Source: Oikopleura dioica (taxonomy: Eukaryota; Animalia; Chordata). From it: a DNA stretch of 64,000 bases. The stretch is taken from contig OU015568.1 of NCBI GenBank assembly GCA_907165135.1, positions 15,635,208-15,699,207 on the forward strand, in the 5' to 3' direction. Shown piece after piece: positions 1 to 64,000 of this stretch; the stretch's first letter is position 1, and every line of letters begins with the position of its first letter. The position numbers and the translations under genes are program-made. The notes beneath the pieces are model-generated. The model made no database searches, was not told the origin of the DNA, and saw only the letters and a list, made by a program, of their open reading frames with translations.

Positions 1-956
1 GCATTCAAGGCTTCATTCTTGCACTTTATTTACTTTCCAAGGAGTTGTTCGGTATTAACGATTGGCAGGGAAGAGCTAGATGGCTCAAATGGGATTTCAT
101 ATGATTTATATTGTTCACCATCAAATATTATTTTTAAATATAAATTTTGCAGATTTTTATCAATATTATGGTTTTGCTTTTTTTCGTATTTTTCGTGCTC
201 GAACCTTTCCTGGGCAGGAATTGACAGACGAAGATTGGCAATGAGGAGTTGCTTCGCTTCGCATGAGTTCCGAATAATATCATTATCTTTTACGCCATTT
301 CTACTCGATCAATCTCAAGAGTAACTGAGCATTTGCAAGGTGTCCTTCTCAAGTGCTGGAAAATAATGCACTTTCTTCTAAACGAATATTAGCCCGAGTT
401 GCGCAACGGCTCTTGAATTCGAAAACCCCACGTAAGGTTAACAACACTGCTAAAAGCTAAAGAGCTAAACATAAACTTTTTTCTTTCTTTCGCTTTTTTC
501 GAACCCGACTTCTAAAACACAAAATACAGACTCTTCGTTTATGTTTTTCGAAAAAAAAACAATTATTATCTTTGACCTTTGCTCCTTCATAGAAAGTTGT
601 CTGCTAGGTACTACATAAGGTTTTGTAAAAATACTGGAAGGCCCGTTAGAGAGTCGCCAGTACATAACACCTTCTTAGGGTTAAAAAGTCTGTATGAGGC
701 CAATTTAGGGACCCCCCTAGAAGTGCGAAAGTATGTCTTCTTGGAGCAAGTTTTTCTCCAAAACTATCCTAGATACACCCTTAATTTTTATTGGCACTTT
801 TAGATCTAACCCTCGACTACAACCGTTCCCAATATGATGATTTCTCGATATCAAACTTAAGGATATACAGGCCGTTAATGCTCAGGTTGCTAGGAGCAAG
901 CTTTTTTGGGTTTTTAGTTGAGGTATACGGTATACCCTTAATTTTTTCTGGATAGC

Positions 957-1620
957 TTAACAGCCCGAGAAAGAGTAGTTCTTAATCCAGTTTATCAGAA
1001 CTCCGGGCCCACTGGAAGAGGTAGATGAGCTTGGAGGAGGTAGAATTGAAATACGACGGCTATTTTGAATCGCTTGATCCGTTGGCCGCCTTTTAATTGT
1101 TTCAGCATGGCGGCGTTTTGTTTCTTCTAACTCTCTTTTGGTGATGCTCATGGCGATGGCGAAGGCTACTGGAATCAGGAAGACGTTGGAATATGCTTTT
1201 TTGAGGATTGTTAAGAAAGGGTCTTTTCGACAGACAGTTTTGTTGAGTTTTTTAGATTGTGGCTTCCAGTAAATCCACTTTGCCTATCAAAACAGCACAG
1301 AATTCGATTTTCTTCCAGAGCATGTTCTGACTTTCGCCGTGAATGAAGCGGTAGAAGAGAATGTTCAGAAAAGTGATAATCTGCCGCGGTATCCAGCTCA
1401 GGAAAAACGCACCCGTGACGAAGCGGGTCTCAATTTCATTTTTACAAGAAATTATAAAAAAATTGATTGCTTTGCAATTTTTTTAGCCTACCTGTCGCGT
1501 GATGGATTCGGACGACTTTTGCCTCTTTCGAACTTCTGCGTCCATTATTGAGTACGAGTTCTGTGATACCACCCCGCTGATTAGCGCTGGAGATCTGATA
1601 AGGCTTTGGATTGTTGAAGT
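957..1620 (-). CDS. 3' exons of an uncharacterised multi-exon gene (probably extends to ~2900)
   Basis: Open exon ~1283-957 (AKWIYWKPQSKK...FSGC*) after a TTTTGATAG acceptor; upstream exon ending ATG-CGA-CAG|GTAGG near 1490; no family recognised. Confidence 0.35.
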
Positions 1621-1704
1621 TTGCTTCCTGACGTTGACTTCGATTTTGATATTCACCTTTCAGTGGGGATAAAAACGATGAAAATTGCTTGAAAAACGAG
1701 AAGT

Positions 1705-2025
1705 CTAAAATTGTCACGAATGTAACGAAGGTCACTAAAGTCAATAAAAACATTAACCCTTACTCTAACCCTAACCGAATACGTGACATTCGTGACAATT
1801 TTAGTCGCCATTGAATATGTCACGAATGTCACTAATGTCACGATTTACCTGAATATGTCACTAAGAAAAGACATGTTTTCGTTACATTCATGACATTCGT
1901 GACATTCGTGACATATTCTGTGGCGACCAAAATGTCACGAATGTCACGAATTTGGTTAGAATTAAAGTTAGGGTGACGATTTATGCTGATTTTATTGACT
2001 TTCGTGACAATCGTGACAATTTTAG
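1705..2025. mobile_element. Foldback MITE built from 9-bp AATGTCACG/CGTGACATT repeats
   Basis: Inverted ends CTAAAATTGTCACGA / TCGTGACAATTTTAG; internal repeats switch orientation. Confidence 0.7.
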
Positions 2026-2907
2026 CAGTGTTCGAAAAACGAAATTTTATCCCCCAATATAAAGCACAATGAATAAAGGAACGAGCTGCGCCAGAAATCT
2101 AAATTTCGTTAAAAAAGCAACTCATTTTCAATACTCTTTTCCCAGCGAAAAAGTGAGCATAAGCCGGAAAGAAACAAGATTGATTTAATGACCCTTAGTT
2201 TTTAGACGTTTCTAGTTCCACCTAAATATGCGGCTCATAACAAATCTGCTCGACTGAAATTCAGAGAACCACCTCTGTTTTCCAAATATTAGACTTTGGC
2301 AAGGGCAAACAAAGAGAATTTTTATTTACTAACGCGCGAATGAGGTTAGATTTTATTAAAGTTTACGGGAAATTGAGAGAATTAAAAATCATGCAATTCA
2401 ATTTTCAAATTTTTTAGAATAAATTATGAAGTGACACCCTTATTTTTAAAAAAATTGATCTTTTTTTATATTTTAATAAATTTAGAATAAATTTAATTAA
2501 AATCTTATTTTTTAAAATTTGAATTTTAATGAAATTTTTTCACGAAAATTGAGCATGACAACCACCTTAATTCGAATCCAGACTTGTTTAACAAAAGAAA
2601 ACTCCTTACGCAAGGAAAAAATCCACACTCTGAGAAAGCGTCTCGCCGCTTTAGAACCATCTTTTACGTGTTGGAATACTAATCCGTCGTGTTCAGAATG
2701 CTCGACTGGAGCTTATTCTTAGAGTGCCACTGTATACGAAACGTGGTGTTGCCCTTGGTTGTTTGTTACTTTGCGATCCGATTTTGCTGGTTTCTATGGA
2801 CTCAGGTCAAGACCTTCGTTATTTATGCTTCCAAGCCTGCTTTTGACTTTGTCGCTGCTGCTGACGGTGGCTTTGGTAAGTAGAGTTACTTTGGTTGATG
2901 CTGACTG

Positions 2908-3080
2908 GGCTCGGAAACCTGAGTGAAAACCCTGAGTCAGGTTCTGAGCGAGCTAAAATGAAGCAGCTACTTTTCGATAAGGACTGAAACTATATTATTG
3001 AGAAGCCGCTTCGCGGCTTTGTTTGGTGAAAGCCGCTACGCGGCTTTTAACAAGAGCTATTTCAAATCCTGACTCAGATT
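2908..3080. mobile_element. Truncated copy of CTGGGCTCGGCAACC MITE family
   Basis: Left TIR CTGGGCTCGGAAACCTGAGT, CCTGAGTCAGG motif and AAGCCGCNNNGCGGCTT hairpins shared with 34168 and 35102. Confidence 0.65.
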
Positions 3081-4081
3081 TTCCTTCTCAAAAATCACAT
3101 AAAAAAGGGGGGAATGGAAGGTGAGTCGGCCACCCAGACCAGATTTTTAAAAATGATAACAGCTGGAACGTTCTCTCAGCACAACGCGGCTTATCAATCA
3201 TCGCCCAGGGGAGCAAGTGACTGTAATCAGCAGAGGAAATCGGTACGGTGCAGGGCAAAAGGGCCGCATTCGCAAATAAAAATCTGTTTTCAATGGCCCC
3301 TCCTTTCTCTAATCCGTCGTACTAAGAGATAATAATTGTAGTTGCTGCCTTTTACAGTCGATGTTCTTCTTCTCCTCCGGTCTTGTATAGTAGCACATCA
3401 GGGCAACGAGCTTATAGCGCAAATTTTTGGGCTGTAGGGCGGCCACGGTACAAATTTGTACCGCCGTTACAATTTTGTACCGCCGGTACAAGCCAAAAAT
3501 AAAATCCGAGCTAGAATTGAAGGAAACTCCGTAGTAGTTTAGATAAGGTGGAGTGCCAAAACAGTTGTACTGTTCTCAAAACAAAATCTATAGAACTTCC
3601 TTCGTTCTTTCAAATCGCTTTCAAATTTTAAATAATTTAGCAATATTCTCAAAATCTGCTCTCAGTTTGCTGACTTGGAAACAGATCTCATCGAAAAATT
3701 TCCAAATTCGAAGTCAGTGTTCTCTTTGGCCAATGCAGATCTATATCACTCAGCAGGTAGCATTTGGCATTCAAATCAAAATACAACGCTCCCAGCGACT
3801 CTGTTATTTCAATTTCTAAAAAGTGCGCACTGTTTGAACTCCGCCGTGGTTGTGAGTTGTGGTCGGGGCTGGAGATTATTGAAATAAGTTCGCTCAACGC
3901 CCTATCTAACGCACCAAAAGTCTACCGTCATATTTTCCCGCAAAGTCACTGTTGTGGCTTTTTTTCTAAAATGAATCGAGCTGGGAGTTCTGGAAATTCA
4001 TCCACCTATCGTTAGACGTTCGAATTGGAGTTCTAGCTTCTGAAATGATAGTGGAAAGTTTAATCTTATCGAAAATTTAAG

Positions 4082-6635
4082 CGCTGATAACTGGCGGAGC
4101 AGGGGGGATTGGCCGTTCCTGCGCCATCGAGTTCGCAAAAATGGGCATCAACCTTTTCCTCGTCGACTACAGTGCTGACCTCCTTCCAAAAACCGTCGCC
4201 GAAATCAAGAAAATCAATCCAAAAATCCAGATCAAAAGCAAAATCATGGATTTGACCAAACTAATGACGGATAAATCCGCTTACGAGGAGTTCAAAAACG
4301 AGTTGGATTCGGAAAAGATCGGTATTTTGTTTAATAATGCTGGCATAGGAAAAAGGGATGAAAAAAAACAATGAAGAAAAAGATGCTTGTTAGAGACTCT
4401 TTAATTAGAAAAAATGCTGAGTTGAAAAAGTGCGGTTATTCAGAAAACGAGAGCCAATTGTTTTAAATTAAAATTACCATCCCACCAAAGCCGAAACCAA
4501 GCTGTTTAATTACTCCGAAAGCTCGTACGAAGAAATCACGAACTTGGTGAAAATCAACATCGGCGTTCCCGCATTGCTCGACAGAATCGTTCTTCCTCAA
4601 ATGCTAAAGCGGAAGAACGGGCTGATCATGAACATGGGATCTGCTTCCGCAAAGACACCAGTCGGCCTGTTGCCTTTATATGGATCGTCCAAGTCGGGGT
4701 ACACGAAAGATAAACACTTCTAACATTGCTACGGAGTATCTGTCCGGAAAGTACAGTTATTTTCCTCTTTTGTGGACATTTTTTGTCCCATATTTTCTCA
4801 AAAATGTCCACAAAAGTGGGCAAGAGTCTCCAAAAAATGTCCCAACGTAGAGGCTTAAAATTTTTCGCTCCCATTAGTTTCTATCTAAAAACAGCAAATT
4901 TCATCCTTGAAACGCATTTTTCTTGCTTATTTTTTACTAAAGTCGGTTAAATGTTCCTCAAAAGCCACAAATATCTTAGAAAAAAGAAAAGATTTTTGAA
5001 AAAATACGCTATTTTTATCACCAGGGAAAATGTCCACAAAAGTGGAACATAATCTTTGCAAAAGTGTCCCACATAAACCCCTTTAAATGAAGAAAATGTC
5101 CACAAAGTTGGGATCCACAAAAGAGGAAAAAAACTGTATTGACTCAAAGAATACCAAATATGACAAGTTTCTAGCTCTAAACCATAGTACAGAGGGTAGG
5201 ATCGCTAACCTGCGTAGAAAACCTGAGTCAAGATTTGAGAGCTTTACGTTAGAGTTATAAAAGTACCCTCAGCCGTAACAAGGACACACTCCCCTGAGGG
5301 CAAGCCTGGTTAGCTCAGTCGGTAGAGCGTTGGACTCTTAATCCAACGGTCGCGGGTTCGAGCCCCGCATTAGGCTTACTTTTTCTCAATCCCTATTCCT
5401 AACCCCAATAGAGTCAGGTTTTCGTCACAAGTTGACTAGCACTCTTGGAATTTTAAGGCTAGCCAAAATAGGTTCTAAAAGTCTATAATTTTAAACTTTG
5501 AAGTTTCGCCTCTCAAGAATACTTTAACGGAGGAGTCTAAAATTTAGTGGCCTTCAGTGGACAGCAAAGCTCATGTAAACTTTTAAGTCAAGAGGTTGAC
5601 CCTTTTTAAAGTCCTTCATGATTCAGCTTTCGCAAAGTCTACAAGACGCTTATCCTTCGCACGAAAGCGGCATTACATTTCACGTGTTCCATCCACAATT
5701 CATTCGAACGCCAATGACGAAGGTTCTGGACGAAGGTACGCTAGTTATCCGAATTATTTAGATTTTATAGACTTTTGTCTAAGTGGTAATAAGATTGGTT
5801 ATTTTGAAACCAAGCGGTCATTGATGGAGAAAACAAGGAAACTAATCGTGTTATTAAGCCGACTCTTTTCAGGTGTTCATCAAGTGTGTTTTTCGCAAAA
5901 TCGATCTGCGTATTTGATAATTATTATTTCCCGAAGCGCGGTTGAAACAAAGTGAAGCTTTTTGTTTTCCCTAACACAAGGAGTTAATAAGGCTTGCTGA
6001 TGCTCATGCACATTTTGCGTGAAACTTAGGACATGTTTTTGGTTCAAGAAAAATCCACTTATTCGTCAAAATTCGGAATTTTAGACCTATTTTTAGCGGC
6101 AACCTGTGTAGAGAACGCGAGTCAGGTTCCTAAAGAACTTTTACGAAAAGCCGCGTAGCGGCTTTTTTTAAATACGGAGCCGCAAAGCGGCTTCGCCAAA
6201 ATTATAATTTCTATCTATTATATATTGTATATGATATATAACCTATTATAGCGAAGCCTAACCCTAACCCTAACCCTGACTCAGGAACTCTACACAGGTT
6301 GCCGATTCGGCAATGCCGAACCCAAATTTAGATTGGAAGGAGCAAAATAAAATTGCGGAAGCGATCAAAAACAAGTTCTTCCCTGTTGTCGAAGAATGGG
6401 TCCCTTCTGCGCTGAAAATGGTCGGAAGATATGAAACTTCTTGTGGATGGTACTTTCACGAGTTCGCCGGTAAAAAGAGATTTTTGAAGAAAAATTTATT
6501 TTTTTTAAAGTTTGGATGCAACCTGCAACTCAGTTTCTCGGTGCTCTGAAATGGGGATTTTCAAGAGATGCTGTCAGAAAAGCAATGAAGGAAAAACGAC
6601 TTCGAATGGAAAAATGTTCAAAGAAAAAGCAGTAA
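4082..6635 (+). CDS. Short-chain dehydrogenase/reductase, HSD17B12/3-ketoacyl-CoA reductase-like (5' end unresolved)
   Basis: Exons 4082-4348, 4491-~4696, 5612-5735, 6332-6469, ~6511-6635 give ALITGGAGGIG, NNAGI, YGSSK (YxxxK), HPQFIRTPMT, SALKMVG. Confidence 0.85.
4754..5136. mobile_element. Tc1/mariner-type MITE in SDR intron
   Basis: TA|CAGTTATTTTCCTCTTTTGTGGA...TCCACAAAAGAGGAAAAAAACTG|TA; internal GTCCACAAAAG repeats. Confidence 0.7.
5304..5376 (+). tRNA. tRNA-Lys: tRNA-Lys(CTT)
   Basis: Cloverleaf: acceptor GCCTGGT/ATTAGGC, D arm GCTC/GAGC, anticodon stem TTGGA-CTCTTAA-TCCAA, T arm GCGGG-TTCGAGC-CCCGC; T5 terminator follows. Confidence 0.95.
6097..6305. mobile_element. Degenerate CTGGGCTCGG-family MITE containing TAACCC repeats
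   Basis: CGGCAACCTGTGTAGA...TCTACACAGGTTGCCG inverted ends; GAGTCAGG/CCTGACTC; AAGCCGC hairpins. Confidence 0.7.
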
Positions 6636-7639
6636 CCCTAACGATACCCTGATAAAAACGCGCTAGACTAGAGCGGCCTTGATTCACTGATTCAAATAAA
6701 ATAAAGCAAAAATACCTGAAGACGAAATAGCCAGTCTCCCAAGGCACATTCCACTGGCAATAACAAGTGTACTTTGAATTTTGATCGTTCCAGATATTCC
6801 GGCATTTGTCAGGACCATTCGAGTCGAATTTTAGCGGACTTGGATGGATTCAAAAGTTGAAATCAACGAGGACTCATTCCAAAATCAATCACTTCTTTCG
6901 CGCGTTTTAATCTAAGCGAGATGCGAGAGAAATCACTTGATCCTCTGGTGATCCTCTTTTGGCTCATTTCGATCTAAGAATCCGTTTCTTGCACTTGATG
7001 TTTCATTCACCGTTAGTTGCTGGCGATAGTGGCTTATTCAGGGGTAATGCATATTCTGAACTAAATCCAACAATTCCAAAGTTAAATATGATCATCCTAA
7101 ATCGAAGACTTCTGAACTAGAATTTGGCATTTGGTTCCAAACTTCAGAAACTTGACAAAAAATCATGATTTTTGACCTCTGATTCTCCTTTTCTTATAAT
7201 CGAGGATCTATCGGAATAACTGTCAATTCGTATTCGTTACGATCTCTTATAAATTATGCGCCATTAGTAACGCGATAATGGATAGTTTACTCGAGTTCGG
7301 TTGGAGATTTGAAATTAAGGATGTCCACAAGGAAAAAAACTATACGGAACATAGTCAAAATTCCGCACAGAATCATGATGATTGGGGAAAATTGCTGTGG
7401 ACACCCTTAATTCGACGATTTTACTGATTTTTGGGGACCCCCTCTGGTATTTAAAGAAATCAATTAAAATAGTGAGAAACTGTCAGATTTGTCAAAATAA
7501 ATATTTCATCTCTGCCTGTGAAATTGACAAGCTAAGGTAAGATTACTAAGTATTTCGCTGTGGCTAAGAAAAAAAATAAGTCAAGTTCAAGTCAAGTAAT
7601 CCGACAGTTGGAGAAATGCAGATTTACGCGAAAAGTAAA

Positions 7640-9557
7640 TCGCTCATTAATGTCGAATTGGCTGCGATACCCTGTCCAAGCTGTCTATATTGCATTTGCA
7701 CAAGACAAATGGTCAGCGTCGCGGCCCAAGTAGCCAGAGTTGTCTTTACCGAGTGGCTAATCGTTCTCAGCTCGCGCAGCTTTAGCGGGTAAACTGTTAT
7801 CGGGTTAAACTCTGCTCAGCTCGATATTAGTCTCATTTAGCAGCATCAGGAAAGTTCTATAGCGCTTCGTAGATTGTCTCTTTGGCTCAATAAAAATGAT
7901 CTTCTTCGAAAAACACATTCTCAACATTTCTTTAGTTAACCCTTAGCAACGCAGATGTATCTGTCCAGCGAAATCATGACCAAAAAGGCAGTTGATCCAT
8001 ACAAATTCAAAAGGGCCAGGAAACTATGAGTTTTGCACAAGAACCAGCCAAAAATCCAACTTTCGCTTGGGATCATTAATTTTGCGCTTACAACTAAAAC
8101 TTCCTTTTTCTTTGCCTAAGGCTACTACTTAAGGGTACCTGGGTCGAGATGGCCATCTTTGAGGGTAAATTACTACCCTTAATACTTAACGAAAAAAGCA
8201 CCTTAATAGCTGATTCAACAGATCTATCCTAGATCTCGGATCGTGACAGAGCAGTTTTTTCGATTTCAAAAATTTTTTTCAGAAAAAATGCCCTCAAAGT
8301 TGGCATCTCGGCCTAAAATGGCCAACTTTGACGCTAAATTCAGGCGAAAATTTTCATACAAACATTTTCTTTCTTTTTGGATACATAAAGTCTAAAGCCT
8401 CCTCTACAATCGTGACAGAGCAGATATTTGGATTTCAAAGATTTTTTTAACAAAATTTTCAAAAGATTGGTCTAGTCTTCACAAATTCCGCATTTTTGCT
8501 TGGTAAGCTTCCATTTTCCCCGGTTTTGAACAGAATTTAATTTTCTTGGGCAATTTTAAGCTTCACTACGATGTTAACCAGGCCATAAGCTTTCATTTAA
8601 GCCCTTAATCAGCAAAATTGGAGATGGAAAATTTTTCGTCAAAATTTGAGGCACTAGCATTTCCTATAGATTTTATACTTTACAGTGGTTTTTGACCGTG
8701 AAAACGTTTAGATAGCCATAGGGTCATTATAGAGTTTTTTGTTCCTTAGAACCTGTAGAATTGGATTCTTTGGTCAGAAAATGGTTTAAGGGGGTACCCA
8801 AACTCGACCTAGGTACCCTTAATCCTTAATCATTTAGGAACACAAATTCAAGAACGCTGTGCCCAAAAATGGACTAAACCAATTTATAGAAGTGCATTTT
8901 TGGATAACCAATAAGATTGCTGTATTTGTCCTAACAGCCAATCAAAACCCTGATCCATAAAATCGCTTCCATAAATTGGTTTAACCCCCAAAAATAACAT
9001 TGAAAATCGACTGATTTCTAGCCTAAAATCTAGGAAATCGATCCGGTCAAAATATAATCTGCTGCTAAAATTGAAGATGATCCCGGCCCGATTGTTAAGA
9101 ATTTGTTCAATCCACATCAATGGAAGTGCCTGGGTGAACACAACATTCGCCGCTGTCATGTTCAGTAAATATAAATGAGCTTTCATGCAGGATGCATAAG
9201 ATAAGGGTGTACCTACTCCTCTATGTTATCAAACTAATTTGACAGGAGCAATGGTGGATGAATTGATTAATATTTTTTCTGCATCCCGAAGCTACCGCTT
9301 TCTTTTTCTTCCAAACTTGAATGAGTTTTTTAATCAACCAAATGTTTCCGACCATTCCAAAGAGAAAAACAAAAAACTTCGCGGTTTTCATTTAAAAATA
9401 ATTTATTAAAATTTTTTTTTTGAATATTTTTAAGTGCCTTGTTTTGAAAACCTTCATAAACAACCAAGTAAATGTAAGTAAACACATCCAGTCGATTGAT
9501 AAATGTATGATAAAGTCCATCGCAATAAGCCAGGAAGTTCATTCTGTCGAATCCCAT
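7640..9557 (-). CDS. Class A (rhodopsin-like) GPCR, peptide-receptor type; TM1-TM4 identified, 3' end unresolved (probably to ~6700)
   Basis: Spliced exons give VFLFGMVGNIW (TM1 GN), HLYLLNMTAANVVF (TM2), WIFGWFLCK...ISLDRYICV (DRY at 7957-7965), TWAATLTICL (TM4). Confidence 0.8.
8133..8818. mobile_element. Non-autonomous DNA transposon, Kolobok-like (TTAA TSD, GG termini)
   Basis: TTAA|GGGTACCTGGGTCGAG...CTCGACCTAGGTACCC|TTAA; lies in GPCR intron between TM2 and TM3. Confidence 0.75.
8871..8989. repeat. Dispersed repeat, reverse copy of 18408-18549
   Basis: Shared AAACCAATTT...GGGTTTTGA...CAAATACAGCAATCTTATTGG...AAATTGGTTTAGTCC. Confidence 0.75.
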
Positions 9558-10073
9558 TTTCTATCAGTCCCAGCCAAATTCTTCAAGTTCTTGGAGTCTC
9601 TCGTCTTCAATCAAATTCTCTAATGAGGCGTATTCTCGGTAAACGAAGAGGGGGAGCAAGTTCAATAAAACTGCGGAATTGATGAATAAGATATTCATGT
9701 GGTCAGAGAACACAGTTGCACGTGCGCCACCACGCTAAATCCCCTTTCATCCCCAAAGGAGACACCATTTAATGAATTTATTTGCGGTTTTGGTTCTGTT
9801 AATCGTCGGGAGAAACGTTTCATTTTGCGCAATTATTGCCCTGAGTTCATAACTGTATGATACAGTCTGTATCTGTTAACATCTTTACATCAGTTTTGTT
9901 ACACATGGTTTTATTTTCAGTAAATGATGAATTAAATGAAATAAAAATATAACAAGGAATCTATATAACAAGTGTTGAATGAGTACTGCAGATGAATAAT
10001 TGATGTAGATAGATCATAAAACTTATTTGATTTGGACAGATTTTAAACAGGAATAGTAGTTGTTTTTCACGAA

Positions 10074-11096
10074 TCAATAGTCATCGTCTTCCTCTTGATT
10101 CTCGATTTTATCTCGAATGAGATCCTCATTTTCTTTAATCGCCAAAATAGAGTCATCAAAACGGCCATCAACAATTTTTTCTATTAATTTTTTATATCGT
10201 TCTTTCTCCAGTTTATGTTCCTTTTCACGCTGACTTTCCAGTTCGGACACGTGGCAATCAATTTCTTTAATTTTTACATTAAGCTTTTCAATATCGTTCT
10301 GACATTTTTCTCGTTCTTTTCGAAGTTTTTCAATATAAGTGGACATTCTTGCCGATTTCTGGAACGTATGATGATTTGAAAGAAATTCCTGTAGACAAAC
10401 AGAATCTTTTTCCTCTTCGAGAGGCTGATTTTTTAATTCTTCTACTTTTTTCTCAACATTTTCAACGAATTTCATGTAGTTTGTATAAAGCGAATCCTTA
10501 TATTCCGCTTCAAACCAGTCCACTTCAACGGGTTCTTCCAACAGTTTATCCAAACGTTTATCCAAGAAATATGATTTGTCTTTTAGCCAGGCCTCGAAAT
10601 CACACCCATACTTATCAAAGTAGAATTTATGCCATGAGCATTTTGAGAATGTTCCATGTTCTTTTGCTATTTCTACTTCGACAACACCATTCAGACCATT
10701 ATTGAGAGTCGTTTCTATGATTATGCGAACAACGAAGTCTATATCCCTATAGGGGGCTTCCACGATCTTCAATATGAAATTTTTCTGAATTTTTCGTCTG
10801 AAATCGAGCAGAAGATTTGTAAGATCACAAACTGCGTGATACATAACTCGGCATGGGTGAGATAAAAGACCATAAATTTCATCTTTCGATAGAAAATTTC
10901 CCGTTTCGTCTTCTATGACAATTTCTGGTTCTTCAAAACAGTCTTTATGCGGAGAATGCGTATAAACAAAGCATCGTCGTTCTCTATAGAGGAAAATGTA
11001 TGTCTTTCTATAAATTGACATCTTCAAATTTTTCTTACAAACGACAGAAATAATGGACAACAAAAAATTATCACCTCCTTGCAATGTTTGTAGCAC
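10074..11096 (-). CDS. Intronless 340-aa ORF of unknown function with C-terminal E/K coiled coil
   Basis: Longest ORF in window, uninterrupted in AT-rich DNA; real start may be Met26. Confidence 0.65.
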   Translation of the reverse strand: MLQTLQGGDNFLLSIISVVCKKNLKMSIYRKTYIFLYRERRCFVYTHSPHKDCFEEPEIVIEDETGNFLSKDEIYGLLSHPCRVMYHAVCDLTNLLLDFRRKIQKNFILKIVEAPYRDIDFVVRIIIETTLNNGLNGVVEVEIAKEHGTFSKCSWHKFYFDKYGCDFEAWLKDKSYFLDKRLDKLLEEPVEVDWFEAEYKDSLYTNYMKFVENVEKKVEELKNQPLEEEKDSVCLQEFLSNHHTFQKSARMSTYIEKLRKEREKCQNDIEKLNVKIKEIDCHVSELESQREKEHKLEKERYKKLIEKIVDGRFDDSILAIKENEDLIRDKIENQEEDDDY

Positions 11097-11399
11097 ATGA
11101 CGACAATTAGATTTTGGCGGTCTACAACGGTAAATACAGTCAACCGCGCTTTAAAAAAAAGTATCGTGGTGCAATTACTAACCCTCTGTTTTTCTTCTGT
11201 AGAGAGACCTTCTTTTAACAAGAAATTTTCAATCTGACTTGGAAATCCAAGTTTACCCATCCAAACTCATAAAGCTGTAAAAACTTGACGCAGTCTCCGG
11301 AAGCAAATCTGCGCAAGCAGGGTGGCGACGTCTGCATGTTCGTTTTTGCGAGGTGCTGAGTATACTCAAACATTGCGACTGCTTTTACGACAGATAGAG

Positions 11400-23509: not shown

Positions 23510-25720
23510 TTAGACACAATAGTCTGCAGATACTTCAAAAAGAACGGGGATATAACTGAGAACAGTGTATTCAATAACTTCTTGGTTGACCAGCGCATCT
23601 TCTTCAAAGTCAAGTCGTTCGATTGCATATGGGTCTTCGCGTCCAGAGACAATGAAAATTGAATTGCCGATCATTATTGCCGATCCGTAAATATGCTCCT
23701 GATTTATAAAAAAATGATTTTCGCGAATAATTTTGAAATTACATTTTCAAGATCCCCGATCTGTTTCCAGATGTTGTTTTGAAGAAGCCAAATTGCTGTT
23801 TGGTGAGAACAACTTCCTGGTTCGCATCTTTGCCCCCCAGCAAGCAAAAGACTTCCACTCGGTAGTCCCATCAAAACATGATAATGGATCGTGCTTAACA
23901 GATTTTAATAAGTCATTGACTTTTTAAATACCCCGGAAAATTTGTCAGAGTGTACCATCCAGACGAGCCTTTTGTTTCCACCTTATCACCGTTATCAGCA
24001 ACCCGATAATTTCCAACGGTTGTCGGTTGCCCTTGGTAAAATCCAAGCTTTCCGCCTAAATGTGCATAGTGGGTGCTAGAAGTTGAAGAAACATGTGATG
24101 AATCGAATATGTGGCATCGGTCGAACCCGACAGTGTTGGGAAAGCAAATTAATGCTTTATCCCCATTATCAATTGTGAGTGCAGCGGACCACTCAATAAC
24201 TCTGTATTTTAGTCGTCTCGGCTGTTTTTCCCATTCGCACCCAACCAGTTTTGAAATCTATGAATAATTTTTGTTTAGATAATAATGTATTACTTTAAAA
24301 TTATCGGAGTTTCCACCAAAGATGTAGAGCTCGCCCTTTACAAGAGCATGAGGAGATGAGGAAAGGTAGTTGTCGCTGGGCGCCGTGATCATAGCTGCTA
24401 TTTTTGTTGATCCGGTGAGTGAAAGTGAAAATGCTTCATTCAAGTCTCCACCCATAACCAAAATATGCTGATCAAGAATATAATATATATATTTGATTTT
24501 CAAAGATTTACATAGATATTTATACAGAGTACATATATATAATTCATATGATAACCTTACCCCGGAAAGGTTCGCCAGACTTCCGACAATTAGTGTTTTT
24601 GCCCAAAGTATAAATAAAAAGTATAAACTAAGGGTACTCGAAGAGGGTGGCGGGCGGCTACGTTCGAAATCAGTTTTTGGGCCCATTTTTCGAACAGCGT
24701 TCGAAATTTCCAAAAATCTTTGCCAAAATAGGCCAAAAAATGGATGTGAAAAGATAAGTTTGCTTAGAAAAATCATGAAAATCCAATTAAAAAAGCCTGT
24801 TCAAAAGTAAAAACGAAGATTAGCTATGCATTATATTATATAATTTATAATTTATATAGCCTTCTCGCGGGGCTTCAAGAGCTAACAAGGGATAACACGG
24901 AGAAAGGCGGGCGAGCAAAGGTGCGCCGTCGAAACCAAGGAGAGCGAACAAGGGGGCGTAGTAAGCAAAAGAAGGAAAGCGACAGAGGGAACAAGGTAAC
25001 AAAAAGCGAGCGACCAAGGGGGGTCTTGCTGGAGTTTAACTCAGCGAGCAAGGGAAAAATGTTCACAAAATGTGGGCGAGCAAGGGGGTGGGGTACGTTA
25101 TGAGCTGAAACCATTGAAATCGTGTAAGTAATGGAAGTAAATGGCAGTAATGGCATCATTATGGGAGAGTTTACTTATAAATCAGGCGCGGAGCGCATAC
25201 AAGCTCATTTTTACAAGCAATTTCAGTAATTTTTGGAACGGCGTTCGAAATTTCGAACGTAGCCGCCTTACACCCCTCGAAGACAGTTTATTCGATTATC
25301 TATCGGCGGCTACCCCAGAATATTTATTTTTGGCGGGCTAAGGTTAATAAATATTTTTTACCTTTTCGGGAGGATATTCCAAGAAACATTCGCTGATGCA
25401 ATCTTTATAATAATTTTATTATCTGATCATTAAACGAAAAACCAACATTTTAACTCAACATCACACATAGCGTGACAGTAAGTAGTTCCACAAGCGAGTC
25501 GACATTCCGTGAAAAAAAATCGACATTCTTCTTCACACTCCTTTAAATTTAAGGCTTTCGAATGGCGAATTTGAGATGAAGGGTTTGCAACATCAATTAT
25601 ATGGTCATTTTTTTCGTCTAGAAACGCATTCTCTCGAAGACTCTGCTCTTGGAAGAGACTCTCAGTTCCATTACCTCCAAAACACGCATGATAAAAAATG
25701 AACAGTTTAACCAAAATCAT
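23510..25720 (-). pseudogene. Secreted Cys-rich plus kelch-like beta-propeller gene with frameshifts
   Basis: Signal MILVKLFIFYHACFG, ECEEEC...C...C...C, ELYIFGG, ALICF, GQPTTVG, LLLAGG, AIERLDF, PVLFEVSADYCV*; frame changes near 23800 and 23550. Confidence 0.65.
24633..25285. mobile_element. MITE-like insertion with imperfect TIRs and purine-rich core
   Basis: GGCGGCTACGTTCGAAAT / ATTTCGAACGTAGCCGCC inverted pair. Confidence 0.5.
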
Positions 25721-26013
25721 TTTATCTTCGAGAATGAATGAGTTTTGCATAAAAATTGAATTATTTGAAACAAATTTCAAGGTCAACTCAAAGTAAAACA
25801 AATATCAAATGCATAATTCCCTGCGGATTCGAGCCTCTGATATTTGAAAGGGTCATAAAATTAATATCAGATAAAACGGAATGGTAGATGGAACATGTCG
25901 ATAAGAAGAATGTAATTGAACTTTATTGATAACACAAAACATAACATTGAAGACATCAATAATAGGCAGTTTGGTAGAAGCAAAATATATAGACTTGTTG
26001 CTTCCTGAATGAA

Positions 26014-29000
26014 TCAGTAGTACGTATCCATCGGTGCATTCATCATCGTCGGTTGTTGCGTAAAAAAGTTACTCTGGCCTCTGTTTTAGGGTCTCCAAAT
26101 TTAAGGCTTTAACGTCAGTCCAAAAAATATGATCGACCCTTTCCTTTGGACCATTCGTTGGAGCTTCTTTTCTTTCATTCTTCGATTTTGAAACCAAACT
26201 TTTACTTGCCTATCCGACAAGTTTAGCCGATCTCCAAGCTCTTGCCGTTTTTCTCTGGCGATATAAGTCGAGGACATGTATTCTTTCTCCAGCTCCGATA
26301 TCTGCTGTTTTGTATAAGGACGCCGCTTTTTCCTCGCAGTAGAGGCGAGATCTGCTTTTGAAAGGCCTTAATTTTAGTAGTGAAATCAATATTTTTAAGC
26401 TGGTGTTTTTTTCTGCCGGAAATTAAGGTGTGGATTCCTGTTTGGGAAGTTTCAGATTTTGGTGACGGGTGAAAAAAAATTTTTTCCAGTTTTGAGTCGT
26501 TTATGAAAGAGTACTAAAAATGAAGCATTTTGGTACCTTTCTCGAGTTCTATCTCTAAGAAATTTGGGAGATATGGCCTTCCAAAAGTTCAAAAACATCA
26601 ATTCTAATATTATCGATTGTGAGTAATCCACAAGAGGAATTTTCTAGTTCTTAGTGGATTCTGATTCAGCAGGGTCTAAACCTCTCTGGAATCCAAAAAT
26701 CGGTCATCCATGATCATAATTATGGCGGGAAATCATCATTTTCTTAGACCCCAATTTTCGTTAAGAAAAACAGTGAAAATCGGCCGAAAATAGGAAAGCG
26801 CAGCGACAAAACGGCGTCGAAATCGGGCGCTTAAAATTAAGCTCATCCCATTTCCTAGCCTGATTCCCATTTTTGGGTTGTGCAGCTACAAAACGGCCTC
26901 GAAATCAAGCAGGTAAGAAATTTTCTCATCCCATTTTCTTCCCACGTGGCTAATACCTGATGATCATCGAAACTCTCTCTTGACGTGCTTTTAATTAAGG
27001 CTAACGAAGTTTTCTAGCCCACTTCCGCCTCTTAGACCCCCAAAACCATACCTTTTTAGAATCGACAGAAAATTCTAAGAACTATGACTGTTTAAAATTC
27101 CAGAAAACTCCACTCCTGGTCAATTCTAGAGCCGGAAGTTGACGTAATTTAGGTGTTAGGGTGAAGTGTGACATATCAAATTGATGCTCAAAAGATTCGA
27201 GTCATCCTATTATCAGTATATCAGAAGAAAAAATCACAGACGTGGTCGAACCGACCGGTAAAATTATGAAAAAAGGGAGGACCTTTAAAGAACGCGATTT
27301 TGGGGCTGAAGGAGTCAAGATAGACCCCCCATAAAATGAAGCTCTGAAATCGTTTTTTGACCCTTAGAATCCATTTTCGGGGTCAGAGTTTTAGATTTAC
27401 GAAATTCGATTTTTCGAAAAAAGCTGACGGGGGAGGGTCTTTAAATTGATGAAATTTTTTCAGTTTTAACCGGTCGAATTGACAGCGGTCGGAGTTGATT
27501 GTAGTCTTACATGATAGGAAATCTTTTGAGCATCAATTTGATATGTCACACTTCACCCTAACACCTAAATTACGTCAACTTCCGGCTCTAGAATTGACCA
27601 GGAGTGGAGTTTTCTGGAATTTTAAACAGTCATAGTTCTTAGAATTTTCTGTCGATTCTAAAAAGGTATGGTTTTGGGGGTCTAAGAGGCGGAAGTGGGC
27701 TAGAAAACTTCGTTAGCCTTAATTAAAAGCACGTCAAGAGAGAGTTTCGATGATCATCAGGTATTAGCCACGTGGGAAGAAAATGGGATGAGAAAATTTC
27801 TTACCTGCTTGATTTCGAGGCCGTTTTGTAGCTGCACAACCCAAAAATGGGAATCAGGCTAGGAAATGGGATGAGCTTAATTTTAAGCGCCCGATTTCGA
27901 CGCCGTTTTGTCGCTGCGCTTTCCTATTTTCGGCCGATTTTCACTGTTTTTCTTAACGAAAATTGGGGTCTAAGAAAATGATGATTTCCCGCCATAATTA
28001 TGATCATGGATGACCGATTTTTGGATTCCAGAGAGGTTTAGACCCTGCTGAATCAGAATCCACTAAGAACTAGAAAATTCCTCTTGTGGATTACTCACAA
28101 TCGATAATATTAGAATTGATGTTTTTGAACTTTTGGAAGGCCATATCTCCCAAATTTCTTAGAGATAGAACTCGAGAAAGGTACCAAAATGCTTCATTTT
28201 TAGTACTCTTTCATAAACGACTCAAAACTGGAAAAAAATATTTTTTTCACCCGTCACCAAAATCTGAAACTTCCCTTTGAAAATTATAATTTATGTGAGT
28301 AGGATGCGGGACTAGGTGCAAAGCGAAGAGTGCAAAATTAAATCAATCAGTCGATAAACGGCAGCTCGTAAATTTCTACCAATAAACCTTTTTACCTTTG
28401 CCGTGGGGAGCATCGTCAATGACGTCGAGCGGATGCTGCCGAGTTGAAGTTGACTTCTTCACGAGTTCTTCCACGGATTTCAGGTGACTCGAGGTTAGAG
28501 AAGTTGTCATCTGATCGAGTTTTTTATTGTTTCGAGTTGGGGCTAGTTACCTTTGCTGATTTTGCTTCTTCCGAGTCTGAACTTGAAAGACTTTTGTACG
28601 GCTCAGCGTGTTCTGAATCAAGTAAATATCTTTGAAGATTGAAAAAATACCTTTCGATGACGAAGCTTTGTTTGAGGAATGAAGACCTACGTTCGGATGA
28701 AAAGCTGGAATTTGAAATTGCTCGTGGAAGTTCCACTATAAACGAAGGAGTGACATATTTTCCTCGAAAACTTTTGGTTTAAAATATTCAGCGCCAATAA
28801 AAAGTTTTAATTCAATATTTTTCTCTAATGATGAATTTAAGTCGAAAGTGGTCATTTGGGAGGAGGAGCATTTGTCACTTTTTTATGGTGATCAGTCGGT
28901 AATTAGCGATTGATGGGAAATCATTCTCAGTTTTCTTTATTTTTTAAATTGTTGCTTAAATTAGACCTCACCTGTTCCAACTGACCGGGAGCGGGCATCA

Positions 29001-29608
29001 GTCCGGCTGGGCTTTTTGCCGTTGATTCTAGCGTGAATATTTTTGTGGGAAAAAGTGAACCCGTTTCTTTCACAGAAATTCATCCCTTTTTCAATACTCA
29101 AATATGAAGAATATTATTCAAACGGCGAAAATCGCACCTAGGGTGAAGTCCGGCCCGACTAGAGGCAATAAAATTGTACTGACCGCGGTAAACTTTTAAA
29201 AACTTTGCGCGTGCGACGCCAATAAAATCACCGCGGCCGATTTCCGCATGATAATGAGGAACATGGAAAGAGTATCAAGTCAACGGTTCCTGTAGTATGA
29301 ATTCATGCAGGCTTGGAAGAATGAGGGGTTGTGGTAGTTTGATGCCATTGCGGCGAGAGAACCTTGTGGGTCGTGCTAGAAGGAGTGAGAAAGGAGTTTT
29401 GTAAGTGTAATACCTTCATGTTGTAGAAAGCGGGATGAAAAGCTTTCTGGTCGAATTCATGAGCTGCTTTTTGTAGGCTTTCTTGGGGGAGAGAAGGCTG
29501 ACTTGCTGTAGCTGGTTGTGAGTTATTCTGTTCGACTTCTGATGACCTGATGGATGGATAGTTGAAAGCCTGGGGCTGGCTACGGGGTTCTTCGAAAGAT
29601 TCCATCAC
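26014..29608 (-). CDS. Hox12: Posterior Hox (AbdB class) homeobox gene, best match paralogy group 12
   Basis: Homeodomain [57 protein letters not shown] (~26334-26160); upstream exons join in frame across intron 26367-28395; ends MDTYY*. Homeobox certain, PG12 assignment by the TKQQI motif. Confidence 0.85.
26444..28275. mobile_element. 1.83-kb palindromic foldback element in Hox12 intron
   Basis: Arms 26444-27197 and 27520-28275 are near-identical reverse complements; TTT|GGGAAG...CTTCCC|TTT; 322-bp spacer holds a fragment of the 37955 family. Confidence 0.88.
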
Positions 29609-29897
29609 TTAAAATTTATTTGATCGAAAATTGAAGAATCTGAAATTTAGACTGTCAGACAATTCTGAAATTTGAATGATGAGTTCAAATCAAGAATCAT
29701 CTGGCGCTTAAAATTTGTTTAGTTTTTTATGATTTGCGAAGCGGCTGCAGCAATACACATGCTCACAAATTATCACCGTTTAATTACAGATCATCAAATC
29801 ACAGTTGTGCTTCGGGCACGCTACTGCTGCCCATTAAAACTTTTATCTCTTTTCGTCAACTCCAGTCGTCAGTCTTTTCTCTGTTTACGCTACCTTT

Positions 29898-30588
29898 ATG
29901 GCCCTCGATAAATCTGATTTAACTTCGAAACCCACAAAACCTATCCAAGACGAGAGCGAACGAGCCTTCGGGTATGTGACAGAGAAGGCGCCACCCAGCG
30001 AACTCCCTCCGGTCTCTGCCTTCATCCCATTGGCGCCAGGAGGGCAGATTGACGCGAATGAACGAATTCGCGGCCTACTTCCGGAGATAAAGCCTGACAG
30101 AGTGATTTTCAGAGGGACTTCTTTTGCATGAAACAAGACTTGTATAATACAAGTTGTATTTCAGAGGCTTATAAGAGGTGAGTATCTAGATAAATCTTTA
30201 TGATAAGTTTTAAAGAATCGAAGATCTGAATTTCCTAGATATTTTAACAGCCAAGTTGGAGGCTAAAAAACAAGTCAATTGCCCTTTTTCAGGAAAATTG
30301 ACCGAATCTCTTGATTTTTGAGCTCCAAAAAGTCAATTTTCGGAAGCTATTTTTTATGAAAAATATTAAAGAGAAGGTGCATTTGAGTCAATAAAAGGCA
30401 TTTTTTAAATATAAAACCAGCAGAAACAAACAGAAACTTTTGAAAAGGCAATCTAACAGTAGGCCCAAAGGTGAGTGCGCAATTTGTCGCGATTTAACTT
30501 TACGACGTTTTGATTTATACTCGACGGACAGCTACTGAGGAAGACATCTATCTTTGTTCAATCAATCAAAATTCTTTTCACGAATAAA
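29898..30588 (+). CDS. Small uncharacterised gene divergent from Hox12
   Basis: ORF MALDKSDL..., GTGAG donors at ~30177 and ~30472, terminal exon ATEEDIYLCSINQNSFHE*. Confidence 0.4.
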
Positions 30589-31107
30589 TAAAACAAATTA
30601 GAGACTAAATTTTTTCTTAAAAACTTTTTCAGAAACACGAATTTCTTCGATTGAAATCAAGGAAGAGAATTTTTTTACGATGCGATTTCGGCCCTTTTGG
30701 ATTTAAAGTATTCCTTAGTCTACTCATGAATTCATGATTCAGAAAGAAAGTGGCCTTGTTACGAAATAATATCATATGCTGCAAAGCTGTGGCTTTGTTC
30801 TTCGCTCCTTTCTGCTCGTAAATGTCGATCAAAGGCCTTGTTGCGGGCCCTACCACACTGCTTCAATTCCATAAAACTCTATCGTTAAGAAGCTTCTTTC
30901 CGGAATTGACAGGCCATGGCTGATATCAAAAGTTTATTTCATAAAAAGCATAAAAATTGGTCGAAAAAATGGCCTCATGGAGAGTCGAGAATGTCAGAAA
31001 GATTAAAGGATTTGTAGTCTCTGGGTGGCGACATTTCTTGCGAAGATTCTTGCTCGTTCGGAATGTCCAAAATACCTAAATGAGCGAATTAAAATTGATG
31101 ATACTAG

Positions 31108-31900
31108 TTATTCAAGTTGTACCAGGGCTGATTTTCTTTGCAGGGGTTGTTGGAAACGGGCAGCTTATTTCAGCAAAACGCGAGTCTGGTCGAACTTTGG
31201 CAAAATCAATGGCAGGATCTGCATTCATTCGCTCCCATTCTCCATCAAGAAAGCTTTGTGAAACTGCGTTTTCAACAGGATCAACCTTCTCTTTCGTTTT
31301 TTCTTGCGATCTAGCAGAAGAAAATGCAAGTTGATTTCGTGAAGGCTAGAAAATCGACGATAAGTTCTACATACTAGTATAAAATGCTTTCTTACCAAAG
31401 CTGCTGGTTTTAGGGGAGTTCCTTGTAAATAAACATCTCTCGCTTGTATATTTTTGCTTCTCGCTTCCATGAAAGGCGATTTTTTTTTCAATAGAACTGA
31501 ATATATTTTGATCTTTCTCAATAATCTGACGTTTATTCTAGAGAAAAATGGATGCATGCTTGCGTTGAAAAATTCATCGTCCCAGGCAGGGGTGGATATT
31601 TTGATTTCAACTCCTCATTTCAACACCAATTTGGCCATCCTGATTGGTCGAGAACGGGAATTTCGGGGTTTGAAATGAGGTTTGAAATCAAAATATCCAT
31701 CCCTGGTCCCAGGTGTTTGAAAATTTTCGCCAATTTTGATATTTCTGCGATTTAGGAAATCGTTGGGTGTTCGTGGCCGTATCAGGTGCCAGGTGCGACC
31801 CAATAAATGGAAGCGAGCTGATCCGGTGGCTCGGCGGTGGTGTTAGTGGCCCGTACTGAATCGGACGGATATTACGCGCGCCCATCAACAATATCACGCC
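31108..31900 (-). CDS. Uncharacterised gene fragment (3' exons)
   Basis: TTG|GTAAG...TTTTCTAG|CCT intron ~31346-31396 joins GTPLKPAAL to PSRNQLAFSSARSQEK...PGTT*. Confidence 0.4.
31587..31705. mobile_element. hAT-like MITE (119 bp)
   Basis: GTCCCAGG|CAGGGGTGGATATTTTGATTTCAA...TTGAAATCAAAATATCCATCCCTG|GTCCCAGG. Confidence 0.88.
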
Positions 31901-33060
31901 AGATGGTCGCTGCCCTGCCGGCTAACTGCGCAAAAGTTTATTAATTTGGAATTGATATTGCCGTGTTTCCGGGGCGCACTTTATCTAATTTAAACTCCTT
32001 CCGAAGAAATTTACGACTCGCTCTCTATTTATCATTTTCAATCCCTCTGGGCCACGCGGGATACAACTTCAAAAAATGCGAAAAAAACAAGTTTCAATTG
32101 ATAATTTCAAAATTTTTTCGGTTATATTTTCAATAGTTTCTAGCATCTGTATAATCCTTTGATTTTATAGTATCTTGCATAAAACACAAGATAAAACCTC
32201 GACAATGAGAAAACAAAACAGATAAAAAAGCAACCACCAAGATAAGAGGCAACAAGTAAAAGTACGATACGAGATTCGGAGAGAGCAAGCGATGGCGGTG
32301 CGGTAAATCCTGGCGCCGAGCAGTCTGCCGCTAGAGGAGCGCCGCAGCACCAAATTCGTACTACACCGCCGAGCTAGGGTGTCCCTCGGCTCTGGCTCTT
32401 GAATTCATAAAAGCTGAAACTGAAGGAGAATTTCAAGCGAAATTCTAAAGAACCATAAATCTGGGTTTGATTCTTGCTTTTTAATTTTTGATGATTATCA
32501 TATAACTTGGATGATATGAGATAAATTTTAAACGGTTAACGATATAAAAAAGATCCATTCTTTCTATTCAGTCAAGCGCAAAAAATTACTAAAATAAGCT
32601 GACTTACACAATCAAGAGCATAAACGTCAAAAATCATTTTTGCATCATCCAAAGCTGGCAGTATTTATGACTGTTTTCAGTAATAATTTCCATGAGAAAC
32701 TACAGCCCCGTCGTTGCGATCTCTTTTCTCGTGGACTGCAGCTGCAGCGGGATGTCCTTCAAACTCAGTTGTATTTGTTAGAGTGGTGTTTGTTCAATCT
32801 TTCCTTCTTTTTATGATCTCGTTCTAGCGGATCATCAGAGTAGAAAGGTCGAATTCCCGTACTTTTTATTGAAACGAAGACTGTTTCTGTGTTTGTTAAT
32901 CCATCAACGATTTGTACTTCCTTTCCACTTACTAAATCGCGCCCGACCAGGTGCGGCCACTTTCAATTTTCTTGGACGGGGCCCAATTTTTTCAGGATAA
33001 AGGATTATCCGGGGATAGATTACTGATAAAAAAAGGAGAACTACTGTTAACAACAGATCG

Positions 33061-33672
33061 GGGTGGCGTCCAGAGTTGCAAATTTGCTGAGCTGAGTGAG
33101 CTGAGCTGGCTGAGTGAGCTGAGCTGGCTGAGTGAGCTGAGCAGTCGCTCAGCTCAGTGATTTTGGAAAATGATCTGATCTGCTCAGCTCAGCTCAGCTC
33201 AGACAATTTTCACTTAGTTCAGCTCAGCACAATTATTTTCGAACATGATCTGTTCTGCTCAGCTCAGCTCAGCTCAGACGATTATCACTTAGCTCAGCTC
33301 AATCAGCTCAGCTCAGCTCCAATTAGGGTCCACTCAGCTCAGCTCAGCTCAACTGTCTTAAACAAAAGGTCTGCTCAGCTCAGCTCCGCTCAATGACCTC
33401 TGAAAAAGGCCAGCTCAGCTCAGCTCAGAAACCTCCAAAATAGGCCAGCTCAGCTCAGCTCAGCTCAGAGAAATTTTTTCTCAGGTCAGCTCAGCTCAGC
33501 TCAGAAAAATATATCAAAATTTGCAACTCTGGTGGCGTCAGGAACCGACAAAAATTTCGACAAATTTTGCGTGGGCAGCTACTCGGCTTCTGATTGGCCG
33601 GTTAGCTAAATCCAGACTTTTGATTGGTTGAAACTTTCCAGGCAAAATTTTCGGGATTTTTGTCGGTCTGAC
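33061..33672. mobile_element. Host MITE (12249 family) interrupted by a nested insertion
   Basis: 33061-33070 plus 33540-33672 reconstitute the 12249-12400 sequence. Confidence 0.8.
33071..33531. mobile_element. hAT-like (GCTGA)n MITE, longer family member of the AKR insertion
   Basis: GTGGCGTC|CAGAGTTGCAAATTT...AAATTTGCAACTCTG|GTGGCGTC; right half is the reverse complement of most of 17229-17459. Confidence 0.9.
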
Positions 33673-34167
33673 TCCAATGACTCTGAATTTTTACTACTTC
33701 AGAACGGCCTGTTCAACTTTATGATTATTGCGCCAAATCTGACACCGGGTAATTTGAATTTCGGTTAGTAGCTAGGTAGTTTCGGCTCGATCGAAGGTGC
33801 AGATTGAAGGGCTTTGTACACCTTGTGGCCCTCCTATAGAGAGCGTTCGTTATCAGTTGGGGAGGGCACACGTGACGTGCACCGGACAGGCGCTCCGAGG
33901 AAGAGTGTGTTGGTGGAGGTGCAACACTTGGCCAAACCAGGCCCGGCCCGACCCTGCATGCCTTTGCAGCCGGACAACACGCGCAGAATCATCACCTAGT
34001 TATACACAGATTTAGAATACCACGCTCGGCCTTCTTCTTAGATCTCTTAATTCGTTTATTCCGTAAAAACAAAATCCACAGCTTCTTCGAAAAACAAGAC
34101 ATCAAATTTCTCCATAGCAGGTCAATTCTACTGGCGATAGACCCAGTACGGCGCGTATACTTCATAT

Positions 34168-34395
34168 CTGGGCTCGGCAACCTGAGTAGAAACCCTGAGT
34201 CAGGCTCTGGAAGAGCTTAAATGAAAAGCCGCGTAGCGGCTTTCTTAAAAACGAAGCCGCGAAGCGGCTTCGCCAGGATTTAAAAAAAAATTTTGGTGTA
34301 TTTGCGAAGCCCCTTTGCGGCTTCGTATTTAAGAAAGCCGCTACGCGGCTCTTCCAGAGCCTGACTCAGGTTTTTACTCAGGTTGCCGAGCCCAG
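34168..34395. mobile_element. MITE, CTGGGCTCGGCAACC family, 8-bp TSD
   Basis: CTTCATAT|CTGGGCTCGGCAACCTGAGTA...TACTCAGGTTGCCGAGCCCAG|CTTCATAT. Confidence 0.9.
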
Positions 34396-35101
34396 CTTCA
34401 TATGTTCGAATTTCCAATACACTAGAGTTTATCAAAAGTCCCCGTAGAACCAATTCTTTGGAAGTAACTTGTGGTTGAGCGAGAGGGGTCAGCTGATCTC
34501 TTCAAGTGTGCCCAGAAGGATTCTAGCGCGCTATCAGGACTATTCACTCTACTAATCCACAACAGAAGACGTTTTTTGCTTGAGTGGCGGCTCGGCGCCG
34601 ACACTTTGCCATTTTTAAGGTGCCACCCGTCGATAAAACTTAATTTTATATTTACACGGGGGATAAACACTTTTTTGGGTCACACCGTTCCTTTCAAATA
34701 CGACACTCAGCGAAGGTAAACCCTAAAAAGGCCTTCAACGCGACTTCCAATCTTAAGGAGATCGGGGTCGAATTCCTGCGCCACCAGAACTGCAAGCAGC
34801 TGATACAAAAGCCATCAAACCTGGATGGATCACTCGACGTTATCCCCGACAGCATGTTCTCACCGAAAACTATAATCCAACTCAGCCAAATTCAGCTAAT
34901 CATGAACACCAGGGTCGACTTGAAATTTCGGCAGGCAGCCGTCGGTTACCGGATCTTTAGGACGGTCAGCTGCTCCTCAAGTGCCGTCTTAGCTATTTTC
35001 TAGTCAGGCAGCATTCCAAAAAATAAGCCAAATACAATTTTCCTTCTTATAAAAATAATTATTTCGAATTCTTAATACCAAAAAATCAATTCTCCTCAAG
35101 A

Positions 35102-35280
35102 CTGGGTTCGGCAACCCGTGAAGAAAACCTGAGTCAGGGTCTGAAAGATCTCTAGACAAAAGCCGCTGAGCGGCTTTGAAAACGAAGCCGCAAAGCGGCT
35201 TCGCAAAATTTCCTTTCAAATCCATTCATCAGAACTTCTAGACCCTGACTCAGGTTTTCTACACAAGTTGCCGAGCCCAG
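35102..35280. mobile_element. MITE, same family, 8-bp TSD
   Basis: CCTCAAGA|CTGGGTTCGGCAAC...GTTGCCGAGCCCAG|CCTCAAGA. Confidence 0.9.
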
Positions 35281-36191
35281 CCTCAAGAGGGTGTCTATTT
35301 TGATGCCCTTATTTCTTGCCTGATGCTTGGCACGAAAGTTTATTTCAGACTGGGTCATTTTAAATGGCCCGAACCCTAACCCTAACCTTGAGAATTGGTC
35401 TAGCGTAAACTTCGTTGTGCTAGAATTACTGCATTTCGAGTTGACTAATGAAAAGTATTAATTTACCTGAGATAGGCCCTGAGTGGATTTCGGCAGCTGA
35501 TTTCATAAAAGTTATCACCACTTGAGCAAGTTTAATTTTCGTATCTTTCGATTAAAGAGCAAAGGTGTCAGCGGCCGCTGCAGCCTTGTTCACCGATAAG
35601 TTACCACCACTTGGCGAGTCATCTGTATGTGGGCGACGCTTCGACAAAATCATTATTTTCCTCATGTCCTCTTGTGTCATCGAAGCTGTCAGAAGGTTGT
35701 TTGATTATTTTATGGTCCATGTGTAAGCTTGGTTATTTCTCGAACAAGCGGAAAATAATTGATTCTCTGCCCGAATTCAAGGCCAAATTGGTATTTTTGT
35801 ACGACCAAAAATTTGAATTTTCGTGACAATTTTCACCAAAATTTTGGTCAATTTCGAGTCCAATAAAATTTCCGCATTCGGCCTATAGGCCAATCAGATT
35901 TCAGAAAAAAGAAATAATCGCATTTTTCGTCGATTCGAGACGCGACTCAAAAATTTCTAATTTGAAAAAAGATTTTTATATTAATTTTTTTTTTGCAAAA
36001 TCGTCTTTATCAGTAAAAAAGCTCTTTTGACAGAAAATTTATAAAGAAATTTCTATACTAGAGCTAGAACTGACCCATCGAGGCTCTAGTAGACTGTGAC
36101 CGATTATACAGATGAGTATGCCGCTCAAAAAACAGTGGAAATGGCGCAATGAAAAGATGGATAGAGGTTAGCTAGCGGCCGCCCGATGTGG

Positions 36192-36240
36192 CAGACAGTC
36201 CGGCGCCTATGACTGCAGGTGCACCGCGCGCTATAACTCG
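36192..36240 (+). promoter_or_regulatory. BMP-responsive Smad element plus E-box and TATA upstream of Id-like gene
   Basis: CAGAC-AGTCC-GGCGCC (36192-36207) = reverse of GGCGCC-N5-GTCTG; CAGGTG at ~36217; CTATAA at ~36232. Confidence 0.6.
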
Positions 36241-36447
36241 CAGCGCGCTCGCCTCCACCGCTAGTCACCACCGTCCCGTCGCCGTCTCCACACACCGACC
36301 AGAAATCAATAAAACAACTAATTTTTTCCGAAAAATCGAGAACCAACAAAAATCTACATTTTCAACGAGAACGAGAGAACCAAATCAAAACAGCAACCAC
36401 CAAACCCCTCTCGTTTGAAAACAGAAGCAAAACAGCAACAACAAAAA

Positions 36448-36645
36448 ATGGCTGTCAAAACCGAAACCTACAACCAAGAATTAATCAAAACCTACAAACA
36501 GCAAGAAGCCTTCCTGCAAATTCTCAAAGCCTTGGTTGCTCAGGACCCGTTCCAGCCGATCAACGAGCTGCAGCTGATAGAAGAAACGATTCTTTATATA
36601 AAATTGTTAAAATGCCAGGTCGACGCTGTTAAATCGACGTTTTAA
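36448..36645 (+). CDS. Id: Id/extramacrochaetae-like HLH protein without basic region (65 aa)
   Basis: EAFLQILKALV-loop-NELQLIEETILYIKLLKCQV aligns with the emc/Id helix 2 pattern (xxLEIIQHVIDYIxDLQ); single exon. Confidence 0.65.
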   Translation: MAVKTETYNQELIKTYKQQEAFLQILKALVAQDPFQPINELQLIEETILYIKLLKCQVDAVKSTF

Positions 36646-37667
36646 CTTTTCCCTTTCTCTGTTTATTTTTGCTTGTTCATTTATTTTATTCACGCCCTTT
36701 TCCTTTCTTTTTCTGTGCTAAATAAATCAACTTTGAAATTTCACGAATTTTAATTTCTTAATAAAAAGAGCAGTAAAATAAGTAATAAATTTAAACAGTT
36801 ACAGGAACTTCTACTGGCTTTTTGGCCACAAACTTCCTAAAAATATATCTTAGAACTCGACTTTTTTAATTTCAGTAGTTGAGACCCTTAATTTTAGGGC
36901 CTAAAACTTAAGTTCTTAAAAAACATTGTGTTTGCCAATAATAAACACTTACCATGTCAGGGCAAAACAAGCCCCGGTCTGAGTATTCTTCAACCATCTC
37001 TGCAGCAACGTTTTGCCAAGTTTCGCTTTCATAAGATGAGCAAATCTGTCCATAAGATTCTTCAATGAAAACTGAACGAAGAATTTTTTTCTCTATATAA
37101 AAACTAAAATAAACCATTCACAGCATCGCATATTTCATTTTCTGAGTACAAGCCCGGATCGGATAAATATCTTCAAATATTATTTTTCTGTTAAAAAAAT
37201 CCAAAAAGAACTTACGCATTTATTTTATCATCATTCGTACTTCTCTTTCTGAAATAAGACATCAAAACTTCTCTCTTGTTGTTTTAAAAATGCATAATTA
37301 CGACCACTCAAAAGCAATTTTAACGACTTACGTTATAAGTTTTACATCTGAATTTGCTCTTATCATTTTTGTGTTTTCGATGTTGATTAAAATAAGCAAG
37401 TTTTAATTTCACTTCCGGGATAGTCATACCGTGATTCACATTTCTGACTGTCCTATGTTTTAGCACAGGGAAATGTTCAAACGATGTTTCAAACGAAATG
37501 GTCACTCAAGAATGTGAATCGCGGTATATCGTAAACTTTTTGAATAGACAAGCCTAATCCCTAATGATGATCAAATCGTAGATAAAAATGAAGGTTCTTA
37601 TCTCGTGTGGGCAAATTTCTTTTGAAGGCCCCAATTTTAACGGACTCGATATTCGTCATGAAGGTTA

Positions 37668-37890
37668 CAGTCAGGTCTTGCAATTGCGCGAACTGAAATT
37701 GCGCGGTTTTCGGCAAAAATCCCGAAAATTTTGCATTTTCCAAAAATGCTTGTTTTTCATAGTAGAAAGAAAAGAGGCGAAAAAGGTCAATAAAATTGTC
37801 CCATTTTCAAAGAAAATTGACGGCTTACAATTACGCGGTTTTTGGCGAAATTCCCGAAAAATAAAACCGCGCATTTGCAAGCTCTGACTG
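37668..37890. mobile_element. Tc1/mariner-type MITE
   Basis: TA|CAGTCAGGTCTTGCAATTGCGCG...CGCGCATTTGCAAGCTCTGACTG|TA. Confidence 0.8.
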
Positions 37891-37954
37891 TAATTTTAAA
37901 CGGAATTTCTAGTCGCAGCGTTGTTACGTAACAACACTTTAGAAAATCCGTTAA

Positions 37955-38279
37955 GGACCCCCGTTAGCTTTTTCGAAAAATCAAACTTCGGAATTTTGAA
38001 ATTTTGACCCCGGAAATGGATTCTACGGGTCAAAAAACGATTTTGAGGCCTCATTTTTTGGGGTCTATCTCGACTCCTTCACCCCCAAAATCGCATTTGA
38101 AAATTGGGCTTTTCGCCAAAATTGACGATTTTGCCCTAATTTTGGCAAAAATATAGATTTTTCTTGGTCAAAAATTCCTCCTATCAAGTTTTTGAAGCGA
38201 ATTAAACCTGGGGACTGGGGAAAAATTTGGTGTTTTTAAAAATTTCCATTTTTCCAAGGAAAAAGCTGACGGGGGGTCC
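37955..38279. mobile_element. Kolobok-like MITE (TTAA TSD, GG termini)
   Basis: TTAA|GGACCCCCGTTAGCTTTTT...AAAAAGCTGACGGGGGGTCC|TTAA. Confidence 0.8.
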
Positions 38280-39212
38280 TTAAATAGGTGATCCCCTTAA
38301 TTCCTTAACGCGGACACCTCCCATAAGTATTTGACGGTTGAATTTGGGCCCATATATTTTTTTTTCTTTTGAGAAAATAAAATGATGCCATTCTTTGATG
38401 ACAACAACAAATTATTGTTCATCTGGAAAGAAAGCATAATTAACAATAAAATTCAAGCCGTATATAAATTGATTAGTCTTAAACATATGTACCACGTCGA
38501 ATAGAGAGTCCCTAGTTAGTCATACTAATTCTAGTCTGAGATGCACGTGAATGGATTCACTCCGGTAGCTGTGTTATGAATACCGATTGCAGATTTTTTT
38601 CTCCCCGGTTTGCTGACAAGAAAACATTTACACATGGTGGACACCCTGGAGCTCGTTTGCATTCGTATTTTGGGAAAAAGTTAGCTGCTCAGATCTGACG
38701 CCGAATTTTCAAGTGTTATTTAATTAGTCACCAGTCTAAAATCACCCCTTTCCTGCTTTATTGAAATAGTAGCTTGAGTGTTAAAAAAAAGGAAAATCCC
38801 GCCTGGCACGTTATTTATCTCCCCACTGCCAGGTTGGATAATTATTATCTCCCTGCCGCCTTTCCTTATTTCCTGATGCTCAATTGCTCATGCATATGAC
38901 AGCTTGGTATGTTCTGCTTCTTGATCCCACCCAATCTGGTGGCACTTTGGCGGGTTCATTAGAAGCTGTCACCGGATCTACCTTCCTCAAATCGTCGGGG
39001 AGAGGGATATATACTCTCCGCCTGGCGGTGGCGCCGATCAAATCCGACTAGTCATTTCTTTTTTTATCGAACTAGATACCTACATTCATCCTGGCGCGGG
39101 TGTCAGCCATCGGGAACCTGCGCCCAAAGGTGTCAGACGCAGCCAGAAAAAGAATCGAAGCCCGAAGAGAGCACGGGTAGAGGCCCTTTGTCGCCTTTGC
39201 GAACACTAAATC

Positions 39213-40941
39213 CACCTGCATACTTTCAACTTTTTCTAACGCGGTAGTCTTCCTGATAACTTAAAAAATAGCCAAAAAACTTCAATTTTTTTAATCGAAA
39301 AATCAAAATTTTCGATCGAAATATTCAAAATTTGATATATTTGTGGGAACTTTTGAAAGCGCTTTTTGAAATTGGAATGAAATTTTTCGTCGGAATTTTG
39401 ATCTTCCCAGCTGAGAAAAAAAGGGGTGGGCGGCGCCAGGCAGGTGCTGGTGCTCATGGATTGGTGGTGCACCTGTGGAGAGAGAGAGGGGCACCAAAAG
39501 AAAGAAACGAAAGCAGGTGGCTGAGTAATGCGCCCCGACTTGTGTAAAATTTAATCCGCGGTGGGATAAAGGGGAGATGAAAATTTCGCTGTTTACTTTA
39601 CGGCGAGTCGTCGGCCCGCCTGCTGCTTTTTGCGCCTGCTGTGGCACCACCACCACCAGTATTGGCACCTGCTCACTACACCTGGCTCTGCTCTCGGTGG
39701 TTATCAACCACCTGTGCTGTTTCTCCTTCTTTCAATATCGAAGTCATTTTTTTTCTCAATCGAATTCAATATTATCGAATAACACGAAACAAACTTGGTT
39801 TATTTAAGGGTGTATCTGTCCTAAGTCAAAAAGTCCGATTTCAATCAAAGAAAAGAAGGAAAATTAATGTTCGAAGGCTATCTTCCTTATTTTGAATAAA
39901 TCCTGTCCAGTTTTAATTCGAGTTTCTTAGTCTCTCACAGGTGGCCTTAGCTCAGCAGGAGGCCTGTACAGGTGGAGCGAGAACGTTATCTAATCCACCG
40001 AAAGCCTCTTCTAAACTTCCGTCAGCCGCATCAGAGCGAGAGATTGCAGCAATTTTTTTCTTCGCTGGGCTACAGGTGCATCAGTTGCATCGGCCACCTG
40101 TTTTAAAGCAGCAATCAGTAGCTATCCTCGGCTGATTACAAAGGTTTTTGCTTATCATCAGAACGTGGGGCGTCGTGCGTACGCCGTGCTACTCGATAAT
40201 CGATGTCCTGCCGAGTAGTAGTGGAGCAGGTGTTGCCTCTTCGTGGTGGTGGTGTCCTTCTACGGCTGGATATAATGCAGGTGCTCCCCGTGCGCCCAGC
40301 TGGACACTGATAAAGTACTCAATATGTGTATGATTGTTTTGGGCAGGAGCCACGGCGTTATCAGTAGCCGCTCCCCTGCTGGGGCCCACGAGCCAGGTGC
40401 CTCACTGCCACGCCAGGTGCCAGCACCACCTCCACCAGATATCAACAGAAATGCACCTGCTGGTCAGAAGCATGCTGCTATTTTTCATGTCAAAACGGGG
40501 CCTCATCCATCTCACTGGTCGGTTTTCGGAAATTGATCGTCCAGCTATTTCTGGTACAGTACTTTTTTACCAGATTTTCAAGCGTTGAAATAAGCAATAG
40601 TCTAATCAATTTAATTTTGACACCCTTAAACTGAAAAAAGAATTTCTCAAAAATCTCTCCCTAAATCGTAATCTTCTTGAAATGAACCTGTTTTTGTACG
40701 ATGCTTATTATACAGTAAAGTTTCTCCGTCCACCTGGTGATGGTCCTCCACCTGTGTGGCTCATCCCAGCAGGTGCGCCCAAGCAGTTGGTGGTGGAGGC
40801 GAAGGAGCAGCTGGCGGCGGTGCTGGTGGTGCGACTCTGTCACCACCAGCTGCTCCATGGTGGCTCACACAGGTGGCTACCCCGGACGCGAGACTAGCTC
40901 AAGTCAAAATTTTAACCCGCCGGCTGGTACTTTGCCAGGTG
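39213..40941. promoter_or_regulatory. Homotypic CAGGTG E-box array upstream of BMP3
   Basis: 21 CAGGTG/CACCTG sites counted by hand in 1.73 kb; no long ORF. Confidence 0.65.
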
Positions 40942-41246
40942 TGGATCATCCGCTGGATCAGGCAAAAAGATGAGACTTTAGCTGCCCGTTTTTAAAATAA
41001 CGGATTTGACCGTCATTTCTCACTCAATTCTACCTTGTGTGGTAAAAAATGCTGCGACAGAATCGTAATAATGGAATCTCTCTGGCTTTCTTGCGGGGCC
41101 ACCCTAGCGCTCTAGCGCGTACTACACTCAGAAAATGCGCCGCGGTCGCTCTGGCCTTCGGTTTCGCCGCTGATCACTCCGACCACTTCGACGATTTCGA
41201 CCGACACACTTTCATAACTAAGAGATTTAACAACGCATTCACCAAG

Positions 41247-43059
41247 ATGAGAGCAGTTTTATTGGCTCTCGTGCTCTCAATTTTCGACAAAACCAACTCA
41301 GCCGCCATCGATGAAGATTTTGGAAAGTTTTTCAACGGCGCAAGGCCTTTCAGACGTTCTGAAAATGCGAAAATTTCAGACCTGGCCAAAGGTAAGAAGA
41401 GGGGTTATTCAAGAGGCAGGAATTTTACCGGTTTTTGACGAGCACGTGTTCAAACGGCCTGCGCAGGATTTTATTGGCACGAGCTGGCCGCCGACGGAGG
41501 TCACACTTGGGTTAATATTTACCGCAAATACAGCCCTACAACAGATGTAGCCTTATATTATTGAGAACTCTGAGTCCTTTCTGTGACTTCGTAATTGTAT
41601 CGCTTTCCATACCGTGGTTGTATGTACTGTAATTGAGCGAAGGAGATTGCGCGCGGATCAAAGGAAAGGGTAGTTTTCGCAGGTGCGGCAGTGGTGAAGG
41701 GGAATATTTACTGTAGCTGTAATAAACGCATTCAGGCACTGCTCCGGCATTTCTCCTTCATCTTTACGAAAAGCTCAAATCGCTGGACGAGGATTCGCAA
41801 CAAAAGCTCCTCGCCGATGGGAACACCGTCCGCGCCGTTTACCCAATAGAAGGTATTGTAACACAAATCCCCAAACACCTGCAAATTGCTCTCTATGTGT
41901 TCCTAGAGAATGCAGCACTCTCACGCAACCTGAGATCTGTTGACAATTGTCTTTGTAGATGCTGAAGGCAGGTGGATCTTTGACGTTTCGGCTTTGCCGG
42001 AGAACGAGAAAGTCGTGACATCCGAGTTCCGGGCGGTATTAGGACCCGGCCCTCAGGTGAGTCTTAAAAACACTCTTTCATTTCATCAAACGCACATAGA
42101 AACACATGAACATACGACACACAGCTACAGTATCTGTCCTCCAACTCAGCATTTCTCAAAAACCGACGAGATTTTTACCAGAAAATTTCACAAAAACAAA
42201 GTCATCAACTGTCATTCCTCGATCTGATGTTTGGACGAGTGCACTTTTCAAACGCCTTATTCACGAAGCAGTTGATGAGAACACATATCTTCAGCTTGAT
42301 ATTGATAGTTTACCTGAAAAGTAAGATCTTTTCTTTTTGCGTCTTCTTCAAATTTTTCTTCAGTCAAGACTTCATGCCGATATTGGTCCTCTACTGCAAC
42401 GACATCGACCAAAATGTGCCGGAAAAGATGGCAGAGCCACTTGACAGTCTTCTAAGAAAAAGAAGAGAGACAACATCTTTTCCTTTGAGGTAAGAAAAAT
42501 GTTCAAGAAATTAAATCAAACTGCCAAATTCAGCACGGAAGAAGAGCAAAAGACGCGCCGAAAACAACGAAGAGAACGAAAATGTAAAAAGCGAAAGAAT
42601 ACTCGTAGAAAGTCCTGCTCAAAGAAACGTGAGAAACTCAAGATTATAAAAAATCATTTGATATTTAGATTCAAGAAAATTGTCAGAAAAAATGAAGAAG
42701 AGAAAGTGCCAGAGAAAGAGTCTTCATATCGACTTCAATGAAATCGGCTGGAATAGCTGGATTATTGAGCCAAAAAGCTTCGATGCATTCTATTGTGCTG
42801 GCCAATGCGGCTATCATGAGATGCTGGTAAGTGACGAATTTTCTTACTCTTCACTAGTTATAAATTTCAGAGCTCGAAGAAATCAAACCACGCATTTCTC
42901 CAATCAATCATGAACAGATACGAGCCAGAAGTGCCCCTGCCCTGCTGCGTTCCAGACAAACTCGCTCCTCTGAGCATTTTATACAACGAAGAGAGCTCGC
43001 AACACGTCGTTCTCAAAGTCTATCCAAATATGTCCGTACTTTCGTGCTCGTGTAGATGA
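41247..43059 (+). CDS. BMP3: TGF-beta family ligand, BMP3/GDF10-like
   Basis: Signal peptide, prodomain (FLLHLY...GNTVR), RKRR site, mature CQRKSLHIDFNEIGWNSWIIEPKSFDAFYCAG...PCCVP...VVLKVYPNMSVLSCSCR*. Confidence 0.88.
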
Positions 43060-43317
43060 GGCTCACTACACTGCTTCTATTCTATTTTCAACTGTACATT
43101 CAACAATTGTAAATTATCGACGACTTTCACTGTAAAGAAAAAGTAAAAACATCCCTCTCTGATTGTCAGTCACTTTTAATTAGCACACAGGGAGCATGAT
43201 TAAGTTGTTTGGTGCTCTGAATTGTTGAGTCATCATTAAATTGGAGCAATTATTCCAAAATTGGCGGTGGAGCATCCGGCTCTCAAGTGAATTGTTGTAG
43301 CGAGAGAGATAACTAGT

Positions 43318-44595
43318 ATGTCGAGCATATTTGTTAGATTAGGGATCCTGGTTGTACTGGCAGAAGGGCAGTTAAACGATTGTGAGCCATTCGTAGGGCC
43401 AACTACTGGGCTAGAGACTTATTGCCAGGATGAAATCAACCAGAGACAGTACAAATCGATCGTTAGAAATCCGTCGCGGAATCCATTAGGTATGCTTTTA
43501 TCAGCTTCTTTTCTCAATATTCTGTAGTAAATTGGGGAAAACTGGCCTGTCCTGCTCCTCAATATCGAAGCCTTACTGCTGCAGCTCAATTTGTTGATTC
43601 CCGAAACTGCTATGAACATACCCGGAATCTGTTCTGCGCAGTCATGCTCCCAGAATGCAACGGAACGCATGTTTTTGAAGCTTGTGAAAAGATGTGCACT
43701 GATTTCTCCACAAAATGCAATCTGTACAATTTTGCTGGACAGAGTGTCCGCTGCGGAGGGACTCATTTTGGAGTGCTGAATTGTAAGGAGTTTCAAAACG
43801 TTTACATCGAGACAAACCGGTGCAAATACGAGAAGATTGTGACTTCGACGAAGATTGTTGTAAAACCGACTCGGTCAAGCAATACTCCAAGTCTACTGTA
43901 AGTAGTTTTGAAATGTCAGTTTTAATTGTCGATAAAGGTCTGGAGGAGACAATGGCGTACGAAATCCGACAACTCCTTTGCCACCAACAAATAGAGCGGG
44001 GGAGGAGCCGATACAACAACTCAAGCCCCGGCGAAACCCGTAACAACTATGGCACCGACATGCCCCGCCGATGGAACTTGCTTGGAGCTCATTGAAGCCC
44101 AAGAGTTACAGTGGAGAACTTGCATTGAAAAGTTCATCGATCCTACTTCTAAATTCACAGTCATTTGCGAGTGGATCAAATCCTTTGTTAGGTGGCGTTG
44201 GGCGGTTTTCAGACGATGGAATCGACTTTGTAAGCGTTCAAAATGAGGATTTTGTTAATATCTTTTTCTAGCAAAGGCAATTACTTTCGAAGAATACGAC
44301 ATGGCAAAAGTTGAATGCCCAGTTCAGGGGACCGTACGATGCTATAGTGCTAAAAGAGTGAGTTTTGAAAATTATTTCGAGGAAATGGATAATTATTTTA
44401 CTCAAGAAAAAATGCATCCGAGATCTGCACAATTGCCCTTATTGCTATTGCGAAATAGACCTAGACGATTCGTATGGAAATATTTTGCGCTACTGGTCGA
44501 ATGACAATGACTTCTGGGGTTATCGCCTGCAATATCAATGGTTCCAAATGTCCATGAATTATACTGAGATTACTGATGAATATGAAAAGCTGTAA
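43318..44595 (+). CDS. Secreted Cys-rich protein with Frizzled-CRD-like segment and Thr/Pro linker
   Basis: Signal MSSIFVRLGILVVLAEG; CYEHTRNLFCAVMLPEC...ACEKMC...C; apparent one-base frameshift in the G-run at ~43998. Confidence 0.6.
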
Positions 44596-44825
44596 AAACT
44601 TCCAATAAACGTTCTTATATAATGATGACAAAGGTCTATTTTTGATATCAGTTTCAGAGGTAATTGAAAACATGTAAAGTTGTCGAAAGAAATGGCAGTG
44701 CGTGAAGAAAAAATGAACTTTTGTGACAGACAGAACTTCTGAAACAGGAGATAAAAGGCAGAGGAGTGTTAATTAAGCGAGTAACAGTTCACAGAACACG
44801 CTTGGATTGTAATCAACAAACAGGT

Positions 44826-46243
44826 TCAGAAAGGATTGACAGAGATTTTTGCTTTCTTTGAAGGGTTATTTTCGACTGGCTGTTCAGGCATCAATCTTTT
44901 TCGCGAAGGATCGACGTTTTCTTTGTAAGGGGACGTATCAAGATCCTGAGGGTCGATTCTTGCGTTGAGATCGACTTCAAGGACCTCTTTCCTTGCAGCT
45001 TTCTTTCTTGCTCGCGCTTCAGCTTTTCGTTTGGCTTCATTCGATTCTTTTTCTTCTAGCAATTTTGCCAACGAATCCGGGACGCCCGAAGAAGAGAGTA
45101 TGTGGACTAGTTTTCTGAGGTGGATAAGGTCGAGATCAAGCGCATCCATTCTGATTTTCACAGTCACTGGGTACCGAACACTTTTACGAGCGATTAAATA
45201 TTCGCCCTCGATTTTGCACCAGTCACTTCCAATAATACCGTTCATTCGATTCTTCGGTGCGTATTGACTCTTTACTTCTTCAGGAGTATTTCGATCAATG
45301 ACAATAAACTCAGGGTGTGGAGGCCACCAAGCGCAGTTAGGTGGAGGCAGTCTTGGAAAACCCGCAACATGGTATCCCATCGGCACGGGCGGGCGCGGGG
45401 GCCAATTCCAAAATTGTGCGCGGGTGCGGGCGGGAACCGGGCCAAACATTTCGTGCGGGTTCGGGCGGTTTCGGGGGGCCGGTGCGGGAGGTTGCGAGGG
45501 TCGAATATTTGGAGGTAGTTGGGTCGATGACGGAGTCAAATTTTTAGTGGTGCCCTGAATTTTTATTAATTTTTTTCATTCAATGAATTATTTTTACCGA
45601 AGCAGTTTGTTTTTGATGATTTAAATTATTTGTAGGGCGCGTTTCGGAAATTTGTTTTTGTACTTCTTTCGTAGAAACTTTAGGGGCACGCAAAGAAGAA
45701 AGCTTGTTGTCGAGAATTTCTTTTTGTTTTCTATCGAGGTCAGGTAGAGCGTCCAATGTAATTCGTAGCACAGGATAGTCCATGGTCGAAGGAGTCATGA
45801 AATAATCGCCTTCAATTTTGTAACTGTCCTTCATAATTATATTTTGTATTCGATCTTTCCCCGCGTATGCATTCAGTTCTTCTTTGGGGCTGTTTTGATC
45901 AAAAGTGATTATTACACCCTAGAATTTTAGAAAATGTTTTTATTCAATAAATAGTTTTTACCTCTTTATAATTATTGTCACCATAGAAGAACTTTGGCCT
46001 TTTCACATATTTGTCGTACAACACTTTTTCGGCCGCTTTTTTGGCTTCAATTTCGGCCTTTTTTTTCTCTCGCTCGCGAAATCGAGCAAGTTGTTGCTCT
46101 CTTCTTTGTTTGATATGGGGAGGGACTTCAGCACTAACACCGTTGACAACAGCTTGTCGAGCAATGGAACTGACTGATCCAGAAGCAATCTTTCCATTTA
46201 GCAATTTTCGTCGACCTTTCGGACAAGAGGTTTTTCGAAACAT
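44826..46243 (-). CDS. Uncharacterised 3-exon protein with two copies of a ~70-aa domain
   Basis: Introns ~45919-45961 and 45555-45597 join three listed ORFs in frame. Confidence 0.7.
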
Positions 46244-46380
46244 TCTATCGATTTAAATCGATCAAATTTAATAAAAACGAATTCCAAAGAATGAATGTCA
46301 GAAGCATTTTATTAATTATTGCACCAATGATTGAAAGTTTCCTACAGTAAAAACGAGAATATAATTGAACACTAACACTG

Positions 46381-49189
46381 CTACAGTTTTGTTTCTTCCA
46401 TAAGTAGAACCGTCAGAGCGGACCAGCCAGTAAACGGATGACATCCTTGACCCTTTCCGTCTTTTTCCGAGTAGTTTTCCCAAATAAATCCGGTCTCTTT
46501 GTAGTTTCGGAAAACGTTTCCAATTAGATTTTGTCTGAGACGAGTGGCAAGGTCGGCCGCTTGAGTCTGATAGGGACCAGGTTCGTCGCTGTAAAAGTCG
46601 AGCGCGTGGACTGCAAGGAAATTGATGTTAATCCAGATGTTGCCTCTCCAGTACGGCGGATCATGCTCTGTATTTCTTTCCTCGAACATTGGGTCAGATT
46701 TGGCTAAACTTCGAAGGCCAAAGTCAGTCCACAACTTTTGCGGATCACCAATCATTTCTAGCGTAGCTCCGAGCTGCGGACTGTCTGAATCGAGGATTTT
46801 CATCAAGAACGGGAAAAGTTGAATGTAGCCCGTATGAGGAACGAGACGAAGACGTGGTTGCTCGACAACTTTTCTGACTTTGATGACTCGTGGATTTCCG
46901 TGATCGTCTTTGACCTGCTTTCTGACGAGTTTGACATTGTGAGAATGAAGGCCGTAATCAGAAAACTGCTTCGCTTCGGCGTCCCAATGAAGCTTATTCA
47001 GTTTCGTATTGTCCTTCAGTTCTGTCTCTAGCTGTAAGTATTCGTAGTTCGACTGGCCGAGTTTTATCGCCATTTTGCCAAGGACTTGAGCCGCGAGAGC
47101 CATCCAGCAACGGAGGTCGAGATGGTACTCGTCTTTGGTCGGATGGGATGCTCGTGGAAAATCATCAAGGCCAGAGGTTAGGGTTTTCGGATTCAGCTCG
47201 AGATTCTCTGGGCCAATGTGTCGGCCTTGCCATGTGTACGTTCCAGGAATTGGACCAGCCTAAAGAAATGAGGGTCAAATAGGAGAAAATATGCTTTCCT
47301 CACCTGTGTGGTATTGAACCAACTAAACCATGCTTTGATCCTCGGATACAGCGCTTCTAACTGGTCTTTCTCCAAGCTCTCCGACGAAACCAAATAGTCC
47401 AGCGCCAGCAATAGCGTTGGCGGATTCGCCCGGTCGGTTCCCTGAATAATAAACGGATCAGGAACGCGTTGTCTCGCCTCTTCGTCGAGAATCTGTTCTC
47501 GTGGAATCCAACCGTCCATGTTGAGAAGATCGAGCCAGTGACAAAGAGAGTCGATGGAGATTTTCGGATTGAAGCGAGAGACGAGCAGTTGATGGAATCC
47601 TTCGTCCCAGAGAAATCCTCGCGGGAAAAATGATCTGCTCGGCACAGCGGTATACAGAGGGGCGTCCCAGTTTGGCGTCACTAGAAAAACCTCGTTACAA
47701 ATTTAGGTCAAATATTAGATCTTACCTTTTTCTCCTTGTTTTTGAACTAACGAGTGGCCATAGTAATACCCAAAGCCTCCAATCATGTTGGAAACAGCTG
47801 CCATCGCAAATTCGAGATGTTCTTCTCCAGAGAATTGCTCTTGTAGCTTGATTCTTGAGCCAAAAACTCGCTTGAAGTTCTTTCTATGTCTTGAAAGCTC
47901 TTCTTCGAAGAAGTCCCCAACAAGAGGTCGTTTTCGTTCATGATTACCGCTGACAGAGTTGAAGTTGACTTCAAACGAACAGGGATGCTCGCACGTGATC
48001 GAGTGAACAACGACTTGGTGATTCTTGTGATTTGGCTTTCGGTAGTTTTTGTCGTACTTTGGCTCGTCGAACCAGAAATGCGGCACCTTTTGATTTTCGT
48101 CTAATTCGATGTACTCGCCCGAGAGGCGGCGCATAACGTCGTTTTCCAAATCGGTGATTTTGTTAATGAAGTCGCTATAAGTCCAGAACGCGGTGTTCTC
48201 TTGAGCATCGTGGAGAAATCGAACTTCAAACTTGCTGAGCGAGGATGTTTCGCCGGTGAACTTGTCGAGCTCGTCTGCGGGATCGTTGCCTAGTGGGACT
48301 TTGAGGTAGCCATCGGAATCGGTGACGAAGTAGAAGGCGAATGTCGTCGTACCAGATCCTAGGATTAGGGTTAGAGTTAGTGGTACTTAGGTTATTTCGA
48401 ATTATCATAAGCTGGACTTCACGACTTGTGTAGAGACCTGACGCAGGTCCCTGAAACTGCTTTTACTCGAGTTCTTTCCGGAACCTGAGTCAGGTTTCTA
48501 CGCAGGTTGCCGAGCTTAGATCATAAATTACCTTCAGTATCGACTTTTACAGTCCAGTCGCCGCCGTTTCCACCTACTTGTTGTTTCAAAAACTTCGTCC
48601 AGATCTTGTAATTCTTTTCTTGAATCGACTGCACTCCAAAATTGACACCATCGTGCTCCTTCCACCCGTACTTGAGCTGATTGTCCTGGTTGCACTTGTG
48701 TCGGACTATGTCTCCTTGAATTTCATTTCGTGGAAATTTGTTGTTCAGCCACATTAATCCGGCGAGAAGGGAGTTTTTTGAACGCGTTCTCAGGCCTAAG
48801 TAGTGACCGCTTCTATAGGTTCCCCAGAAACGACTCATGTCTTCTTTTGAAAGACTTTGGACTGCGGAAGGGACATCTAAGGGCTTCAGATATGAGTTTT
48901 CGTCTTTTTGTGTTTGAGTTGAACTTGAGCTGGAACTTTCATCGCGGGGCATAAAATATAATCCAAAGAAAATTATACACAAGGAAATTAGGATTTTTGG
49001 CAGGAGAGATTTGTTCTTTCAAGGGATAACAATTACAATATGAAAGAGGGGTACTTATTCAAACGGAAAAATTTCTCTAAATTATTTAAAATTTTTTCCC
49101 TTTTCCTGTCTCTTTTCTTTTGAAAGATCTTCCTCCAAAGCATCACTAGGTGGACCTTTGGAGTTTTTACGATTTCGAACTTGTGCCAT
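46381..49189 (-). CDS. MOGS: Mannosyl-oligosaccharide glucosidase (glucosidase I, GH63)
   Basis: MAQVRNRK + [63 protein letters not shown]. Confidence 0.95.
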
Positions 49190-49239
49190 TCTAAATTTTT
49201 ATAATAAACGACCAGTTTTTTTGAATTTGTCAATTTCTC

Positions 49240-49302
49240 AAAAATGTCACTCTTGGCTGCTCTGGCGTAGTGACCTCTGGCGTAGGCGCGCGCAGACTTC
49301 AG
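49240..49302. promoter_or_regulatory. Putative bidirectional promoter between MOGS and CDK4/6
   Basis: Head-to-head genes with ATGs ~200 bp apart; direct repeat CTCTGGCGTAG x2 and GGCGCGCG. Confidence 0.45.
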
Positions 49303-49395
49303 TCAAGGAAAATTAAAGAAAAAAATAGTGAATCAGCGAAGGAAAGAAAGAGAAAGGAAAATTGCAAAGAAAGAGTTTTGGGAAAGGAGAGAGAA

Positions 49396-51046
49396 ATGGC
49401 AAGGCCGGCGAGTGATCGATGGGTGGATATGGAAGAAATTGGTGGTGGTGCTTACGGAGTCGTTTTCAGAGCTAGAGATAGACGTAAGAACACACTTTTT
49501 GCTATAATTTTTTTAGATATTAAAAATTAAGCGGATAAGAATTAACTACGACGAAAGGTCTGATGCCCTTCATTTTACAATCAATAATTAACTTACAAAA
49601 TAGTTTATATAATTTTCAATCGAAAATGAACTTACGGTTTTCCCTTTCAGAACACGACAACCGCGTGGTAGCTCTAAAACGCCTCCGAGTCCAAGCTTCC
49701 GATGAAGGAATGCCGTTGAATACAATCCGTGAAATCGCAATTTTAAGAAGACTCGTCGGCTTCGAACACCCAAATGTAGTCAGTTTACTGGACGTCTGTT
49801 GCTCCAGAAGAAATGATCATGAAATCAGGCACGGGTCCCCAAACGAGTTCGCGAAAAATGAGTGTGTTTGAACTTTGAAGAACCCTAATGAAAGGCTTTT
49901 ATTAGTTTTTGAACATGTCGAAATGGACCTGGAAACATTCATTTCCAACGCCAGGGCGGGTGGGGGAGTGTCCATCGAAGACAGCCGCCACATTTCGAGG
50001 CAGTTGCTTTCTGGCCTTGACTTTTTGCATTCTCAGGTAGTCCCTGCGTCCTTGAAGATTCTAGTGATAATTTTAGTGTATCGTACATCGTGACCTCAAG
50101 CCTCAAAACGTGTTAATCACTGGCCAGCAACATGGTAAGTCTCTTTCTTTATGGGGACAACGCCCATTTTATTTTTGACTACTTTCAAGCCTGCTCTATT
50201 GACCGATTTTTTTCGTAACAATGATGTTTAGTAAGAATAGCTGATTTTGGACTGGCTCGTCTGTACACGCCCGAAACAACATTAACCCAAGTTGTGGTCA
50301 CTCTTTGGTACCGAGCTCCTGAAATTCTCCTTCATGTTTCTTACCATTCAGCCGTCGATTTATGGGTGAATAACTCTTTCGTTGAATACCGACTTATCAT
50401 TTTTCATTTTCAGGGAGCTGGCTGTATCATAGCAGAAATCTTCAACGGCGAGCCGCTGTTCCAGGGAGACCGAGAAATCGCCCAGCTAAGAGAAATATTC
50501 AAAGTTCTCGGTGTCCCGCCAGAAAGCGACTGGCCAGCGAATACGAATGTTTCAAGAGATAGTTTTGAAAATGCTCCTAGAATGGTAAACCCTTCAATTC
50601 TCCACCTCCCCTATCTTTCTCCCTAGAGCATGGCAGATATCGTTCCCCGGGCACCACCATACGCGCAGGAATTGATCAAACGGCTGCTAGAATTTTCCTT
50701 CGAGAAACGACCGACCGCTTCTGCCGCGCTCAAAGGCCCCTGGTTCCAGCCCCAAGGAGCAACTTCTATCCTCCAGCCTCAAGAGAATCGCGCTTCTAGC
50801 AATAGCAGTACCTCAACTGCAGAACAAACGGCTCAGAATTGCCCAAGTGCTGCTTCCAATCCTTCCAATTCAAATTCCGCCAATTCCGAAAACGCACTAA
50901 CTTCCAGCACAAACGAAAGCGGCGATCAAAGCACTTCTTCCTCCGCTAGAATCAACTCTTCTATAATCGGCAACACTAGGTCAAGAGAATCGCCTCTTGC
51001 CACTCAAGATGAAACTTCCATCAAAAGAAGTAGAGCAAATACATGA
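49396..51046 (+). CDS. CDK6: Cyclin-dependent kinase 4/6
   Basis: IGGGAYGVV, VALK, PLNTIRE, HRDLKPQN, DFGLAR, VVTLWYRAPE; long Ser/Asn-rich tail. Confidence 0.92.
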
Positions 51047-51597
51047 ATTTCGTTCGCTGAAAAAGTAAAAAGCCGATATGGCATTTTATTTAAGTGACAT
51101 TTTACTGTAACTCTTTCAATTTCTAGATTTTTTCAAACTTTTTATTTTCAAACATTCAAAATTTTGTCTCTTTGTGCCAAAACCTCAAATATTTCTTATT
51201 GAAAAAGTACCTACTCTTTCCTGTCAATCAAAAAAGCGATGCCAAAGTTCAATCCTTCTCAATTTCTCCTGACCTTATCCTGAAACAACATTTGCCTTTG
51301 CTGAATGTACTGTACTGAATTACTGAATTATCTATCTCGTGCTTTCTCAACTTTCTCTTCCTCGACTTTTGCGAAACGCAAACAATTCAATCTCAATCTC
51401 CTCAATCATTTTTTCTCCATTTTTTTTTCAAAAAGAAAAATAAATTTCTTCTTTTTGCAATTCAAAACTTTCAAATTCTTATCATTTCTTATCAATTCAG
51501 GTTGTTTTCCTTTTCGTACCAAATAAACATTCTAGTGCCTATCAACTTGAAGTTCTTTCATTTTTATATCTTCAGAGAATTAAAAAGAAAAAGAAGA

Positions 51598-52547
51598 ATG
51601 AGTATGGAATCGACGATTTTGACAAAACCAGAGTGCCTTGTTTACAGACTGCCACCGCGAAATTCAGTCAGGGGGTACCGAGCCGCCGACTGGGGGCTTG
51701 ACAAGCCAGCCTGGACTGGGAGAATGCGAGTCACTGCCAGAGACGAAAAAGTTTCAATCAAGGTACTGTTATCTCTTGCCCTACCACCTCATCAACAGGG
51801 AATGGAAGGCTCCCCCAAGATCCCCCTGATGCCCTAAACTTCCAACTTTTAATAGCTCGAAGACACGACAAATGGACAGCTCTTCGCCGAATGTCCAATC
51901 ACCGAATACCCAACGAAAGACATCGAATCCGTCAACGACTCGTCGAGATACTTCGTTTTAAGAATTCAAAATCAGGGCCGCTCGGCGTTTATTGGCGTCG
52001 GCTTCCGCGACAGGGGAGACAGCTTTGATTTTAACGTCGCTCTCCAGGTTATTCTCCTTCTCGTAAACATGCGCTTATTAACTTTTCTTTCTTGAGTAGG
52101 ATCATTATAAATGGGTAAAGAATGCGAATGCTCCTTCCGATCCGGGCAATGTAAAGCCTCTCAATCTTGGTCTTGCGGAAGGGCAAACGATCAAAATCAA
52201 CTTATCCGTAAGTTTTGAAAAAATATTTAGCATTCCTCAAAATCTTTCCCAGGGAAAGATGGGCGAAGGCCGAGAAAGACCAAAGCAGGCAGCGAGTACA
52301 AGTGGAATTTCTCTTCTTCCGCCTCCTCCATCAAAAACCAACCCAGCAGCCCCAGCTGCTCCAGGAACCGCTTCTGGAAATTTGCTGAATCTCGCCCCTC
52401 CTCCCCAGCCCGCCGCTCCCAGCAGCTCGACAACAGGTCTTTTGCCGAGACAAGCAACTTTTGACAATAACGACTTCTTTCCTAGATGACGATTTTGGAG
52501 ATTTTTCCGCGCCCACTACGCAGAGCTCGAACTGGGTCTCGTTTTAA
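51598..52547 (+). CDS. NECAP1: Adaptin ear-binding coat-associated protein
   Basis: [45 protein letters not shown], ends NWVSF*. Confidence 0.95.
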
Positions 52548-53054
52548 TTCTTGAGCTTCGAAGTCAACAGAAAAATATTCAAGAGAATCGTTAATTTTCT
52601 ATCAATCCGACCTAGAGCTTCAACATGTCTTCGTGCAATTTTCGTCTCTTTATACACAAAACCGTCTATATTTTAATATTTACTCTTTATATTCCACTAT
52701 AAAGTACTAGAAATACTACTCTAACAGTCCTTAATATAATTATATTACCAGTATAATCAGATAATCTACATTTTCCATTCTTTTTTTTCATTTCCAACAA
52801 CGATTTTGGGAATATTACTACTTTTTTCTTCCGTGGTTTTTCTTCAATATAATATTAAATATCATTCAATACGAATATTCAAATTTGCAATCCCTTCAAG
52901 CAAAGGAGCGTTTACTTCTTGTCCATTAGGGAAGAGCCAACTCCCATGGGGATTCTGTTTCGTTGCATCAACCTTCTATTTTCTTCTCCTAAAAAGAAAA
53001 AGAGTCTTTATTGAGAAATCTGCAGCAATGAGATTGTTGGATTATTTTTTAGAC

Positions 53055-56000
53055 ATGATGAGCCGCAAGGCCCTTCGACGAGCAGCAGCTGCTCAGAACT
53101 CCCACCCAAATTGTTTGGGCAGTTCTAGTAGCGCTAGAAAAGCTTCGTCTTTTCCACCGGCTGAAATCTCTGCGGCCATGCGACTTCAAGGGCCGACTAG
53201 GGTTCAGAATCATGACTTTCTTCATGTCTTTTCTGATACCAAGAAGCCAGCAGTTTCTGGACCACTCGCTATCGGTAATTTCCCAGTTTTTTACTTCCTC
53301 TAAACCTGCGCTAGAAATGCGACTTCTCCCAGAAGAACAACAAAATTTTATCAAAACCGAACTCGCCAAAATCGAAAAAGAATCCGTCGACGCCTCCCAC
53401 ACCGGCTACATTCTTCAACTAGCGAAGGAATTCGATGAATTTCTAGCGCTCCGTTTTCCCGATGTGAAGCGATACGGCCTCGAGGGATCAGAAACGATTA
53501 TGCTTTGGTTCGATACGATTTTGAATGAGGTTGACAAGGACAATCATGTTACTATTGGAATGACACATCGAGGAAGAAATAATCTTCTTGTCTGTCTTTT
53601 GGGACTTCGAGCTGACATCATGTTCGGCAAAATGTCTGGTAAGTCCATTTATTCGGCCAAAATGCCTGAATCTTTCTAGGAAAACCCGAATTTCCATTCG
53701 ACCCAGAGCATGAAAGAATCATTGGCGATGTTCTTTCCCACCTGCAGATCTCCAACAAGCTCGACTCGGGCGTATCCGTCTCTCTCTTGCCAAACCCTTC
53801 TCACCTTGACGCCATTAATCCCGCCGCAATGGGCAAGGCAAGGTCAAAAATTGACCACGGCAGCAAAGCTCTTTGCATTCAATGTCATGGAGATGGATCT
53901 CTCATCGGCCAAGGTTTTTTCGTTGCTGAAATAAAAGCTTATTTTTTGTTCAGGACACAACCACGAAATCCTAAACATGCAAAATATTCCCGGCTACGAC
54001 GTCGGCGGCTCCCTCCATTTCTGTTGCGACAATCAGGTCGCCTTCACCGCTTCTGGAAATTTGTCTCGTTCGTGCGCTCGTCCTGGCGACTGTGCTCTAC
54101 CTTACGGCAGCCCTGTAATCTCTGTGTCCGCTAGCCACCCAGAGCAAGTGATTCAAGCAGCCAAACTCGCCCTCCGCTTCCGCAACAAATTCGGCAAAGA
54201 CGTCATGACCGAGCTTGTTGGCTGGCGAAAACACGGTCATAACGAGCTTGATGATCCTAAAATGACGAATCCAATTCTCTACAAACACGTTACCGCAGCC
54301 ACTCCAACTCCCGACGTCTGGTGCTCAAAAATGGACGCAACGAAATCTTCAGAAATCATGGAGAAAGTCAAACAGGAACGAGCTTCATGGCAACAATCAT
54401 TCGACGATGTAAAAGCAGATAAATACGTTCCTGGTCAGCTTTGTCGAAACTTCGGACCTTGGGCTGATGTTCAACGGGCGAATTCTTGGGAGCAGCAAAC
54501 TTGGGCTTCCGGTTATGATGTCGAATCAATGAGGTATATTTTGTCGAAATCTGTGGAAGTGCCAGAAGGATTCAATCTCCATCCCTTTTTTGATCGACAC
54601 AGGAAAACTTTTTACATCATTGATAATCAATTTTCAAATTTGAAGACATAGAGGACTCAGTAGTCGATTCTCATAAGGATATTTTGAAATGAATCAATAT
54701 ATTTTTGTCGAAGTTTACAAAAGAAAGCAGCGACTTGAAGCAGCCACCAGTGGCGAGAAAATAGACTGGGGAGCAGCCGAAGCAGTTGCATTTGGATCAC
54801 TACTTGAACAAGGCTTTGGCGTTCGAATTGCGGGACAAGAAGCGGGTCGGGCCACGTTCGCCCACAGACACGCGATTTTGACTGATCAGGATTCCGAAAA
54901 ACAAGTGTGTCCACTTGCTGAATTTGGCGCCTTCGACGTTGTAAACGCCCCATTGACCGAACAAGCTGTAGTTGCCTTCGAGTGGGGCTACTCGATCGAT
55001 CATCCAAATAATTTATGCCTTTGGGAGGCGCAATTCGGCGATTTCTGGAATCAGGCTGAAGTCTCTGTCGATACCCTAGGAAAGGTCATCAAATGGATTT
55101 ATTTGAAAATAAATTAGAAACGGATTAATCCCGCCAGCTTGATGTTAAAACGGAATACAGCGGTATCAAGGGGCCTTGGATGCATATAAAGATCGATTTT
55201 GGATCTGGGTTGTATTTTTCGTACTAATTAACAAATTTACCGAAAACCGACCTTGAACAAAGTGACGTGTGGCGAGCAAAAATGGGGTCTTCAGTCATCT
55301 CTTCTGATGCTTCTTCCTCACGGATACGATGGAGCTGGGCCAGAGCATTCTAGCTCTCGTGTTGAGCGCCTTCTGCAAATGACAGATTCTTTAGAAAATG
55401 GTGTTGATTCTGGTAATTCATCTCGACCGCTTATAATGCTGACCCCATTCTTTCAGACAATATTAACTTCCAAGTGCTTTGGCCTTCCACAGCCGCACAA
55501 TACTTCCATATTCTCAGAAGACAAATGGTGCGAAACTACAGAAAACCTGGTGCAATTGTGATGCCAAAAACCCTCCTTCGTTTACCGGAATCGCGCTCTA
55601 CTTTCGCCGAAATGGGGCCAAACACATCTTTCCAAACCGTGATCGACGACCCGAGCAAGAACGTCAAGGCGAAACGAGTGGTCGTTACTGCTGGCAAACA
55701 TTACTTCACGCTCGTCAATGAACGAGCAAAGAGAGGCCTCCAAAATGATGTGGCTATTGTGCGTTTGGAACAGCTTGTTCCTTTCCCTGCCAAAGAGATT
55801 CAAGGTAAATTTATTCAAGATGCCCCATTGTTTTTTTATTGAGGTCACATTTTAGGACCTCAATTCTTTCATTTTGTAAATTAATGTCTTTCAAATGTCA
55901 AAAAATTTAATGCATTTGAGAAAAAAATGATCTAACGCAGAAGTAGATACAGTAAGAGAGAAACTACTGGTTAAATATTGTCATAATAGAGATCATCAGT

Positions 56001-56337
56001 AACATGATTGTGCGAGTAAATAGACGCTATACTCATAAGCGTGTGCATTTCCTTTTTCCCATCCTACCAAAATTCGATTAATCATCAGATCTTGCTTGTA
56101 AGGAATTTCTTTTCAGAGACTCTCGCTCGATACACCAACGCTACCTCCTTCATTTTCGGCCAAGAGGAACCTAGAAATTGCGGCGCGTGGACTTTTGTCA
56201 AACCTCGACTTGACTTTATTACTGGTCGACGATTTTCGTACTCTGGCAGACCGGAAATGCCAACTAGCGCTACTGGAACTGGTGTCGAGCATCGTCGACA
56301 ACTTCAAGACCTTCTTGATGACACTTTTAACCTCTAA
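53055..56337 (+). CDS. DHTKD1: 2-oxoadipate dehydrogenase E1 (DHTKD1-like)
   Basis: [67 protein letters not shown]. Confidence 0.92.
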
Positions 56338-56643
56338 GTCTATTTCCACGACTTTGTTCTTATATTCTTCTGTTGAATGATGAGTGACTCCTGTACCGCT
56401 TGTTTCTGAATGGCTTTTATTTTTCAAAGTTTTAACTACCAATATTTATTCGAATTGAATTTCAACCTTCTATTCTTGTTCGATTTTGTTCTTACTTACC
56501 TGTCGGAGATTCCGACCCTCAATCAGTCAAATCAGTTCTTACCTACCAGCTTCAATAAACCGAAAAAATGATCAAACTTTCATCGCTAGAATATTGATTT
56601 TTAGACTCCCAAATTGAATAGTTCCGTTTTTAGAATATAAAAT

Positions 56644-58084
56644 ATGAATGCGGCATTGCTATCACAGATCCAAAATGGGAAGGGACTCAAAAAAGTACCC
56701 GATCACGCGAAAAATGACAGATCGGCAGTAGTAGGAGCGGGACAAGTATCTGGAGAGTCGAATAATAACTCGCAAGGTTCGTTCCAGCGATAGCTTCTTT
56801 CGGTTTCTTACTGAGTTATTAATAGCCAAAAGCCGCGGGCCTCCGATGCCACCAGGCGGAGGGAGAAAGGGACCATCACCGGGCGGCCCTCCGATGCCCG
56901 GCCTTGGTGGAATTCGAGCTCAATTAAATGCACAGTTCGGTGGCTCTTCAAGTGCCCCATCTGGGTAAGCCTCTCTTTCCTGATTCCGATTCTTTATCAA
57001 TCTTATTTGAAGTGGATATAAAGCGCAACCAGCACCGCCTCCTAATTTCAAAAAGCCAAATGGTTTCCCAGCTCCTCCTCCACCAAGTTACGGGTCAAAT
57101 TCAACTGGATCAACTCAAATAAGAGGCCCAGCTCCTAGGGTCCCTCCTCCGGGAAATAAGTGGGGAAGCCCACCACCTCCACCTCCCCCAAGCTCTGGCA
57201 AACCAACAGGATCAGCTCCTCCCCCTTCTCCGAATTCAAATAAGCCTGGCTACAGACCTGGTGCAGCTGCTGCAGTTTCAGCGCCGAATCCACCTCCACC
57301 TTATAACAGTGGAAGAACGTTGCCTAGAGTCACTCAAAGTCAGCAAAGGCAATTCCCTCCTCCGCCAGCTCCATCGAACAATAGGCAATTCCCTCCACCA
57401 AGTTCTGGAAGAGCAGGTTTGAAGCTATTCTCTCCAAATGTTTTTTAAAACTCGTACCTTAGGCCCACCACCTCCTCCAAGCAGAGATCCAGGGACAAGA
57501 ACGACGGGAGGAAGTGTTCGTCCACCAGCTCCGCCACCACCAACTCAGTATGGCAGCCAGCAAAGAAATTTCCCAGCACCATCTGCAGCATCAAAAGCAC
57601 CACAACTGAATAGGCCGCCTCCACCAGCTCCACCAATTCATACCTCCCCAGTTCAATCTTCAGTAAGCCCTTTTCCTTTGACAACCTATTAAAATCGATC
57701 CTAGAAGAGTTCTATTGACAACGCAGTGTTCACGGAGATTCGTAATCTACCAAGGCCCGATGTCTACAGACGGCCGGCCGCATCGGCTTATCCCTCCGAG
57801 AGCCGTAATGCACCGTCGCGTACAGCGCCAAAACCGCCAGGTACACTTTTTCCTGGTTTTCAAAATTAATTATTAACGATTCTGCTCTAATCGCGATTCT
57901 AAATCCAGCGCATTTGAATCTGAGTAAATGAAAATTCATGCCAAAAATTAAATGAATTTTCCTCCGACATGTTTTAGCCAGTAAAAAGCCTCCTGACCGA
58001 CCCCCACCACCATTAGGTGGCTTTCCGCCGCTAAATTCGTTCGTAAAAAATGTTATTTGTCATTTAACAATTCCCAACAGTTAA
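56644..58084 (+). CDS. WIPF1: WASP-interacting protein/verprolin family
   Basis: WH2 ALLSQIQNGKGLKKV...NDRS, long poly-Pro exons, C-terminal FTEIRNLPRPDVY...YPS motif. Confidence 0.8.
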
Positions 58085-58545
58085 TAACTTAATACCATTG
58101 CATTTATACTGTCATTGTGCCTGAAAACGTAAGAACTCGTATTGCACGACTAAAAGAAAAGGACTTCAAAAGTTCGAAATTTTAAATAATTCATTATATA
58201 AATCAGATGCAGAAACATACGGACGGTATCTTGTCCCGAAAACAAGGTATGAATTTTCAATTCGAATCTTAGGATCCATCTCTTTAGAAAACTTCTACAG
58301 TAAAACTTGTCTTCAATTTAAAAAACAACGCCGAAAGTAGCTTCAAACTTAAATAACGTTCTCATTGCACCAAGCTTATCTTTGACAGGTTGATTGGCCT
58401 GTTGAGAATATTTGATTTGAAAAAACAGGTTTTTTTTAAGACTGCTCCTCAACTGTGGAGCGGTTTTGAGTACCTTAGAGTCGAGATTTTTTGAATCTCT
58501 CTTTTGGACCTTGTTAAAGAAGGTATGTAGTGTGTTAAATAAGGA

Positions 58546-58665
58546 TTTGGTGTCAGCACCTTCTGTGGTGGTGGAGTAACCAGATAGTCAAAAATACACT
58601 AAAATCATAGGAAAAATTGACGATGACGTCATTTCTCAACCACCAACATTGGTGCTGACACCAAA
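58546..58665. mobile_element. Small MITE-like inverted repeat
   Basis: TTTGGTGTCAGCACC / GGTGCTGACACCAAA 15-bp perfect TIR. Confidence 0.55.
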
Positions 58666-59880
58666 AATAATCAGAAATACTTTTTACTGATGTGCGGAAG
58701 ACCTCTGCTCGATTAGAACAAAAGTCTATCTTTAGTCAATTAGTTTTAATGTACAGTATTCGACCTGTGACGCTCGAGTTTCTCTCGTGACGTGTTGGAT
58801 CAGAACACGAGCATTTGCGACTTACGGCAGTTCATTTCCTCATTGCGGTGATTTATTTCTAATTTTGTGACTTTAGGCCACTGAGGTAATCAAGTGTGCG
58901 GCTGGATGATTGTATAATTACTCGGAAGACTTCAACTTCTAATCAAGTTCACCTCAGAAATCGCTGATTTCGCTCGCTACCGATTCAACCTAACACTACT
59001 TGTATCTCCTCTGCTCACCTGGGAGAACATGCACTTATTCCAGAGCTATTCCTTCGCTGTAAAAAGTCGTATCCCAGAGCCCAAATTCACAACCAAACCT
59101 GCGTTTTAAATCTTGTACAGTGCAAAAAGAACTACTTATCAGACTCTCCTCCCTAACTGCTCAATAATTATTGAATATAATTTTATATGTAGCTTTTCCC
59201 CATATTTCTTATTTCTCCATTCAAAAATTCTACTTCCGTATATTTCATCGCTTCGCATATCTTCTAAAACTGCTAACCTTTGAATATATTGAACAGTTCT
59301 ACCGAGATTTTAGTGCATTCGGACCACTATCTTCTCACTCTTTTTTGAAAATCTTGCTTTGATAAAAACAAACTATTCTACTCTCATATTTTATATATAT
59401 TAAAAATTTCCAGAAGTGCCAATCAAGCTTATAGAAATAATAAATGATTGAAATAATCAATGAAAAATATGATTAATTTGCTTCTGATCATATGATCGGA
59501 AGAAATGGTTTTCTGACTAGTGAGCAGGTTGTTTGAGCACCGGCAGGGAAAATACAGTAGTTTTATCGATCAGTTGCAATTGCTGGTAGACTCAGTAAGA
59601 ACCGGTCTCTCGTCTTCGCCTGATATCTATAATTAAAACGTCCTCCAGTAGATGGCGTTTTGTCGAAAAGGCATCAGAAGGTGCGCGCTCGGGGCTCTAT
59701 CGATTTTGCCTCGAGGGCGTTCATTCCCCCAGGGCAGCTGTAGGGATTGCTGCAGCGCAACAAGCAGAGAGCAAGGCCCGTCTCCGAGAGCTCAATTTCA
59801 CGCTCTAGGATTAATCCGAGCAACGAGAGTACTATTATCAGAAGATAAGAGAGCAACAGGGCGCTGTCAACTCGCTGAAC

Positions 59881-62107
59881 ATGTGGAGAATCCTATGTCT
59901 AGCATTGTCAGTCTTAGCAGAGCTCTCAACTAAGAACTCGGTAACGCCGTCAACGGAAGAATTAGGGAATTGAGAGAGAATTATTTTCAGGCCCCAGCTA
60001 TCGCATCAAGATGCAAGAGACTAGCCCAGAAGCGAGAGAACGGAGTGTGGACCTCTTCAAAGGTCTCGTCCACCTGTAGCACTTACGATGACGAAGAAGC
60101 TGTTCGTATTTGCAAAGAGGTTCGTTTTCGTTATTTCTTGATGCTGAAAATATCAGCAGAGAATCTATCGAATAAGTTTCTGAAGCATAATTGATCTAGT
60201 CTGACACTTTGGGCCGCGATCGATGCCAAATTGGCCATTTAGCAGCTTTTAGATATTCTTATTCCAACAGACTTTGTCCAGTCTGAGCTGCAGGTCCTAT
60301 TCGAAAATAGTATGCTTCATTGATTTAGATATTTCTCTGCTTTAAACCAAGATCAATTGACAGATTAACAGTGGCGCGCAGACTGGACAAGTGCAATAAA
60401 AATGACCATTTTTCGTCGCCCAATATTGACAAAAGGTTTATCTGTCTTTAGGCTTTCCCCTCCCTGTTCATTATTGGAGTCCGACCGACAGGTGCTGAGC
60501 ATGTTGAGGGACCATGGTGTCAGGCTACTCACGAGGACTGGTCCCGACCGTGCAAGGGAAAAGGACACATGGTGATGGTTTACGAATGCCTTCATCGGGA
60601 CAATAATCAAAACTTGCGCAAGGAAATTAAACACCAGGAAGAATTCGTTATCCCTCGAGTGAGTCCCTAACTGATCCATAATTGGATAGAAATAATTTCT
60701 TATCCAGGGCGATTATGAATTCACTACTACCACCAAACGACCAACAACTCCTCCGACAACATCAACCACAACATCTACAACTACAACAACAACCACGACA
60801 ACAACCACAACTACTACTTCAACCACCACAACCACTAGAAACAAAGCAGATATCCCAACTGGTCCTCCAGGTAAAACAAAACTTTCTGACTGAAATTTTA
60901 TACAAAATTGTAGCTCTTGCTGTTCCCCCAATGTGTGCATTCCGCCACACACCAAAAGTCATCAACGGCGACAACTGCAAAGATGTCACAAGCTGGCGAA
61001 CAGTTGCCCAAGAGTAAGTTATAGATAGCCCATTTAATATTTATCGAAATGACACAATTCTACGCTCAATTTAGCGTCTGTGGCGAGACTGATTTCGAAC
61101 TTCACTCCTTTGCGCCATTGGCAACTTGTGAAGATCATGATGTTTACCAGGGCCTCCAATTCGTCTGCTGTCCACCAAGTGAGTTTTTTTCTTTCATAAA
61201 ATATGCAAGTTGTTATTCGAATTTCGAACTGGCATTCAATGAATATGCGGTAAATTGGCTTTCACTTTCTTGAATTTACAAATGTAATTTTGAGTTTTAT
61301 ATTCGCAGTCAAACCATCTGCATAAATTATAAGACCTTCACCGATATTATTCAGTCACTCAAGATAAAAAACAGCCAACTCCAGTAACCGAAGATGCTCC
61401 AACCGATAGTAATATCCAATAACAACGATTCCTTCCTTAATCTTGACCTTTTTAGAAGTCTATGACCTCCCAGTGGCAATGGCGATTAAATCGTCCCCAA
61501 GGGATGTTGAAGGTGAGTGCTGCCCCTTGTGCTAATTTATTTATAAAATTCAAAATTTAGTGAGCCGAATAGAGCTTAATGGGACCCCATCTGTTGCTGC
61601 AGCCGCCGTTGCAGTCGGTGCCGCCTGTGTTCTTCTTCTTACGGCTTTGGCAGTTATTACTGGTAAGACAATGGAATACTGTATTGGATAAGCAGTTGTG
61701 TAAACCGATTATTTGGGAAGCACTTGTCTAATGAGTCGATGATCGGACTCGGGATTAAGCGGGCGATTACAGTAACCGCACAGCACTAAGTAGCACAATG
61801 AGCTCCTGATGAAACTCTGGCACTTGGCACTCGCCTTTCTTTCTTTCCTTGCCATTGATTTATTCACGAGAGAGTGAATTCTTGACGAGAAAGTGAATAA
61901 ATAAATGTGTGTTCTCTAGTTCGAGGACGACAGCGCGTACGCCGAGAACGACGTTTGGCTAACCAACGCACTCCATTGAGTCCCGAAGAAAGACATTTAC
62001 AGGTAACAACAATCAATTTGAGAGCCAAACTCATCGATTTCATTCAGCGTCTCCAAAGTACTGGCTACGAAAACCCAACTTATCGATTCTTCGAAGCTCG
62101 CCAGTGA
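59881..62107 (+). CDS. APP: Amyloid precursor protein family member lacking E2
   Basis: Signal MWRILCLALSVLA, GFLD cysteines, Thr tract, CuBD ending [34 protein letters not shown]. Confidence 0.88.
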
Positions 62108-62413
62108 CATTTTTGATCATCGAACTTGTAAAACTATCAACTTCTTACAACTTTTTCCCAAAGGAAATTTATCTTCTCCCAATGATTTTAATATTATATA
62201 AAAGAAGTCCCCAATGCGCTCTGTACAACCGACATCATTATTTTACTTTTTAATAAACACATGGAACATACTTATGAATCAAGCAGTCATTTGGTACTCT
62301 TCCTTGATTTTCTTTGAACAATTTATTGGGATGAGGGCAGAATAAGATTGTTGAGAGTCAGAACTCTGCTTCAGAAGGATTCAATTAAACGGTAAATATG
62401 AATATTCTGAATG

Positions 62414-64000
62414 AATTATCTGAATCCGAAACGAGGAACAGCAGAAATTGCACGACGGGATGAAACTTTAACAGACCCTAAGCGTCTACCTTGGGCAGTT
62501 TGTGCTCTACTTTGAGGAGGCCTTGCATGTTTCAGGAAGAGATATGACTCATATCATATGAGTCAAAAACGAATGCTCTGTGAGCTGAAACATTCCTTTC
62601 TAGTTCCTTGAAGTCGATCTGTATTGGATTAATCGACAGACTCGACTGGCTCCTCGTTAGCTTCTCTTTCAGTGAACTTATTTGTCTTTCTGATGTTAAC
62701 AATAATCAAACGCCGTTTAATATAATTATGCCTTGTAAACATTTTCTTTCATATCCAGCGACAAGTAAGGATATCTTCTCATCCTCCGAGCCCTGAAAAC
62801 CTGTTCTCGTGTTTCTTCCAGACTGAGCAATTATCTTTTTGTTCGTTTGTGAAACAGCAGAAGCAGTACTAGAGCAAGAAATAATTGCCTTTTATTGTTA
62901 TTTCACAAAGTCTTCATACCGCGTCGAATGTGGAGATTGAAGCTGGGCTACTTTTCCTTTCAAAGCAGTGTTTCTCCGCTCCGATGCCGCAAATGACGAC
63001 TGTAGCTTCAGTTGATCTTCTCGTAGACCCGCTGCTTCTGTTTGAAATCTGCTGAGTTCTTTCTTCAAAATCTTAATATTAATTGTTCAAAATTGAAGAC
63101 AACGAAGAGAACACTTACTGAAATCTCATTTTTCAGTTGTTCATTATGTTCTTTTGCTCCTGTATTCAGCATTTCCATCCTGATCTGTTTATTTGAATCC
63201 TAGTAAAACATGAAATACCGCTTAATTATTTCATCTTTTTCGTGAATGATGCTTTCTGCTCGTCGAATATCATCCTTTGAAATATTCAGATCTTTCTCTG
63301 TAAGCAAAAGCTGCCTTGACATCTTCTTTCTTTCTCTGGTGATTCCTTCTGAAGATTTTCTCTCTATATGCAGTGTATTTGTCAGCTCGTTAATTGCGGC
63401 TTTGTGTTCGATGTCCGATTTTTTCAGTTCTTCATTTAGCTCCTAGTAGATAACGCTGATGATAATCGTAACAAAATAAATTAATATTTTTTAGAAGGCT
63501 TCATTTTACCTTGATCAAATTGTCGCGCGATATTATTTTTTCTCCAGTTTATCAATTATCTTCTTAGTCTCTTTCTCCTTCAGCGCTAGAAGATGCTCGT
63601 TTCCTTCGGTTTTTGTGTGCATTAGTTGAATAACCTAAGATTTGGAATAAAAAAATGTCTTTTTATTGGAAGATATGAGACTGGAGATGGATATTCAGGG
63701 TCTTTTTCAAACATTTTTGATGGAAAAAATAATTCAAACAAAACTTTTTCGCTTATCAAAAGACCATCGCCCGCAAGCCTTCCCTCGACAAATACTTGAA
63801 ATGATGATGCTTCGATCGAAATTATGATCTTCAAGCAACGAAAATTTCTGCTAGCAGCGAGGTAGAATTTGAGAATGGAGCAAGACTCAAGGGCCAAATA
63901 CAGATGCCTTTACTTAGCGGATATGGCCGTTTCCTTTGACAATGAAAAGTGTTCCGCGAAAAAGGTGCCAGGTGCTGTCATTTTGGTGTCAGTTCTACCT
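62414..64000 (-). CDS. Coiled-coil protein, 5' end beyond window
   Basis: Series of GT-AG exons encoding E/K/L heptads (KEKETKKIIDKLEKK, LKKELSRFQTEAAGLREDQ). Confidence 0.5.

What the first reader, a model, noticed from the sequence alone, without database searches (positions are those of the whole stretch)
39213..40941. Dense array of 21 CAGGTG E-boxes in GC-rich blocks upstream of BMP3
Sites start at 39213, 39441, 39470, 39514, 39666, 39679, 39709, 39938, 39969, 40073, 40095, 40227, 40278, 40394, 40414, 40454, 40731, 40749, 40770, 40870, 40936. About 1 is expected by chance. Both orientations occur in non-repetitive context; 16 are RCAGGTG, 5 CCAGGTG, none TCAGGTG. Established: RCAGGTG is bound by Snail/Scratch/ZEB and by E-protein/achaete-scute dimers. 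Inference: an unusually large homotypic enhancer or silencer under selection.
Basis: partly seen in the sequence, partly recalled or inferred. Interest (0 to 1): 0.8.

Follow-up and report, generated by a model that had tools for sequence, protein, structure and literature searches.

The report
Conserved E-box array upstream of BMP3
A 1.5-kb non-coding stretch just upstream of the BMP3/GDF10-like gene of the tiny tunicate Oikopleura dioica carries 20 CAGGTG sites, all unchanged between two lineages that have diverged heavily, so it is very probably a strongly selected gene switch.

Summary
There are 21 CAGGTG sites at the stated coordinates, against 0.45 expected from the genome-wide rate and 0.8 from local dinucleotide shuffles.

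- **Not a repeat or an exon.** The stretch is single copy, not tandemly repeated and non-coding.
- **Densest in the genome.** It holds 9 of the 44 CAGGTG triplets found in the 64.3-Mb genome.
- **Conserved.** At the orthologous locus of another O. dioica lineage (L004), 20 of the 21 sites are present in the same order. All 120 E-box bases are identical, against 80% for the rest of the same blocks and about 53% at third codon positions of a neighbouring gene.
- **Orientation-independent.** One 320-nt block is inverted between the lineages yet keeps all six of its sites.
- **Kept in other taxa.** Two further marine relatives, known only from metagenome contigs, also have CAGGTG clusters upstream of their BMP3 genes, although the flanking DNA no longer aligns.

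Best reading: a modular cis-regulatory region of BMP3 read through class-A E-boxes. CAGCTG is co-enriched and conserved, which favours bHLH E-protein dimers over Snail-type repressors, but both readers exist in this species and neither was tested. This is a new and extreme example of a known kind of element. Binding and regulatory activity remain untested.

The parts
39405..39725 (.). Conserved GC-rich module 1 (56% GC). It holds six CAGGTG sites (39441, 39470, 39514, 39666, 39679, 39709) and one CAGCTG (39408). It is inverted relative to the other O. dioica lineage.
   Evidence: The reverse strand of the window aligns to L004 7237-7642 (alignment A2). 36 of 36 E-box bases are identical, against 213 of 285 other bases.
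39726..39930 (.). AT-rich spacer 1 (30% GC) with no E-box.
   Evidence: Composition and site counts. It is only partly alignable to L004.
39931..40505 (.). Conserved GC-rich module 2 (53% GC). It holds nine CAGGTG sites (39938, 39969, 40073, 40095, 40227, 40278, 40394, 40414, 40454) and one CAGCTG (40297). It contains perfectly conserved runs of up to 85 nt.
   Evidence: Alignment A1. 54 of 54 E-box bases are identical, against 428 of 514 others. Conserved runs are listed. Order, orientation and spacing match L004 7731-8211 one to one.
40506..40715 (.). AT-rich spacer 2 (34% GC), not conserved and largely absent from the other lineage.
   Evidence: 23% identity, with 133 of 210 positions gapped (alignment A1).
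40716..40975 (.). Conserved GC-rich module 3 (60% GC). It holds five CAGGTG sites (40731, 40749, 40770, 40870, 40936) and two CAGCTG (40808, 40847).
   Evidence: 30 of 30 E-box bases are identical, against 184 of 230 others. It corresponds one to one with L004 8361-8548.
39213..39218 (-). It is not part of the conserved array.
   Evidence: L004 has no CAGGTG between 5651 and 7307, although window 38794-39225 aligns to L004 6515-6899.
40976..41246 (+). Proximal promoter or 5' leader of the BMP3-like gene. It has patchy conservation and one 44-nt perfectly conserved run at 41168-41211.
   Evidence: 59% identity overall; the conserved run is listed.
41247..43056 (+). BMP3/GDF10-like TGF-beta ligand gene, the presumed target. 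Exon 1 is 41247-41391, exon 2 is 41737-41850, exon 3 is 41957-42056 and the last exon is 42871-43056. The middle exons were not fully modelled.
   Evidence: Pfam TGF_beta hits at 1.8e-14 and 3.8e-15. RNA reads confirm intron 41851-41956 and the joining of exon 1 to exon 2. Protein P0002 is labelled Oikopleura dioica, and its nearest named relatives are GDF10.
36448..36645 (+). Upstream neighbour: a 65-residue ORF predicted to form helix-loop-helix. It may be an Id/Emc-like HLH-only protein and is an alternative or additional target of the array.
   Evidence: 83% amino-acid identity in L004. The AlphaFold model has two helices at pLDDT 81. It gives no Pfam HLH hit, and the Atlas search gives only a weak HLH lead at 0.82. 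The fold search was non-specific.

Best explanation
The stretch 39405-40975 is a non-coding, modular cis-regulatory region of the BMP3/GDF10-like gene that starts 311 nt after the last site. It consists of three GC-rich modules separated by fast-evolving AT-rich spacers. Its main working parts are 20 class-A E-boxes of the form VCAGGTGB, plus four CAGCTG sites. Proteins that read CAGGTG occupy many of these sites at once, so BMP3 transcription depends steeply on their concentration. My preferred reader is a dimer containing one of the two E-proteins (E12/E47/Daughterless type), acting as an activator with tissue-specific bHLH partners. Snail-type zinc-finger repressors probably compete for the same sites where BMP3 must stay off. 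Shown here: the clustering, its uniqueness in the genome, its non-coding nature, selection on the sites, tolerance of a module to inversion, and linkage to BMP3 in four taxa. Inferred: that it regulates transcription, that BMP3 is the target, and which proteins bind.
For: The enrichment is extreme. There are 21 sites against 0.45-0.8 expected, and the array holds 9 of the genome's 44 CAGGTG triplets, making it the densest such locus.

The stretch is not a repeat and not coding.

Selection on the sites is clear. At the orthologous locus of another O. dioica lineage (L004, GCA_000209555.1), 20 sites have matching order, orientation and spacing. There, 120 of 120 E-box bases are identical against 825 of 1029 other block bases (Fisher p = 2.8e-11). 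All 20 sites are kept against 52.8% of other hexamer windows (P about 3e-6). In the same comparison a housekeeping GH63 exon has 142 substitutions, 114 of them at one codon position, so neutral sites differ at about 47%.

Module 1 is inverted between the lineages and keeps all six sites, as expected for an orientation-independent enhancer module.

The arrangement is kept outside O. dioica. Two other taxa, known from marine metagenome contigs, carry CAGGTG clusters 5' of their BMP3 orthologues: 13 sites against 0.50 expected, 11 against 0.45, and 6 against 0.24. Their flanks do not align to the O. dioica blocks. Between contigs L007 and L008, 10 of 10 sites are kept against 42.5% of other windows.

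The flanking bases follow a rule. A 5' T occurs in 0 of 70 sites and a 3' A in 2 of 70, a strand-symmetric constraint that suits a dimeric reader.

CAGCTG is enriched (4 observed, 0.24 expected) and all four sites are conserved.

Both candidate readers exist in the species. Two tandem E-protein bHLH genes are in the genome, and a snail homologue is reported as expressed (bioRxiv 10.64898/2026.03.31.715263).
Against: No binding, chromatin or reporter data were available, so regulatory activity is inferred from sequence evolution alone. The modules are conserved well beyond the E-boxes, including an 85-nt perfect run without any CAGGTG, so other factors or another function contribute. A 261-nt metatranscriptome contig covers 40065-40320, so some transcription cannot be excluded. 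The single RNA-seq run laid on the region came from a diverged lineage and covered BMP3 itself at only 3-8x, so the near-absence of reads on the array is weak evidence. The flank statistics do not separate bHLH from Snail/ZEB readers cleanly. The species identity of the metagenome contigs is unknown.
Confidence: 0.78

Rival explanations
1. The array is mainly a Snail/Scratch/ZEB-bound silencer. The zinc-finger repressors occupy the CAGGTG sites and keep BMP3 off in tissues that express them, such as the house-producing epithelium. Activation comes from the non-E-box conserved parts.
For: The CAGGTG core with a 5' purine in 15 of 20 sites fits the Snail-family preference (the preference itself is established knowledge). 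A snail homologue is reported as expressed in most oikoplastic cell types. Several sites come in pairs 13-22 nt apart, which would suit two-handed ZEB-type binding. Non-E-box conserved runs exist that could carry activator sites.
Against: CAGCTG, which Snail-family proteins read poorly, is co-enriched 17-fold and conserved at 4 of 4 sites, and it co-clusters with CAGGTG in L007 as well. The 3' base is G in 8 of 20 sites rather than a pyrimidine. The flank constraint is strand-symmetric, as for a dimer. No ZEB gene was looked for.
Confidence: 0.3
2. The array serves the upstream HLH-only (Id-like) gene, or both neighbours, rather than BMP3 alone. E-proteins would switch on their own inhibitor through a downstream enhancer.
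For: The array lies 2.8-4.3 kb 3' of a conserved 65-residue helix-loop-helix ORF. The promoter of that ORF keeps a GGCGCC-N5-GTCTG element and a GCAGGTGC site perfectly between lineages. The two genes stay adjacent in both O. dioica lineages.
Against: In the third taxon the E-box clusters remain 5' of BMP3, with no Id-like ORF in the 9.7 kb of contig L007 that lies upstream of its last BMP3 exon. The array abuts the BMP3 start at 311 nt. The HLH identity of the ORF is unproven: there is no Pfam hit and the fold search was non-specific.
Confidence: 0.15
3. The conserved modules are exons of an unannotated transcript (a non-coding RNA, a long 5' leader of BMP3 or a small-protein gene), and the CAGGTG words are a by-product.
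For: One frame of module 2 has only two stops in 570 nt. Acceptor-like sequences sit at the starts of modules 2 and 3. A metatranscriptome contig covers 40065-40320. Conservation reaches well beyond the E-boxes.
Against: There is no codon periodicity (p 0.26-0.74, against a clear signal in the coding control). Twelve of 16 indels break the frame, and stops occur in almost every reading frame of each block in both lineages. Module 1 is inverted between lineages. Sites occur on both strands. Oligo-dT RNA gives about 0-1x here against 3-8x on BMP3 exons. Rfam gives no hit. The E-boxes are significantly more conserved than the rest of the modules, and they persist in taxa where the modules do not align.
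Confidence: 0.06
4. The stretch is an architectural element, such as an insulator or boundary or a Polycomb-type memory element, bound by a zinc-finger protein whose motif contains AGGTGG, rather than a classical enhancer or silencer.
For: The stretch lies between two developmental genes.
Against: Only a minority of sites fit the longer motif. The conserved unit is the hexamer plus one base on each side. Nothing comparable marks other gene boundaries in the genome.
Confidence: 0.04
5. The cluster is chance, a by-product of base composition, or a decayed satellite or transposon.
For: The blocks are GC-rich and also rich in GGTGGTG/CACCACC words (10 observed, 0.19 expected).
Against: Dinucleotide shuffles of the blocks themselves give 1.24 against 20 observed. 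The stretch is single copy and not tandem. The sites are conserved one to one across lineages.
Confidence: 0.01

Closest known systems
Homotypic clusters of transcription-factor binding sites in developmental enhancers and silencers, for example the Snail sites in the Ciona Brachyury enhancer and in the Drosophila rhomboid and sim enhancers, or the E-box clusters of immunoglobulin and muscle enhancers
   Same: It shows many copies of one short motif, on both strands, in a few hundred bases of non-coding DNA next to a developmental gene. The sites are conserved while the spacers drift, and the modules tolerate inversion.
   Different: Classical examples have 2-6 sites. This one has 20 perfect hexamers in 1.5 kb, the densest cluster in the whole genome. 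Binding and activity are untested here.
Highly conserved non-coding element clusters (genomic regulatory blocks) around developmental genes
   Same: Its non-coding blocks are more conserved than neighbouring housekeeping exons: 92-100% runs against 78-82% exon identity. It sits beside a signalling-ligand gene, and local gene order is kept in a genome known for extreme scrambling (10.1101/2023.05.09.539028).
   Different: Most such elements have no single dominant motif. Here one hexamer explains the most constrained positions, and the motif cluster persists in taxa where the element itself no longer aligns.
E-protein (E12/E47/TCF12/Daughterless) class-A E-box targets, including the Daughterless-Emc/Id feedback circuit of Drosophila
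   Same: It has the CAGGTG/CAGCTG cores with GCAGGTGC-like flanks. E-protein genes are present, and a possible HLH-only gene lies next door.
   Different: No occupancy data exist, the Id-like identity of the neighbour is unproven, and the presumed target is a BMP3-type ligand rather than an HLH gene.
TFAP4-type CAGCTG E-box reported upstream of 259 zygotic-specific start sites in O. dioica (PMC6389100)
   Same: It is the same species, and an E-box sits close to a zygotic promoter. Four conserved CAGCTG sites lie in the array.
   Different: That motif is a single promoter-proximal CAGCTG. The array is dominated by CAGGTG and spreads over 1.5 kb.

Membership tests
Homotypic-cluster cis-regulatory module (enhancer or silencer) | Statistically significant local clustering of one binding motif | tested here: met
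   21 sites against 0.45-0.8 expected; 9 of the genome's 44 triplets.
Homotypic-cluster cis-regulatory module (enhancer or silencer) | Non-coding, non-repetitive DNA | tested here: met
   No periodicity, frame-breaking indels, stops in almost every reading frame of each block (two exceptions) and no Pfam hit; single copy with no tandem repeat.
Homotypic-cluster cis-regulatory module (enhancer or silencer) | Motif instances under stronger constraint than surrounding DNA | tested here: met
   120 of 120 bases against 825 of 1029, p = 2.8e-11; 20 of 20 sites against 52.8% of other windows; replicate 10 of 10 against 42.5%.
Homotypic-cluster cis-regulatory module (enhancer or silencer) | Occupancy by the cognate factor, open chromatin and reporter activity | not testable with these tools
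   No ChIP, ATAC or reporter data could be reached.
Snail/Scratch/ZEB-bound silencer | CAGGTG core with Snail-type flanks (5' purine, 3' pyrimidine) and no need for other E-box cores | tested here: inconclusive
   5' purine in 15 of 20 sites and 3' pyrimidine in 12 of 20. Co-enriched, conserved CAGCTG is not explained by this family.
Snail/Scratch/ZEB-bound silencer | The repressor gene is present and expressed in the species | not tested
   This rests on the literature only: a snail homologue is reported as expressed in the oikoplast (10.64898/2026.03.31.715263). ZEB was not looked for.
Class-A E-box enhancer read by E-protein-containing bHLH dimers | CAGSTG cores with strand-symmetric flank preference | tested here: met
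   The only cores present are CAGGTG (21), CAGCTG (4) and CAACTG (2). A 5' T occurs in 0 of 70 sites and a 3' A in 2 of 70.
Class-A E-box enhancer read by E-protein-containing bHLH dimers | E-protein genes present in the genome | tested here: met
   Two tandem HLH hits on C4 carry the ANNARERLRV(R/K)DINEAFK signature. They were assigned by signature from established knowledge, with no phylogeny.
E-box-GATA composite element (TAL1/E47/LMO2/GATA type) | GATA sites enriched and at a fixed short distance from the E-box | tested here: not met
   WGATAR occurs 5 times against 2.9 expected, and no fixed spacing was seen.
Satellite or transposon remnant | Tandem or dispersed copies | tested here: not met
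Protein-coding exon | Open frame, codon periodicity of substitutions and frame-preserving indels | tested here: not met
   with a GH63 exon as positive control.
BMP3/GDF10 subfamily of TGF-beta ligands (the neighbouring gene) | C-terminal cystine-knot TGF_beta domain with closest named relatives in BMP3/GDF10 | tested here: met
   Pfam PF00019 on two exons. The best named hits of P0002 are GDF10 at 44-54%. No phylogeny was made.

The most novel reading that the evidence does not exclude
The array may be the middle part of a hard-wired, cis-linked feedback cassette kept in larvaceans. A BMP-responsive HLH-only (Id-like) gene, whose promoter keeps a perfect GGCGCC-N5-GTCTG element, sits 2.8 kb from a 20-site E-protein sensor that drives BMP3, a BMP antagonist in vertebrates. 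BMP signalling would raise the Id-like protein, titrate E-proteins off the high-valency array and switch BMP3 off in a steep, switch-like way.
Probability: 0.1. Interest if true: 0.75.

Novelty: new member of a known kind. Interest (0 to 1): 0.58.

Why it matters
O. dioica has the fastest-evolving and most scrambled animal genome described so far. Housekeeping exons in this neighbourhood are only about 80% identical between its cryptic species, and third codon positions differ at about 47%. Against that background, a 1.5-kb non-coding stretch that keeps all 20 copies of one hexamer, through an inversion of one module and into taxa where nothing else aligns, is an unusually clean natural experiment. 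It shows which bases of an enhancer matter. It gives a ready-made, motif-defined test case for site number, orientation and spacing in a chordate with a tiny genome. It also points to E-box readers as the main input to BMP3 in larvaceans, a ligand on which a full-text search found no larvacean study.

Tried and rejected
- **Coding reading.** Six-frame translation, Pfam on the longest frames, codon-periodicity and indel tests all came out negative.
- **Satellite, transposon or composition.** Rejected.
- **Known RNA family.** Rfam finds only a U6 and a tRNA elsewhere in the window.
- **Exon-sized protein query.** It found only an amphioxus fragment. The orthologue had to be reached through the length-agnostic search.
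- **RNA evidence.** Its per-site list for the DNA run of 'organism B' was truncated, so it gave only block-level divergence: 2.3% here against 3.5-3.8% beside it.
- **Nucleotide similarity to other taxa.** None was found between the O. dioica modules and the upstream regions of the metagenome taxa.
- **GATA co-enrichment.** Not significant.
- **Id identity of the upstream ORF.** Pfam, the PDB sequence search and Foldseek were all non-specific; only a weak Atlas lead pointed to HLH.
- **Gene beside the second-densest cluster (C3:1722750).** No family hit.
- **Literature.** No paper describing this array or larvacean BMP3 regulation was found.

Full report
**Where this is.** The genome has 64,281,565 bases in 19 pieces, and the window lies on a 17,092,476-b scaffold. 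This matches the published Okinawa assembly OKI2018_I69 of the larvacean tunicate Oikopleura dioica: 64.3 Mbp, 19 scaffolds, longest 17.1 Mbp (PMC8008620). A protein encoded beside the finding is labelled Oikopleura dioica in NCBI.

**The observation.** Sixteen are RCAGGTG, five are CCAGGTG and none is TCAGGTG. The genome holds 16,582 CAGGTG sites, which gives 0.45 expected per 1,729 bases. Two thousand dinucleotide-preserving shuffles of the region itself give 0.80 +/- 0.89, with a maximum of 5. Shuffles of the three GC-rich blocks alone give 1.24 against 20 observed. So base composition does not explain the count.

**Repeats and genome-wide rarity.** The stretch is single copy in the genome. 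It has no tandem array and only short, chance-like internal repeats. As a genome-wide test I searched for three sites separated by gaps of at most 100 nt, in all four orientation classes. There are 14 + 13 + 10 + 7 = 44 matches in 64.3 Mb, and nine of them fall inside this interval. The runner-up, at C3:1722750-1723007, has six sites in 260 nt. The density here is therefore unique in the genome, not common.

**Anatomy.** The sites sit in three GC-rich modules: 39405-39725, 39931-40505 and 40716-40975, at 53-60% GC. AT-rich spacers of 26-34% GC separate them and hold no site. Other over-represented words are:
- CAGCTG: 4 observed, 0.24 expected.
- GGTGGTG/CACCACC: 10 observed, 0.19 expected.

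The only E-box cores present are CAGGTG, CAGCTG and CAACTG.

Downstream, 311 nt after the last site, a TGF-beta ligand gene starts at 41247. Pfam TGF_beta matches two of its exons. RNA reads confirm an intron and an exon junction. The nearest named relatives of its product are GDF10/BMP3b.

Upstream, at 36448-36645, lies a 65-residue ORF that the first-stage reader called Id-like. It is 83% conserved in the other lineage and is predicted to form helix-loop-helix. However, Pfam, the PDB sequence search and Foldseek give nothing specific, and the Atlas search gives only a weak HLH lead.

**Not coding, probably not an exon.**
- Substitutions between lineages show no three-base periodicity in any module (p = 0.26-0.74).
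- Twelve of 16 indels are not multiples of three.
- Stops occur in almost every reading frame of each module in both lineages, with two exceptions.
- A GH63 exon used as positive control has 114 of 142 substitutions at one codon position.
- Rfam finds nothing here.
- An oligo-dT RNA run covers the BMP3 exons at 3-8x and the array at about 0-1x. This is weak evidence, because the run comes from a diverged lineage.
- One 261-nt metatranscriptome contig does cover 40065-40320. It may be enhancer RNA or carried-over DNA.

**Conservation, the decisive evidence.** A length-agnostic protein search reached P0002. Its contig is L004, record FN654645.1 of GCA_000209555.1, from a different O. dioica lineage. 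From memory, this is the North Atlantic Bergen strain.

- *Background divergence.* The neighbourhood 31.7-52.6 kb is colinear between the two lineages, and housekeeping exons are 78-82% identical at the nucleotide level. [quoted passage not shown]
- *Site-for-site match.* L004 has 20 CAGGTG sites at 7307-8553. The 14 sites of modules 2 and 3 match one to one in order, orientation and near-identical spacing (alignment A1).
- *Inversion.* Module 1 aligns only in reverse orientation and keeps all six sites (alignment A2).
- *Numbers.* Across the three modules, 120 of 120 E-box bases are identical against 825 of 1029 other bases (Fisher p = 2.8e-11). All 20 hexamers are intact against 52.8% of other hexamer windows in the same modules, giving P about 3e-6. 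All four CAGCTG sites are also intact.
- *Spacers and the outlier.* Spacer 2 is essentially unalignable at 23% identity. The outlying site at 39213 has no counterpart in L004, so the true array has 20 sites.

**Beyond O. dioica.** Marine metagenome contigs carry BMP3 orthologues of two further taxa that I could not name. L007 and L008 are one taxon; L006 and L009-L011 are another. Their exon 2 is 45-63% identical and their last exon about 66% identical at the amino-acid level.

Upstream of these genes CAGGTG is again clustered:
- L007: 13 sites in 3.5 kb, 0.50 expected.
- L008: 11 sites, 0.45 expected.
- L010: 6 sites in its first 600 nt, where the contig ends, 0.24 expected.

Their upstream DNA shows no nucleotide similarity to the O. 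dioica modules. L007 and L008 are about 90% alike and keep 10 of 10 sites, against 42.5% of other hexamer windows. This is an independent replicate of the selection test.

Over all 70 sites, which are not all independent, a 5' T never occurs and a 3' A occurs twice. The motif is therefore VCAGGTGB, with a strand-symmetric flank rule.

**Mechanism.** Together these facts fit a modular, orientation-independent cis-regulatory region whose most constrained bases are class-A E-boxes. It stays linked to BMP3 in four taxa. In L007 no Id-like ORF lies in the 9.7 kb of contig upstream of the last BMP3 exon, which favours BMP3 over the upstream gene as the target.

Both candidate readers exist in the species:
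- The genome has two tandem E-protein bHLH genes on C4, recognised by the ANNARERLRV(R/K)DINEAFK signature, and several achaete-scute-like genes.
- A snail homologue is reported as expressed in most oikoplastic cell types.

I favour bHLH dimers as at least one reader. CAGCTG is co-enriched and conserved, and the flank constraint is symmetric. Snail competition at the same sites is plausible. None of this binding was tested. The modules also contain long conserved runs without any E-box, for example 85 nt at 40296-40380, so the element is heterotypic with one dominant motif.

**Comparison with what is known.** This belongs to two known kinds: homotypic binding-site clusters in developmental enhancers and silencers, and conserved non-coding elements near developmental genes. 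What is unusual is the degree:
- twenty perfect sites in 1.5 kb;
- the densest cluster in the genome;
- conservation higher than in neighbouring exons, in an exceptionally fast-evolving genome;
- survival of a module inversion;
- persistence of the motif cluster where the sequence no longer aligns.

I found no paper describing it. An AP-4-type CAGCTG E-box has been reported near zygotic promoters of this species (PMC6389100).

**Earlier scan notes.** One note reported a BMP-response element at the Id-like promoter. I checked it in part: GGCGCC-N5-GTCTG at 36192-36207 and the adjacent GCAGGTGC are perfectly conserved in L004 (alignment A3). Another note reported a GATA plus CAGGTG motif field around Friend-of-GATA on another scaffold. 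I did not test it. GATA sites are not enriched in the present array.

**Verdict.** The finding is a new and extreme member of a known kind. Function and the identity of the readers remain to be shown by experiment.

Noticed in passing
window 36120-36645: A small 65-residue ORF predicted to form helix-loop-helix is 83% conserved in the other lineage. Its promoter keeps a GGCGCC-N5-GTCTG (BMP-response-like) element at 36192-36207 and a GCAGGTGC E-box at 36216 perfectly between lineages. HLH/Id identity is not confirmed by Pfam or the fold search.
   Followed up: partly
G000:C1:15710110-15710268 (L003 477-1178), about 11 kb past the window end: This is the best HLH hit in the whole genome, a 233-residue ORF. 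Its bHLH reads like Atoh8/Net (assigned from memory). A CAGGTG-CACCTG-CAGGTG triplet lies 3.3 kb downstream at C1:15713559-15713638.
   Followed up: partly
G000:C3:1722750-1723007 (L001 4951-5208): This is the second-densest CAGGTG cluster in the genome, with six sites in 260 nt. It lies about 60 nt upstream of an ORF starting MHKVSMSKR that has no Pfam family.
   Followed up: partly
window 41426-41575: A stretch inside intron 1 of the BMP3-like gene is 88-100% identical between lineages, higher than most of the gene's exons. It may be an intronic regulatory element or an unmodelled exon.
   Followed up: no
window 41168-41211: A 44-nt run is perfectly conserved between lineages just upstream of the BMP3 start codon. 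It may be core promoter or 5' leader.
   Followed up: no
window 31721-32016: A conserved non-coding block (86% identical to L004 147-446) contains the window's other CAGGTG triplet (31710, 31783, 31790). The tandem pair 31783/31790 is kept in L004 at 206/213.
   Followed up: partly
window 35488-35696: A second conserved non-coding block is inverted between the two O. dioica lineages (85.6% identical to L004 3075-3291 on the opposite strand).
   Followed up: no
G000:C4:7209692-7209850 and C4:7229905-7230063: Two E-protein-type bHLH genes lie about 20 kb apart on the same strand, which looks like a tandem duplication of the E12/E47/Daughterless orthologue.
   Followed up: partly
window 40065-40320: A 261-nt contig from a marine metatranscriptome (run X18, 3 differences) covers part of module 2. 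It may be enhancer RNA or DNA carried over in the library.
   Followed up: no
window 18563-18669 (-) and 5304-5376 (+): A U6 snRNA gene (110 bits) and a tRNA gene were found by Rfam.
   Followed up: no
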